From Octopus sinensis (Eukaryota), in the NCBI RefSeq assembly GCF_006345805.1, contig NC_043011.1:19790464-19854463 (forward strand): a stretch of DNA of 64,000 nucleotides. Reading direction: 5' to 3'. Position 1 is the first letter of the stretch. Each line of letters opens with the position of its first letter. The notes beneath the pieces were generated by a model that made no database searches, was not told where the DNA came from, and worked only from the letters and a program-made list of their open reading frames with translations. Position numbers and translations under genes: made by a program. This document shows, in pieces, positions 1-64,000 of this stretch.

Positions 1-185
1 TTTTTAGGATAGGCAATTATACATGCCTTGGATTGTTCTAATCTTAATATACCATTAGTGTACATTATTAGACATCTAGTAAGCAGAACTGCCTGATTTG
101 TTTTTATTCCAGATTGAAGAGAACGACTGTTACAATAATTATAACACTCTCTACTAAACACAGTTGACTAGTTTGCAAAAAGCGG

Positions 186-1032
186 TCATGTCGTGAAGAC
201 AATTTGGAAGTTTGCTATGGAAAACATTTCTGTTTTGAACAGAAATTTATGAAAGGTTTCAAACTGCCTATACATTAAAGACAACTGTTTTTTGCTGGGA
301 TAAGAGTTTTTGTGGTGTGAGGGACGATGAGAGGTATGAGGAGGAGAAAAACGTCAGCATATTAGAACCGGTTCAGAAAATTCGCAAATCTGTAGATAAA
401 GACCAGCATCTATGTATAGACACGATAAGCATACAGATTTGACCACGAAGGTAAGGCAAAGCAAACCCACTAGGATGGCCAAGATACAATTTTCGACAGC
501 GAGAGCATCGTCTACATCCACTGGTTTTCCTTTGGCCAGACAGGTTGCAAAACTTATTTTGTAGAGGTTTTGAAAGAGTTTAGGAAGTGATTTCATCGCA
601 AAACGCTAAACAGTTTCCAATCAAGTCGGTGGCCCCTGCAACGGGGCAATGTACCAGACCAGAAATCCATACTGGTGACGAACTACTTGAAATAGATATT
701 CATCGAAATTGTTCCTAACCACACCACATTCCCCACCTTACTTCCCGCGACACTTGATTTTTTTCCTTAAGCTGAAAGAGAACCTCAAGATCTTTCGTTT
801 TGAAGACTTTGAGAAGATGAGGTAGGTTATGGTAAGGTTCCTGGAGAACTTCACTTTGGAAGAATTCCAGGGAGCCTTCACAAAGTTGTTGGAGGGACAC
901 AATAATGTATGAAAATCCGAGGATCCTACTTCGAAGGAGATTAATGTTAGGGGTTTTATTTATTTATTTATTTGAAATTGATAAATATTGCAACTGAAAG
1001 AAGTTTCAAAACTTCTGCAATGCACCTTGTTA
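186..1032 (+). mobile_element. Decayed mariner (Tc1/mariner) transposon, internally deleted; 5' end not resolved
   Basis: Manual + strand translation gives mariner transposase remnants: VRDDERY...IRKSVDKDQHLCIDTISIQ; FDSESIVYIHWFSFGQT..TYFVEVLKEFRK; a decayed DNA/HPPYSPDL region; FLKLKENLKIFRFEDFEKM...FQGAFTKLLE; and terminal CMKIRGSYFEGD* (~945). A TIR-like end (aaacttctgcaatgcaccttgtta) lies at ~1009-1032. Multiple stops and frameshifts. Confidence 0.85.
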
Positions 1033-2144
1033 TATGCCATTATTCTTTAATAACAAATTCCAAATAAATACCCACTAGTTGATATATGAAACTTCCCTCA
1101 ACAACCAACCCTTTTTTTATCAACTTCACCTATGTAAATATTATTCAAAAATATCTACCATTGCCCTTATATTTACTACTATTAGGACTAAATATATTAA
1201 GTATAACTAAATGCACAATCCCATACCTAAGCGTATTTTCTTAAGCACTTTAAAACATTAGACGCCTTACAAAAAGTGATATGGTACTCATGCTAATTTT
1301 AAGATTCTCATTGGTAATACACTGGAATCGTTTCCTAACACATAATAGTGCTTCGAAATTGCAATTTCATGAATCATTCCTGAACATAATTATACTCATT
1401 TTCTCATTTTTTTAATTACACGTATACATGGCACTTCAATGGTGGTGTTATACACGATTTCGTGGATCTAAAAAATACAGTGAACCACAGTTATCCTCAC
1501 AGTGCAACTTATAATCAACAAAGGAACTGAACTTAGCGAAAATATATCCTTCACTTTTACTTTATACATTGTACGTTTTTCCAATGAAAACAAGAGAGAA
1601 ATTTGCAAGGCAGCTTACTGATAACTCAGCGAAGTGCTTCAGACACCATTTGCAGTTGATAATTTTTTAAAACTAAAATACACCCAATTGCACACACACG
1701 CCCAGTCAGTACTTCTAGACAGCTTTGAAAATGTTTAGGCCATTGACAAACACATCGTGCTACTGATAATACTATGTATATGAATGTCAATTCAGCTGTA
1801 ATAACGTAATAATAACTGTAATAAGCCAATAAGAGAGCCTTTGCAAGGGCATATGACATGCTAGAAATATCAGCGAAACTGCCTTTGAATTGCTCACCGG
1901 TCAGTTGAAACTGGATAGCGAAATGAAGTGATATTAACCTAGATGATATAGTCCGAATGCTTTTGGTTATTATTACTAACTAAAAGCATGCAATAACTTA
2001 TAACCTGTTCTATCAATCAAATTACCACTTGTGTGGGACTGGGTTTGGTTACGTTTGTAACTAATCCAGAACATGCTGATATATTTTTGAAACAATGTCG
2101 ACAGAAAGAATATGTGAGGTTACTGAAATAGTGAGAGCAGAAAG

Positions 2145-2720
2145 CCCTACATTATCACTCTAGAGATGGCTCCTGTGATTTTGAAATAAATCTGAAGAAC
2201 GAAAGAACTAGCAAAGCATTTGGAAGGCTCAAGAATCGTGTGTGGTTTGAAAGAGGTATCACCATCAAAAACAGGTTCAACGACTAAGGACAATGCGCAT
2301 TAATTCCTCTTTTATAGTCTTTTGCGACTTAAAATCCATATAGTTGTCACATCAAGGCCCTGAAAATATATCATGAACCGTATCTAAGGAGAAACCTAAA
2401 CATCAAACGAAAAGCTCTAACAATAGAATATGCAATCAGATGTGTTGGGTTCAGTACCTTAGTAGGATGCAGAGTGACAGGCTGTCTAAACAACGTGAAA
2501 GATATGAACCTATGAAACATATGAACCTATGAAACGTTTTAGCGAAACCGTCAAAAACAATAGAAAGTCCCTCAGTGGGAATGTTGAAAACTGGGAGCGT
2601 TTGACGGAATATCGGACGGTTTGGAAAGAAGTGATCTCTTATGGTTCTAAAGCTGTTGGAACACGGTGAATTGAACAATCCATCTCGAAACTTCGTAAAA
2701 GACGACTTAACTTGAATTTC
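2145..2720 (+). mobile_element. RTE-clade LINE fragment (RT C-terminal region), decayed
   Basis: Manual translation: SRDGSCDFEINL..ERTSKAFGRLKNRVWFERGITIK...HIKALKIYH..YLRRNLNIK; NQMCWVQYLSRMQSDRLSKQ; KRFSETVKNNRKSLSGNVENWERLTEYRTVW. These match the RTE/BovB-type C-terminus. Contains a 17-bp tandem duplication (atatgaacctatgaaac x2, 2502-2535). Confidence 0.8.
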
Positions 2721-2796
2721 GGACACTTTTCAACCTGAATTTCTACTAGATGAAGAGACGGCATTCTTCTGCAAAGAATTTGCAATCACCATACTC

Positions 2797-3030
2797 ATAC
2801 ACACACACACACCACACACACACACACACACACTCACTCACACACACACACACATACACAAATACACATATATTTGCACACACACAAACGCACACATTTG
2901 AACACATACACACATACGCACATATTTGTATTTATATAGATAAGTATATATACACATAGAACTGTATATATATATATATATATATATATAACTGTATGTA
3001 TGTATATATATATATATATATATATATACC
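2797..3030. repeat. Compound (CA)n/(TA)n microsatellite
   Basis: Directly visible dinucleotide tracts. Confidence 0.95.
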
Positions 3031-3499
3031 GACATGTATATCATTTCATTAATGTTTCCAGTAGTCAGCATTTCCTAACAATCAAAGCCACTTAATAGGC
3101 TCAACAGCAGCAATTTTCTACACACATAATTACAATATCTTCCAGATTGATGATGTCGTTCTTTATATGGATGTATCTGCACGTGCAGTGGGATTCCGTA
3201 TATGTCGCTGTGTTTAACTATACGTTGAATTGCTTTAATAAAGCTCTCATGCAATAATTTTATTCGTAGGTAGTATTATAAGCACATCATCTTATCAATC
3301 CATTAAGGGAAATAATTGCAATTATATCGATAGGGAAGCTTGTGTCTAGCGTGAAATTAAAACAAGCAGGTGTATACTGGTGCACCATGATATTAACTAG
3401 AGAGAAATTTCTTGTGACTGACAAACGTATTCTGTTTAACAGCCTTCGGAAAAATCATTTTATTTCGAATTATATACCACATGATCTAAACTTACCATG

Positions 3500-4537
3500 T
3501 CAAATATGAGTTAGATCTCAGTCAATTCATATCCTGCAGTTGAAGATAAAACAATGCTGTCCCGAAGAGAGAAATTAAGCTTCCTCTGACTAAAACCTGT
3601 CCTCTCCACCAATGATGGCCTGGAGAAAATTATAACTAGCAAAATCGTGCGTATCTCTGTATTTTATTTTCTATTTCATTATTCATGCACTTGGTGCAAC
3701 AATTATTGTGAACAAATTTGAGGCAGTAACTATAAAACCGTTGGACTGGAATCTCTAACACCATATTTCATCCCTTTACGTTTTGAATTTAAAGTTGATT
3801 CTGTTCAGCGTTTTATCGTCCTTGCCTCGGTGTAATATTTCACAGTCGTACGCTGGACTGACTAAAACGCACTTTGGCGCTGATAAAAGAAACAAAACAC
3901 AGCGTCTCCAACAAACTCCTCCATAAATTTATGTTTACAGCTGTATTAATTTTGCACGATTCAGCCGCCATTAACTGCGCCATCATATTCATATATTATC
4001 ACATTAGCAAAGACAGAATATAATAGAATTTTCAATTAACTGTAGTCAAATAACTGATAATTCTATTTTATTGCTAATGAAATTACTTTAGAATGTCCAG
4101 TCAGTTTTCTTGCAGAATTTTAACACTTTTTTTCCAGCGAGTTCAGCAACAATGTTGCTTCACTACACCCTTTTAGTCACAGCCACCTCTGATTTTTCAA
4201 ACACATATCTAGGACTATAGTATCCAATACACCATCAGGTTTTTCTCCTTTTTTTTAATGTTGAACTATTATTTAAAAGCTCGATTGTTGACTCGCTGTA
4301 TGAAATTAAGTTTTTCTGTGGCTACTATATAGATCACAAGCAGAAATGTAACATATTACGTAGGAGTTAAGTCTCTGTCAACTCATATCCTGCAGTTAAA
4401 AATAAAACAATGCAGTCCCAAAGAGAGAAATGAAGCTACCTCTGACTAAAATCTATTTTCTCTATCAGTGATGGCTTGGAGAAAATAATAACTAGCACAA
4501 CCGTGCGTATCTCTGTATTTTATTTTCTATTTTATTG
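3500..4537. repeat. Diverged ~175-bp direct repeat pair (3500-3680 and 4360-4537)
   Basis: Shared blocks in the same order: tcatatcctgcagtt, ataaaacaatgc, gagagaaat, cctctgactaaaa, tggagaaaat, ataactagca, cgtgcgtatctctgtattttattttctattt. Confidence 0.9.
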
Positions 4538-4974
4538 CTATATATATCACAAGCATAAAGAACTTTATGGCATTTTCCTAGCAAATTTTACACAGAAGCG
4601 ATCGACTGAAGTCAATAACCAGAGAAGTTAAAGAGCAAAAATAACTGACATTAATTGCTCAGAGGCGCCCCTTTAATGAAAGGCGGACTGAGGACGTCTC
4701 TGATTTCAGTTATTAACATAGATTATGAAATTCACGTGAAACTTTTAATTACAAATAATTATGAGGTGAAAGAAAAACATTTGCTCCCCATCTTTTTCAT
4801 TTTAATTATTTCTTTAGCTGTGGAATATAGCGGCAGTTATTCTTTTCGTCTAATTAGTTTTCATTCAAGGCACTTGTAAAGGAGGGATGAATAAATCCCT
4901 TAATTGATGGACAAGGATATCTGGAAATATCAGCCACAAAGAAGGTTTTTGTATGAAAAGAGAAATAAATATTA

Positions 4975-5390
4975 TTTTCTACTCTAGGCAAAAGAGCCGA
5001 AATTTTTGGGGAGGGGGCAAGTCAATTAGATCGATCCCGGTACACAACTGGTACTTAAGTTATCGAACCCGAAAGGATGAAATGCAAAGTTGAAATCGCC
5101 GAGCGATTATTAGTCAATCATTTGGACTATATCATCTAGGTTAATATCATGATTACTTACAAAGTCGACGTCGGCGCAATTTGAACTCAGAAAGTAAAAT
5201 AAAACCAGTTCATGTTTCTTCTAGTTCTTTAGTTTCTGAGTTCAAATTCCGCCGACGTCGACTTTTCCGTTTATCCTTTCGGGAGTCGATAAATTAAGTA
5301 TCAGATGCGTACTGGGGTCGATCTAATCGAATTAACCCCCCCCCACACACACACAAAATATTTCGGGCCTTGTACCTAGAGTAGAAAGGA
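4975..5390. mobile_element. Inverted pair of 5'-truncated SINE family B copies (- then +)
   Basis: 4975-5195 and 5232-5390 are reverse complements, e.g. gtcgacgtcggcgcaatttgaactcagaaa vs tttctgagttcaaattccgccgacgtcgac, and ttctactctaggcaaaag vs cttgtacctagagtagaa. They share the core of the SINE at 15852-16069. Confidence 0.88.
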
Positions 5391-6289
5391 AAAGGTAAAT
5401 AAATATCAAAACATCTCGTGCGGTTATCTCTGAAAAATTGATATTTGTAAGTAAAAGGAGAACTTTATAATTTGGCGTTTGCAACATGCACGGTAGCTAA
5501 ATGCCTTGAAATCATTGCATATGATTTTAATAAGTGGTATGTTGTGATATGGATGCAAAACTGCGACACTTGTCTAATACTTTTCACTGAAGGGTTTTAC
5601 CGACTATTTCAAAGTGCACATCTTTGTTTGGAAATAAGGGAAAAGAGACAGTGAACGAAAGTAAGTAAAATTCTTTCTTTTTCTTATGACCAAGTGATAT
5701 TTATGGGTGTTGAGTCAATTTGGTTATGTTTAAATTTTTACATGTGGAGCAAGCTTTGTGAAGGCCATGATTTTTTTTTTAGGCCGAATTAGCTTATAAA
5801 CAGTCTGCTACATTTGTCATCTATAAGTCGTGTAAATTCGACGTGTCCATTCTTTTAAACGTTTGAAGTATATTTTCTGGAAATGAATAGGAAATCTCAT
5901 CGAAAGTTGCAAGAATATAAAACGATAATGTAATTTATAGCATCTCGTAAGTGAAGCTAAAACTGAAGTAACTACTAAAGTCAGTCTCACCAACAATATT
6001 ACACCTGTGAATTTTTACTAACTTTTAATTTAACAGAAAGTTCATTTACATGGTATAGAAAGGGAGGTAAAATATTCCATATATAGTGACTTACAGCCAA
6101 CACAAAATTTCATGGAACTTTTTAGTAAATCAGTTTCTTGTAAATTGCTGCTGGGAAATAAAAACTGTATTCTATCCTGCAAGACAAGCAATGAGAAAGA
6201 TGCAGCATGCAACAATTTCTACCATACGAAAGTCATAATTGTTCCAATTGATTGATGTTCGATAATAAACTATATATAATATTACTTTT

Positions 6290-6697
6290 TTACGTGTTTC
6301 AGTCATTTGACTGCCACCATGCTGGAGCACAGCTTTTTGTCGGGCAAATCGACCCCAGGACTTATTCTTTGTAAGCCTAGTACTTATCCTATCGGTCTCT
6401 TTTGCCGAACCGCTAAGTTACGGGGACGTAAACACACCCAGCATCAGTTGTCAAGTGATGTTGGTGGGACAAACACAGACACACATACACACACACACAT
6501 ATATATATATACATATACATATATATATATATTACGAAGAGCTTCTTTCAGTTTCCGCCTACCAAATCCTCTCACAAGGCTTTGGTTGGCACGAGGCTAT
6601 AGTAGAAAACACTTGCCCAAGGTGCCACGCAGTGGGATTGAACCCTAAAGCATGTGGTTGGTAAGTAAGCTACTTACCACACAGCCAATCCTGCGCC
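6290..6697 (-). mobile_element. tRNA-derived SINE family A, full length, with central (CA)/(TA) microsatellite
   Basis: Minus-strand head ggcgcagg..tggctgtgtggtaag (A box) and ggttcaatccc (B box), a CORE-like ccttgggcaagtg block, and a 3' part ending gactgaaaca. Collinear with the copies at 27677 and 35205. Confidence 0.9.
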
Positions 6698-6984
6698 TAT
6701 GAATATTGAATAGTATGCATATGGATGTATATGTATATGTGTGTGTTTGTGAGCGCGTGCATGTATGTGTGTCTGTGTGTTCCACTCATATAGTTATTTT
6801 ATTTTTTCTAAAATTTTCCTTCCGTTTTGCAAACTTTTCAATAGTCGTTGGCTCTGTCCGTTCTTTTTCTTTGTGCGCATGTGTGTGCGCCACTGTGCGT
6901 TTGTATACACATTGGTATGTATGTGTGTATATATATATATATATGTTTGCGTATACATAAATATGCAGAACACAAACGATATAG

Positions 6985-8100
6985 TCATGACTTATATGGA
7001 GGTCGAGATATATGAACAATCTGAATTATTATATATCTTGATCTTCCACAAATATCTACTAGAAAACTGGAAACGTTACTTAGATGACCGCCTAATCCTA
7101 TGGACGTATACATTTGAACAACTTATAGATTTCAAAAATCTAATCAACTGAATAAATAATATTAACGTTACCATTGAATACAGTAAATCTCAACTACCAT
7201 TCCTGGATATACTAATCACCAAAAGAGATAAAATCATTGAAACATATATTGAAACATACTTACTATTCTCCTCGTGACACCCAAACACGAAGAATAATAT
7301 CCCATGTAGTCCAGCAGGAAGAATCTGAACAATTGTCTCAAATCCTGAAATTCGCAAGAAAAGACTCCAGGAACAAGTACTACTTAAAAGAAAATATCCA
7401 TTAATGCTAATAGACAACGGAATAGAAAGTGTCAAACCAATAAATATCCAAGAACGCACGAAAAACGAAAAACGCTCCAGGTACATCCAATAATCTATCC
7501 TTTATTACAACATACAACCCGAGAAACACAGACGTTTACAATATTATCCACCTGAACATCACACTACTAAAACAAGTCCCAAGAATGAAACAAGCATTCG
7601 AAATACACATAATAATCAAAAGTAAAAGACAATCAAAGTCACTCAAAATATTCCTCACAAATGCTAAATTACCTTCACAATTCCACACAAGTGCTAAGTT
7701 GCTTCCCACAATTTGTACACCAACAGTTAAAAAATGTGGCCGTCCTAATTGTGGGACCTGCATCAACTTTATTGAAGGCACAACATACAAATTCAAATCA
7801 GGACAGCCATTTACCGTAAAAAATGACTTTACATGTTCTTCAAGGAACTTCATATACGCTATCAAATGTCAAGAATATAATGAAGATTACATAGGTCAAA
7901 CAAAGCTTACTCTAAGAAGTAGACTGACTACTCACCCACAACAAATACAAGACTCCTCTACTACACAGATTCCACTGAGTGGTCACATAGACATATGTGC
8001 AAACATTTCAGGTATACTTGTTCAGCGAATATCAGTGATGAAGCACAGAAACAAATAAAGAAAATACTTTCATACAAAAGTACAAACCAAGATTTAACGA
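6985..8100 (+). mobile_element. Penelope-like retroelement relic (RT C-half plus GIY-YIG endonuclease)
   Basis: ORF 6765-7151 ends with WKRYLDDRLILW (RT YxDD motif), followed by LPFLDILI. ORF 7585-8058 has KCGRPNCGTC...FTCSSRNFIYAIKC...YIGQTK..LRSRLTTH, the GIY-YIG domain with the Cys motif typical of PLEs. Frameshifted. Confidence 0.9.
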
Positions 8101-8819
8101 CGTTTAACAGAGTATATGCACAAATAACTAGTCACAGACAAAATTCATTTTGCCACATGGGAGCTACACAACTAACAACTTAAATTTTAGACAATGGACT
8201 ATATACAAACGACAGCTGTCCACTCTGCTGCCAGGCATATTAAATTTTGAGTGCCTTGATTATAACTAGGCATATTTCTATTGAGGTGCAAAATATACTG
8301 TCACGTGACACTAACGCACGGACATGGCGGGAAACGTACAAAAGTTTATAAATTTAAACATGTGTTCATTCTCTACAAACACTTGACAGAAAACATTCAG
8401 AGCATTGATTGTTTGGACCTGTTCAGGGAATTGTATCAGCCTTAGCTTATGACACCAAATATTGCCACTTGATACTAACACACGGACGTAGTGGGGAACA
8501 TACAAAAAGACCAGTCATATGACTATCTTCTACCAATCAAATCCTACTCGACACATATACTAATTTGAGCCAAGCAATACCCACAAACAGGGCAAACTTC
8601 AAACACTAGTCAGAAGCATCTGTGACATAGGCCACGCCTTTCTATTTGTACGTTTTGAAAATCAATGTAAAATGTGAAACCGGTTAAAGCTCCAAATATA
8701 TTAATAAAAAATATTTTAATTATTCTCAGTGTATTTTCAGCTTCTATTTTCCTATATTTCTACCCGTATTTCGTCTGTCCTTACGTTCTGAGTTAAAATT
8801 TCGTACACATAATTTACTT

Positions 8820-9030
8820 AATTTTTTTAAACTAAACACTTTCAAACTTCCGATACTGGTAGAATGTGTCACATAGAACAGAGTTTACTCTTAACGTTTT
8901 TGAGAAAAATTTGTATTTTAGAAGCGGTGTGTCGTCAGAAGTTACAGAGTGATAATGAACAAATTCGTGTTTCATAGGTGCCAATACACGAAACTCAGCT
9001 TTTGATTTACTCTCTAACTTCCGCCGATGA
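8820..9030. mobile_element. Fragment related to the MITE at 28462-28894
   Basis: aaacttccgatactggtagaatgtgt...ttgagaaaa matches the 28524-28586 segment. Confidence 0.55.
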
Positions 9031-9794
9031 TATATACACATTTTACATATATGCGTACAAAAATCTCATCACGCAATCAAACTAATGACAGAGCGTCTTC
9101 CTGGTTGCTCGACACGCTAAAAATAGCAGCGAAAGTATCCCCCTACCTAACTCACACGTGTATTGTATGTAAAGTCCTAGATTATCCCAAAAAGGACGGT
9201 TTGCTAAAGGCTGGAATGTCCTTGATGATAGGTCTGCAGTATCAGGGTTGATTTGAAGCTAACTAACAACAACATTATGGTAAATTTCTATATTAACACC
9301 CACATGATTTTTACTAGCAAAAAACAAAAACAATTGATTTTTTTGCGTCGAATCAAGTACCATAGCCTCCTAATATACTGCAAATCCCTTATTTTGGTTC
9401 GGAAAAATGAGATGGAAGATTTCTCCCCACCAAACCCGGAATCATTGGAAGTTTTCATTCGTTGAATGAGTTACATTGACCTCCTAGTATTGCAAAATTA
9501 GGTTACTTAAGGTGAGTCTGGTAACTGATGGTTTTGGGGGTCTTGTTATTTGTAGCTATGGTGCAACAACAACGTGGTAAATATCTCTGCTATTAATTTG
9601 GTATGGATGGGTAATATCAAAATAATTCAATCACAACATATATTTAAATTAAACATGAAAAAATTGAAATATTATCATCACTTACAAGGTAAACTTGAAA
9701 TATTATCTTTCAGTATTTTATAAGGTAAAATCTTAAATTATTAATTGACACATTATTGATTATCTTATAACAGAAATGCCTTGAGCGATAATGG

Positions 9795-10316
9795 ATTACA
9801 TGGGAAAATGCGTGCATGTAAAGTAATATTATTAAGATTATAGCCCTGAAAAATTACAGGACAAGTTATTACACCTGGAAAAGTATAGGAGAAGCTATTA
9901 CTTCTTGTAAAGTAGAGAATAAGAATCTTTTTATTTAAATTATTGCAGCTAAAATAAAAATTTGAATATTAAAACTTATTTTATTATAGTTTACAAATAA
10001 CACTATACTTATTTAAGTAGAATTTGGCTAATTTACTATATTGAATAGAGAAACAAAGTGACTAATTAGACAAACTTACAAATTAACTGAACAGTTTTGT
10101 ACAATAAATTCAACAGATGAGAACTGTAAAGAGTGATAAATTAGAAGAACTGGCATTCTTTGTTGCAATATTTTAAGTAAAACGTTTCTTATTCTTTACT
10201 TTACTAGAAGTAATAGTTTTTCCTATACTTTTACAGATGTAATAAATTGTCCTGTAGTTTTCCAGGTTTTTAATCTTAAGAATATTACTTTTCCTGCTCG
10301 CATTTTTCCATGTAAT
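9795..10316. mobile_element. MITE/foldback element with ~140-bp terminal inverted repeats
   Basis: 9795-9932 (attacatgggaaaatgc...aaagtaatatt..taagatta...caggacaa..tattaca..aaaagtatagga..ctattacttct.gtaaagta.agaataagaa) is the reverse complement of ~10180-10316. The interior is AT-rich and non-coding. Confidence 0.88.
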
Positions 10317-10597
10317 TTACGTAAGTATGTATGCATAGATATAGATATACATAACTGCTTTATCTATAGTCATTAAATGTACGGTTCATTACCTCACTCC
10401 ATTCATCAAATTAATGTTGGCCGAGCAGGTACATGGTATCGAACCGGTCGCGGAGCAATGTGTCAGGAAGTAGTTTGTGCTAGTATACCATTCACACACC
10501 TGTCCACGATTTGAAACCACGATATCGCAATTGTGAGTGTAACACCCTGACCACTAGGCTATGTATATGTATATTTACTTTACTTTTTTTTTTTTTT

Positions 10598-10732
10598 ACT
10601 TACTTGTTTCAGTCATTTGACTGCGGCCATGCTGGAGCACCGCCTTTAGTCGAGCAAATCGACCCCGGGACTTATTCTTTGTAAGCCCAGTACTTATTCT
10701 ACCAGCCTGTTTTTGCCGAACCGCTAAGTGAC
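10598..10732 (-). mobile_element. SINE family A, 3' half
   Basis: tgtttcagtcatttgactgcggccatgctggagcaccgcc...ttttgccgaaccgctaagtgacg is nearly identical to the reverse complement of 27955-28085. Confidence 0.88.
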
Positions 10733-11149
10733 GCATATAAAGGTATGCATACAAGCATAGATATGTACTTACAAACATACATACACGCATACATAAATAC
10801 ATACATACATATATACATAGAAAACACGTGAGGGGCAATACGTATATGAAATCATGTAAAATACGTTATGAAATCAGATAGTTGGAAGCGATGTCTTAAA
10901 TATATCATTTACAGTTAAAAGGATCGTCGACAGCGAATAGTATTGAATCTACCGAGGTTTCTCTGACCTTTCTACTCCATATATGACCTGTGACACTAAA
11001 TAAATATTTATTAAACTTATTGTATATTATTATGTATTTGCAGCTTTTCAAAGTAAATTATGTTGAAGCCTTTGGTAACACATATACCAACACACAAAAT
11101 ATGTAGGTCTTTCTACCTTTCTCTTTCTCTTTCTTCCTTCCAGCATATG

Positions 11150-11151
11150 TA

Positions 11152-11184
<33 letters not shown>

Positions 11185-11252
11185 CGTGTGTTTGCGAGTA
11201 GGCGTGTGTGAGTGGGTGTGTTTGTATATATAGATATATATGTGTGTGTGTG

Positions 11253-11285
<33 letters not shown>

Positions 11286-11430
11286 GTAGATAGATAGGTT
11301 GATAGAGAGATAGAGAGGTAGATAGTTAGATAGATATATAGATAGATAGATATATAGATAGATAGATAGATAGACAGATAGGTCGAGAGATAGGTACATA
11401 CTTACATACATACATAGATGTATACATACC
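11150..11430. repeat. Compound (TA)n/(TG)n/(GATA)n microsatellite
   Basis: Directly visible. Confidence 0.9.
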
Positions 11431-14400
11431 TACGTATTTCTATACATGCTCGCATACATTTGGATATCTACTAACATATTTTTATATATTTCTATTTCTA
11501 TGCATATTTCTATAATTATATACACATAAACGTATGTATACATGCATTTTTATATTAATAAACACGTATATGTTCATTTACATAAATATATATGCGAGGG
11601 CGGTTATTTGTCAGTGTATGTGTGTTTGTCGGCGTTGATGCCCATGTCTATACCAATGTGTATATAAACGCAGATACGCTTACTCGAATAAATTATATTC
11701 ATATATATTCATAAATTTATCAAATACATGTTTATTTGAATAAGAAATAAACCATCATTCGTGGAAGAATTGTCGAATTGTTGTGTAGTTCTATACCATG
11801 ATTAATGGCTAAATACGCATAAAAGTACGCGCATCCGTATGCTACATCTGAGCATGCACACGTACATACATACATATAAACGTAGATGTGTGTGTGTGTG
11901 TTTGTGTGTTCGTGTGTGTGTCTGTATGTGTGTGTGTCAATGGATGTTTTTGCTTAAGGAAATATCTATGTCATATCTTATTTAATTAGGAAAACATGTT
12001 TTGTTTAAAGACCTGAATTAATCATAATGTTTTTTTATTGTTTCCTCAATGAAAAGCATTTCTAATTCCCTCAAATGTAGAAAAGCAAAGAAAATAAAAA
12101 GTATCTGTTTATACTTATATAAAATTTTCTGAGTCGAATAGTCTTTCATTAGGAAATCAGTTACTTGAAATGATTAATCTATTTCTATATTAATACAGTC
12201 AATAAGCGTATAAATCGCGATATATTTGAACCGTTTTAATATTATTGAAAAAAACAAAGATTCTAATTTCATCAACAATAAATTGGCCTACCGACGAATC
12301 CCGATCTGGTCGTTCATTTCTTGAATTGAAGCTTCACATTTAGCTTCAGTTAACAATTTCAGGGTAGCATTCATTTATTCTGGCAAATGTTTGGTTAAAC
12401 AGTTGATTGTGCACTATTAAAATATTCAGAAGCGAACAATGATTTGCTTTATCTTTATTTTTTCTCTGTGTTATGAGTTTTAAGATTCATAGTCTCTCTG
12501 TGTCCTTTGAACTAATAAATTAAAAGCTCCAGAGCTACTGTGGGAATATAAATTTGTTATTGTTACAGTCATACAAGTAATTCGATCTCCCATTGAAAAT
12601 ATTTATTTCTTTGATGTTATTTAATAAATTATTTGTAATTTATTTCAATGTAGTCGTTTCAAAATGAATCCTAAATGAAATTAACATTTGTGTCGTTGTA
12701 TAGGCCCTCGTGTTACTGAATGTACTACTACTTTGATCAAAAGCATTCAAACCATCGAATCGCCTTTAGTCATCATATCCCATCAGTGTAACCTTGGATA
12801 TCATCTTTATTGAGCGTAGGATGTGAGAGAATTTTGACTGATGTATCTAGAAATTCGAACCATTTACTAGAATGTCATTCGTTGCTTGGACATGTCGTTT
12901 AGTTATATTCCAGTGCTGGCTGTGTCTCTCGGTTTGAATTTAGATTTGTATCTGGCAGAGTTTTTCATGCAACGCTAAATATAAGTTACTTCATAGTTAA
13001 CACTATTGTTATATACTTACCTAACTGTCAATTATTGTAAACTTGAACACAGATTTATGTATCTTGCAGCAGGTATTTCGTGGATAATTGGAACCTAATA
13101 TATTTTCATCAGAAATTACACTTCTGCTATACACAGCTAAAAATATTGCAGGCTAAATTTAAATTTTTAAAATAGAATTAAAGTGATAAAATATTTATTA
13201 CAATCAGTATGTGGTTATTTTAAAACGGTGTAGTAAAATATTTCTAACAAAACTTGTTTATTTAATTGTAGGTGTTGTAAATTTTTGATTAGACGTTCTC
13301 TATTCTTCATAGAATTAATATTAACGGAATGCGCTAAGTTCCTTGCAACCATTTATTCACAATAACCTGATATATTTCAAACTATATATCTCCATATTAT
13401 TCCAAATTCAATTAGAATTTCAGTAAATATGGCCTGTCCTTTTCTTAAATAATTTATCACCCCCTTCCTGTATTCAACACAGCACTTGTCTTCATATATT
13501 TCAATGTTTACCATTCAATACAAAATGGTGAAAATTAGCTAAATATTGCGAAATATGTACCTCTCCATATCTTGTTCAGTCATTCACAAAGTTGATTATC
13601 GGTTCTTTAGAAAACAGATTCGTGTAATTACCTTTTGTTCAATTAATTGAATTAGAAAACCGTTGTTGACCAAAGAAATCGATAATAAAAGTCATGTTAA
13701 ATTACTGAGATGTGTTTCAATCAATCCTCTTCAATTAATAATATAACCAATTAACAAGATCTCCCACACATATCTTCGAAATGCTTCGTTAAAATTGAAC
13801 CGCTGTTTAATTAACTCGATGGCTGTTTCACCACTCAATCACTGTTAATTGCACATTTAATTTAGGTGATATGTCTTGTGTGAAATTGGTTTTTGTTGCT
13901 GAAAATATTTCATCTTGTTCCATTTACAGACAAAGAAGTCGATGCTGTTTATGCTATTTGTGGCATACTTTTTTTTGAATTCATGATTTATAATCTTTCA
14001 TCTTTATTTCAATTTTGTTTGTTTCTTTAATCAAACAGATGACTGCGCATCACACAAGAACATTTCTCCTGGTTCCACTTATCTCAAAATAACCGAACAG
14101 CTCTTCATCACGGCTGGATGCAAAACCGAATTGACGTTCTAGAAATATTTGTGTGAGAATGTTGAATAAGGGTCATATCAGAATTGTTGTTTTGCGTTCT
14201 CTTCATTATTTTTGTCTCAGAGAACAGTTTACCAACATATCCAATCTAGTGGCAAAACGAAGATATCTGTGTGCTATTAATACCATAACTCTTCAGTTTT
14301 AACTCTTGTACTTTAGTGATTTAAGTGAAACGAGGAAATATATTTATTGTGAAGGTAGAACATCCAGACAAGCAAGTATGGAAAAGTCATTTGTGTACAG

Positions 14401-14927
14401 GTAAGCTGTCGAAATAATGAAGAGAGACTAGTGTACATGTAATACAGTTGAAGGAGTTCACACACAGCCGTACCAGTGGAGAGAGTAATCTGTTGCCTTC
14501 AATAGTTAGTATGGTGAGAGGTGTAATGCCAGAATCATTAAAACAATGAACAAAATGGTTTATGATATTTAAGTACGTTAGTTTAACTTCTCAAGTTAAA
14601 TAAATTCTGGATCAATAAAATAAGAGTCAGGAAAAAGTGCTGATGGTATATAAACGATATACAAACAATTTCAGCCATTGCAAAATATATGCACTTGAGA
14701 TGCTTACAATAAAAAACACAAAGTGACAAAGAATATATAAACTAACTGTACTAAAGCATTCCTCAGACGCGACTGAGATTTACGTATACGTTTTAACGAA
14801 TGGTATACAGTAAATAAGTGAATGCTTCTTATGTGAAACTCTGGTAATTAAATGTATAAGAATATAGTAAATTTTATAACAAAGCATTCTAAGTATTTAT
14901 ATCGTTTCAGTAAGTTATGAGATTATA

Positions 14928-15499
14928 TTGGGTTGTCCGGAAACTTCGCCGATTTATAGTAGCTTACCTTTCGACATATTTTAGAACATGTTTGAGTCCA
15001 TAAAATAGTATTTGTCTACACCTCCATTTAGAGCACAGTTTAAGCTATCTTTTCGTGGAAGAAGGTTTATGTTCCTAATAACCTGTATTAATTCTGTAAC
15101 CCTTTAAAATGGAAGATGAGAAAGTTCATTTTCAGCACTTGATGTTTTTCTTTTTCCATAAAGGGAAAAATGTCTCACTAGCAACCAAAGAAATATGCGC
15201 AGTTTACGGTGATGTTTCTTTATCCGAAAGAACTGTACGGAAGTAGTCGCCAGGTTCGGAGCTGGAGATTGTAGCCTTATTGATAAAGAACGATCAGACA
15301 GACTATCCACTACAGATGATGACCAAATCAAGTCATTAGTTGAAAATAACTCACATTGCACAACCCGAGAATTGGCAGAAAGCCTCAACCTATCAACATC
15401 CGTCGTTCATAAACACCTGGTAAAGCTTGGGTAATGGGAAGTATTTATTGACCTTTTTCTTTCTTTTAAAAGTCGGCACGAACTTTCCGGACGACCCAA
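14928..15499 (+). mobile_element. Internally deleted mariner (non-autonomous) with intact TIRs and TA target duplication
   Basis: TA|ttgggttgtccggaaacttcgccgattt ... aaagtcggcacgaactttccggacgacccaa|TA. The interior encodes the transposase N-terminus: MEDEKVHFQHLMF...ATKEICAVYGDVSLSERTVRK...DKERSDRLSTTDDDQIKSLVENNSHCTTRELAESLNLS. The catalytic domain is deleted. Confidence 0.92.
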
Positions 15500-15851
15500 T
15501 ACTTATATAGTCCAGATGTTTCAGAAAATATTCTAGAATAGTAAGAGCAAAAGTAAAGTGATATTGATATAAAACTGCAAAAAGCTGAATCATATACTAC
15601 TAGTGTGCAATATCAGAACGAGAGCAACATGTAAGACGGAGAACTGTGAATTTAGTGCATGTCCATACGCAGTAAGAGATTTCGCGAATAATACGTTGTG
15701 CTTTTTTTTACTTTTGTGTGTATGTGTGATTGCAACTAAAACCTTTCTAAAACAACAAAAATAGTGATATGGTGTGAGCAAGGGAATACACTACGGCAAC
15801 CAGTTCCTATGTGTATGTGTGTGTGTCTATGCGTGCATGTATATATATATA

Positions 15852-16069
15852 TTTCTTTACTGCCCACAAGGGGCTAAACACAGAGGGAACAAACAAGGAC
15901 AAACGGATTAAGTCGATTATATCGACCCCAGTACTGGTACTTAATTTATCGACCCCGAAAGGATGAAAGGCAAAGTGGACCTCGGCGGAATTTGAACTCA
16001 GAACGTAACGACAGACGAAATACCGCTAAGCATTTCGCCCGGCGTGCTAACGTTTCTGCCAGCTCGCCG
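15852..16069 (-). mobile_element. tRNA-derived SINE family B, full length, with LINE-like 3' tail
   Basis: Minus-strand head ggcgagctggcagaaacgttagc (A box) and gagttcaaattcc (B box), core gcctttcatcctttcggggtcgataaattaagtaccag, tail ccctctgtgtttagccccttgtgggcagtaaagaaa. Confidence 0.9.
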
Positions 16070-16123
16070 ACTTTACAACCGTATTATAGATGGTTGGAAC
16101 TTGCGTGCATGTATGCATATATG

Positions 16124-16187
16124 CGTACGTATGCATGATTGTATGAGATTAGGCACGTACGTATGCATGATTATATGAGATTAGGCA
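16124..16187. repeat. 32-bp tandem duplication
   Basis: cgtacgtatgcatgatt(g/a)tatgagattaggca x2. Confidence 0.9.
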
Positions 16188-17719
16188 CGAATGTATGATT
16201 GTATGTATACATGTATATGAGATTATCATCGTTGGTAGTCTTCAGCAGAGTTATCATGGAGCGAAACACCATCAAGCACAGCTCGTTTTCTCATCAACTG
16301 TTTACAACTTTCTCCTGCTAAGTTATGCTGCTGTTATCTCTACTCATGACAAAATCCATTTAAATTCTATACTATACTATACAGAAATAAATATATTTAA
16401 TTTGCTTTTCTTGATGTTTAAGCGTACTCTAAGGAAATGCTAGCGAGCTTCCCAATATTTGTTAGTCGTTTGACTTGAGTCAAACGAAGTAAGGAAAGAT
16501 TAAGTGACTTGTAAAAGGACAAAGCACTCCGACCTCCTGGGAACATAACCCACAATCTAACATTCGTGTGCATGGCACACAAACTAGTAGGACACACGCT
16601 TTTATATATGTATAGTAGTTCAATTATTATTTCTGTCATAAAAGTTGATTACAAAACTACTTACGTAACTTCTTTATTAAATAGTGTAAACCCCACATAG
16701 ATTAAATGTGTCATTCATCTTTTTTACAGTTGATAAATGGGACCGATGGTTTTGTTTCATTGCACTCATCATAAAATTGCTGGCATTGTGCCAAATTTTG
16801 ATGGCTGTAGATGGTTGGAACTGCACAGAAATCATGAAAGGAAATTAGTTTCAAAATAGGTTTATTCTACTATTTTATATGTAAATCGAGGCAAGTAGTC
16901 TTTCCCGTTCTTGGTAAATGCGAGAAAACAACATTTACTTTAATAATTATCGTATAAATTAGGAAAAATTAATTTATATTGTAAAGATTTAAAGAAGTTT
17001 TGTTTCTTTTTCTTTGTTTCTTTTTCAAACGGCAGACACGTTTTTAATGTGTACCTTCATCTCCCTTCATTTTTCAAATTTTGTTGCACTCTGTATCTGA
17101 TGTCTCTTACTACACAAACCATTCAGCATGGAAATCAACGTAGAACTGAGTATATAATTGATGATAATATAGTTTTCAGTCTGAAATGTAATTCCCAGAG
17201 TAAGTAACGTAATACGAAAAAGATATCAGTAAATGTGTGTTTGTCTTTAAAACGTCGAACAAAACGTGTAACATCTTACCAAGTGCAAAGGAATTCCATC
17301 CTTACCTGGGTCTTGTTCTCGAGCTTCTAATTATCCTCAGCTAATTCAACACTAACAACTGACAGTTCAGTTGGAATCAAAATGTACTGGGGGTATATTT
17401 CAGCATTAATCGATGCTTTCTCTAATTACTAAGAATGGTAACGATATCTTCCAAGCCAATTATTCTAAATTCGAAATATACCACACACCATTACCCACAC
17501 ATCCACAAAATCACCAATACCATCACCACACATACTACTATATGAGCTGCCACCCACTGTTTAACTCAGTACATGCACCACACACCATCATGCACACTCC
17601 CGCACCCACACAAGTATAAATAATATATAAACACACAATATATAGACACACAAGTAACACGCATAAACACACGCATAGACAAAGATAACTCTCGTCCACA
17701 AATATACACTACGCACATG

Positions 17720-17895
17720 CACACACCGTTTGACATCTAGTGTTGGTGCGTTTACGCTTCCGTTCGGAAAAAGCGAACGATAGAATAATTATCATGTTTA
17801 AAAAACAAGTACTGGAGTAGATTCGGTCGGCTAAAATTCTTCAAAGCGGTGCCCCATCATGACTACAGTCTTATGATTGATTCAAGTAAAAGATA
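17720..17895 (+). mobile_element. Degenerate SINE family A, 3' half
   Basis: gttggtgcgtttacg..gttcggaaaaagcgaacgatagaataa...aagcggtgcccc..catg...aagtaaaaga. Confidence 0.65.
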
Positions 17896-18198
17896 TGGAA
17901 TGAAGGCATGTTGAAGCTAATATCGATTCTTCGATTCTGTTAACACAACAACTCTCTGAGGGCTTCTAAAAGTCAGAACTACTTCCTTCATTCCCTACCT
18001 AATTGGAAAATAAAAGGTGTTTAAATACATGAACGCCATCTGGTATGTTAACTGCATACAATATTAACAAAAATGTATTCTGCATAATTAAGATTAAGTG
18101 TAGGTTTACTTGAATAAACAGATATGACAATTCATGTATATGTGAATATCTGCTAATATAGGCAGACATTTGTGTATGCCTTTAGAGATATGTGATAC

Positions 18199-18242
<44 letters not shown>

Positions 18243-18276
18243 CATATGTATATATATATATATATGTATATATATA

Positions 18277-18475
18277 GGGAGAGTTTACGAAAAAGCAGCA
18301 AAAGACGAAGACAGGTGGTGTACAAAACAAACACATGTATTAGTATAACGCTCAGGAATAGAAAAAGTCTTTTACGTTTCAAGCCTACGCTCTTCTACAA
18401 AAAGGGACGCAGAAAACAAGGAGAAAAAAAAAGGAGAGAAAATATGTGTGTAGTGGCTAACGATCTATCATGGCA
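18277..18475 (-). mobile_element. Short repeat fragment embedded in (TA)n with a hammerhead-like fold; probable Penelope pLTR remnant
   Basis: Minus strand: cttt-ttgtaga-a-gagc/gtag/gctt-gaaa-cg-ta-aaag, i.e. stem I, stem II, GAAA and a minimal stem III, but the core is non-canonical. Confidence 0.45.
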
Positions 18476-18506
18476 ACTCATGACGCAATATATATATATA
18501 TACACA

Positions 18507-18548
<42 letters not shown>

Positions 18549-20109
18549 CATATATACATATATATATATACATGTATGTATGTATGTATGTATGCACACA
18601 TACATACACAAATATAGATAGATTCATACATACGCATATTTAAATATACATTTGTGCGTGTGTGTGTCTGCGTGCCGTGTATGTGTGTGTGTGACTGTGT
18701 GTGTGTGTGTGTGTGCATGTGTATACACATTAAAATGCAAATCGCTATTATACTGAAACGTAGTCAACATGTCGGATCTGGAGATAGGAGCTAATTAGTT
18801 TTACTGTTACCCAACTATTTCTCATTGCAGCAACTTTACTGCAATTCTATTGAATAAAGTCGTGTATGAAGCAGAACATTTCTACAATTTGCTAAAAAGA
18901 TCGGTTAATATCTTATAACTTGATGCAAATTGATTCAACGCCAACATGTCAGGAGCCGAAGAAGCTAGAAACGCTATGTAAAATGAATAGTCATTTAATA
19001 CCATCGGAATATCAATTTGTAAATTATTTCTTTACAAAAGCGAATGTAAACATACAATATTCAATAAAGAACTAACATGTGTGTGTTACTGTGATTTTAC
19101 GCATGCTGCGAAATTCTTTTTCTAGCATCTTTTATGCAGGAATGCTAATCCCCATTATTTATGTACATTCGAAATATCTCCTGCGCACCGTTGTAATGTA
19201 TTACGTATCTTTTATAAATCAAAGCTTAAATAACAAAATCAAGAAAATATATAATCTCAACGAAAACACAATTCCGTTCATTTTCATTCGATAGTTTCGT
19301 GAAAAGGAAATAATATGAGCTGAATGTTGAAAGCACAACGTTTGCCAGTCAACAAAGTAAACCCTTTACAATCGTTCGATCAGCTAGAAATAGCAACCAT
19401 CACTGTTCCAGCTTAGAAAAGTAATACCAACCCAATCATTGATAGTTTCACTGGTCTTTTCAAATGAGATATTATGTTTACTTTTAGGCTTTAGAGGTTT
19501 AATAATTCTGTTCACTGTTTAGATATTACGGAAATATCAGTACTGAGTTGAAACAGGTTATTAAGATGCTAACAATACGTTAAGCTGTAAGTTCAATTAT
19601 TTCCTTATTTTCTTTCAGTGTATCGGGCTTTTGGATTTTGAAATATGCCTATTGTGTTTTCAGTCTCAAGTCGGAGAGATGTGTATCTAAGTTAGGATAT
19701 AAATGCTTGAAAGCAGGGAAGATATGAAAGTATTGCTTCAAGCTGTGTACTTCCTATAACGTTTAATATTCCTATAACTTTTACTATTGCGGTTTTTATG
19801 CCAGAATACTATTGTCTTTCAGATGATCCCAATGCACCGACCGCAATAGGTAACGCAGGCATTTTGGGGGCTTTGAAATTGCGTTTCACTACGAATACTT
19901 GGTCTTTGTACTTCTCGTTTTTCCTGCATCCTCTGCATTTGGCTTAAACCTCTGAAACCAATTGGGTTGATTGTAGATTTTAGAATATTTTTTTGAGTTG
20001 TTTAGCTCAACTCCTTGGCGAGGTAATGAACCAGAATGTTTTATGAATAGAATCAAAGTTAATCCGTCAGAATATTTTTACAGAATTCTTTCCTGAATTA
20101 TACATCGGT

Positions 20110-20320
20110 TTCAAAACTTAGCACAATGCCTGCAATTTTAGGGGCGGGAGTAAGTGGATCATATTGATCCCAGTGCTCGACTGGTACTCATTTCATCGAA
20201 CCCGCAAGGGTGAAAGTCGAAGTCCACCACGCACACAAAATCGGAACACAAAACGTAAAGACGGATGAAATGCCCCTAAGAAGTTTGACCGGAATGATAG
20301 TGATTCTGCCATCTCTACTT
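20110..20320 (-). mobile_element. Degenerate SINE family B copy
   Basis: actggtactcatttcatcgaacccgcaagggtgaaagtcgaagtc...aacgtaaagacggatgaaatgcc. Confidence 0.7.
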
Positions 20321-20495
20321 TCTCTGAATTATTTATTGTGTGATAATAAGCAGTCACTCGTTAAAGATGAGGATATTAATAGTGAGATGGAATCTCGAGA
20401 AGACGATAATTATGCAGTAAGACGGCATGACAAAAGCTAATACTTAAGATTTCAGTAAATTCATATTAGATTTAAATTTATGGACACGTGAAATA

Positions 20496-20789
20496 TGCCC
20501 ACGGGCATATGGCGTAGTGGTGAAGAGCGCGGGTTACTAACCCCAAGATTCCGAGTTCGATTCCAAGCAGTGATCTGAACAACAACGATAGTAATGATAA
20601 TAATAATAATAAGAAGAAGAAGAACAACAATAATAATAATAATAATAACATCGAAGAATACCTTAGGAATGAGAACGCAGGTTCGAATTTTCCCCAAGAC
20701 ACCTGAAGAGCCTGGAGGGTATATCAGCCGAAACGTTGTGTTAACAACAAACAAGATGCGGACAAATATCCGTCGAATGTAAATAATGT
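20496..20789 (+). mobile_element. tRNA-headed small retroelement with (AAT)n spacer and 3' hammerhead motif; 10-bp TSD
   Basis: Flanking direct repeat acgtgaaata at 20486-20495 and 20790-20799. A box tggcgtagtgg, B box gagttcgattcc, (AAT)/(AAG)/(AAC) tract, hammerhead at 20698-20742. A second copy lies at 37107-37492. Confidence 0.85.
20698..20742 (+). ncRNA. Minimal type I hammerhead ribozyme motif
   Basis: gacac-CTGAAGA-gcctg/gagggtatat/cagcc-GAAA-cg-TT-gtgtt. Stem I is gacac:gtgtt, stem II has one mismatch, and the loopless stem III is palindromic (aacgtt). Confidence 0.7.
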
Positions 20790-22829
20790 ACGTGAAATAC
20801 TTGTTATTTAAAGCAACATAGATTTGTATTCGTAGCAATAGTTGTTTTGGGTCATCATACCAGGAGCTGCATTTTGTCGGCTGTAAATAAGAATCATGAT
20901 GTTTTCTATGCATATTGGAAATATTGTGTAGGTCATAATACCGTCAAATTTGTCCTCCGTTACTTATTACGACGGTATGCGCGGAGTAGCACCTTTTGTT
21001 GATATTTGATGTTTATTTGTATGTTGTTCCTTAGTGTTCAAAGAGTGATTCGCAGAAATGTACGAAATCATGTAGCAACCCTTATCGCTTCCACCTGAGG
21101 TATGTTGCTGCATTTCTGTGCAAGATACCTTTGACTGGGCAGCATGTGGAAGATGAAGAAGACGACAACGAGGAATTTTATTCGCACAATGTGAATGTTG
21201 CATGAAGGAAAATCAGACATGTCATTTTCCATAAAGCGCAAAATGTTTGGTGAAGTGATAAGGGTTGCCGGAATGTCGATTCAAGAGTTTTCTATCGATT
21301 CCTATTACGGTGGAGAATTCTGAAGGAAAACGTCTTAACCAAATGATGAAAGACGGATAGAGTATATAAGTGTGAAACATAATTCTTGTGGCAGGCAGAT
21401 TCTAGGGCTTGCTAATTTCAGTTTTCTTGTTCCGTTTTCTTTCTTTTGTTTTTGCTAGTTCTCTCAAGTTTGAGAATTTAGTGTTATGTGACGGAAAATA
21501 GCAAGTAGCCAGCAGATTTGTATCAAGGAATGACATTCCAGTAGTTAATACTAAACGCACTTGACACAGCATCCACGTGTACGTATTTGTTTTGAAACAT
21601 GATAAAGTGGCATTTCAGTTGACACGTGCAGAGTTCAACGAAGAGGAGGAGGACGGGGAGGAGGAGGTAAGTCGCATTTTTTCGATTATTGATTGTGTGT
21701 GAAACGTGACGATGCTGAAGGATAATTGACGCGGAATATTCGGCTTGAGCAACTAAACCAAAAATGTAAAAACCACAGTGGTACCGACCATGTGCCAGAG
21801 ATGATCTGATTATATTCTCAACTCGAAATCACTCTTGTGAATATGTTTTTGTCGCTGCTGCTGCTGTTGTTATTGTTTAGCGCGTTACTATTCTAATGGA
21901 ACACACCAATAATCAAAGAGTTACATTGCAATTATCTCGTCATAATTTTATGAAGAAGTTAAATATATCATTCACTATGTCCTACTCTATTTAAAATCTA
22001 AGCGATTGGCTGGCGATTGTCTAACAAATAGCTCATTCTAGCGTTTTGAGTAGAGTGTATAAAACAGGTATTGGATAAATTGTGAAGACACGTTAATGGT
22101 TGTGTGAACAAAAACTGACAGGCAAGTGAGCTATGGTTAGTCAAATAAAATCTACAGTATATTCCACACGCGTCTCTATACAGAAAGAAATGTTCATGAA
22201 TTATTATAAGGAAATTAGTTCTTAAAAATCTACGACGCCTAGAATTTCAATACGTCTTATTTTAAATTATTCGTGATAATATTTAGAACATAAAACATAC
22301 AGCAGGCGCCCTTTCGCTTGGAACATGTTGAGATTCCAATTATTTTATGTTACCAAAGTTACAGAAAATTTTGAAGTAAAAAAAGATTTCTATATTTCTT
22401 TTTTCTTCGGAGATATCTAACTCTACATGACAATATAGAGATATCAAGTTTATTCAATCTACAACATACACGAAAATATATTGTGTTTAAATAAATATAT
22501 GTTCAAAAATTTATGAATATGATATTATGTAGACATATATCATTAATCACAATGCATCTGTTTATGAATATAAATTCTAAGGAAGCTTCCATATAAGTTA
22601 ATCCTTTAAGAATATAATGAAAAAATGGTATTTCAAATTTTGATAAAATTATTTTGAGAAAATTTAAGGAAGCGACATATTGTCTTTCTGTTCCTGGGGT
22701 TAAATTATTTCACAACATATTTATAAATTTCATTTCAATAAAGAAAATTATACAACATATAAACAATATATGTGTTATGTTTATCTTTCATTTTCAATAA
22801 ATTTATCTCAACTTAGTGATTTCACTAGA

Positions 22830-24060
22830 TCGGCCTGCTGGGCGGGGAGGTGTCGTGGTCCTCATCAAGGTGGTGTTGAAACTGCAGTTAAGAACATCTC
22901 TGTGGTCCCGGAAGGTAGGGCGGTCATCCTGGATGTGATGCATCCTGATGGCTGTCTACGCTCCTTGTAGAGCGGGACAGTCAGACTTTTTTCGAAGACT
23001 AAAGCGTTTTCTAGGCACATCACACACTTTAGTGTTGTTAGGTGACTTTAACACGATCTGCCATGCACGCATACATTGTGTGGGCTCGAACCCAAATAAG
23101 AGGGGTAACTCATGCCTCAGTGATCTGGTCAGTTATGTATATATTTTTTTATTGCCCACAAGGGGTTAAACATAGAGGACAAACAAAGACAGACAAAGGG
23201 ATTAAGTTGACTACATCGACACCAGTGCGTAACTGGTACTTTATTTATCGACCCCGAAAGGATGAAAGGCTAAGTCGACCTCGCCGGAATTTGAACTCAG
23301 AACGTAACGGCAGGCGAAATACGGCTACGCATTTCGCCCGGTGTGCTAACGATTCTGCCATCTCGCCGCCCTGGTCAGTCATTTATAGACTAGAATTTCC
23401 GGACGCTCCAGTGTGAACATTGACTAATAGCGACGGATCTTCGAGGTCATACATAGACATGATTATTATTTGGCGTCTAGAATAAGACTTAGCCAGTTGT
23501 CCACAATTTCACTACGTTTGCTGCGGTGATCACAAATGTGTGACCTGTAGACTTGCCTTAGATATAGTACGTAGACAGTGGGCCGGATATTGTAAATTTA
23601 ACAAGTCACTAGTGGACTGTGAAGATTACGGGAGTCGGATTAAGCAATTAGTAATGAGGGTATTAACCGGTACCATTATTAATAACAAATGATGGTATAC
23701 CCTCAAAAGAGCCATCAAGTGTGAGTCGGTTATGGTTAATAAAGAGCTAGCAAGTACGAAGAATAGAATAGAAAGGGATTTGGTTAAGGCATAAGATAGG
23801 GTATTGAGGAATAACAATGCATACCAAGTGTTGGCTGCGAGATTGGCGTTAAACCAACACCACGAGGCTAAACACGAGGAATGCCTTGTCAGATTTTGGC
23901 TCCGTGCAATGGGACGAGAGGGAATCAATGCTATCCGACGTGCCTGTGTGGTGGAGACTCAATGTGCCAACGATGTCCCAATTCGGTCTATGATGGACCA
24001 ATATGAGCGTACGGTAAACGAACCCGTGGAGATGTGTAAGGTTTTTCACGAGCTGGAGGC
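22830..24060 (+). mobile_element. Decayed L1/Tx1 ORF2 fragment (endonuclease plus linker), related to the 41-47 kb element
   Basis: ORFs show PEGRAVILDV, AVYAP...DFFRRLKRFLGTSHTLVLLGDFN and LAARLALNQHHEAKHEECLVR, paralleling PEGRLVVLDI, AVYAPS..DFFRRLESFMGTSRPLLLVGDWN and LAARLALDQHLNAKHEGCVVR in the 41-47 kb copy. Confidence 0.9.
23142..23370 (-). mobile_element. SINE family B inserted into the decayed LINE, with TSD
   Basis: Full head, core and tail. Flanked by ctggtcagttatgtata (23125-23141) and ctggtcagtcatttata (23371-23387), a 15/17 match. Confidence 0.92.
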
Positions 24061-24871
24061 AGCTTTCCTCAGGGTATGGGCACAGGTAACAATGACTTTT
24101 GTGAACCTCCTCATGCAGTCCATGTATGGACTTTTGAATATCTAGTGACATCATACACGGTATTGAACATGTCACGCCCTAAAATTTTGATGTGGCAGAT
24201 CTGCCCACTAGCAAAACATAGTTCACCGTTCCCTCTCTTTCTCTCAATCCTTCCGACTCTCTCGTCGCTGACACGTGACGAAAGATAATCCGTATTTCTA
24301 TCCACAAACTTCGAAAAGAAGAAAACATGCTTATACTGTCTCCTTCATAAGCTCGTCTTCCTCGCGTTCAGAATAATTTTTCTATAGTCTTGGCTTCACA
24401 GACCTCACTGTTTGTTTTTAATGTTTTGTTCTCACTGTCCTGCTCTTTTTACTATTTTGTTCTCACCGTCCTGTACGTCTTACCACTTTCACTTTCCGCG
24501 AAAAAAATTCCATATTTTATTTAAATTGCTTTGCAGGACGAACCGTTCCAATGAAGTCGTGTATTGTCCCTGCTTTCGACCCGTGGAGTAGATGAAACAG
24601 GGACAACTGGAGAAGGAGAATATTCTTTATGTTGTATGTCTCATTTCGCCTTTTATTTTTTTCGTTGTTCGAAAATGTTCGTTTCTATGTTTTTGTTTTT
24701 ATATTTTCGTTTCTCATTGTGTTCAAGGTTTTTGTTCTATGTTCTGTACCCATATAGGCATGTATATATAAATATTTGTGTAGTATGTACAATATGTATG
24801 TATATATGCATATATTTATATATTATTTATATTATTATAAGATCGAACGCCACGTAACCTTTTCCAAGTAA

Positions 24872-24917
<46 letters not shown>

Positions 24918-25599
24918 TATATATATGTAAGTACCATGCGCATTTGTATGGAATTGTTCACACATCCACATGTACGTATGTATATCAGCAAACATTTTCA
25001 TAAATTACTTATTCACTGAGTAAAATACAGTTGTAATATACTTTTTCTTATTTCTAAAATATTTTCTATTATGATCTCTAAAACGTTTTTGGTGCACACA
25101 CACAAACACACAAACACACACACACACACACATAGGTCTTTAAAATATATGCGTGTGGGTGTCTATGTATATGTGTGTCTACACGTATAAATGTATAAGT
25201 GCTAATTGGTATTTGCTTTGTGTTTAAATTGGATGTAAGAAGATACAAGTTTATATGCGTACATCCCCATCGACAAATAAAATTGTCTTAATTGTATTTT
25301 CTTGTCTATGTTTCCATTTCGGGTCTTTATAACGGTACATTTGCGATGTGAATTATCAGTATCGTTAATATCGCTTCTTAAATACTACTATTTTTGTCTA
25401 AGCATTCGATGCTGTATGTATGGAAATGTGTCTGTAATAAAAAAAACCTGTATATCTGTGTATATGTATATATTTATGTATCTGTTCCCCTGTGTGTGTG
25501 TGTTTGTGTGTTTGAGTGTATGTGTAAGTAGATATAAGAAGAAAAGAGAGATTTAAAAATCTGGGCAGATACTTTTCTATATATGCGTGTATACATGCG

Positions 25600-25706
25600 T
25601 GGATATATATATATATAACTTATATAAATCTTAGATAAAACTTAGATATGTTTCGACCAAAGATTGGTCCAGTATATATATATACATACTCAAATATATA
25701 AAATAA

Positions 25707-25763
<57 letters not shown>

Positions 25764-25852
25764 TACGTGTGTGTCTGTACGGATATTTATATACAAACCC
25801 AAACACGTAAACACATATATCTATATATATACATATATCTATATCTATTTAT

Positions 25853-25901
<49 letters not shown>

Positions 25902-26177
25902 ATGTGTGTAAGTTTTCCTTTTCTTTACTACTTAAATTGTTCTTTAATCCTTCACCGTACTATCTATAATTTTCCTGATTACTAACTGTATATACACGCT
26001 TCATCCAAATGTGAATTTTGTAGTATCGGATTCACTGTCTGAAGAATCTCTCACAGGAAATTTCTTACCTGTTTTTCCAACATTTACAAGTCTGCCATTC
26101 CTTTTAGCAAATAATACATCTAATGGAGAATAAATAATACGCAAAATTTTTCCAATTTCCTGTATTCTTATTTCTCA

Positions 26178-26228
<51 letters not shown>

Positions 26229-26268
26229 TATATATATATATATATATATGTATACATACAAATATATA

Positions 26269-26326
<58 letters not shown>

Positions 26327-26349
26327 GTGCGTGTATATATATATATACA

Positions 26350-26403
<54 letters not shown>

Positions 26404-26440
26404 CATATTCATATATATATAGGTACATATATATAATATA
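25600..26440. repeat. Cluster of (TA)n and (CT)n microsatellites with short unique inserts
   Basis: Directly visible. Confidence 0.9.
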
Positions 26441-27508
26441 TAAACTCATAACACGAATGTATACATGTGTGGGTGTGAGTTTGTGTATATCTACTTTTGC
26501 GACTTCATGTACATTTAGGTATTCTCTGTATGCAACTGATTTTCTATGTAGCAGGTATCTCAAGCCTAGTTGGTAGTCGAGGAGAGGAGCCATTCCAGAA
26601 TGCATCTAATTAAACAAGAATGCATTACCAGTTAGTAAATAGCTTAACAACGAATTCCTCATGTGCAGAAGTATATTTCCCAATTGCCTAGAATGCTTTT
26701 AATTTGCCACTGCAATTTATTGTATATTTACTAAAAGGAAACTAAAATTATATGAATCGGATCCAAACTAATCGTTGTAATACATACAGGCTAATGGACA
26801 GATCGATATTATGTAAGAGATATGTGACGATATTCAGGATGAGACAGTGAAAGTTATAAATTGATATTACTGATTTAACATATTCTTGGATATAATATAT
26901 ATCTTTCGGTATCTTTTATTTCACCTGGTGAATGTGATACTAATACGACAATGCGCTAGTGCTTCATGTTTATATAAGTGAGACGTTGTAAAGATGATGC
27001 GTTTTCGCACCGTAAGAGAGCATCTGATTCTGTGATATCGATTTCTTCAGAAATTCTTTTTTTTTCCGTTGCGAATCCATGTGAAGTTACACTGCGTTTA
27101 TATTTCGTAGACTAATTTTTTAAGATAGACGGCATATCACATGTTGTGATGCTCATGTCTTCCCTAATATCATAAGTTATATAAGTGTATCGTAGGTAAT
27201 TTCTATGTCTCTATTTACCATGAATCTTTTTGTATTATAGCTCAGTGTCCAACATATGTATGTGTTTCGCTGAAGCATTTGCTGCGATATGGCAGGGGAT
27301 AATATACGGCTCTGGTTGAAGATATCCTAAATTTGTTATCCAGCATGTACAGTTTTTAATTCCCATTAGCAAATGAAACATATGTAATGGTCAATAGATA
27401 ATAACAAAAACATTCCACTGTCTTGTTTTCATATGTGTGGGTTGTATATACACACAGAGGTATATAAGCGTGTGTGTATTATGTTTCTATTAAATATATG
27501 TATATATG

Positions 27509-27610
<102 letters not shown>

Positions 27611-27676
27611 TCTACTTAACGGATTCGACGTCAACATTTTGACTTGAAGCTGGTGAATCTCTAATTTTTTTTTTTA

Positions 27677-28105
27677 GGCGTAGGAGTGACTGTGCGTTAA
27701 GTAGCTTGCTAACAAACCACATGGTTCCGGGTTCAGTCCCACTGCGTGGCATCTTGGGCAAGTGTCTTCTGCTATAGCCCCGGGCCGACCAATGCCTTGT
27801 GAGTGGATTTGGTAGACGGAGTCTGAAAGAAGCCTGTCGTATATATGTATAAATATATATATATATGTATGTGTGTGTGTGTTTGTGTGTCTGTGTTTGT
27901 CGCCCCCCCCCCCCAACATCGCTTGACAACCGATGCTGGTGTGTTTACGTCCACGTCACTTAGCGGTTCGGCAAAAGAGACCGATAGAATAAGTACTGGG
28001 CTTACAAAGAATAAGTCCCGGGGTCGATTTGCTCGACTAAAAGCGGTGCTCCAGCATGGCCGCAAGCAAATGACTGAAACAAGTAAAAGAGTAAAAAGAG
28101 TAAAG
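27677..28105 (+). mobile_element. tRNA-derived SINE family A, full length
   Basis: Head with B box gggttcagtccc, cttgggcaagtgtc block, central (TA)/(TG) tract, 3' end gactgaaacaagtaaaagagtaaaaagagtaaa. Confidence 0.92.
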
Positions 28106-28461
28106 AGAGAGTCTCTCTTCTCTTTCCTCTTTTCTGTATGTCTATATACCAAGTGTGGTGTGTCCGTGCACGGGTTCCTATTTCAACATCACTATCTACA
28201 TAGTGGATAACAAACTCTAAGGTGTCAGGTTCGAACCCTGCTTTTAAGCGCGACAAACTCACAACAGAGTTTCGACTTGTAAACACTTAATAATTTACAA
28301 ACATCTAATTATTGGTTTCAAATGTTAGCACGAATCGAGCAAGTCCGGAGCAGGTGTCGATTATATATAATGTATCAATAATCATATTTGGGAAATCTAC
28401 CATCAGCCATCGTAAAAAGGGTAAGTGGAATACGTAAGCAAATAAGTTGGGGTTAGATTTT

Positions 28462-28894
28462 ACGGATCGTTTCGGTTTGAACGGAAGTTTTTAACATAAT
28501 TTCTAGGTAACTAAAAAATTTTAAACTTCGAATACTGGTAGAATGTGTTTATAAAACATCTTTTTCTCGTGGCTTTATTGAGAAAATTCTATAGTTTGTA
28601 AGATATTTGTTGTTTTTTTCTTCAATTTCTGCAATTTCATCTAATCACTGACATCTATTGAGGTAAAAAAAAACATTCTGTACCGTATGAATATGTCCCT
28701 CGTTTAAGAAACAGATTGAGTTTATTTACATTTGTGAAGAAAAAAAGATACCCTTCCCCCTAACACTAACCCTAACTAACCCTAAACTTAAAATAGATTG
28801 AAATGCAATAGATCGATACTAGGGTCATAATTATGGGTGACAATTTCATATGAGACCGCTAGAAAAAACTGCCGTTCAAGCCGAAAAGATCCGT
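28462..28894. mobile_element. MITE with ~30-bp TIRs and internal CCCTAA-like repeats
   Basis: Left end acggatcgtttcggtttgaacggaagttttt; right end aaaaaactgccgttcaagccgaaaagatccgt (reverse complement, 3 mismatches). ccctaacactaaccctaactaaccctaa lies at ~28758-28786. Confidence 0.85.
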
Positions 28895-29572
28895 GTTGCT
28901 TTTGTTTGTGAGGCCTAAAGTCTACTAAAAAATGTTATATTTCCCCATGTGTGAGGAAATTCAATTGTAGCAATGCCTATTTATGTTTATAATGAATACT
29001 TTTGCCAACGACAGATTTGTAGAAAAGAAGAAAATAAAAAAAGTCTTGTTTCTATGCTTTGGTAAGGTAAAAGAGTATATGTAGAGCTAATTCAGTTCGA
29101 TCTAAAGATGAATAAGACATAAACTCCTCCAAATAGATTTCAATGAAGACTATATCATTATAGACAGTACACTTTATACACTGAAACATGTATTCATAGT
29201 TTCCTTAAACACAGCAATATTTATAAGGTATTTATTATAGTTGTTTGTCCCAGAACGGTCTTAAAGGAACAACAGAATAAGCGACTGATTTTATCCTGGA
29301 GTTATATATTTTGCTACTGTTGCCATCACTTCTACTAAACTGTATTAATAGCGTATTTGTTTTGACCACATACGAAAATAATGCGTAGTACTAGAATCTA
29401 TTAATGTTCCCTAATCGATGAAAATATAGCTGAAATTTGATGTAATTTGAACATGCGAATCTAGGCGCACAAATTTTAGTTAACTCAGACGGATAATCTA
29501 CTGTTTGTCTTAGTTAACTGTTCCCGTATTTTTTTTAAAGTATTCTATCATTTTTGATGAATAAGATTTCGT

Positions 29573-29856
29573 TTGTTCCTTCTCGAGCCACGCCTGGCTC
29601 AGGGGCCGGTTTCCCGGTTTCCTTGGCGTTTAGGTTCCCCACCTCGACGGGACGCCGGTCGGTCGCAGGTGAGCTGCAAGATGCAGGAGTGAAAGAAAGA
29701 TGTGGCGAAAGAGTCAGCAGAAGTTCGCCATTACCTTCTGCCGGAGTCGCGTGGAGCTTAGGTGTTTCGCTCATAAACAAAGACATTGCCCGCTCTGAAA
29801 TTCGAAATCCGAGATCCCTCGACCGCTGCTCTAACCACTATGCCATGTGCCTCCAC
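29573..29856 (-). mobile_element. tRNA-derived SINE family C (GC-rich, V-domain-like)
   Basis: Minus strand: gtggaggcacatggcatagtggttagagc (A box), ggatttcgaatttc (B-box-like), then ctgcgaccgaccggcgtcccgtcgagg...gaaaccgggaaaccggccc, which resembles the V-SINE central domain (from recall). Confidence 0.75.
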
Positions 29857-30344
29857 GGTGAATAAGGTAGGCTACTGAATAGCTCCAGTAGATATCTGAT
29901 GTTATTTCACTGACATCACTTCCCAATGAATTATGTGCAAAGCCAAATTTGTGTGCGTTTGAACCTGCAACGGAGTGAATGGAAACAAAATACCGTAAAT
30001 TCTTTTTTCTCCTCTAGTCTCCGATTTCTACCAATTATCACGCGTTAATGTTCATAAATCTAAATGTCTGATTTTTGTTTTAGTTTTATATTTTGATTAA
30101 ATCTTCCGTGATGTCAGCTTTATCGAGATGCTTAAAATGAATGGTTGAGATAATAGATAAAAATTTCAGATACATATTATTTTAAATTATAATCACTTTT
30201 CAGAGGAAATGAATTGATGAGAATTGTTCTATTCCAGCACTTTAATCAGTCATTCAAGAACTAAATTCACACTTTACTAAATTAATACACTTAGTGTTTT
30301 AGAGTTTTTTCTTTTCTTTTATACATCTATTTACTATGAGTACT

Positions 30345-30385
<41 letters not shown>

Positions 30386-30396
30386 TTGGATATGTG

Positions 30397-30441
<45 letters not shown>

Positions 30442-30452
30442 TTGGATATGTG

Positions 30453-30493
<41 letters not shown>

Positions 30494-30516
30494 ATATGGA
30501 TATGTGTATGTATGTA

Positions 30517-30552
<36 letters not shown>

Positions 30553-30580
30553 TGTGCGTGCGTGTGTATGTATGCATGTA
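30345..30580. repeat. Higher-order (TA)n array with thrice-repeated ggatatgtgtatgta unit
   Basis: tttggatatgtgtatgta recurs at ~30385 and ~30441, with a variant at ~30497; spacing is ~56 bp. Confidence 0.85.
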
Positions 30581-32400
30581 CGATAGTTAGCATCGACACC
30601 AATATATATTTATCTTGCATTCATCAATTTTCTTCCTGGAAATTCCTCGACTGCGTTTTACTTTCGTGATTAAGATTCAATAATCTTAAAAGCTTACACT
30701 TATTTTTCAACATTTGATTGATGGTTTATTCCCCATCATTTTCTAAATTGATTTCCATTGAAATATAATATATTTAACAACCTATAAATGTATACTCTAA
30801 ATACGTTTTGTTATATTCTAGGTGAAATCATTTTATATACCAAGGTTCTCTCTAAAATACTGTTATTATGTTATTAGTACATCATTATGTTATTAGAAAT
30901 TTAGTTATTTAGTTATGAAAAATCTTTTAGTGCATACTCATCTTCTAATATCCTAATTTATTTACATATAGTGAATATACTGGATGCACATGTATAAATA
31001 TAGATTTTGGTGGACTGTAAAAAGGTATAATGAATCGCCTCTTAACTGACTACAATACCTCTGAGAGTGGAAGCACCAGGTTGGAAATCTGTTCAGAATA
31101 CCTGCAACAAAGTCCAATTCAATAAAAACAAAATCCAGAGATAGTTAGTAGTATTAAACAGACAGGATGACTAACTCTTCCATCGAAGTTTTCTGAAACT
31201 TAATTAATATGATCATTCTATTTCGTGTCTATATGTAATCTATATTTGTCTTCAAAAGTAGGCAAATATGAGGGGAATTGGAAGTAGTGTTAGTATAACC
31301 CAAGTGAATGTTAGTAATACGGGAGAATCTAATGAAGTTGTTATCGTTGTCATAGAAACAATTATCAATATCTGGCATTTATCACATGGTCGTATGTTAC
31401 TTTTAAGCAGACACGGCTGATCAACTACTGGAACCAATGTAATTGATCAAATTTACATTTGTTGAAGCTAGAGATTTTCTCGACACTGATCAAAGAAATC
31501 CACAGTCATAGACATTCCATTCGCAATGTTGTGGAAGCAGAAAGACATCAGTTAATCTGTTATTTCTTTCTTAAAACTGTTTCTGCTCTAATAAAGAATG
31601 GTTTGCTTTCGTGAGCCACGGTGTAGTCACTCGACGTACTAATATACTGCACAAAGTCTTTTCTGATACTTCCATTCATATCTAATGTGCTTCACTTGAT
31701 TATTAAATATAACAGAGTTTGTGGGAGCGTAGAGTGTTCATCTTAAGGATATAAGCGATGATCGCTCAGTACGATAAGAAGTGCTGACAGCTTATCGATT
31801 AAGACAACTGAAACTCCATCTAGACGAAACCATAAATCCAAACAGTCATACTCAATCAAAGCTAATCAGATTTGGGATGCAGTGGTACATGATTTTGTGA
31901 AATTGCCGGAGGAATTGTGCTGTAAAACTACGATGATTTAATGATGATGGACTGAGTAAGTAACATTTCATATCCACTGAATTCATATTCCATGCGTAGT
32001 AGTTTCTTAGATGATATACAATCTCGCTTTCTCTGGAGTTCAACATTTTTTCTGATAATATAAATGAACTATTGATAAAGAGGGGCACTAAGTTTGACAA
32101 TAAAAAAATAGTTTATTTGGAATCCACGAGACGATATGTAGTTTATCAATTAGCTGAAAGTAAAAGAGTAGCCAAATCTTCCTCAAACTAAAGTTTAATA
32201 TACTGATAATACAGTCATCAGATAATGTAGTCTTAGTTCCACGACGTTCAAAATAGTAACGAGAAACCTTTTAAGTAGAAAAGGCTGCACATATGTTTGT
32301 GATGCATGTGCCTGGTGTTCCCGTATCAGGCAGGTAGTCAAGATGGGCTTCATATATTTTTCCCAGTGTTACTCTGATGGTATCCACTGCTCTCCCACTC

Positions 32401-32438
<38 letters not shown>

Positions 32439-32440
<2 letters not shown>

Positions 32441-32700
32441 CCGGAGTCTTTAGTCATCTGTCAAGTCAGAAAATACTTTCCTTAAGATGTGCGCTCTGCT
32501 CAATAAGGCTGCTTTTTGCAAGACGTCAATCTAGCATGGGATTTCCACTTGCCTAAAGAAGTGATGAAGTTTCAATGTGGTTGACCCCAACGCTCCGATT
32601 ACTGGTATCACTTTTCCATTACTCTCTTGCATTTCGTTCAGTCTTGCCATTTCCACTTTCAATTTGGTGTACCTAGTGATTTTTTGAACCTCTTTACTCG
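32439..32700 (-). mobile_element. 3' end of an R4/Dong-type (restriction-like endonuclease) LINE abutting (TAA)n
   Basis: Minus translation SKEVQKITRYTKLKVEMARL...KVIPVIGALGS...DVLQKAALLSRAHILRKVF matches the RLE C-terminus pattern K..KY..L...VIPVVIGALG...LQKA.LLG.A.ILRKVL. It is followed directly by (TTA)n at 32401-32438. Confidence 0.85.
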
Positions 32701-32969
32701 CAAGAAGAAGAAGAAGACCTAACGCTTACCTGTCAGTGGCTGACATACTCTGCTCTCAAACCTAGAAAGTAAAAATGTATGTCATTTTTGCTCAGGATCC
32801 TTGCATTACAGCTGGGAAATACCCGAGTAATGTTTTGAAACTTCAGAGTTGCACATCATGCTGCACATGCAGAGAACATTCAGTGAATATCGACCGCATA
32901 ATCTCTGTCACCAACACAGGTCTCGCAAACACAGGACTGTGTAAATCATGAAATACAATTGTCAGTATG

Positions 32970-33090
32970 CTACACATATCCGTCAGGATAAAAGGCAAAG
33001 TCGATTGCAGAGGAACTTGAACTCCGAATGTAAAGACTGAGGAAATGCAGTTAAGCATTTTGTCTGGCGTGTTAAAGGTTCTGCCAGTTC
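32970..33090 (-). mobile_element. SINE family B head fragment
   Basis: aggataaaaggcaaagtcga...ttgaactccgaatgtaaagac...ttaagcattttgtctggcgtgttaaaggttctgccagttcg. Confidence 0.7.
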
Positions 33091-33094
33091 GATA

Positions 33095-33103
33095 TAGTAG
33101 TAA

Positions 33104-33152
<49 letters not shown>

Positions 33153-33156
33153 TGTT

Positions 33157-33190
<34 letters not shown>

Positions 33191-33211
33191 AGTAGTAGTA
33201 GTAGTAGTAGT
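33095..33211. repeat. (AGT)n trinucleotide microsatellite
   Basis: Directly visible. Confidence 0.95.
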
Positions 33212-34838
33212 ATAACATATGAAAACTTTATATTTGATGACCGTGTGAGAGGTTTGTCGATTATAATTACTCCGATGTCTGATTTCGCTCATTCTTTCCA
33301 TAAAGTAAGAATGAAAGAAATATTTAATCTCGGCTGGATTTGAATTCAAAACGCAAAAACCAAGGACAAATAACATATGACATCTTATTCAGCATTGTAA
33401 CGAGTCTACATTCTTATCATTGCAACCAAAGTCTTATCGTCAATTTCATAGACTTCATAACACTCTGATTATTAACTCAATATGAAGAAGTCAGAACGGA
33501 AAGCAAATTTAATATTAAACCTTGATATAAGTCATGAAATATGTTCTCTGATTTTAACGTCAATAACTTCCTCGTCTCTTGGCCTAATTTCAGGAATTTT
33601 ATTAACTGGTATTGTTGGCGACTGCGAAATTGCTCCCTTTTTCGGAAAATTAATATCTGGTGTTATATTCAATTTTAGTAACGGATAAGCTTATTTATAT
33701 CGCAAAGTCTTGAGTTATTATATTTCACACTATATAGTGATTTTCTCTTCACAATGTCCACAAGTAGAGTGGAATCTATACTTTGCTAACGATGGTTAAT
33801 AATACTGAAATATATATGGAGTCGTTTCACTTACTTGCTGAAATAATTAATATATTTCTAGTCATTGATAATTTCTATTTTCGTGGTTCATGTCTACCGT
33901 ACTCGACAAGTAAACCAAAATTAATTCATCAAGGACTATAATATTCAATATGTCAGTGCTACATTTCCAAATTTTAGCAAGTTAGTTAACAGTCATTTTG
34001 CTGCTATGTTGCGCAGATCAACTGTTCGCTTAGATGCGCCCATGTGCTTTTCTATAAACGAAGTTTTATCGGTGAAATCCATTGCATGCTTCCTTGAAAT
34101 CTAGTTCTTTACTCTTATATATAATACTACAATAGCGAATAAACTTGCTAAATTATCTATTTGTGTATTATCCCTTGCGAAATTCATAAATCATTTGGGA
34201 AAAGTTTACGAAATGTGTGTCATATACTGAAGAAAGTATTAAGTATTTATGGCAACGATGCAGCCTCAATGTATATTCCGTGGAAGCTTGCAAATAAAAC
34301 ACGAAAGTATGGGATATCAAATATCTAACAAATACCAATGAAATATATTTCTCATTTACATGAAGGCAATAACTATGAAGAAACAAGATTACTGTTCTAA
34401 AATTATGCTTTTTAGGAGTTATTCTGGTCTAATTTATGTGCTGGTAGCCACACTAAGGGAACGAGCGATACATATTCACAATCACGAATGGATATACGTA
34501 GAAGCATACACAACTGATGAAAGATGCGCACAAGGAAGAGAATACTAGATAGTAATACACAAGTGCAGTCCATTTCACCTAGACTAAAAAGAGAATTATA
34601 GAGCAGTAAGCATTAAAGAACCTTAGAAAATGCCACCTACTCTAGCGTTTGCAGCAAATGGAAACAAGTGAAAAGAGATGCACGAACATAACTGCGATAA
34701 AACGATTGCCATTCCCAGATTTTGTAAGCACGTGAATAATCTTTTTATACCAATATATGTAAATTAATATATGGCAATATTTATGCGCACACTCTAACCA
34801 ACGACATGAACAAGCTGAAAACTTTGGCATATGTATAT

Positions 34839-34914
<76 letters not shown>

Positions 34915-35204
34915 GTACCTTACAATTTATATATATATATATGTGTATGTATGTATATGATATGTATATGTACCTTACATTTTATATATATATACCTACC
35001 TACATAGTAAATGTATGCATTTGTATATATATATATATATATATACACATACATACATACATACATACACACACACACGCACACATATATGTATATGCAT
35101 ATATATATATACAGTTATATGTAAACATGCCTTTATGTATGCATGTACATCTCTCTCTTTCTCTGTGTCACTCTTTCTGCATGAATATATTGTAAGTAGC
35201 CAAT

Positions 35205-35586
35205 GCGCAGGAGTGGCGATGTGGTAAGTAGCTTGCGGGTTGTCCAGCTGCGTGGCACATTCGGTAGGTGTCTTGTACTATAGCTTCGGGCCAACGAAAG
35301 CCTTGTGAGTAGATTTGGTAAACGGAAACTGAAAGAAGCCCATCGTAAATATATGTGTGTGTGTGTGTGTATGTATGTACGTTTATGTTTGTGTGTCTGT
35401 GTTTTCATCCCACTATCGCTTGGCAACCGATGTTGGTGTGTTTACTTCCCCATAACAATAGCGGTTCGGCAAAAGATTTCGATAGACCAATTACTAGGCT
35501 TACAAGTCCTGGGTTGATTTGTTCCACTAAAGGCGGTGCTCCAGTACGGCCGCAGTCAATTGAGTGAAACAAATAAAACAATAAAA

Positions 35587-35588
<2 letters not shown>
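35205..35588 (+). mobile_element. SINE family A, near full length, diverged
   Basis: gcgcaggagtggcgatgtggtaagtagcttgc...ccttgtgagtagatttggtaaacggaaactgaaagaagcc...gcggttcggcaaaaga...aaggcggtgctccagtacggccgcagtcaa. Confidence 0.88.
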
Positions 35589-35631
<43 letters not shown>

Positions 35632-35661
35632 CGTGTGTGTGTGTGTATGTATGTATGTATG

Positions 35662-35706
<45 letters not shown>

Positions 35707-35837
35707 ATGTATATATATATATGTATATGTATATATATATATATGCTATATATATATAATATATATATATATGTATATATACATGTATATATATATATAT
35801 ATGTATATATATATGCATATATATATGTATATATATG

Positions 35838-35876
<39 letters not shown>

Positions 35877-35910
35877 TACATATATATATATATATGTATG
35901 TATATGAGCA
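35589..35910. repeat. Long compound (TA)n/(TG)n/(TATG)n microsatellite
   Basis: Directly visible. Confidence 0.95.
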
Positions 35911-36866
35911 CACATACAAACACACATGGCATGAGAAAAATGCGCAAAAGCTGCCTCTTCTACAGAATATGCATGTAATCATAGCTACTCTCGCAAGAAC
36001 TGCATCGCAATTTCATACGCATTCCTACACGAATCTTAATGGCTGTATGCATATACTTAGCAACGTAGCAATGTTTTTAAGAAACAAATCTTCTTAGTCT
36101 TTCTCGTATACACACATAATAAATAGACAAATACACAGAAATAATAAAACGTATCTCACACACATACCCACTACTGCAAACTATTCAAGATAAATAAGCA
36201 GTAAAAACATAAATAACAATGATAAAACCCAAACACAATACCTGTTATGGTATTAGCGATATATCTATAAAATACCTCGGTGCTGCTGTTTCAAGATATA
36301 AAACTATTCAAAGATAAAATGTTATTGAACAGTAAAAATGTGTTCTGATCCTTCTATACTTTAATATCCCAGCAGATATTGGAAATTTTGCATGGTTCAG
36401 AAATATTAACGAAATACTAATACTGCGCCAAACATTCTCCCTTATAGAATAACACGGAAAATAAATTGCACAAGAGCGGAAACAAAGAGAAAACAGAATA
36501 CAATGGAACTTGAAAGAAAGCAAGAAACTTCCTCATCAAACGGTATCATTGTAGTTGAGGTAATGCTATTTGATGTAAAATGTACAGTTCTTACAATCAT
36601 TTAATCATAGCAAAAGCTGTACATTTAATGCAATGGACTGAGTAAATTATATTTAATATCCGAAGAATACATATTCCATGAGTTTTAGTTTCCTGACAGA
36701 TATGTAGCCTCTCTTTATCTTCAGGTTAAAGTTTCTGCTTGTTATAGAGACGCATTACTGACATACGCAAGCAATGCATTCGATAACAAGACATGTTCGT
36801 TTGCATTCCTGATATAACTATACTTATACACACATACATAAATACATATGGATATATCTATATAAG

Positions 36867-36926
<60 letters not shown>

Positions 36927-37010
36927 GTATGTATATGTATATATGAATATACAGATGGTTATAGATCTATTCCTCTAAATATACATATATATGCTTGTTT
37001 GTGTATATGA

Positions 37011-37044
<34 letters not shown>

Positions 37045-37050
37045 AGAGAG

Positions 37051-37103
<53 letters not shown>

Positions 37104-37159
37104 TTTTATATTATTTAGATTATATGTGACGGATATTTGTCCTCGTCTTTTTTGTTGTT

Positions 37160-37207
37160 AAGACAACGTTTCGACTCATATACCCTCCAGCATTCATCAG
37201 GTGTCTT
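37160..37207 (-). ncRNA. Hammerhead ribozyme motif (stem II degenerate)
   Basis: Minus strand: aagacac-CTGATGA-atgctggagggtatatgagtc-GAAA-cgTT-gtctt. Confidence 0.55.
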
Positions 37208-37260
37208 GGGGAAATATTGAACCTGGGTTCTCATTCCTAATGTACTTTTTGATGTTGTTG

Positions 37261-37341
<81 letters not shown>

Positions 37342-37432
37342 TCACTGCCTGGAATCGAACTCGGAATGTTGGGGTTAGTCACACGCGTTCTTAACCATTA
37401 CACCATATACCCACGGTTCAATATTTCCCTAA

Positions 37433-37478
37433 GACACCTGATGAAGGCTGGAGGGTATATTAGCCGAAACTCTGTGTT
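37433..37478 (+). ncRNA. Hammerhead ribozyme motif (stem III degenerate)
   Basis: gacac-CTGATGA-a-ggctg/gagggtatat/tagcc-GAAA-ctct-gtgtt. Confidence 0.6.
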
Positions 37479-37804
37479 AGCAACAAACAAGATTTATAAA
37501 ATTACCCTATTATTAATTAGGTAGATAGATAGATAGATAGATAGATATAGATAGATAGAAAGAAGTGTTAGTTTGCTCCTCCCCATCTGTTTCGCTTTCA
37601 AAACTAAGCAATGATGGGTTCAACCAATTAAGCAAACTGCCGGGTAAACATAACATGTATGTGACTGAGTATTCCTAGTTTCTGAGCGTTCTGCACGTAA
37701 ATATATCGGGTCGAGTTATCGTGACACACTTTATAATGAAGCCATGGAGATATAAAATATATAAGTTATAGAAGTAGTATTTGTATACACACACACAGAC
37801 ACAA

Positions 37805-37881
<77 letters not shown>

Positions 37882-37935
37882 GACAGACAGAGAGGCAGAC
37901 GGACGGACAGACATACAGACATAGAGACAGACATG

Positions 37936-38053
<118 letters not shown>

Positions 38054-38223
38054 TTGATGATATATATATAATTAATTAATGTATTTATGAATATATTTAT
38101 ATATAAGTTAGGTTGTATGCTGCTCAGAATTTAACACAGTACAGTATAAAGCACCCCACCTGCAGATTTCCCCCGGTTCGATCCAATGCACAATTGAATA
38201 AATTGGAGTCAACATGAAGGAGT

Positions 38224-38596
38224 ACAGTTGGACATTTATTTGTACTCACTAGAATTATTTCCACGCAACGTAGTTCTCCAGACTCGCAGCTATTTGGTCG
38301 CGCCACCGTTTCCCTGCAATGTGATATCTAGTTGTTTCCTCGGGTGATATATCAATAAATATTGTCTCTGTAAATTCAAAATCTCAGCTTCAAGTGCATC
38401 CTTTGTCTGGCGTTCTGATGCGCTGGTAGCTGAGATATTGTGTTAGCAGAGACAATATTATTTATTTATATCACCTGCGAGAACACAATAAGATCACATA
38501 ATGCAGGTTTATGGTTGCACAACCTAATATTTGCGAGGCTGGAGAACTACATTGCGTGAAAACAATTCTAGTGATTACGAATAAATGGCGAACTGT
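38224..38596. mobile_element. Foldback/MITE-like long palindrome (~175-bp arms, short loop)
   Basis: acagttggacatttatt..cactagaatt..cacgcaacgtagttctccag..ggtgatata..aatattgtctctg..atctcagct..gcatc is mirrored by gatgc..agctgagat..cagagacaatatt..tatatcacc..ctggagaactacattgcgtg..aattctagtg..aataaatggcgaactgt. Confidence 0.9.
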
Positions 38597-40429
38597 TTAC
38601 ATACATACATATTATTTGATTCAGCTCCTGCAACTCTTAGAACTTTGCAGGCTCGTAAAACGATCTTTTTTGTAAAGTGGAGGCTTAGCCGGTCTCCTCA
38701 TTCGCGTAAATTTATATTAAGAGTAGAGGAGATACAGGCTTCCCTGCATTGACCCAAAAACATTCTCCTTCTTGCTGATAATCTACGGCTATACATGACT
38801 TTTATTTCGGCACAATTAACTATATCTGGCTTGTTATGTATGCATGTTTAATAAATTTTGATGCGCGTCTTGCACATTCACTTTTAAACATAAATCCCAG
38901 AAAAACTCGACATATCCTACACATAGCCGTTGCATGTGGGATATAATACGATTTGTCGAGATATAATTTATCTGTTAGCTAATACCGCTAAGTTTCAAGG
39001 CCTTGTAAGATTGTAGGTATAGATCTTGTTGTAACAAGGTATGAGCATCTAAGAAATATGTTTTATGGAATATTTTTCATTCCTGAGATTGGAGTACCTC
39101 GATGAAGTATGTTTCATTGAAGATATATACCATAATAAAGTACGTTACGGTAACAAAACTTCTCTTTTAACTCCGTCAGGTATTCTACCCGAACGTTTTA
39201 ACTTCTCTTCAGTATGCCATAATATTTATTAAATTTTATGAATCGTTGATATATTATCTCCTAAGAAGATGTGTTTGTTTCGTTTCGTTCCATGAATTAT
39301 GACAACATAAGTGTTATAAATTTGTTGTTAAATTTCTATCTTTTTCCTATGAAAGTTTATTCTATCAACTTTCAGTATTTGTTAGTAGAGATGAACGAAT
39401 CCTGCTATCGTAATTGTTATAATAGGACATCATATTGATTTTGAACCATCTAATAAACCCAGATTTTTAATTAATCTATCGTCTACATATTTATTTGCTC
39501 ATATAATCTGACTGCTCTTTTCATTGACCTATACGTAAATAAACACTTTTTTAAAATCGATTTATTGATGAACACTTCTAACATGAAATGATCATAATTT
39601 ACCAAAATTATTAAAAGCTCTTATCAGTGTTCGATTTCAAAATAATATAAATTTTTATGTATTTATACAGATATAAACTATGCCTTTTTTGCCTTCATTA
39701 ATTATAAACTAATGTGTTTAATAAGTTATATTACTACAGAAATGTATGAAAGATTCAGATGATAAGACAAATTATGTAAATTGGCTGATGTTGAACCGCC
39801 CTCATTTTCTTACAAAACATTACAACAGAATTTTTTTTTATATATGCTTTATACTAAGAGTACAACAAATAGCTGATCATCCGTCACACATTTTACGCTA
39901 AAGCAATTTAATTATCATGTGCTGATACAGCACCCGGTCTGTATAACTTATTAAAGATGGACTATGCTATGTAACAACACACTTCACTCTAATTTACATA
40001 AGTTAATTGAATAACTTGAATATTCATTAACATCATTCAGCTTAACGCAGCTGAATTTAAAATGTTACAAGTGCAGAAAGTTTAGTTAATATACATTATC
40101 ATGATATAGAAATTGCAGCATTGGGAAATTCAATACCATCCAGATGAATCGTTACATGACGCGAACAACTATCACTAAAACTAGATAACAAGCTGCCACA
40201 CTAATTTTTGAACCAAGCGTAGTTCACTGATCTATGGCCAACTAAATAAGCACACACAAACACACACACTCACACACACAAACACAGGCGAGCGTACAAA
40301 CACGCACACACACTGACATACACATATATATGCGTGCTGTCTGTGAGAGCGGGTTTCGTATCGCTTTTGAATGTCGGCTATGTCAGATTTTTTTATCCTT
40401 TTTATGTTGAATTTAAAATTTATCTTCTA

Positions 40430-40600
40430 TTTCCCTCAGTAATTGGACAACAGCCATGCAGGCGTAACCCACTCAAGGGTTGCAGTTTCTCAAAGCAATG
40501 GCATTTTTTAAAGTCGAGTACTTATTCTGTCAGTCTCTTTGCTGAATCGCTATGTTATGTGCACGTAAGTAGAGACCGTCGGTAACAGACACAAATACGA
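40430..40600 (-). mobile_element. Degenerate SINE family A 3' half (its 5' half is at 47405-47530)
   Basis: cagccatgc...agtacttattctgtcagtctctttgctgaatcgctatgttatg..cacgtaa matches the family A 3' half. Confidence 0.65.
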
Positions 40601-40655
40601 CGCCATATATATGTGTGTGTGTCTATGTGAGTGTATGAGATGACTACACTCCACT

Positions 40656-40725
<70 letters not shown>

Positions 40726-40856
40726 TGTAGGTAGGAAGACAGACAAGCAGAGAGACACACAGACAGAGAGACAGACAGGCAGACAAACAGAAAAACAGAG
40801 AGGTAGATAGGTAGATAGATAGATAGATAGATAGATAGACAGATAGATAGATAGAC

Positions 40857-40902
<46 letters not shown>

Positions 40903-41216
40903 CTTTCTTTTATTAGCCACACAGGGCTGAATACAGAGGGGACAAATACAAATGCAGAGCTTTTCTTTTCGAGGGTGGAAAAAAAAGAAAATAAATGTAA
41001 AATTGCGATCAAAAGGGATCGAGAGGAGGAAAGAAAAAAAAAAAAAGGAAAAAAAAAGGAAATCGTGTATCACAGAAATAATGATATAAACATTGATATA
41101 ACAAAGTTGGGTTCATCCGTAGGAAGAAAAGCCTACAGAAAAGACCACGGGAACCCCAGTCAGGGAGGAAATAACCACATGAGATCAAAATGCTCTCTTT
41201 CTTTCTTTTTTACGAT

Positions 41217-44200
41217 CTACAGGATCATGCTCAAAATGGTTTCGTTACTAGCACGCACCATCTTTGCAACATTCACCCATCTTTTTTTGAATCTTTCGCG
41301 AGACAAAACTTCCCTCTCCATTCTCACCTTCCTTTTCAAGTGGTACTTGAAAAAGTTGATGAGCGATTGGCCATAGAGGTAAGTGTTTGTCTCTAATCCT
41401 TTCGCTCGAGTCCACCACATATATTCTTTCACCATGGCCACCAGTACGATGAAAACTGCCTTGCCTTCCCGGTAGAGGAAAGGGGGCGGAGCAATTCCTA
41501 CGATAGACTCGGCCGATAGGCGGATTCGTCCCACACGTGACAGCAGCCGTTCGGCATAAGCCCACAGGTCGGAAATGGTTGGACATTGCACGAGTGCGTG
41601 CAGAACGGTTTCGTCGCTCTGACCGCATCTCGGGCAAGTCGGTCCAGTGTGTCTGGAACCGTGTCTGTAGAGCTTATCCCGAACAGGTAATGCTTCTCGA
41701 TAGCACTGCCAGGCCAGGGATCTTTGGTGATTGTTCATAGGTCCCGGCCCGAAAGTTGTCCTGAACAGGCGGGTCAGGTGTTCCTCGTCGACGCCCAGAC
41801 TCTGCCCGAGTTCGTCGTCGCACCTCCCCTCCACTAATCCTCTATAGAATGCCTTTATTGTGATGGAGTCGCACAAGTTCGATCCCGGACGGCAGAGTTG
41901 CTTGAGAGCAACGTGACACGCGCGGTGCCATTCGCCTAGCCTCGGTCTCTGCTTGATCCATGACTGTAGTTCGTCCAAGGAGACGAGCTGCGGGAAAGCG
42001 CGCCGCACAAAAGGCGACCACACCTGTTCACCTTTGTCTATGAAGCGCCGGAGATGTCGCAGTCTCAGCGCATGTCTGCGCATCATCAACCACGGCATGC
42101 CCAGCCCTCCATTTAGCGGGTGTTGGCAGCAAATGGATCGCCTAACCATCGGAACGTTTCCCTTCTACAAGAAGCGGAAGAGTATGCGTTCCAGTTTGGT
42201 GATGGTAGGGTCGGGACAAGGCACGACGGTCAGACGATACTCGATGACGGATGCGATGTACGCGTTCGCCACCTCCGCCCGACCTTTTAGGGATAGCTTT
42301 CTCTCAGCCCATTTCTGGGTGAGAGTAGCCACCCTAGTCGTTATCTCGCCCCAGTTCTTCTCCATTTGGAGGTCCGGACCGAACCAGACCCCGAGCAATT
42401 TAACCGGTCCGTCCGTCCATCGTCCCACGATGGAGACGCTGTTGGACGGCATGGGCTTGCTTCTCCAGGTGCCGAGCCGCAAGCCCACTGACTTTTCCCG
42501 GTTAATTTTTGCTCCCGTTACCGCTTCGTATTCTTTTAGTGTCTCGCCGACCAGCTCGATGTGCTCGTAGCTCGACACTATGACGGTGACGTCATCCGCG
42601 TATGCAGACACGCTCCTCCCGCATCCGAGCTCTCGTGGGATGCCCCTCAGCGTCGCCAGTTTCCGCAGTAGTGGCTCAAGAGTCAGTACATACAGCAGCG
42701 ATAAGAGGGGGCATCCCTGACGAACCGAACGCATGATGTTAAAAGGTCTGGATAGATGACCATTTACGCGAACTACTGAGCGGATGCCGCTGTATAAGGC
42801 AGCGATCCAACCGCGGAAAACTGGACCGAAACCAGCCGCTTTAAGGACAGCCTCCAAGTAGTGATGGTCTACCCTATCGAAGGCTTTTGATTGATCCAAA
42901 TTGATCAGCGCCCCACCCATGCCAGGATTTTTAACTACCCTGTCTATGATGTAGCGCATCAGATGGAGGTTGTCATGAATACTTCTACCCGGCACGGCGC
43001 ATGTTTGCGCCTTGTCGATTAGTTTCTTGATGACAAGCGCCAACCTCTCGGCTAACACCTTGGCCAAAAAATTTCAAATCTGCGTTGAGCAGAGTGATGG
43101 GCCTGAAATTATCTATGACGTCCCCCTTGTTTGGGTCTTTCTTGATCAGTGCCACTGCTCCTCGCTTTACAAAAGCAGGAATACTCCCGTTCTGCTGCCA
43201 GTTGCAGTAGACAGCTGCCAAGACGCCTCCAAACAAGTCTGGCATATGAAAATAAAGTTCGTAGGGCAGACAATCCAAGCCTGGTGACTTGTCTCTCGCG
43301 CAGCCTACCATCGCATCCTGTACGTCCGCAGCTGTGACAGGCTTTTCACAAGACTCCACCTCTCTTGCTGAGAGTCGTGGCAAGGCATGCAGGTAGACAC
43401 TAAAGTCCACTCTGCGTTCTGACTCACCACTTGTCCCAAACAGTTGGGTGAAGTGTTGTTGAAAAGCCCCACACATCCTTTTAGGCTCGAGCAATTCGCG
43501 CCCCTGTTCATCTATAAGAGACTTGATGGTGGCTCTGTTGCCTCGTTGCGTCTCCACCACTTGGGCCTCTTGGGCGGCTCCAACTCCTTCGTTCCTCAGA
43601 GCACGCATCCTAGCTCTGACAACGCATCCCTCGTGTTTGGCGTTGAGGTGTTGGTCGAGGGCCAATCTCGCCGCCAGCACGTTGGACGCGATGCCAGTTC
43701 TAAGTGCCTCTTCTAAAACCTAAACTAATTCTCCCTCTATTCTATTTCGGTCTAATGCTAGGGCTCTACTGTATCTGACTGATTCTGCTTTAATTGCTTT
43801 TTTTAGGGCATACCACCATCTGTTGTTGATGATGGTACCCGTCAAAGCTCTCTTAACTAATGTGCTGATCCGGTCCCTGTAAACCTGTCGTGCTGTAAAA
43901 GACGCGTTCAGTTTCCAGTAACCAGGACCCTGCCTAAGTCAAGTGTACAAGTCACAAAAGTGTGATCTGTGTAACTGACTATATGAAATTGTGGACAACC
44001 TACACTATTTTTATCTATTGTCCTACAGAATACTCTATCTAAGTATGATCTGGACGACCCGATGCGGTTACTCCGTGTCCACATTGGCACATTCGGGTGG
44101 TCCAGTCGGTACCTGTCAGACAGTTGGAAACGTCTGAGTAGGTCTTTGAGGCATTTGCATCCCCTTCTATTGCTATCTCTGCCCACGTAGTCTAGATGCG

Positions 44201-44638
44201 TGTTCAGGGTGGCATTCCAATCCCCCACTAAAAGTAAAGGACGAGACGTTCCCATGAAAGACTCTAGACGTCGAAAGAAATCTGGTCGGCCTGTTAAGGA
44301 CGGAGCATAAACTGCTATCAGTTGAAAAGCACACTCATTGCTGCCATCGATATCCAAAACGACCAGCCTACCCTCCGGGTCTAGGAAATTTGCTCTTTGA
44401 GATCCAGACTCTTTCGGATAAGCACCGCGGTGCCACCTCCGCCCATTCTCGGTAGACACGGAGAAAAATAAATGATGAAATGTGTACCGAAAATGTGCTG
44501 GAGTGCCCGCAAGCTGTGGAGTCTGGTCTCACTGATGGCTATGATATCCAGATTTAGTGATTTGATGTTATTTAACAGGTAGCCTTGTTTCCAAGGCGAC
44601 CCCAAACCACGTACATTTATACTGCCTATTCTGAGCAT
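41217..44638 (-). pseudogene. LINE ORF2 (APE endonuclease, reverse transcriptase, zf-RVT-like C-terminus), split by about 5 frameshifts/stops
   Basis: MLRIGSINVRGL..IAISETRL; AVYAP..LVGDWN..SYLDRVF..YTDH; KSPGLDCLPYELY; NFRPITLLNADLK; NLDQSKAFDRVDH; VRQGCPL; AYADDV; CPRCGQSDETVLHALVQC. Spread across ORFs 44381-44680, 43908-44459, 42985-43680, 42165-43067 and 41217-42149. Confidence 0.95.
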
Positions 44639-44704
44639 GTTCCGATAAAATTGTGTTTTACACACGAAAAGAAAGTGCAAAAAAGGAAAGAGAGAGAGAA
44701 AAGG

Positions 44705-46713
44705 TTACTTGTTCGAAAGTCCTTTGTCTTTCACCTCACGGTCTTCTTCTATGAGGCTTTTGTACAGTTTTTTCGATGAATACTTTTGAAATCCCCCTAC
44801 TGCATCAGGGTAAAGAGATTTCAGGGTGCTGTATGTGTTCTGTGTTACGTGTATTATTTTAATGTGTTGTGGTGGTGTTGTGTGTGGGTGGTTACTTGTT
44901 TTTATGTCGTTTTCAGTTATGTTGGTGTTTGACCTAATGTGTTCCATTAGGTCGTGGTTGTTTGTGTTTATGGCTGTCAACATTGTTGGGGGGTTTGATG
45001 ATGGTGTGTTTGTGTTGATGTGTTTGTTTTCTGTGGATGTTTTTGTGTCGGGAGTGGTGTATCTTCCTGCTTTATTTGTTATTTTTTCTTTTCTTTTTTT
45101 TCCCGTTTTTCTTCTCCCCCCTGTGGCTATTTGCCAATCTTCGTGTCTTCTTCGTCTAATGACAAATCAGACGAATCAGAGCTGGAAGAGGGAAAATATT
45201 GGGGTCTATGTCGACTGTGTTGATTTTGTTGTTGGTGTTGGTTGGTGAGCGTTTGGTTGTGGTGTATGCGGTTTTGGAGGTGGGGTTTGGGTATTTTGTG
45301 TTTGAGTGATTGTAGGTATTGTTGTGTTGTTTGGGGTCTCAATTTTGTGGGGATTTGGAGTTGTAATTGTTTCTTCATTTTTGCTGAGTGTCTTTTTGGC
45401 AGATGTCCTTGGTTTGGGAGTTGGTGTATTCTTGGTTGTTGTTGTTGGTGATGCTGCTTCTGTTCTTGGTGCTGCAGTTGGTGTGGTTGTTTGGTTGGTG
45501 AGGTTTGTTCCTGGAAAACGTGGTGTGGGCAGTAAACCTTGTTTATTTGTTTTTGCTTCCGGCTGCTGTTGTTGTTGCTGTTGTTTTCTTGCGGCAGATT
45601 TGCAGTCTTTTTTTAGGTGTTGCTCACTGCCGCATATGTAGCAACGTGGTCTTCTGCCATCGACGACCACATATAACTTGTGGTCGTCTGATACACATAT
45701 CTGGGTGGGTATTTTTTTTATATCTTCATGATGTATATGTAGAAGAAATTCTACTTTTTTTCCCACCCAGTTTTTATGCTCTGTGACCGTGGTTTCCAAA
45801 ATAGTAAAATTCGTCATTTTTACGCATAAGGCCTTTACAAGCCATAGATTATTGGCTATTTTGGGGACATTGTTTAAAGTGATCTTAGTCACTTTCTGTC
45901 CCCGATAGCTCGGTGTAAGTTGGAGTTCATCTGAGTGAAGAGTTAGCGTTGAGAAACGTCTAGCCAACTCTTCGGTGTGGAAAACAACTTGTATGTGGGC
46001 AAATTTGTTCCACCAGGTCACATAGTCTTTGTGATTCCAGATGGGTTTCAAGCACTTCTCTATTTTGCTTGTGTTAGGCTTCTCTGGGCTTTTTGTTTTT
46101 TTGTTAACTATTTTATAAATAATTGTTCTTCTTTTTTCATCTTCCGAAATGTCTTCTGGTATGTTTATCTTCACTATACCATCTAATTCTGTTATTGTAA
46201 TGTTCGTGTCCTGTATTTGTTGAGCCGTAAAATATATTGTTGTTTTTTTTCTTTAATCGCCTCAGCGAAATTGTTTGTTGTTTTGTTATTGTTGTTGCTG
46301 GTGGTGATGTTGTTGTTGGCTGCAGTTTGTAAAATTGGTGTGTTTGGTTCGATTGTGCAAGTAGGAAGGGGTGGAAAATTATTTTCATAATTTATCCCTG
46401 TAGTCGGGCAGCTTTTGACAATTTGTTTGATTTTTACAGTTTTTTGTTTAGTTACTTCAGTTTTTGTTGTTGGAGTAAAACAGGTCTGAACGGAGTTGTT
46501 GTTGTTGTTGTTTTTGTTGTTGGTGGTGGTGTCAGTGGCAGAAGAGACAGCCGAGGCAGCAGATATCGAAACGGTGTCGCAATTATTGTTATTCTTGTTG
46601 TCATTGTTGTTGTTCTTGGTAGTTGAGGTAGTGGATGACGTGGTGGTGGTGGTGGTGGTGGTTTGAGTATTATCCATTTCACTGTCAGCGCGTTTGTCGA
46701 TTGTATTTTGCAA
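44705..46713 (-). pseudogene. LINE ORF1 (gag-like, CCHC zinc knuckle, Thr/Asn/Gln/Pro-rich low complexity), frameshifted
   Basis: ORFs 46192-46713, 45206-46174 (VVVDGRRPRCYICGSEQHLKKDC), 45127-45378 and 44705-44983 lie immediately upstream of ORF2 on the same strand. Confidence 0.85.
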
Positions 46714-47196
46714 ACTGGGAAAATTTTTCTTCAGAAAACATAGCAGAATATTTTTCCACTATAAGATTTCTTGACATTATTATTTTTTGTTTCAAGAGAA
46801 AAAAATAAAAATAAATTGAAAATGCCCTTACGGGCGATTTCTATATTTAACACAGGCTCAAACGAAAGTAGAGCGTTTGGAAAGTCACAACACTACGACA
46901 ATGTGGAACGTAAATAATGGATACAAACGGGAAGAAAGAGAACAGCGTTCGTAATTTACTAGAAACGCTTCGCCGACGTTATGTTAAAAAAAACAAGTTA
47001 TTGCAGCCAAAATTGTGAAATATATTTGAGGCTGAAAATGCCCCTAGGGGCATAATCCCCTCCGGAAAACACACCCAGACGACAGCTGGGTGTCTTACAC
47101 ACTCCGTGTGCAAAATTTACAACGAGACTTTTCGAGAAACACAATAAAATAAGTAGTTAACTTACGAGTCGATCAGTCAACGAATACTATCAAAAG

Positions 47197-47404
<208 letters not shown>

Positions 47405-47530
47405 ATGACATTGGCTTCTTCGAGTTTCCATCTACTAAATGGATTCACAAGTCTTCTGTCTAGACTGGGCTGCAGTAGAATCCACTTTGCCCAAGGAGCC
47501 ACGTACTGGAACTCAAACCGAAACCGTGTG
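47405..47530 (-). mobile_element. Degenerate SINE family A 5' half
   Basis: ggcttcttcgagtttccatctactaaatggattcacaag...cagtagaa..cactttgcccaaggagccacg...aaaccgtgtg aligns to 6540-6657. Confidence 0.75.
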
Positions 47531-48126
47531 ACCATCATTTCAAAGACCATGTTAAAACTAACTTGGAACAATCGTTTCCGTCAAACGAATTATTATTCTC
47601 TACTCCTTCCGGATTGAATCTCTGTGTTACTTTTTTTTAAAAGACGCGTGTGTGTGCGGTGTGAGCGCGCGCGCTCGTGCGTATTTATATGCGGGTTTGC
47701 ATATTACATTCAGGAACTATTTTGTTTCACTACTTACTGAGAATGTGTTCTTCCTTGTTTCATTTTCTTTTTTTTCTTTTTTTGTTCCGAAGTTTCGTCC
47801 TTCCATCACATGGTCACGATTCCATATCTAAGATAAATAATTATCCATGCTCGTATGCATTTGTACTTAGAATCTGCCAACACATATAGAAGGTTAGTTG
47901 TATTGTACATACATGATATACAAACAAGTAGGACCGGCGACATTTAAACATTATAATATTCATAGCTAACATTAAAATACTTCCTCCTTCTATAGAATAA
48001 GTATAAGAAAACTCTTGATGGCAAGGAAGTATTCATTCGAAAAACATCTATTTTCAGACTTGCGGATTAACCATAATGTCTATTTACACAGACGCAACTG
48101 TTTACGCTTACACAGAATACGCCATA

Positions 48127-48389
48127 TTCTTTTATTCTTTCACTTGTTTCAGTCATATGATTGTGGTCATGCTGGAGCACTGTCTTTAGTCGATCAAATC
48201 GACCACAGTAATTATTCTTTGTAAATGTAGTACTTCATCTACCGATCTCTTTTGCTGAACAGCCAAATCACAGAGACGTAAACTCACCAAATCGGTTAAT
48301 AAATATTTGTTATATGTACAACAATCCAGATATTTGAATACCCTGTTTTTTCTAATATATATATATTATATAATATATATATAAATATA

Positions 48390-48484
<95 letters not shown>

Positions 48485-48920
48485 ATATATATATATATTA
48501 GAAGAAATAAGGTATTTAGAGATCTGGATGGTTGTACATATACAAATATTTATTAGTATGCCATTTGTTTTTACAAATCACATATTTTCATCTACTCTAA
48601 TAGATTCCTCAGATGTAAGTCGTGTGAAGGAATTTGTCTCTTTTTATAGTATTAGTGAATGGGTTCGGATGGAGAGAGAGCGGGGAAAAAAGAAAAATAA
48701 TATAGAGTGTAAAGGGTAGAAAAAGAGGAGAGGAGATGGGGAGATTATGGAGGGAGAAAGTGAGAGAGAGTGTGTGTGTGTATGCGTGGGTGTGTGTGTG
48801 CCTGTGTATCTGAAAGGAAGTGTTTATGTATATATACGACGTGTTTCTTTCCTCTTCTGTCTACCACATCCACTCACCAAGCTTTGGTCGGCCCAAGGCC
48901 ATAGTAGAAGACAGTTGACC

Positions 48921-48925
<5 letters not shown>
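48127..48925 (-). mobile_element. SINE family A split by inserted sequence (3' half 48127-48296; 5' part 48835-48925)
   Basis: cttgtttcagtcatatgattgtggtcatgctggagcac... and ctaccacatccactcaccaagctttggtcggcccaaggccatagtagaagaca are in the same orientation and correct order. Confidence 0.7.
48297..48555. repeat. ~260-bp palindrome: ~60-bp inverted arms around a (TA)n centre
   Basis: taataaatatttgttatatgtacaacaatccagatatttgaataccctgttttttctaata vs tattagaagaaataaggtatttagagatctggatggttgtacatatacaaatatttatta (reverse complement). Confidence 0.88.
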
Positions 48926-48964
<39 letters not shown>

Positions 48965-49141
48965 TGAGTGTATTTTTACCTTGTTAACAATTAACACGGA
49001 AAAAATAAATATATAAATAAATAGGAGAAGATTGCATTGTTTATACCATTTATTCTTTTGAATAGTATCAGTGGAATTTTCGAAACATGTGTCGAAAGTA
49101 AAAATATTTGATTACACCTGCGTTAACTCCATTTTTAATTC

Positions 49142-49174
<33 letters not shown>

Positions 49175-49285
49175 CATACATATATGTGCTGATATATATA
49201 TACACATATATACAGATATGTATGTATGTATATATATATATATTATATATATATATATTTGTATGTATATTTGAAATCCAAAGGC

Positions 49286-49356
49286 TTTCCACTGATGAAG
49301 ACTGGCCTTCAGCAAATATTTTTTGCTGGAAATAGTTAGAAACCATGGTCTGGGAA
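49286..49356 (+). ncRNA. Type I hammerhead ribozyme motif with GUC cleavage triplet
   Basis: tttcca-CTGATGA-agact...(cagcaaa/tttgctg hairpin)...agtta-GAAA-ccatgg-TC-tgggaa. Stem I tttcca:tgggaa; palindromic stem III accatggt; predicted cut after C49350. Confidence 0.75.
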
Positions 49357-49564
49357 ATAATTGAGATGGTAAACGTTTTTAATTCTCATTCCTTTCGAGA
49401 ATTTATCCTTAATTGGTGGTTTGAGTTTTCTACTGCTCTTTCTAGCACATGCCTTTCCTCTTTGGAAGCCTCTTGTTTTATTTCTATGTGAATAATATAT
49501 AGTCTAATGACTAATTCGTTTTGTGCTAGGCCACTGGTAATAATAATTTCTTATTACCCTATTG

Positions 49565-49599
<35 letters not shown>

Positions 49600-50604
49600 T
49601 GTGTGTTTATCAAATATACAGAGAAACACAAACACATACACACGCGCGCACACTCAAACACATACACCCACACACACAAGCAATGCATTAAAACTTCAGA
49701 TTTTGTGGAAACTCGTCCAACATCGATGTTTATCTATTTTTCATGAACTCAGCTATTTACATCGAAGGTAAAATTCTGCAGAATATGGCTTATATATAAG
49801 GGGAAGTCAAATAAAATATTAAAATATAATAATAATGATAATCTATGACAATTCATGACATCTATGTTCTCTTATTTACCTATTTGTATGCGCACTAAAA
49901 TTTCTCATTAGATTCATTATCAGTTATTATCTTAGATGCTATATATCTATTGCTAAATTTCTACTTTTTATGTTCAAGAACAATAACATTGCAAATGAAA
50001 GATTTATATTACTACATATAGCCGAGAAATACTTAAAGAAAGAAATATTTCTATTTACAATATTGTTTTAATGGAGTTATATTTATCAAATTAACTTCAT
50101 TATGGTGAATGTGTATCAGAGACTCTAACGATGTATGTTGAACTTTGTGAAAAAACAAAAAGCAATTCGCTAATGAGACGAATGACGTGTAACTAAATTA
50201 CAAACATCTCTTTATGCAAAATGTTCTGTATCCCACTTATGAATACATCTATAATGTGTTTCTTTGTGTCTGTGTGTCTGTATGCTGACACCTCACCACC
50301 TAGAATTGCTGCGTTCGATCCCAGTAAGTGCTATCTTTGGCAAATGTCATTTATCTAGCTTCGCGTGTATTCAAACTGTGTGAATGAAAATTCGTACATA
50401 GAAAATGATCAGAGATGTCCTACAAAAGATATAAATCCGTGAGCCAATGTCTACAGACTTGTTAAACACTGTATCGCATTTGGTTTATCAAGAAATTACT
50501 TTAAATGTATAACTGTCTTCGGAAAACTTCGCCACATTGAATACTCATTGTGGAATACTCATTGTGGAAATCTATGCAGATCCAGTTACTTATGGGCATC
50601 TACT

Positions 50605-50795
50605 TTATCTCTTTTGCCTGTGTTGGTCATTAGACTGCAGCCATGCTTGAGCAGCGCCTTGAATTTTCAGGTACTTAATCTATCCGTCTATTTCGCGAAA
50701 ACTATAAGTTATAGAGACGTAAACACAACAACAGCGGTTGTCAATCGGTGGTAGCGTACAAACACAGATACAAAAACAAACAGAAACACACACAC
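50605..50795 (-). mobile_element. Degenerate SINE family A 3' half
   Basis: gtcattagactgcagccatgcttgagcagcgcctt...taagttatagagacgtaaacacaacaacagcggttgtcaa. Confidence 0.7.
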
Positions 50796-51831
50796 ATAAT
50801 TAGCCGACCTTGAGCCGTTCAAGCTGTCACCACTGATGGTGCCTACGGCATAGGCGAAACTGATCCTCGAAGCGGCCATGAGTTGGTTACCTTCCCTGTC
50901 TGTATACGTATATATTTGCGCTCTTCTTACAACATTTGGAGTATTTATATGAATACAAATTTTCAGAAGGTTTGAATGAATACATAAATACATATCAAAC
51001 TTACTCACATGCACACAAGCTCATATGATATATATGATATATAATTCCTTCGTTAATTTAGGCTTTTCGGATCATAAAAATGAATACCATTTTATTAGTA
51101 TTTAGGAGTAGTGGGCAGCAACAGATATGTTTGACCTCCGGTAGATATTCTATGCTTAATCTGCTTTGCTGCATTGGATTACAAAACACACCTTATTGAA
51201 AAGTAATGGCTCTTGCAGACAAAATTCTCACGAAATATTAAGCATATCATTATAACACCCATATATTTTACTGCGTTGGTTGCCTTTATTTAATCCACAA
51301 AACTTCATCTTTGTATAGAGAAACGGCAAATTGATTCGCATACCTGAGACTATTAAAGTCCTCAATAACTTACAGTATTGTCTCATATCATAAAGTGATA
51401 AAAATGGATATTATTGTGAACACCGAAAACGGGATGGACAGATAGTACATGGCAGTGCATGCAAGACCTATAATATTAAGGTTAAACAAAACAGCATATT
51501 CCGAAACACGTTTATATATTTCAATTCATTGCTCATATATACGCGGATATTGTGTTATATACGCGGATATAACACAAGAGCCGTGTAAGACTTGTGTGTG
51601 TATATATGTATGTATTTATGTATGTATGTATGAATGTATGCATGTATGTCTGCGTATGTATGTATGAGTATGTGTGTTCTGTGTATCTATGTGTATACAT
51701 TTTTGCATACACACATAGAGAGAGACAGATAGATACATACATACACACATACATAAATAAATGTGTGTTCGTTTGTGTGTCTGTGTGCGTTTGTGTATCT
51801 GTGTGTGTTTGTGTGTATCTTTGTGTATGTA

Positions 51832-51871
<40 letters not shown>

Positions 51872-52064
51872 GGGATTGCCTGCCAAAGAGAGGGATAACA
51901 AAAAGAGATGAAGATTTATTGGCTGTGAAGTGACCTATTTGTTCTAAGGAAGATGAGTTCACTTCAAATATCCAGACAATGAGATGAACCGACACAAAAT
52001 CTACTGATGTAAGATTCTCCATTTTCATTATGATTGTCAAGGAATTATGGTAATATGTTCCTTT

Positions 52065-52220
52065 CCAACTTCCAGTTTGTTACATGTCGATCTCATATCC
52101 CACTGAGATCAACTTTGCCTTTCAACTTATCCTGGTCGATAGCATAAAGTACCAAACTCGTACCAGAACCGATATAATCGACTACATTCTCCTAAAATTG
52201 TACCAATATTTGAAACATTT
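52065..52220 (+). mobile_element. Degenerate SINE family B fragment
   Basis: tcaactttgcctttcaacttatcctggtcgatagcataaagtacca. Confidence 0.6.
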
Positions 52221-53874
52221 AGTATATCAAATACTTTGCATTTTATAAAATAATTAGAAATCGACATTGCATTTTGAAAAGTAGCTTCAGTATGATAGGT
52301 AATATGACCATTTTTGTTGTATTATAGATGCAACCAATATTTCATACTGCTTTGTACAGTTAAACGTATTGCAGTGAGCCTTCATTCTCATACATATTTT
52401 TTTGGTATCATTTATAGTCAAAATATTTACACTGTTTACTGTGAAAATTAACAAAGCACACTTCCCTAGGCACCCCTCTACACACGGCAGCTCATCAGTT
52501 CTGATCAAAAGGGTTCCAGTCTTCACCTTCCCGCTTTATCAGATGTTGTATTAAGATTAAACTCTTTGAATGTCTTGCTTCAGATTTTGAAGTAAATGTT
52601 AAATGATATATACTTAATCCAAGTTTAGTGCTAATTGGCACTTCGAGATAGAAAAATTAGCCAGATAAAATAGCACTTACATCAATATATTCGATATGTT
52701 TATGTTTGAAAATAATATTTGATACGAAATTAAGAAAGTAGGAAATATTTTACGAAGATGTTGTTGATTTGTGAGAACTATTATATCGCGTTTTAGTTCT
52801 GGTTCCTCAAAAGAGTTCAAAGGAAATTTAAAAGAGAAATTCATAAAGCTAAATATTCTGAAAGAGATTAACAAATGATGAACTGTATCTTTATCTATTA
52901 TATCGCTCAGGTACAAAGTTTCCTTCACATACTAAGTATTTCTGTTACTAATGGAACGTGAAATTTGAATTTAGGTTTTACTGCGATCTGCAACATTCTC
53001 TTTCATATTTCTTTTTATGTTCAAATAAATTATTTATTTCTTGATAAACGGGTTTCGTCTAAGGATTCAACTACTTTTATCTACCTCATGATATTTATTG
53101 CCTCATTAAAACGCTCATTGATTTCAAATGCAATTTGTAACCCAAATTTTAAGAATCCTTACTAATATTTGCCTTATAGAGAGATTTGGTCGGTCATTTG
53201 TTTTTAATCTCACTTTGTATCGCATATTTCTTTCAGAAGTCAGCTATAATGTTCAGTATTCTATATAATATAAAACAACTACAAACTACTTTGCACGTAC
53301 TGATCAAAATGGCATACTTCCACGATATACTATACAACCAATTATACCAAAACACGTTATAATTACGGTTAGCATTTTATATGAAAAGTAGTATGGTGTA
53401 ATGTGCTACAGGAAAGGGAATAACCTTGTAATGCGCTTCATGAAAGGGAGCAAGCAGATTCTGGCTTCTTTAAAGCCGGAATCGTTTATTAGGTACTGGT
53501 GTGTCTTCCTTCTTTGAAACCTATTTCTTTTCATATTTTATTGAGAGATAACCCATAATTTAAGAAACTGTCTGTACGTTTCCTTAGATTATGATATGAA
53601 ATATGATTGAAATGTAACTCTTTCGACCAATAATAAATTTAAAATAAAGCCAAACTGAATGGTGAATACAATAGAATCTTTGTCTTATTTATACGCAGAT
53701 TGAGGCGTTGTAATTTTCAAACTGATTTCTACTGTTCCAGATTTAAAGATTATACATAGACATTTCGTAACTAACGATGAAGCGTCAAAAGTACAAGTAT
53801 GCAAATACGCAATCTACCACGATGCTAGCCTAATCCCAGGCTGTTTTATATTGTAGATTAGTGAACCGATTATG

Positions 53875-53922
53875 TTTCCTCTGAAGATCGTTCAACAAAT
53901 TTTGAAACAGTATATCAGGAAA
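53875..53922 (+). ncRNA. Degenerate hammerhead-like motif
   Basis: tttcct-CTGAAGA-...-GAAA-cagtata-TC-aggaaa. Perfect 6-bp stem I and correct core order, but stems II and III pair poorly. Confidence 0.4.
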
Positions 53923-55004
53923 GTCCCTCTGATATTTCCCTGCACACCACTAGTAAGGAATAATTTGTGTATATAAGACATCGTGGGGGATTGTAATTTT
54001 TGTATTTAATTCGGTAGTAGATATGGTTTTACAGGTTTTATATGCGATGTTCTTACTCTTGTGAACAAGGACTCCCTATTTTGGTATTCCTTTTGTTCAA
54101 CCACAACGACATAGCTTTATAGTTTTATTTCCTCTCACTACTGGAAACATTAACATTGGGTGTGGATGAGCCTGTATATGTGCACGTTATATGGGCACGT
54201 AAATATGTGTGTGGACGTGGGCTACTGTATGTAGATGTGTGTGTAGGTATGAGTGCTTATCCATGTGTAGTACTTCTCATATTTTCCAACTCTTTTCACC
54301 TGCAAATCATCTATGAACGTACGCATGTATCTATAAGTGTGTGAGGATTTACATGTGCGAATTCATATCCGTGTGTGTAAGAGTATCTATGGAGGGCAAA
54401 GTTATGTGCGCCTATGTGTATGTCTATGTATGCCTGTATGTTTACAGAATCGTGTTTGAAATTTTGCACACTTATGAGGATGGAGGTTTTATATGTAAGC
54501 ATGTATATGCGCATATATATATATATATGGGTGTGTGCACGTGTGTGTGCATTACACGTTAATTTCGTATAATAATAGGAATAAATTCAAATATGTAATT
54601 GAAATCTACTACGCCACATCGTATCCTACTGGCAAATACGCAGGCCGCTTACGTTAAGTATATGTAGACGGTATATATTACACAAGCGCAGCTTCTGTTT
54701 CATATTTTAACTTATTAATTTGCATGCATTATCTGGGCATACTCGCACATAGTTTGCACGCAATATGCATATAAGTCGTGATTTGTTTACGATCCTTTTC
54801 GTAGATGTGTAGTTTATAAGCCACAAACATGGTGGAAAATCAATTTTCATCACGCTTGGATGGGATTAAAGGCGAGTTATCTAACCTACCCATCCCTTTC
54901 AGGTGCTTTAACATCTAGCGCTTTTAGAGAGTATCGTCCACCAAACCAAATCGGAACCTACCGGTAAATGTATGGGCATATGCGTTAGGTATACGAGGTT
55001 GATA

Positions 55005-55121
<117 letters not shown>

Positions 55122-55190
55122 AAAAGTTCAGGGTGAATACTTGATAACTGTAAGCACCTGTATATGCCAGTTAGTGGTGTAGGTGATAGG

Positions 55191-55306
55191 ATATATTTAC
55201 CAAAAGAAAAACAGGATGCAAAGGATTGATATAAACTGTCCAATAAAGCCAGAAACATATGTACCACTAAATCCTTTGCATCCTGTTTTTCTTTTGATAA
55301 ATATAT
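55191..55306. repeat. 37-bp inverted repeat enclosing the 3' half of a hammerhead-like motif
   Basis: atatatttaccaaaagaaaaacaggatgcaaaggatt / aatcctttgcatcctgtttttcttttgataaatatat (1 mismatch). The loop contains gaaacatatgta. Confidence 0.9.
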
Positions 55307-56179
55307 ATATATATATATGTATATATATGTATATATATATACATATATATATGCATATATATATATGTGTGTGCGTGTGTGTGTATTTATGTATGTATGT
55401 ATGTAAATATACGTGCGTATGTCTGCGTGTGTGTATGTAAATACAATAGGTGTGTATGCTCAACATAGAATACACGTAAGTGTCCCCAAAAGATTTGAAC
55501 TTAAACTCGGAATTCTTTGTGCTGGGCAAGGGTCTCCGCATTTGAAGTGCCTATGAAAAGTATGCAAATGGAGTTGATATTCAGGTAGTAATGAAGAGTG
55601 GCTTGACATAAGTATATTTTCATGGAGAATAAAAATGAAGAATAAAGACTATTATATGAAGAAAATGTGTAATTTCGTAATTTGACGGTTGCTTCAGAAA
55701 GCCAAGAGATGCGTAATTATCATAGTAGTCTTAGTTTGCAAACGAAATATGTGCAGAAAGTATTGGTATTTAACGAGGTAATCAGTTGCATGAAGATATT
55801 ATAATTAGCTCACCTCCTCTTATCAAGAGTAGATCGCTGAGTGATATTCTGTAGTAGTGTCTGCAAAAAGAAACGGTTAAAGAAAGACAGGATGCAGAAT
55901 GAGTTCAAGTGTGAGGGATAGAGGCGCACTTCTAGAACATAAGAAGAACGCAAAAAGAATGGAATAGAAGAAACAGATAGAAGAGAGAGGAGGGGAGGAG
56001 ATATGCGGCCACTCTCACAAAAATACATGCTGAGCAGTAGAGCATGCGATGTGGGATTGTGGATAATATTTTAAATTCAAATCTGATCGTAATAGGTCTA
56101 AACTGTTAATTCAATTAGAGTTACCTATTACTTGCAAGCGATATCGGTCCTGGCAATATAAAAAAAAATAGTTGATATA

Positions 56180-56385
56180 TTGATTTCAAATTTTGCTGCA
56201 GGACCAAGAGAGGTAATTCGAATACATCAAACCCAGTACTTAACTGATACTTATTTTATCGACCCAGAAATGTAAAATGTAAAATCAGCCTTGGCAGTAT
56301 CCCGAGATAAAGACGAGTGAAATGCCGATTAGTATGAACGTAAAGACGGTTGCAATACTCACTGACTCAGCCAGCTCACCGTCTT
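56180..56385 (-). mobile_element. Degenerate SINE family B copy
   Basis: cccagtacttaactgatacttattttatcgacccagaaa...gccagctcaccg. Confidence 0.65.
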
Positions 56386-56718
56386 AGAAAACTAAAAGAA
56401 AAGAAAAAAAAAATTATATATTGAACCGTAATAGCTAACTTGTCCCGTTCGACTTTACAGAAACTCGTTGTAAAGAGATATTGAAATATATGTTACCACT
56501 CTCTATTATATATTCGTTAAATGCCTCAAAAACCGAGAGCCTCCTGAAATACCGTTTAATAAGTGTACATCTAAAATATTATTTGTTGTTCTACATTGAA
56601 ATATCACATCAACGCCTCGATCCTTCGGAATTAAAGACAACCTTATATATTTTGAATAAATATATTTATATAATATATATATAATAAATGTAATAAATAT
56701 CCATACATATATATATAT

Positions 56719-56763
<45 letters not shown>

Positions 56764-57845
56764 CACACATAGATACATACATAAAACACACACACTTCTG
56801 AGGAAAGTAATTCAATTTAAGCGTTTAACAGTTAGAAGATTTAATGGACAGTATTAACAATTGTACCTTTAAGCTTTCTCTGGAAACTCCAGGTTATATT
56901 AGATATGGATTTCGCATTCAAACTAAGGAAATTGTAACCTCCGTATACATTTCAACGATTATTATCTTCCCCGTAATTTATCCGTCTCGAAATTGCATAA
57001 GTTATATAATTTAAAGTAGATACATAACCAGCGTTATTTACACGCAATTTATGTAAGTCTGAGTGCATGTGAGTATATGCGCGTGTTCGATAAATATAAA
57101 TGTTTGCTTATCATAATCGTAAATGCGAGGAAAAATTTACAATTTTGTTCGGTATGTTTGCTTCGAGAGGACTATCACTAATGTATTGGTCTTAAGCCAA
57201 AGTGTACACTGACGTAATAAAGCCTCCAGTTAGAGGGAGTTAAATGCCCTAGGAATCTTGTAGTTCTTTCTTTTTAGGATCTTCTTATTTCATGGACAGA
57301 GAGGATCCTGGCGCTTGGAGTGACTTTTCGTTGGAGAGAACACTTTATTGTTGAACATGTTTTCTCTCAGAAGAGTTTGCACAGAAATACCCATGGTTAG
57401 AAGATTATTGGTTCCGGAAATGAAGGGAATGCTGAGGGTAAACATACCTATTAATCATGTTTGCTAAATTTTGAGATACACAAGGTAAATAAAATCAACG
57501 GTAATACACCTGACTATATGAAAACTGTGTACTTGGTTCATTTGTTTATCTATTTTGATTACGAACCTGGTTGAATAAATTCTATCGTCTGTGATTTTGT
57601 AAGTGCCGTAAGGTGGACCATTTTTTCATTCCACAGTTTCGTTGTTTTTCTTCATTGATGAGGTTGGCCTAAGAGAATAAGGTAAGGATTGAAATCAGCA
57701 CTGTAAGCTAGTATTTATGGATTAGGTAAATATCTACAAGCTACTTCTAATATGCTGTGTTTTTTAAATAATGATTATGCAGAAGTTAACAGAACAGATT
57801 CAATCGGTTAAAATGTTAAGCTTTCAGAATATCTTTCTTTTCTTA

Positions 57846-57900
57846 TTTCTTTACTGCCCACATGGGGCTACACACAGAGGGGACAAACAAGGGCAGATAA
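57846..57900 (-). mobile_element. Isolated SINE-B/LINE-type 3' tail (severely 5'-truncated insertion)
   Basis: tttctttactgcccacatggggctacacacagaggggacaaacaagg matches 15852-15898. Confidence 0.8.
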
Positions 57901-58099
57901 ACTGCGTTCTTTTCTAAAAGTCAGAAGGTGGTGTATCGTTTCTATGGCTAGAGTATTGCATAAAGTTTGAGTATTGACTCTAAAGTAATGAAAATAATTC
58001 GAAATAAGTAGAAATAGGTTGTTCAAATTCTAAGTTTGAGGAAAATGACTCTACCCCCATAGTAACACTGCTCCTCTTCCATTCTTCCTCCTCGCAAGC

Positions 58100-58530
58100 A
58101 AATAATGGGTTCCAAGCAGAAGCAATGCGTCGTCGTTGAGTACTTGACACAAAGATGATTGAAAGATTTACAAGAACCATCTGCACAAACGGATGAAGCT
58201 TTAAAAAGATGACAAATCGCGCGGTTAGAAGCTATCCTCTGCGACTGGTACATATCAGCAGAGACTGGAGGAAAAACTTCGGGCGCACTGACAAGTCACA
58301 ATCCGTCATTTTGCTGGACTGCGGCCACAATACATCACTACATACGATGGGAAACATTAGGTATCAGAATGTGACTACAAAGTAAGTACTTCTGTGATTG
58401 ACACCTAAATTGAATGAAAAATGCGTGGGATCGTGCTCCGATCTTCTGGATGCAGTTCAAACCAATAAACAGATTGCTTTTGTACGATATTGAGACACGC
58501 AATGAAACATGGGCATACATTTATGATATG
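58100..58530 (+). mobile_element. Highly decayed mariner transposase fragment
   Basis: KQKQCVVVEYLT; GYQNVTTK*VLL*LTPKLNEKCVGSCSDLL (decayed WVPRxL region); IETRNETWAYIYD (decayed IVTGDETW). Confidence 0.6.
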
Positions 58531-59936
58531 TAATCAAAGTTACCTATTATCCTTCCAGGGTCGAATAAATAGCTTACCGGCAGAGAGTAAATGTCAATTC
58601 ATTGACCCTAAAGAGATACGAATGGTATTATAATAAAAGACAACTGCAAAGGTAATGTTAGCCTGGTTAAATAACACGAACGGAAGATATTTAGTGTAGT
58701 TGTACAGCATCCTAACAATATGATCTTCCTGACCTTTCACTACATCAACATATTTACAATATGCTGTTCAGTTAATACGAGGCACACAGCTGCGATTACA
58801 TTTTTTCTTTTGTATTTGTCTGTTAGTTTAAACCCTCTGTAAGAAAGAGCGTCTTCATGAAACCCACGCTAAGAAAGTGTGCTTTCACTATTTCTTAATT
58901 CGAGTGTGGTTCAAAAGTTTGTGCAACTACCTTCGTGTCATAGAACATCAAAACAGTTGGAAGTGAAATTGCAGCTCAGAATTGTAAAGATTTATAAATA
59001 TATTTTCCCTTTGAGTATTAAAACAAATTAGCTTTGTTTTCAATATAGGAAGAAAGTAGATAGATCATGAAGAAATCATTGCGGGCACGTAAATATCTTC
59101 TTCTGCAAGCATATATGTGTATACGTGGTTGCTGTTAGGCTTCTCTGATTGGATTCTTATATTAACTGTCTTGTGTGTATCATGTTATTTGAGGTATTGT
59201 CGATGTTTACAATTGCCTTACGTCTGTTGATGCAACTATTTGTATACGTAATTACATCAGTGTTTGTGACTATTTGTTCATATCTCCGGATACATACGAA
59301 TACGAATATACATACAAGCACACATTTTAATGTGTGTAAGTGTGCATTTATCTGTGTCTGTTCTGTGTATGTATTTGAAGTTAGCAGCATGTGTGAGTAT
59401 TTTCACATGTATGTCTGCGATGTTTATATATGTGCATCCACTTTTCTATGAATGCGTGACTCTTAATACCTCTATGTCACTATGCATATGTTCTCCAGTT
59501 TAAACACGACAATGTTGGCATTACACGAATCTGTGTGTTATAGGTATTCGTGTAACGTCTATGTGTTTATATTTAGTCGAAAGATTGTAAGAAATTTTGA
59601 AAGAAAACATAAATATGCTATGACCTATATGTCTTTCTCAAGTGTATTAATACCACGAAAGTAGTAAATATCCTTGCATATTAAATGAAACTAGAATTTT
59701 GTATTCCTTAATTGCCTTATGTATGACGATGTCAGTAGGCAGACTTGTGGACAATTTGACAGATATATCTTCGTTTCTATGGTAAAGCTTGCGTGTGTGT
59801 ATTTTGCACGCATTAAAATACTAAAATTCTTACCTAATTGAAGAGAGAGATGCTATTCCCGAAATGTAGTGTTGGGCCTCATTGTTTATATATAGATGTT
59901 CTTGTCGAATACTTCGAAATGCATATACTATATATA

Positions 59937-60895
59937 CGAGGGGAAGTCAATAATTTTCCACACTTTCGCCATAACATTTTTATTATTGCCCTATGCGCAT
60001 ACATGCTTATAGCTGGTATTATTGTGGTACTACTTGATAGAAGTTTGAGCCTGATTGCGCCATTTTTCTTTATGGCTTTACAGTGTAAGCACATCCGCTC
60101 AGCTAGCAATGTGTATCAAAGAAGAACAAAGAGCAGTGATCTGATTTCTCTGGTTGGAAGGTGTGTCAGGTGCTGAAAGCCATCGGAGACATTTAGTAAA
60201 ATACGGGGACAGCGCACTACCGCGTAGAAATGTGTATGAGTGGATCGAGAAGTTTAAAAGTGACTGGGCAAGCATGACACACGAAGGGGGAGCGGGACGC
60301 TCGTTAACTCCCACCACTGACGAGAATATTCAACATGTTGGGCGAGTTATCATCGATGAGGTAGTTCGTTCTCTGCAGATTAGTCATGGTTCTGTCAATA
60401 AGCTCGGCGTCATAAAGACTGTGCATCATGGGCGCCAAGAGAGCTTGCTGCAGAGTACAAGCGCAAACGTCTCGAGGTCTATTAAAGTTGACCCGATCGC
60501 TATAACAATGAGGGCAAGTAATGTTTGAGCAGAATAGTCACAAGAAATGACACGTGGGTCCATCGTTATGAGGCAGAATCCAAAAGACAGGGTGTGGAGT
60601 GGAAGCATCCTTGTTCGCCAGCGACGAAGAAATTCAAGACTCAGTTTTTCACGGGAAAGGTGATCCTAACCATCTTTTGGGAACTCAGAAGAGCTTATAC
60701 TGTTACGCTGCCTGGAAAAGGGGTGTGCAATCAACAATGCAAGATACAGTTTTCTGTTGGCCAACAAACTGGGGACAGCAATTCGCACCAAACGCCGAAG
60801 CCTATTGTCGAAGCGAGTTTTGTTGTTGCATGACAAAGTACGCCCACACATGGCCATCCAGACCATCGAAACCAATTGGGTTTTGAAGTTACTTC
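59937..60895 (+). mobile_element. Mariner transposon relic, 3'-truncated
   Basis: TA|cgaggggaagtcaataat TIR-like start; EEQRAVI*FLWLEGVSGAESHRR...NVYEWIEKFK...GAGRS; SRIVTRNDTWVHRYEAESKRQGVEWKHPCSPATKKFKTQ..GKVILTIFWE; LLLHDKVRPH. Confidence 0.92.
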
Positions 60896-60899
60896 CCAA

Positions 60900-61082
60900 C
60901 AACAGGGTTCAGTTGCACTACGTGGCATTTGTCTTCTACTATAGCTACGGGCTGATTAAAGCCTTATGAGTGGACTTGGTTGTTGGAAACTGAAAGAAGC
61001 CTTCCTATATATACATTATCACGTGATCACGTGACCGACCAGACCATCAGATGTTGTTACACATCGCTAGTCACAATGCGTT

Positions 61083-61113
<31 letters not shown>

Positions 61114-61275
61114 CTTTGTTAGTCCCCGCACTGTCGCTTCACAACCGATGGTGTGTTTATGCGCCGTAACATAGCGGTTCGGCAAAAGAGGATAAGTACG
61201 AGAATACAAATAATAAGTGTTGGGGTAAATTTGTTCGACAAAAGTGCTCCAACATGACCGCAATCTAAGGACTGA
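60900..61275 (+). mobile_element. Degenerate SINE family A with an insert in its central microsatellite
   Basis: gggttcagtt..gtcttctactatagc..aagccttatgagtgga..ggaaactgaaagaagcc ... caaccgatggtgtgtttatg..agcggttcggcaaaaga..gtgctccaacatgaccgca. Confidence 0.8.
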
Positions 61276-61559
61276 TTCCGTGCTACTTAAAGATTCCAAG
61301 CCCCTAACGGGAATTTTCGTCCGGCCAGTGGAAACACAAATAAATATGAAGGTGCAGTAAGTCCAAGATGGTTACATGCAGATGGGCTGCAATTGGTCAT
61401 GGAAGGTCACGTGATATCAGTATTAGTATGAATAGTGAAAGGACGGCAGTTTCTTACGAAAAAAAGATGCCTGTTTTAACAGGAAATTGGTGCCGGTGGT
61501 GCGACTCGGTGTATGGTTAAGGGAATAGGCACGTGAACATGCATGCACGTGATTATCAC

Positions 61560-61765
61560 CTAACTCCCAATAAATGGTTTTCTTTCCTCCGAGGGCACAG
61601 CTGATTGTATCTTTACTGTCAGATAATTACAAGAAAAGTGCATTGAACAGAATCTTGCTCAATACCATTTGCTTTGTTGATTTGAGCAAAGCATTCGATA
61701 CTGTTAATCGAAATGCTCTGAGCAAATTTTAAAGAAAATAGGTTGCCCAGAAAAATTTGTAAACT
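61560..61765 (+). mobile_element. RTE-clade LINE RT fragment
   Basis: GTADCIFTVR*LQEKCIEQN...CFVDLSKAFDTVNRNAL..ILKKIGCPEKFVN. Confidence 0.88.
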
Positions 61766-61774
61766 ACATATACT

Positions 61775-61817
<43 letters not shown>

Positions 61818-62166
61818 ATGTGTGTGTGTGTGTGTGTGTGTATGCATATATCTATATCTATCTATCTATATATATATATATATACATGATCATTTATAGA
61901 GATGAATATCACGTTATTAACACTCCCTTTGTTTTTCTTCCTCTGTCCCTCCTTTTTTCCAAATAAGTAAAACCAATGTTAACGGTCACCAGGACTTGTG
62001 AGAACATGAGTGTATTTGCAAATGTGTTGATTGGTATAAACTGGAAAATGAAAAGAGAAAAGACAAAAAAGAAAGAAAGAAAATACTTTGAAATGAAATT
62101 TCAATGAACTGACCACACCAAATTGAAAAGAAACCTCTCTCTCTTTCCCATCTATCTATCTATCTA

Positions 62167-62207
<41 letters not shown>

Positions 62208-62602
62208 CTATCCTTTTCACATCCTATAGTATTATTACTTCCCCCCCCCTCTTTCTTGATCCTCCTCAACCATCTCTATCTATCTATTCTCCCCCCACCA
62301 AATTGTTTTTCTATCTCTCTCGCCCTTTTTCCAAAACAACAAAATCAATATTCTCCAATTCTAAACAACCCCCCCCCCAAAAAAAAAAAACATCCGATTC
62401 ATATAAACGAACAACGGAAAGTTCAGTTTTTACCATTTTGATTTTCATTTTATCTTGACGAGTTCGCAAGCGAACGAAAGCGCTGCTGAACGATTATCCA
62501 ACATTCTGACTGTCTCCTTTTTTCTTTTAATATGCAATATCTGTACACCACTTCAAACATTCTTGAATACATATAAATATAAAATAAATACACACACACA
62601 CG

Positions 62603-62660
<58 letters not shown>

Positions 62661-62864
62661 GGTTCCCAGGAAGCTACAAGATGTTGCACGGTTTACTCAC
62701 CGCGGCATACACTGTTTGTGGTAGCAGAAACAGCCGGAGGCTTATGATATTTATCCCGTAACTCTTGTTCCCTCGTCAGTTGATAATTACTATTTTACCC
62801 TATACTCGCCTAACGTTTTATTATGAAGCATATGTATATTGCTTTCTAACAACTATCGCAATGC

Positions 62865-62899
<35 letters not shown>

Positions 62900-63439
62900 C
62901 ATAAATATATATGTATATATATATATACATATATACATATATATATATATATATTATATATTATATATTATATATATATATATACTTTATATATATATAT
63001 TGTTGGTATATTTTTTAATATATATCTTATGTGCTGAGGTATAAATTTCCTCAATCTCTTATAAAGAATATCTCATCTGTTCCATTCTAAACTTTGATTG
63101 TAAGAAATATAATGTTTGGAACTAGTGGGAAGTATTTCAGTATATTGAGCTTAGCGAACTGAAGTAAAAGAAGTGATTTTCAACTAAATACCTACTTTTT
63201 TTATTGTCGGCAACAAAATATAGTATACGAATATAAAATCTACTTCAGACATGCGACATAAAATTTACTGCTTGAAAAATCTTGACTTAGTTGATTCAAA
63301 TTCGACTTGCTTTTCCGGAAATAAATTCGATGACAATTTTACTCACGGTATCAACATGTGATGCTGACACGGTAATAGTGTTGGTATCAAACGAATAGAC
63401 GTTTCCTCTAAGTCTCCTGGCCATAAAATAAATCCTCTG

Positions 63440-63720
63440 ATGTCACGTTACAATGGCTTCTCTACATCGTCTCTGAATCAAAATTATTTGATATCCGTGC
63501 CATAATAGCAGAAACAGACATAAATCTGCTTGAAAGTCATTGCCAATGGTCGTTATCATACCGGGGATAGTAAAAGACGGAACAGAAAAGGAGTCAGACG
63601 GACAACAAATTGTTCGTGGTTTGGTTTTGTCACTAAATGTGACTAATTTCAAGGTCAAAGATCCTAGTTCGCTGCAGCCTAGCCTTACGATTTGTGGGCA
63701 GCGCTAGACAATGAGAGCAT
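63440..63720 (+). mobile_element. Possible decayed RTE-type LINE C-terminus
   Basis: Weak similarity (LKVIANG..PG...RRNRKGVRR) to the RTE C-terminal G.R.RGR region; many stops. Confidence 0.35.
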
Positions 63721-64000
63721 TGCATAGTTCACAAGTATTATCAACTATAAAGATGGAATCATGTCACATAAATTTTGATTGATATTAGGTAAATGAATGA
63801 TCATGAATCGAAATGTATATCATATAGCAAATTTACATACAGTTTATCAATTATGGTCTTTCTTAGTTATAGTATTACCTCCAAGCTCTTTCTTTCATAA
63901 ATGAATGGCCAGCATGATAGCAGCGGCTTGAAGATCCACCACGCTAATTAAAAGGAGACCATAGTTCATACCTGTCTGACTTTCTCCTAAGCATTGTCAA

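Follow-up and report, generated by a model that had tools for sequence, protein, structure and literature searches.

The inverted structure at positions 37107-37493 of the window, the 64,000-nt stretch of Octopus sinensis DNA analyzed here, probably consists of head-to-head pLTR pieces of a coding Penelope/Poseidon-type retrotransposon, likely laid down in one insertion by a fold-back mechanism that we infer from its end products (Table 1). Alignment confirmed the architecture described in the initial annotation, in which a complete minus-strand copy is fused through AC to a plus-strand hammerhead segment at a GG microhomology; the likeness that it saw to the inverted pLTR arrangement of Penelope-like elements was also right. 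The minus-strand unit (37107-37412) aligns with the 20503-20790 copy at 80% identity across 306 columns and differs from the family majority at 21 of 202 aligned positions. Two assignments fit the GG at 37415-37416, namely head +1/+2 and body +136/+137. Over 84 columns, the two arms show 88% complementarity, and folding of the locus gives a long hairpin (-143 kcal/mol, z -12.9), in agreement with the dsRNA-type structure that had been predicted. The three hammerheads of the window carry different lesions, in stem II in the 20496 copy, in stems I and II in the minus arm, and at U16.1 and G16.2 in the plus arm, which bears out the earlier suggestion of an intact consensus. The divergent Pol III heads that had been proposed are absent from this locus, which has a single tRNA-like head. 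No target-site duplication (TSD) was recognized around it, the context being a GATA microsatellite and the plus arm lacking a 3' end. The last ten bases of the plus arm (AGATTTATAA, window 37488-37520) recur in the element leader at -38 to -29, either by chance or through a template jump, and 20 unexplained bases lie between the end of this arm and the GATA repeat (same interval).

Table 1. Coordinates of the inverted locus and of the 20496 copy, numbered from the first base of the window.
Feature	Position	Strand	Remarks
Full pLTR arm of Penelope element, head +1 at 37412	37107..37412	-	Short 3' end, without the optional tail, decayed
tRNA-like head, does not fold as a tRNA	37337..37412	-	Box A 37405-37395, box B about 37360-37351
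(AAT)n/(AAC)n microsatellite separating head and body	37254..37336	-	Length differs among copies
Minimal type I hammerhead motif, mutated in stems I and II	37160..37205	-	Overlaps N-terminal codons of the element ORF
2-nt centre, AC	37413..37414	.	Read from the full arm, the flipped (GT) leader, never found in ORF-linked copies
Second, inverted arm, body +136 to +214	37415..37493	+	Joined at the GG microhomology, 3' end lost
Minimal hammerhead motif	37433..37478	+	Stems I and II intact, core U16.1 changed
Left copy of the 10-bp target-site duplication of the 20496 element	20486..20495	+	Right copy at 20790-20799
Solo pLTR copy from leader position -7, short 3' end	20496..20789	+	Hammerhead at 20698-20742

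The first 18 nt of the head had 1976 exact matches in the 2.72-Gb genome searched. Of 72 consecutive head matches on contig C1, 16 extended upstream into a common non-palindromic sequence, which is the end of a GIY-YIG-type nuclease frame. At the 30 best nuclease-end loci (the query among them), this frame closes with a stop followed by a 32-nt leader, and the head sequence comes next in 28; the last two leader bases are AC in 19, AT in 8, AA in 3 and GT in none. The native leader-head junction had 420 exact genome matches. Further upstream, an RT domain was matched (RVT_1, PF00078), and a natural 551-aa frame had 1697 homologues, some with PF01541. A local Pfam search gave no GIY-YIG match on the family's own frames; the natural frames carry a C-terminal CVYSIPC-type motif (CxC..H..H), which we take to mark a GIY-YIG-type nuclease. 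A PDB search returned no match, and the RT-EN linker of L204 contained no extra Zn-finger. Full-length pLTR-ORF-pLTR copies exist, body and tail continue into the ORF at 7 of 20 long loci, and one long, ORF-linked locus (L218) starts 2 nt ahead of the head. The translated pLTR body matched the N-terminus of an 847-aa relative (P0003) with 37-46% identity, and the hammerhead lies at the start of the ORF. The unit runs from the tRNA-like head through (AAT)n, the ORF start with its hammerhead motif, an optional tail of about 30 nt, the RT, the C-terminal GIY-YIG-type nuclease and a stop to the 32-nt leader and the next head. Two alternative 3' ends, near +250 and +280, occur in the family and lie 30 nt apart; RNA reads from a related organism also contain both as loose ends. 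Judged by its sequence, the unit is the pLTR of a Penelope/Poseidon-type element (EN+), the clade being assigned from the order of the domains.

Copies differ from the majority by a median of 4.6% outside CpG (150 arms). The hammerhead core, whose most frequent variant position is N7, diverges by 3.9% and the rest of the body by 4.0%; the core is thus conserved no better than the body, indicating neutral decay. Rfam found neither a tRNA nor a hammerhead in the window and two good copies. By inspection, the core and stems of the hammerhead motif fit the minimal type I features described in PMC4209133. The (AAT)n spacer grows to hundreds of bases at many loci and often hosts other repeats (L011, L013, L051, L056). 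At L211 and L365, nuclease-end or pLTR-ORF-start pieces precede another pLTR to which they are joined, evidence of tandem source RNA and of template jumps.

In a sample of 20 distinct host tRNAs, the nearest to the head was Arg(TCT) (z 7.6-7.9; others 3.8-6.3); ARAGORN recognized no tRNA in the window or the majority head. Boxes A and B stand at tRNA spacing from the hot spot of 5' starts. The sense strand of the majority unit (2611 nt) contains no T4 run and 30 A4 runs, an absence of T4 with P 0.005 against single-letter shuffles and P 0.09 against Markov-1 shuffles. Natural copies have 0.44 T4 runs per kb, and none of 80 related metagenome ORFs was as low (median 5.0 per kb), nor was any of 40 ORFs matched in T content (median 2.8 per kb). 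Against synonymous-codon shuffles, T4 avoidance was not significant in any of the six frames, that is, it did not go beyond codon usage. Taken together, the start at the head and the lack of T4 runs suggest that the tRNA-like head likely serves as a promoter read by Pol III; transcription of this kind is likely where the short copies are concerned and possible for the element as a whole.

It is also possible, although we are inclined to doubt it, that the head is that of a captured SINE with no promoter role, and that the element is transcribed by Pol II, the 5' hot spot reflecting a capped start or the hairpin alone. A TATA-like TTTATAA lies 30-36 nt before the head, as such a reading would have it, but a TATA at -30 is compatible with Pol III too. 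The Markov-1 and synonymous-codon comparisons also speak for it, and long cDNAs that pass the hairpin (L007, L118, L199, L200) indicate that RNA with upstream sequence also exists. Given the same cDNAs, an RNA 5' end accounts for the hot spot more readily than arrest at the hairpin does, and both the spacing of the boxes from it and the scarcity of T4 in the majority unit and its copies, below all 80 related ORFs, argue against a head without function. A non-autonomous tRNA-derived SINE was rejected as the identity of the repeat: the head with boxes A and B is present, but inside the autonomous element itself.

A search of 80 metagenome Penelope loci for paired A and B boxes and for similarity to the head or body was negative; since many of these contigs stop close to the ORF, the result does not imply absence. 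RNA reads of a related organism (three runs from one study) covered the family on both strands at equal depth; 5' ends did not pile up, and neither starts nor ends were discrete. The reads contained joints between opposite strands at -7 and close to it, which might equally come from template switching during cDNA synthesis, and as regards editing their letter differences are inseparable from copy variation.

We annotated 153 rows (72 head-selected, 50 centre-selected, 30 body-selected and the 37107 locus). Five of these were removed as duplicates, correctly in three cases and through a signature collision in the other two (L008, L009). The centre-bearing set comprised 49 loci after removal of L053, which is the same locus as L052; because the set was selected for 8 mirrored bases, it holds no short arms below 8 nt. 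The recurrence of the palindromic centre was borne out: the 18-nt sequence had 500 exact genome matches and its reversed control none. Only 1 of the 49 loci (L036) has two full heads; 41 have one and 7 have none. The median length of the short arm is 11 nt (range 8-44), beyond which the sequence jumps to a variable point in the 3' part or to the flank, so inner breakpoints vary between loci and outer ends are precise. A tail was present on exactly one arm in 54 of the 57 loci with both outer ends resolved and on both arms in none; the other three, with a tail on neither arm, comprise a miscall (L004) and two compound loci. Within the centre-bearing loci, 13 tails lie on the AC arm and 12 on the GT arm. 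Of 106 loci, 37 have duplications of 8-15 nt surrounding the whole palindrome; among shuffled flank pairs the count was 21 of 2000. The two arms of a locus agree at the subfamily sites (17/21, 36/40 and 41/47) and share variants at 10.3 per 1000 against 4.1 for permuted arms, a 2.5-fold excess that none of 1000 permutations reached.

Among the 72 head-selected copies, 56 start at -10 to +1, where about 12 are expected by a hand estimate from the upstream truncation rate (two rows in this count, L083 and L108, were mis-binned in opposite directions), and 24 have a truncated inverted arm joined directly at the head start. The last five bases of the native leader mirror the first five of the head, and the centre recurs because this mirror falls exactly where most copies begin. 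The palindromic centre of the 20496 copy, at 20493-20510, had been linked to an inverted dimer; the 18-mer is indeed present, beyond chance, but of its eight inverted bases five are native leader and three belong to the target duplication, and the copy is a monomer with a TSD. A recurrent inner junction was observed at head 22/36 across a TAACC repeat (L006, L010, L014 and, similarly, L029), which marks a second hot spot, of joining or of deletion. A few loci are compound, with two successive palindromes or segmental duplicates: L052/L053 (G000:C1:172862307-172865748) and L007/L022.

The centre occurs in both polarities. The full arm of the 41 asymmetric loci carries AC in 31 and GT in 10 (P 0.0015), a bias that is weaker (17 versus 7) when only short arms of at least 10 nt are counted, some arms of 8-9 nt being chance matches, as at 20496. 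The 37107 locus is flipped (GT), although GT never occurs in ORF-linked copies. Genome matches to the flipped leader had clean starts at -7 in 16 of 23 cases (two of the 16 resemble mutated palindromes, and two are one duplicated locus), and matches to the native-type leader in 23 of the 30 examined out of 60. Flipped arms (n=23) diverge by 3.4% and native-type arms (n=43) by 3.9%, with the same mix of subfamilies, and the flipped copies showed no clustering against the native-type arms (P 0.81). The presence of both polarities together with the lack of GT in ORF-linked copies points to self-priming by a cDNA hairpin that could open on one side or the other. Second-strand priming from such a hairpin, followed by a stop or an opening to one or the other side of the tip before the other cDNA is joined, is also the simplest single mechanism for the two polarities. 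Two-sided hairpin opening has analogies in V(D)J coding ends and in parvoviral flip-flop.

How the palindromes arose was considered against four other accounts. The initial annotation had regarded an inverted dimer with divergent Pol III heads, copied whole, as the parental unit. Apart from the 500 exact centres and the one locus with two full heads, this view found little to agree with: a copied dimer would give a shared inner structure and a ragged outer end, and the reverse was seen, with variable inner ends, precise outer ends and a single tail on either arm. The ORF-linked parent is linear, with a non-palindromic leader, 420 native junctions and pLTR-ORF-pLTR copies, and neither a dimer lineage nor a flipped lineage was detected. 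We therefore conclude that the palindromes are insertion products and not a propagated dimer, that divergent Pol III heads are exceptional, that the two-headed parent does not hold, and that its likelihood is very small. An assembly artefact at the 37413 junction is, if anything, still harder to credit. None of the listed Logan contigs (from four DNA runs, with the family present in organisms A, B and C) bridges the junction, which supports neither side. The two arms differ at 10 of 84 columns, like junctions from the centre to +136 occur at L125/L334 and L347, palindromes flanked by a TSD are common, and opposite-strand joints appear in the raw reads of the relative, all of which speak against such an error.

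Two accounts in which flipped copies arise otherwise deserve more weight. The flipped copies, including the 37107 locus, might be second-generation, SINE-like copies, transcribed from the internal Pol III promoter that an older palindrome carries on its GT arm and mobilized in trans. This would suit the 16 clean GT starts at -7, some of them without an inverted arm, and also the rare variants common to both arms at several loci (at +143 in the 37107 locus), which point to numerous source copies. GT-type arms share rare variants no more often than at random, and their age and subfamily match those of AC-type arms; many one-off sources remain compatible with these data, and we regard the account as unlikely. 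Somewhat less probable again is the annealing of two full-length cDNAs whose 3'-terminal 12-mer is self-complementary (10 pairs and two G-T), giving a full inverted dimer of random polarity, one arm of which was later shortened by palindrome-driven deletion. Both polarities and the 13:12 split of the tail would follow, the TAACC junction at 22/36 resembles slippage across a hairpin, and the 37107 junction sits at a GG/CCCA microhomology. On the other hand, full double heads occur in 1 of 49 loci, the short arms bunch at 8-25 nt without spread, polarity is biased 31:10, and the truncated inverted arm right at the head start in 24 of 72 copies fits poorly with it. For the 37107 locus by itself, deletion after insertion, shortening either arm of an unstable palindrome, could explain the structure equally well.

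In the fold-back mechanism that we favour, the nuclease would cut both target strands, and each 3' end would prime one minus-strand cDNA. The two cDNAs would start at opposite ends of the tail, as for PAc in vitro, leaving outward-facing 3' ends. The source RNA would begin about 5-7 nt ahead of the head, likely where boxes A and B position Pol III to start, so that the cDNA 3' end is self-complementary owing to the mirror between the last five leader bases and the first five of the head. This end could then fold back and prime a second strand, and the resulting hairpin, after a stop or an opening at 0-25 nt from its tip on one side or the other, would be joined to the other, usually shorter cDNA through microhomology. 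A stop or opening on the 3' side would give a full arm with native AC (about 3 in 4 cases), and opening on the 5' side would leave flipped GT (about 1 in 4, including the 37107 locus). The copies would afterwards decay neutrally, and a read-through transcript of the 37107 locus would form about 80 bp of dsRNA trapping both hammerheads. A broader proposal, which we advance tentatively and think rather unlikely as a whole, is that a coding Penelope took over a tRNA promoter, purged T4 runs along 2.6 kb and came to be read by Pol III, its thousands of short copies recording how the second strand is made in Penelope transposition, by hairpin self-priming at the 5' end of the RNA and subsequent flip-flop opening, with the two polarities at 3:1.

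Several other features of the window were recorded. An unrelated AT-rich inverted repeat (9795-9952 and 10159-10316), with 158-nt arms that are 85% complementary and 206 nt apart, looks like an old MITE-type element. Another dispersed repeat lies in both orientations at 6282-6438, 27938-28094, 48130-48289 and 10589-10713, and similar sequence recurs in the flanks of many fetched loci. Between 42001 and 46000, G+C rises to 0.43-0.52 with a strong A/T skew; no long tandem array was scored there, and no match to the Penelope element was found.

Through the single tail of each insertion, its TSDs, its fixed 5' start and the flippable polarity of its centre, the family forms a countable record of insertions, which makes the origin of the inverted layout directly testable in vitro. 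Should the tRNA-like head function as a Pol III promoter for a coding element, the divide between SINEs and autonomous elements would be blurred, and if the RNA is made by Pol III, the translation of an uncapped RNA becomes a question. The inverted arms would also be a built-in source of dsRNA in host transcripts, and the repeat is prone to mislabelling as a SINE or a MITE.

The octopus tRNA-derived SINEs OK, OR1 and OR2 were reportedly described by Ohshima and Okada in 1994. By description, tRNA-derived SINEs, these three included, resemble the present repeat in having a head with boxes A and B, a length of about 290 nt and many copies, whereas the head of the present repeat belongs to the autonomous element's own pLTR. 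OR2 is named as a CORE SINE in PMC4758252, tRNA-like sequence in non-autonomous LTR elements is described in PMC10886601, and octopus Penelope and SINE families are counted in PMC13282606, where the part available gives no detail of a tRNA-headed pLTR. We found no paper on such a Penelope pLTR in the literature searched; the repeat may already carry a name. Non-LTR retrozymes (bioRxiv 10.64898/2026.07.22.740005) are likewise hammerhead-bearing, short, PLE-related units, but they form tandem arrays, whereas octopus copies are dispersed and inverted. We rejected this identity because the annotated loci are dispersed, single or inverted, with no head-to-tail hammerhead tandems and few compound loci (L007/L022, L052).

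The minimal type I hammerheads of metazoan PLEs, as described in PMC4209133, share with ours an extra base between 9 and 10.1, a G10.1-C11.1 pair, a palindromic 15.2-16.2 and the lack of a helix III. They are predicted to need a dimer; in the head-to-head octopus copy, the second hammerhead is on the opposite strand and offers no partner in cis. In L1 twin priming and hairpin-mediated inverted duplication (bioRxiv 10.1101/2024.12.14.628481), the second target end likewise primes on the RNA, and small end hairpins lead to inverted duplications. In L1 this is an occasional outcome with non-overlapping segments, whereas in the octopus family it is the rule, and both cDNAs start at the 3' part and overlap.

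The closest parallels are other Penelope elements. PAc (Poseidon_Ac) of Anolis carolinensis has an RT with a C-terminal GIY-YIG and a hammerhead over the ORF start, and in vitro it cuts and extends both target strands and uses two RT start sites that bound the tail; as described, it has no tRNA-like head, and the account consulted does not cover the inverted junction (PMC11167929). Pen2a_Av, Pen2_Av and Pen3a_Av of Adineta vaga share the pLTR-ORF-pLTR layout, the adjacent inverted pLTR, a tail of about 31 bp on one inverted pLTR, first codons within the pLTR and an 8-10-bp TSD around the insert, and have palindromes of 18-38 bp at the inverted junction, for which their authors proposed self-priming (PMC3846280). 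They differ in having few copies, whereas the octopus family has thousands, and in carrying TATA/Inr-like motifs in the pLTR where the octopus pLTR has its tRNA-like head. The inverted layout is also described in PMC8557442, and its origin is stated as open there, in PMC3846280 and in PMC11167929. The octopus locus has a structure of a type already known, carried by an unusual Penelope variant, and the two centre polarities are the part that bears on the open mechanism: the Adineta authors place self-priming on an antisense template (PMC3846280), whereas the octopus polarities would point to the minus-strand cDNA.
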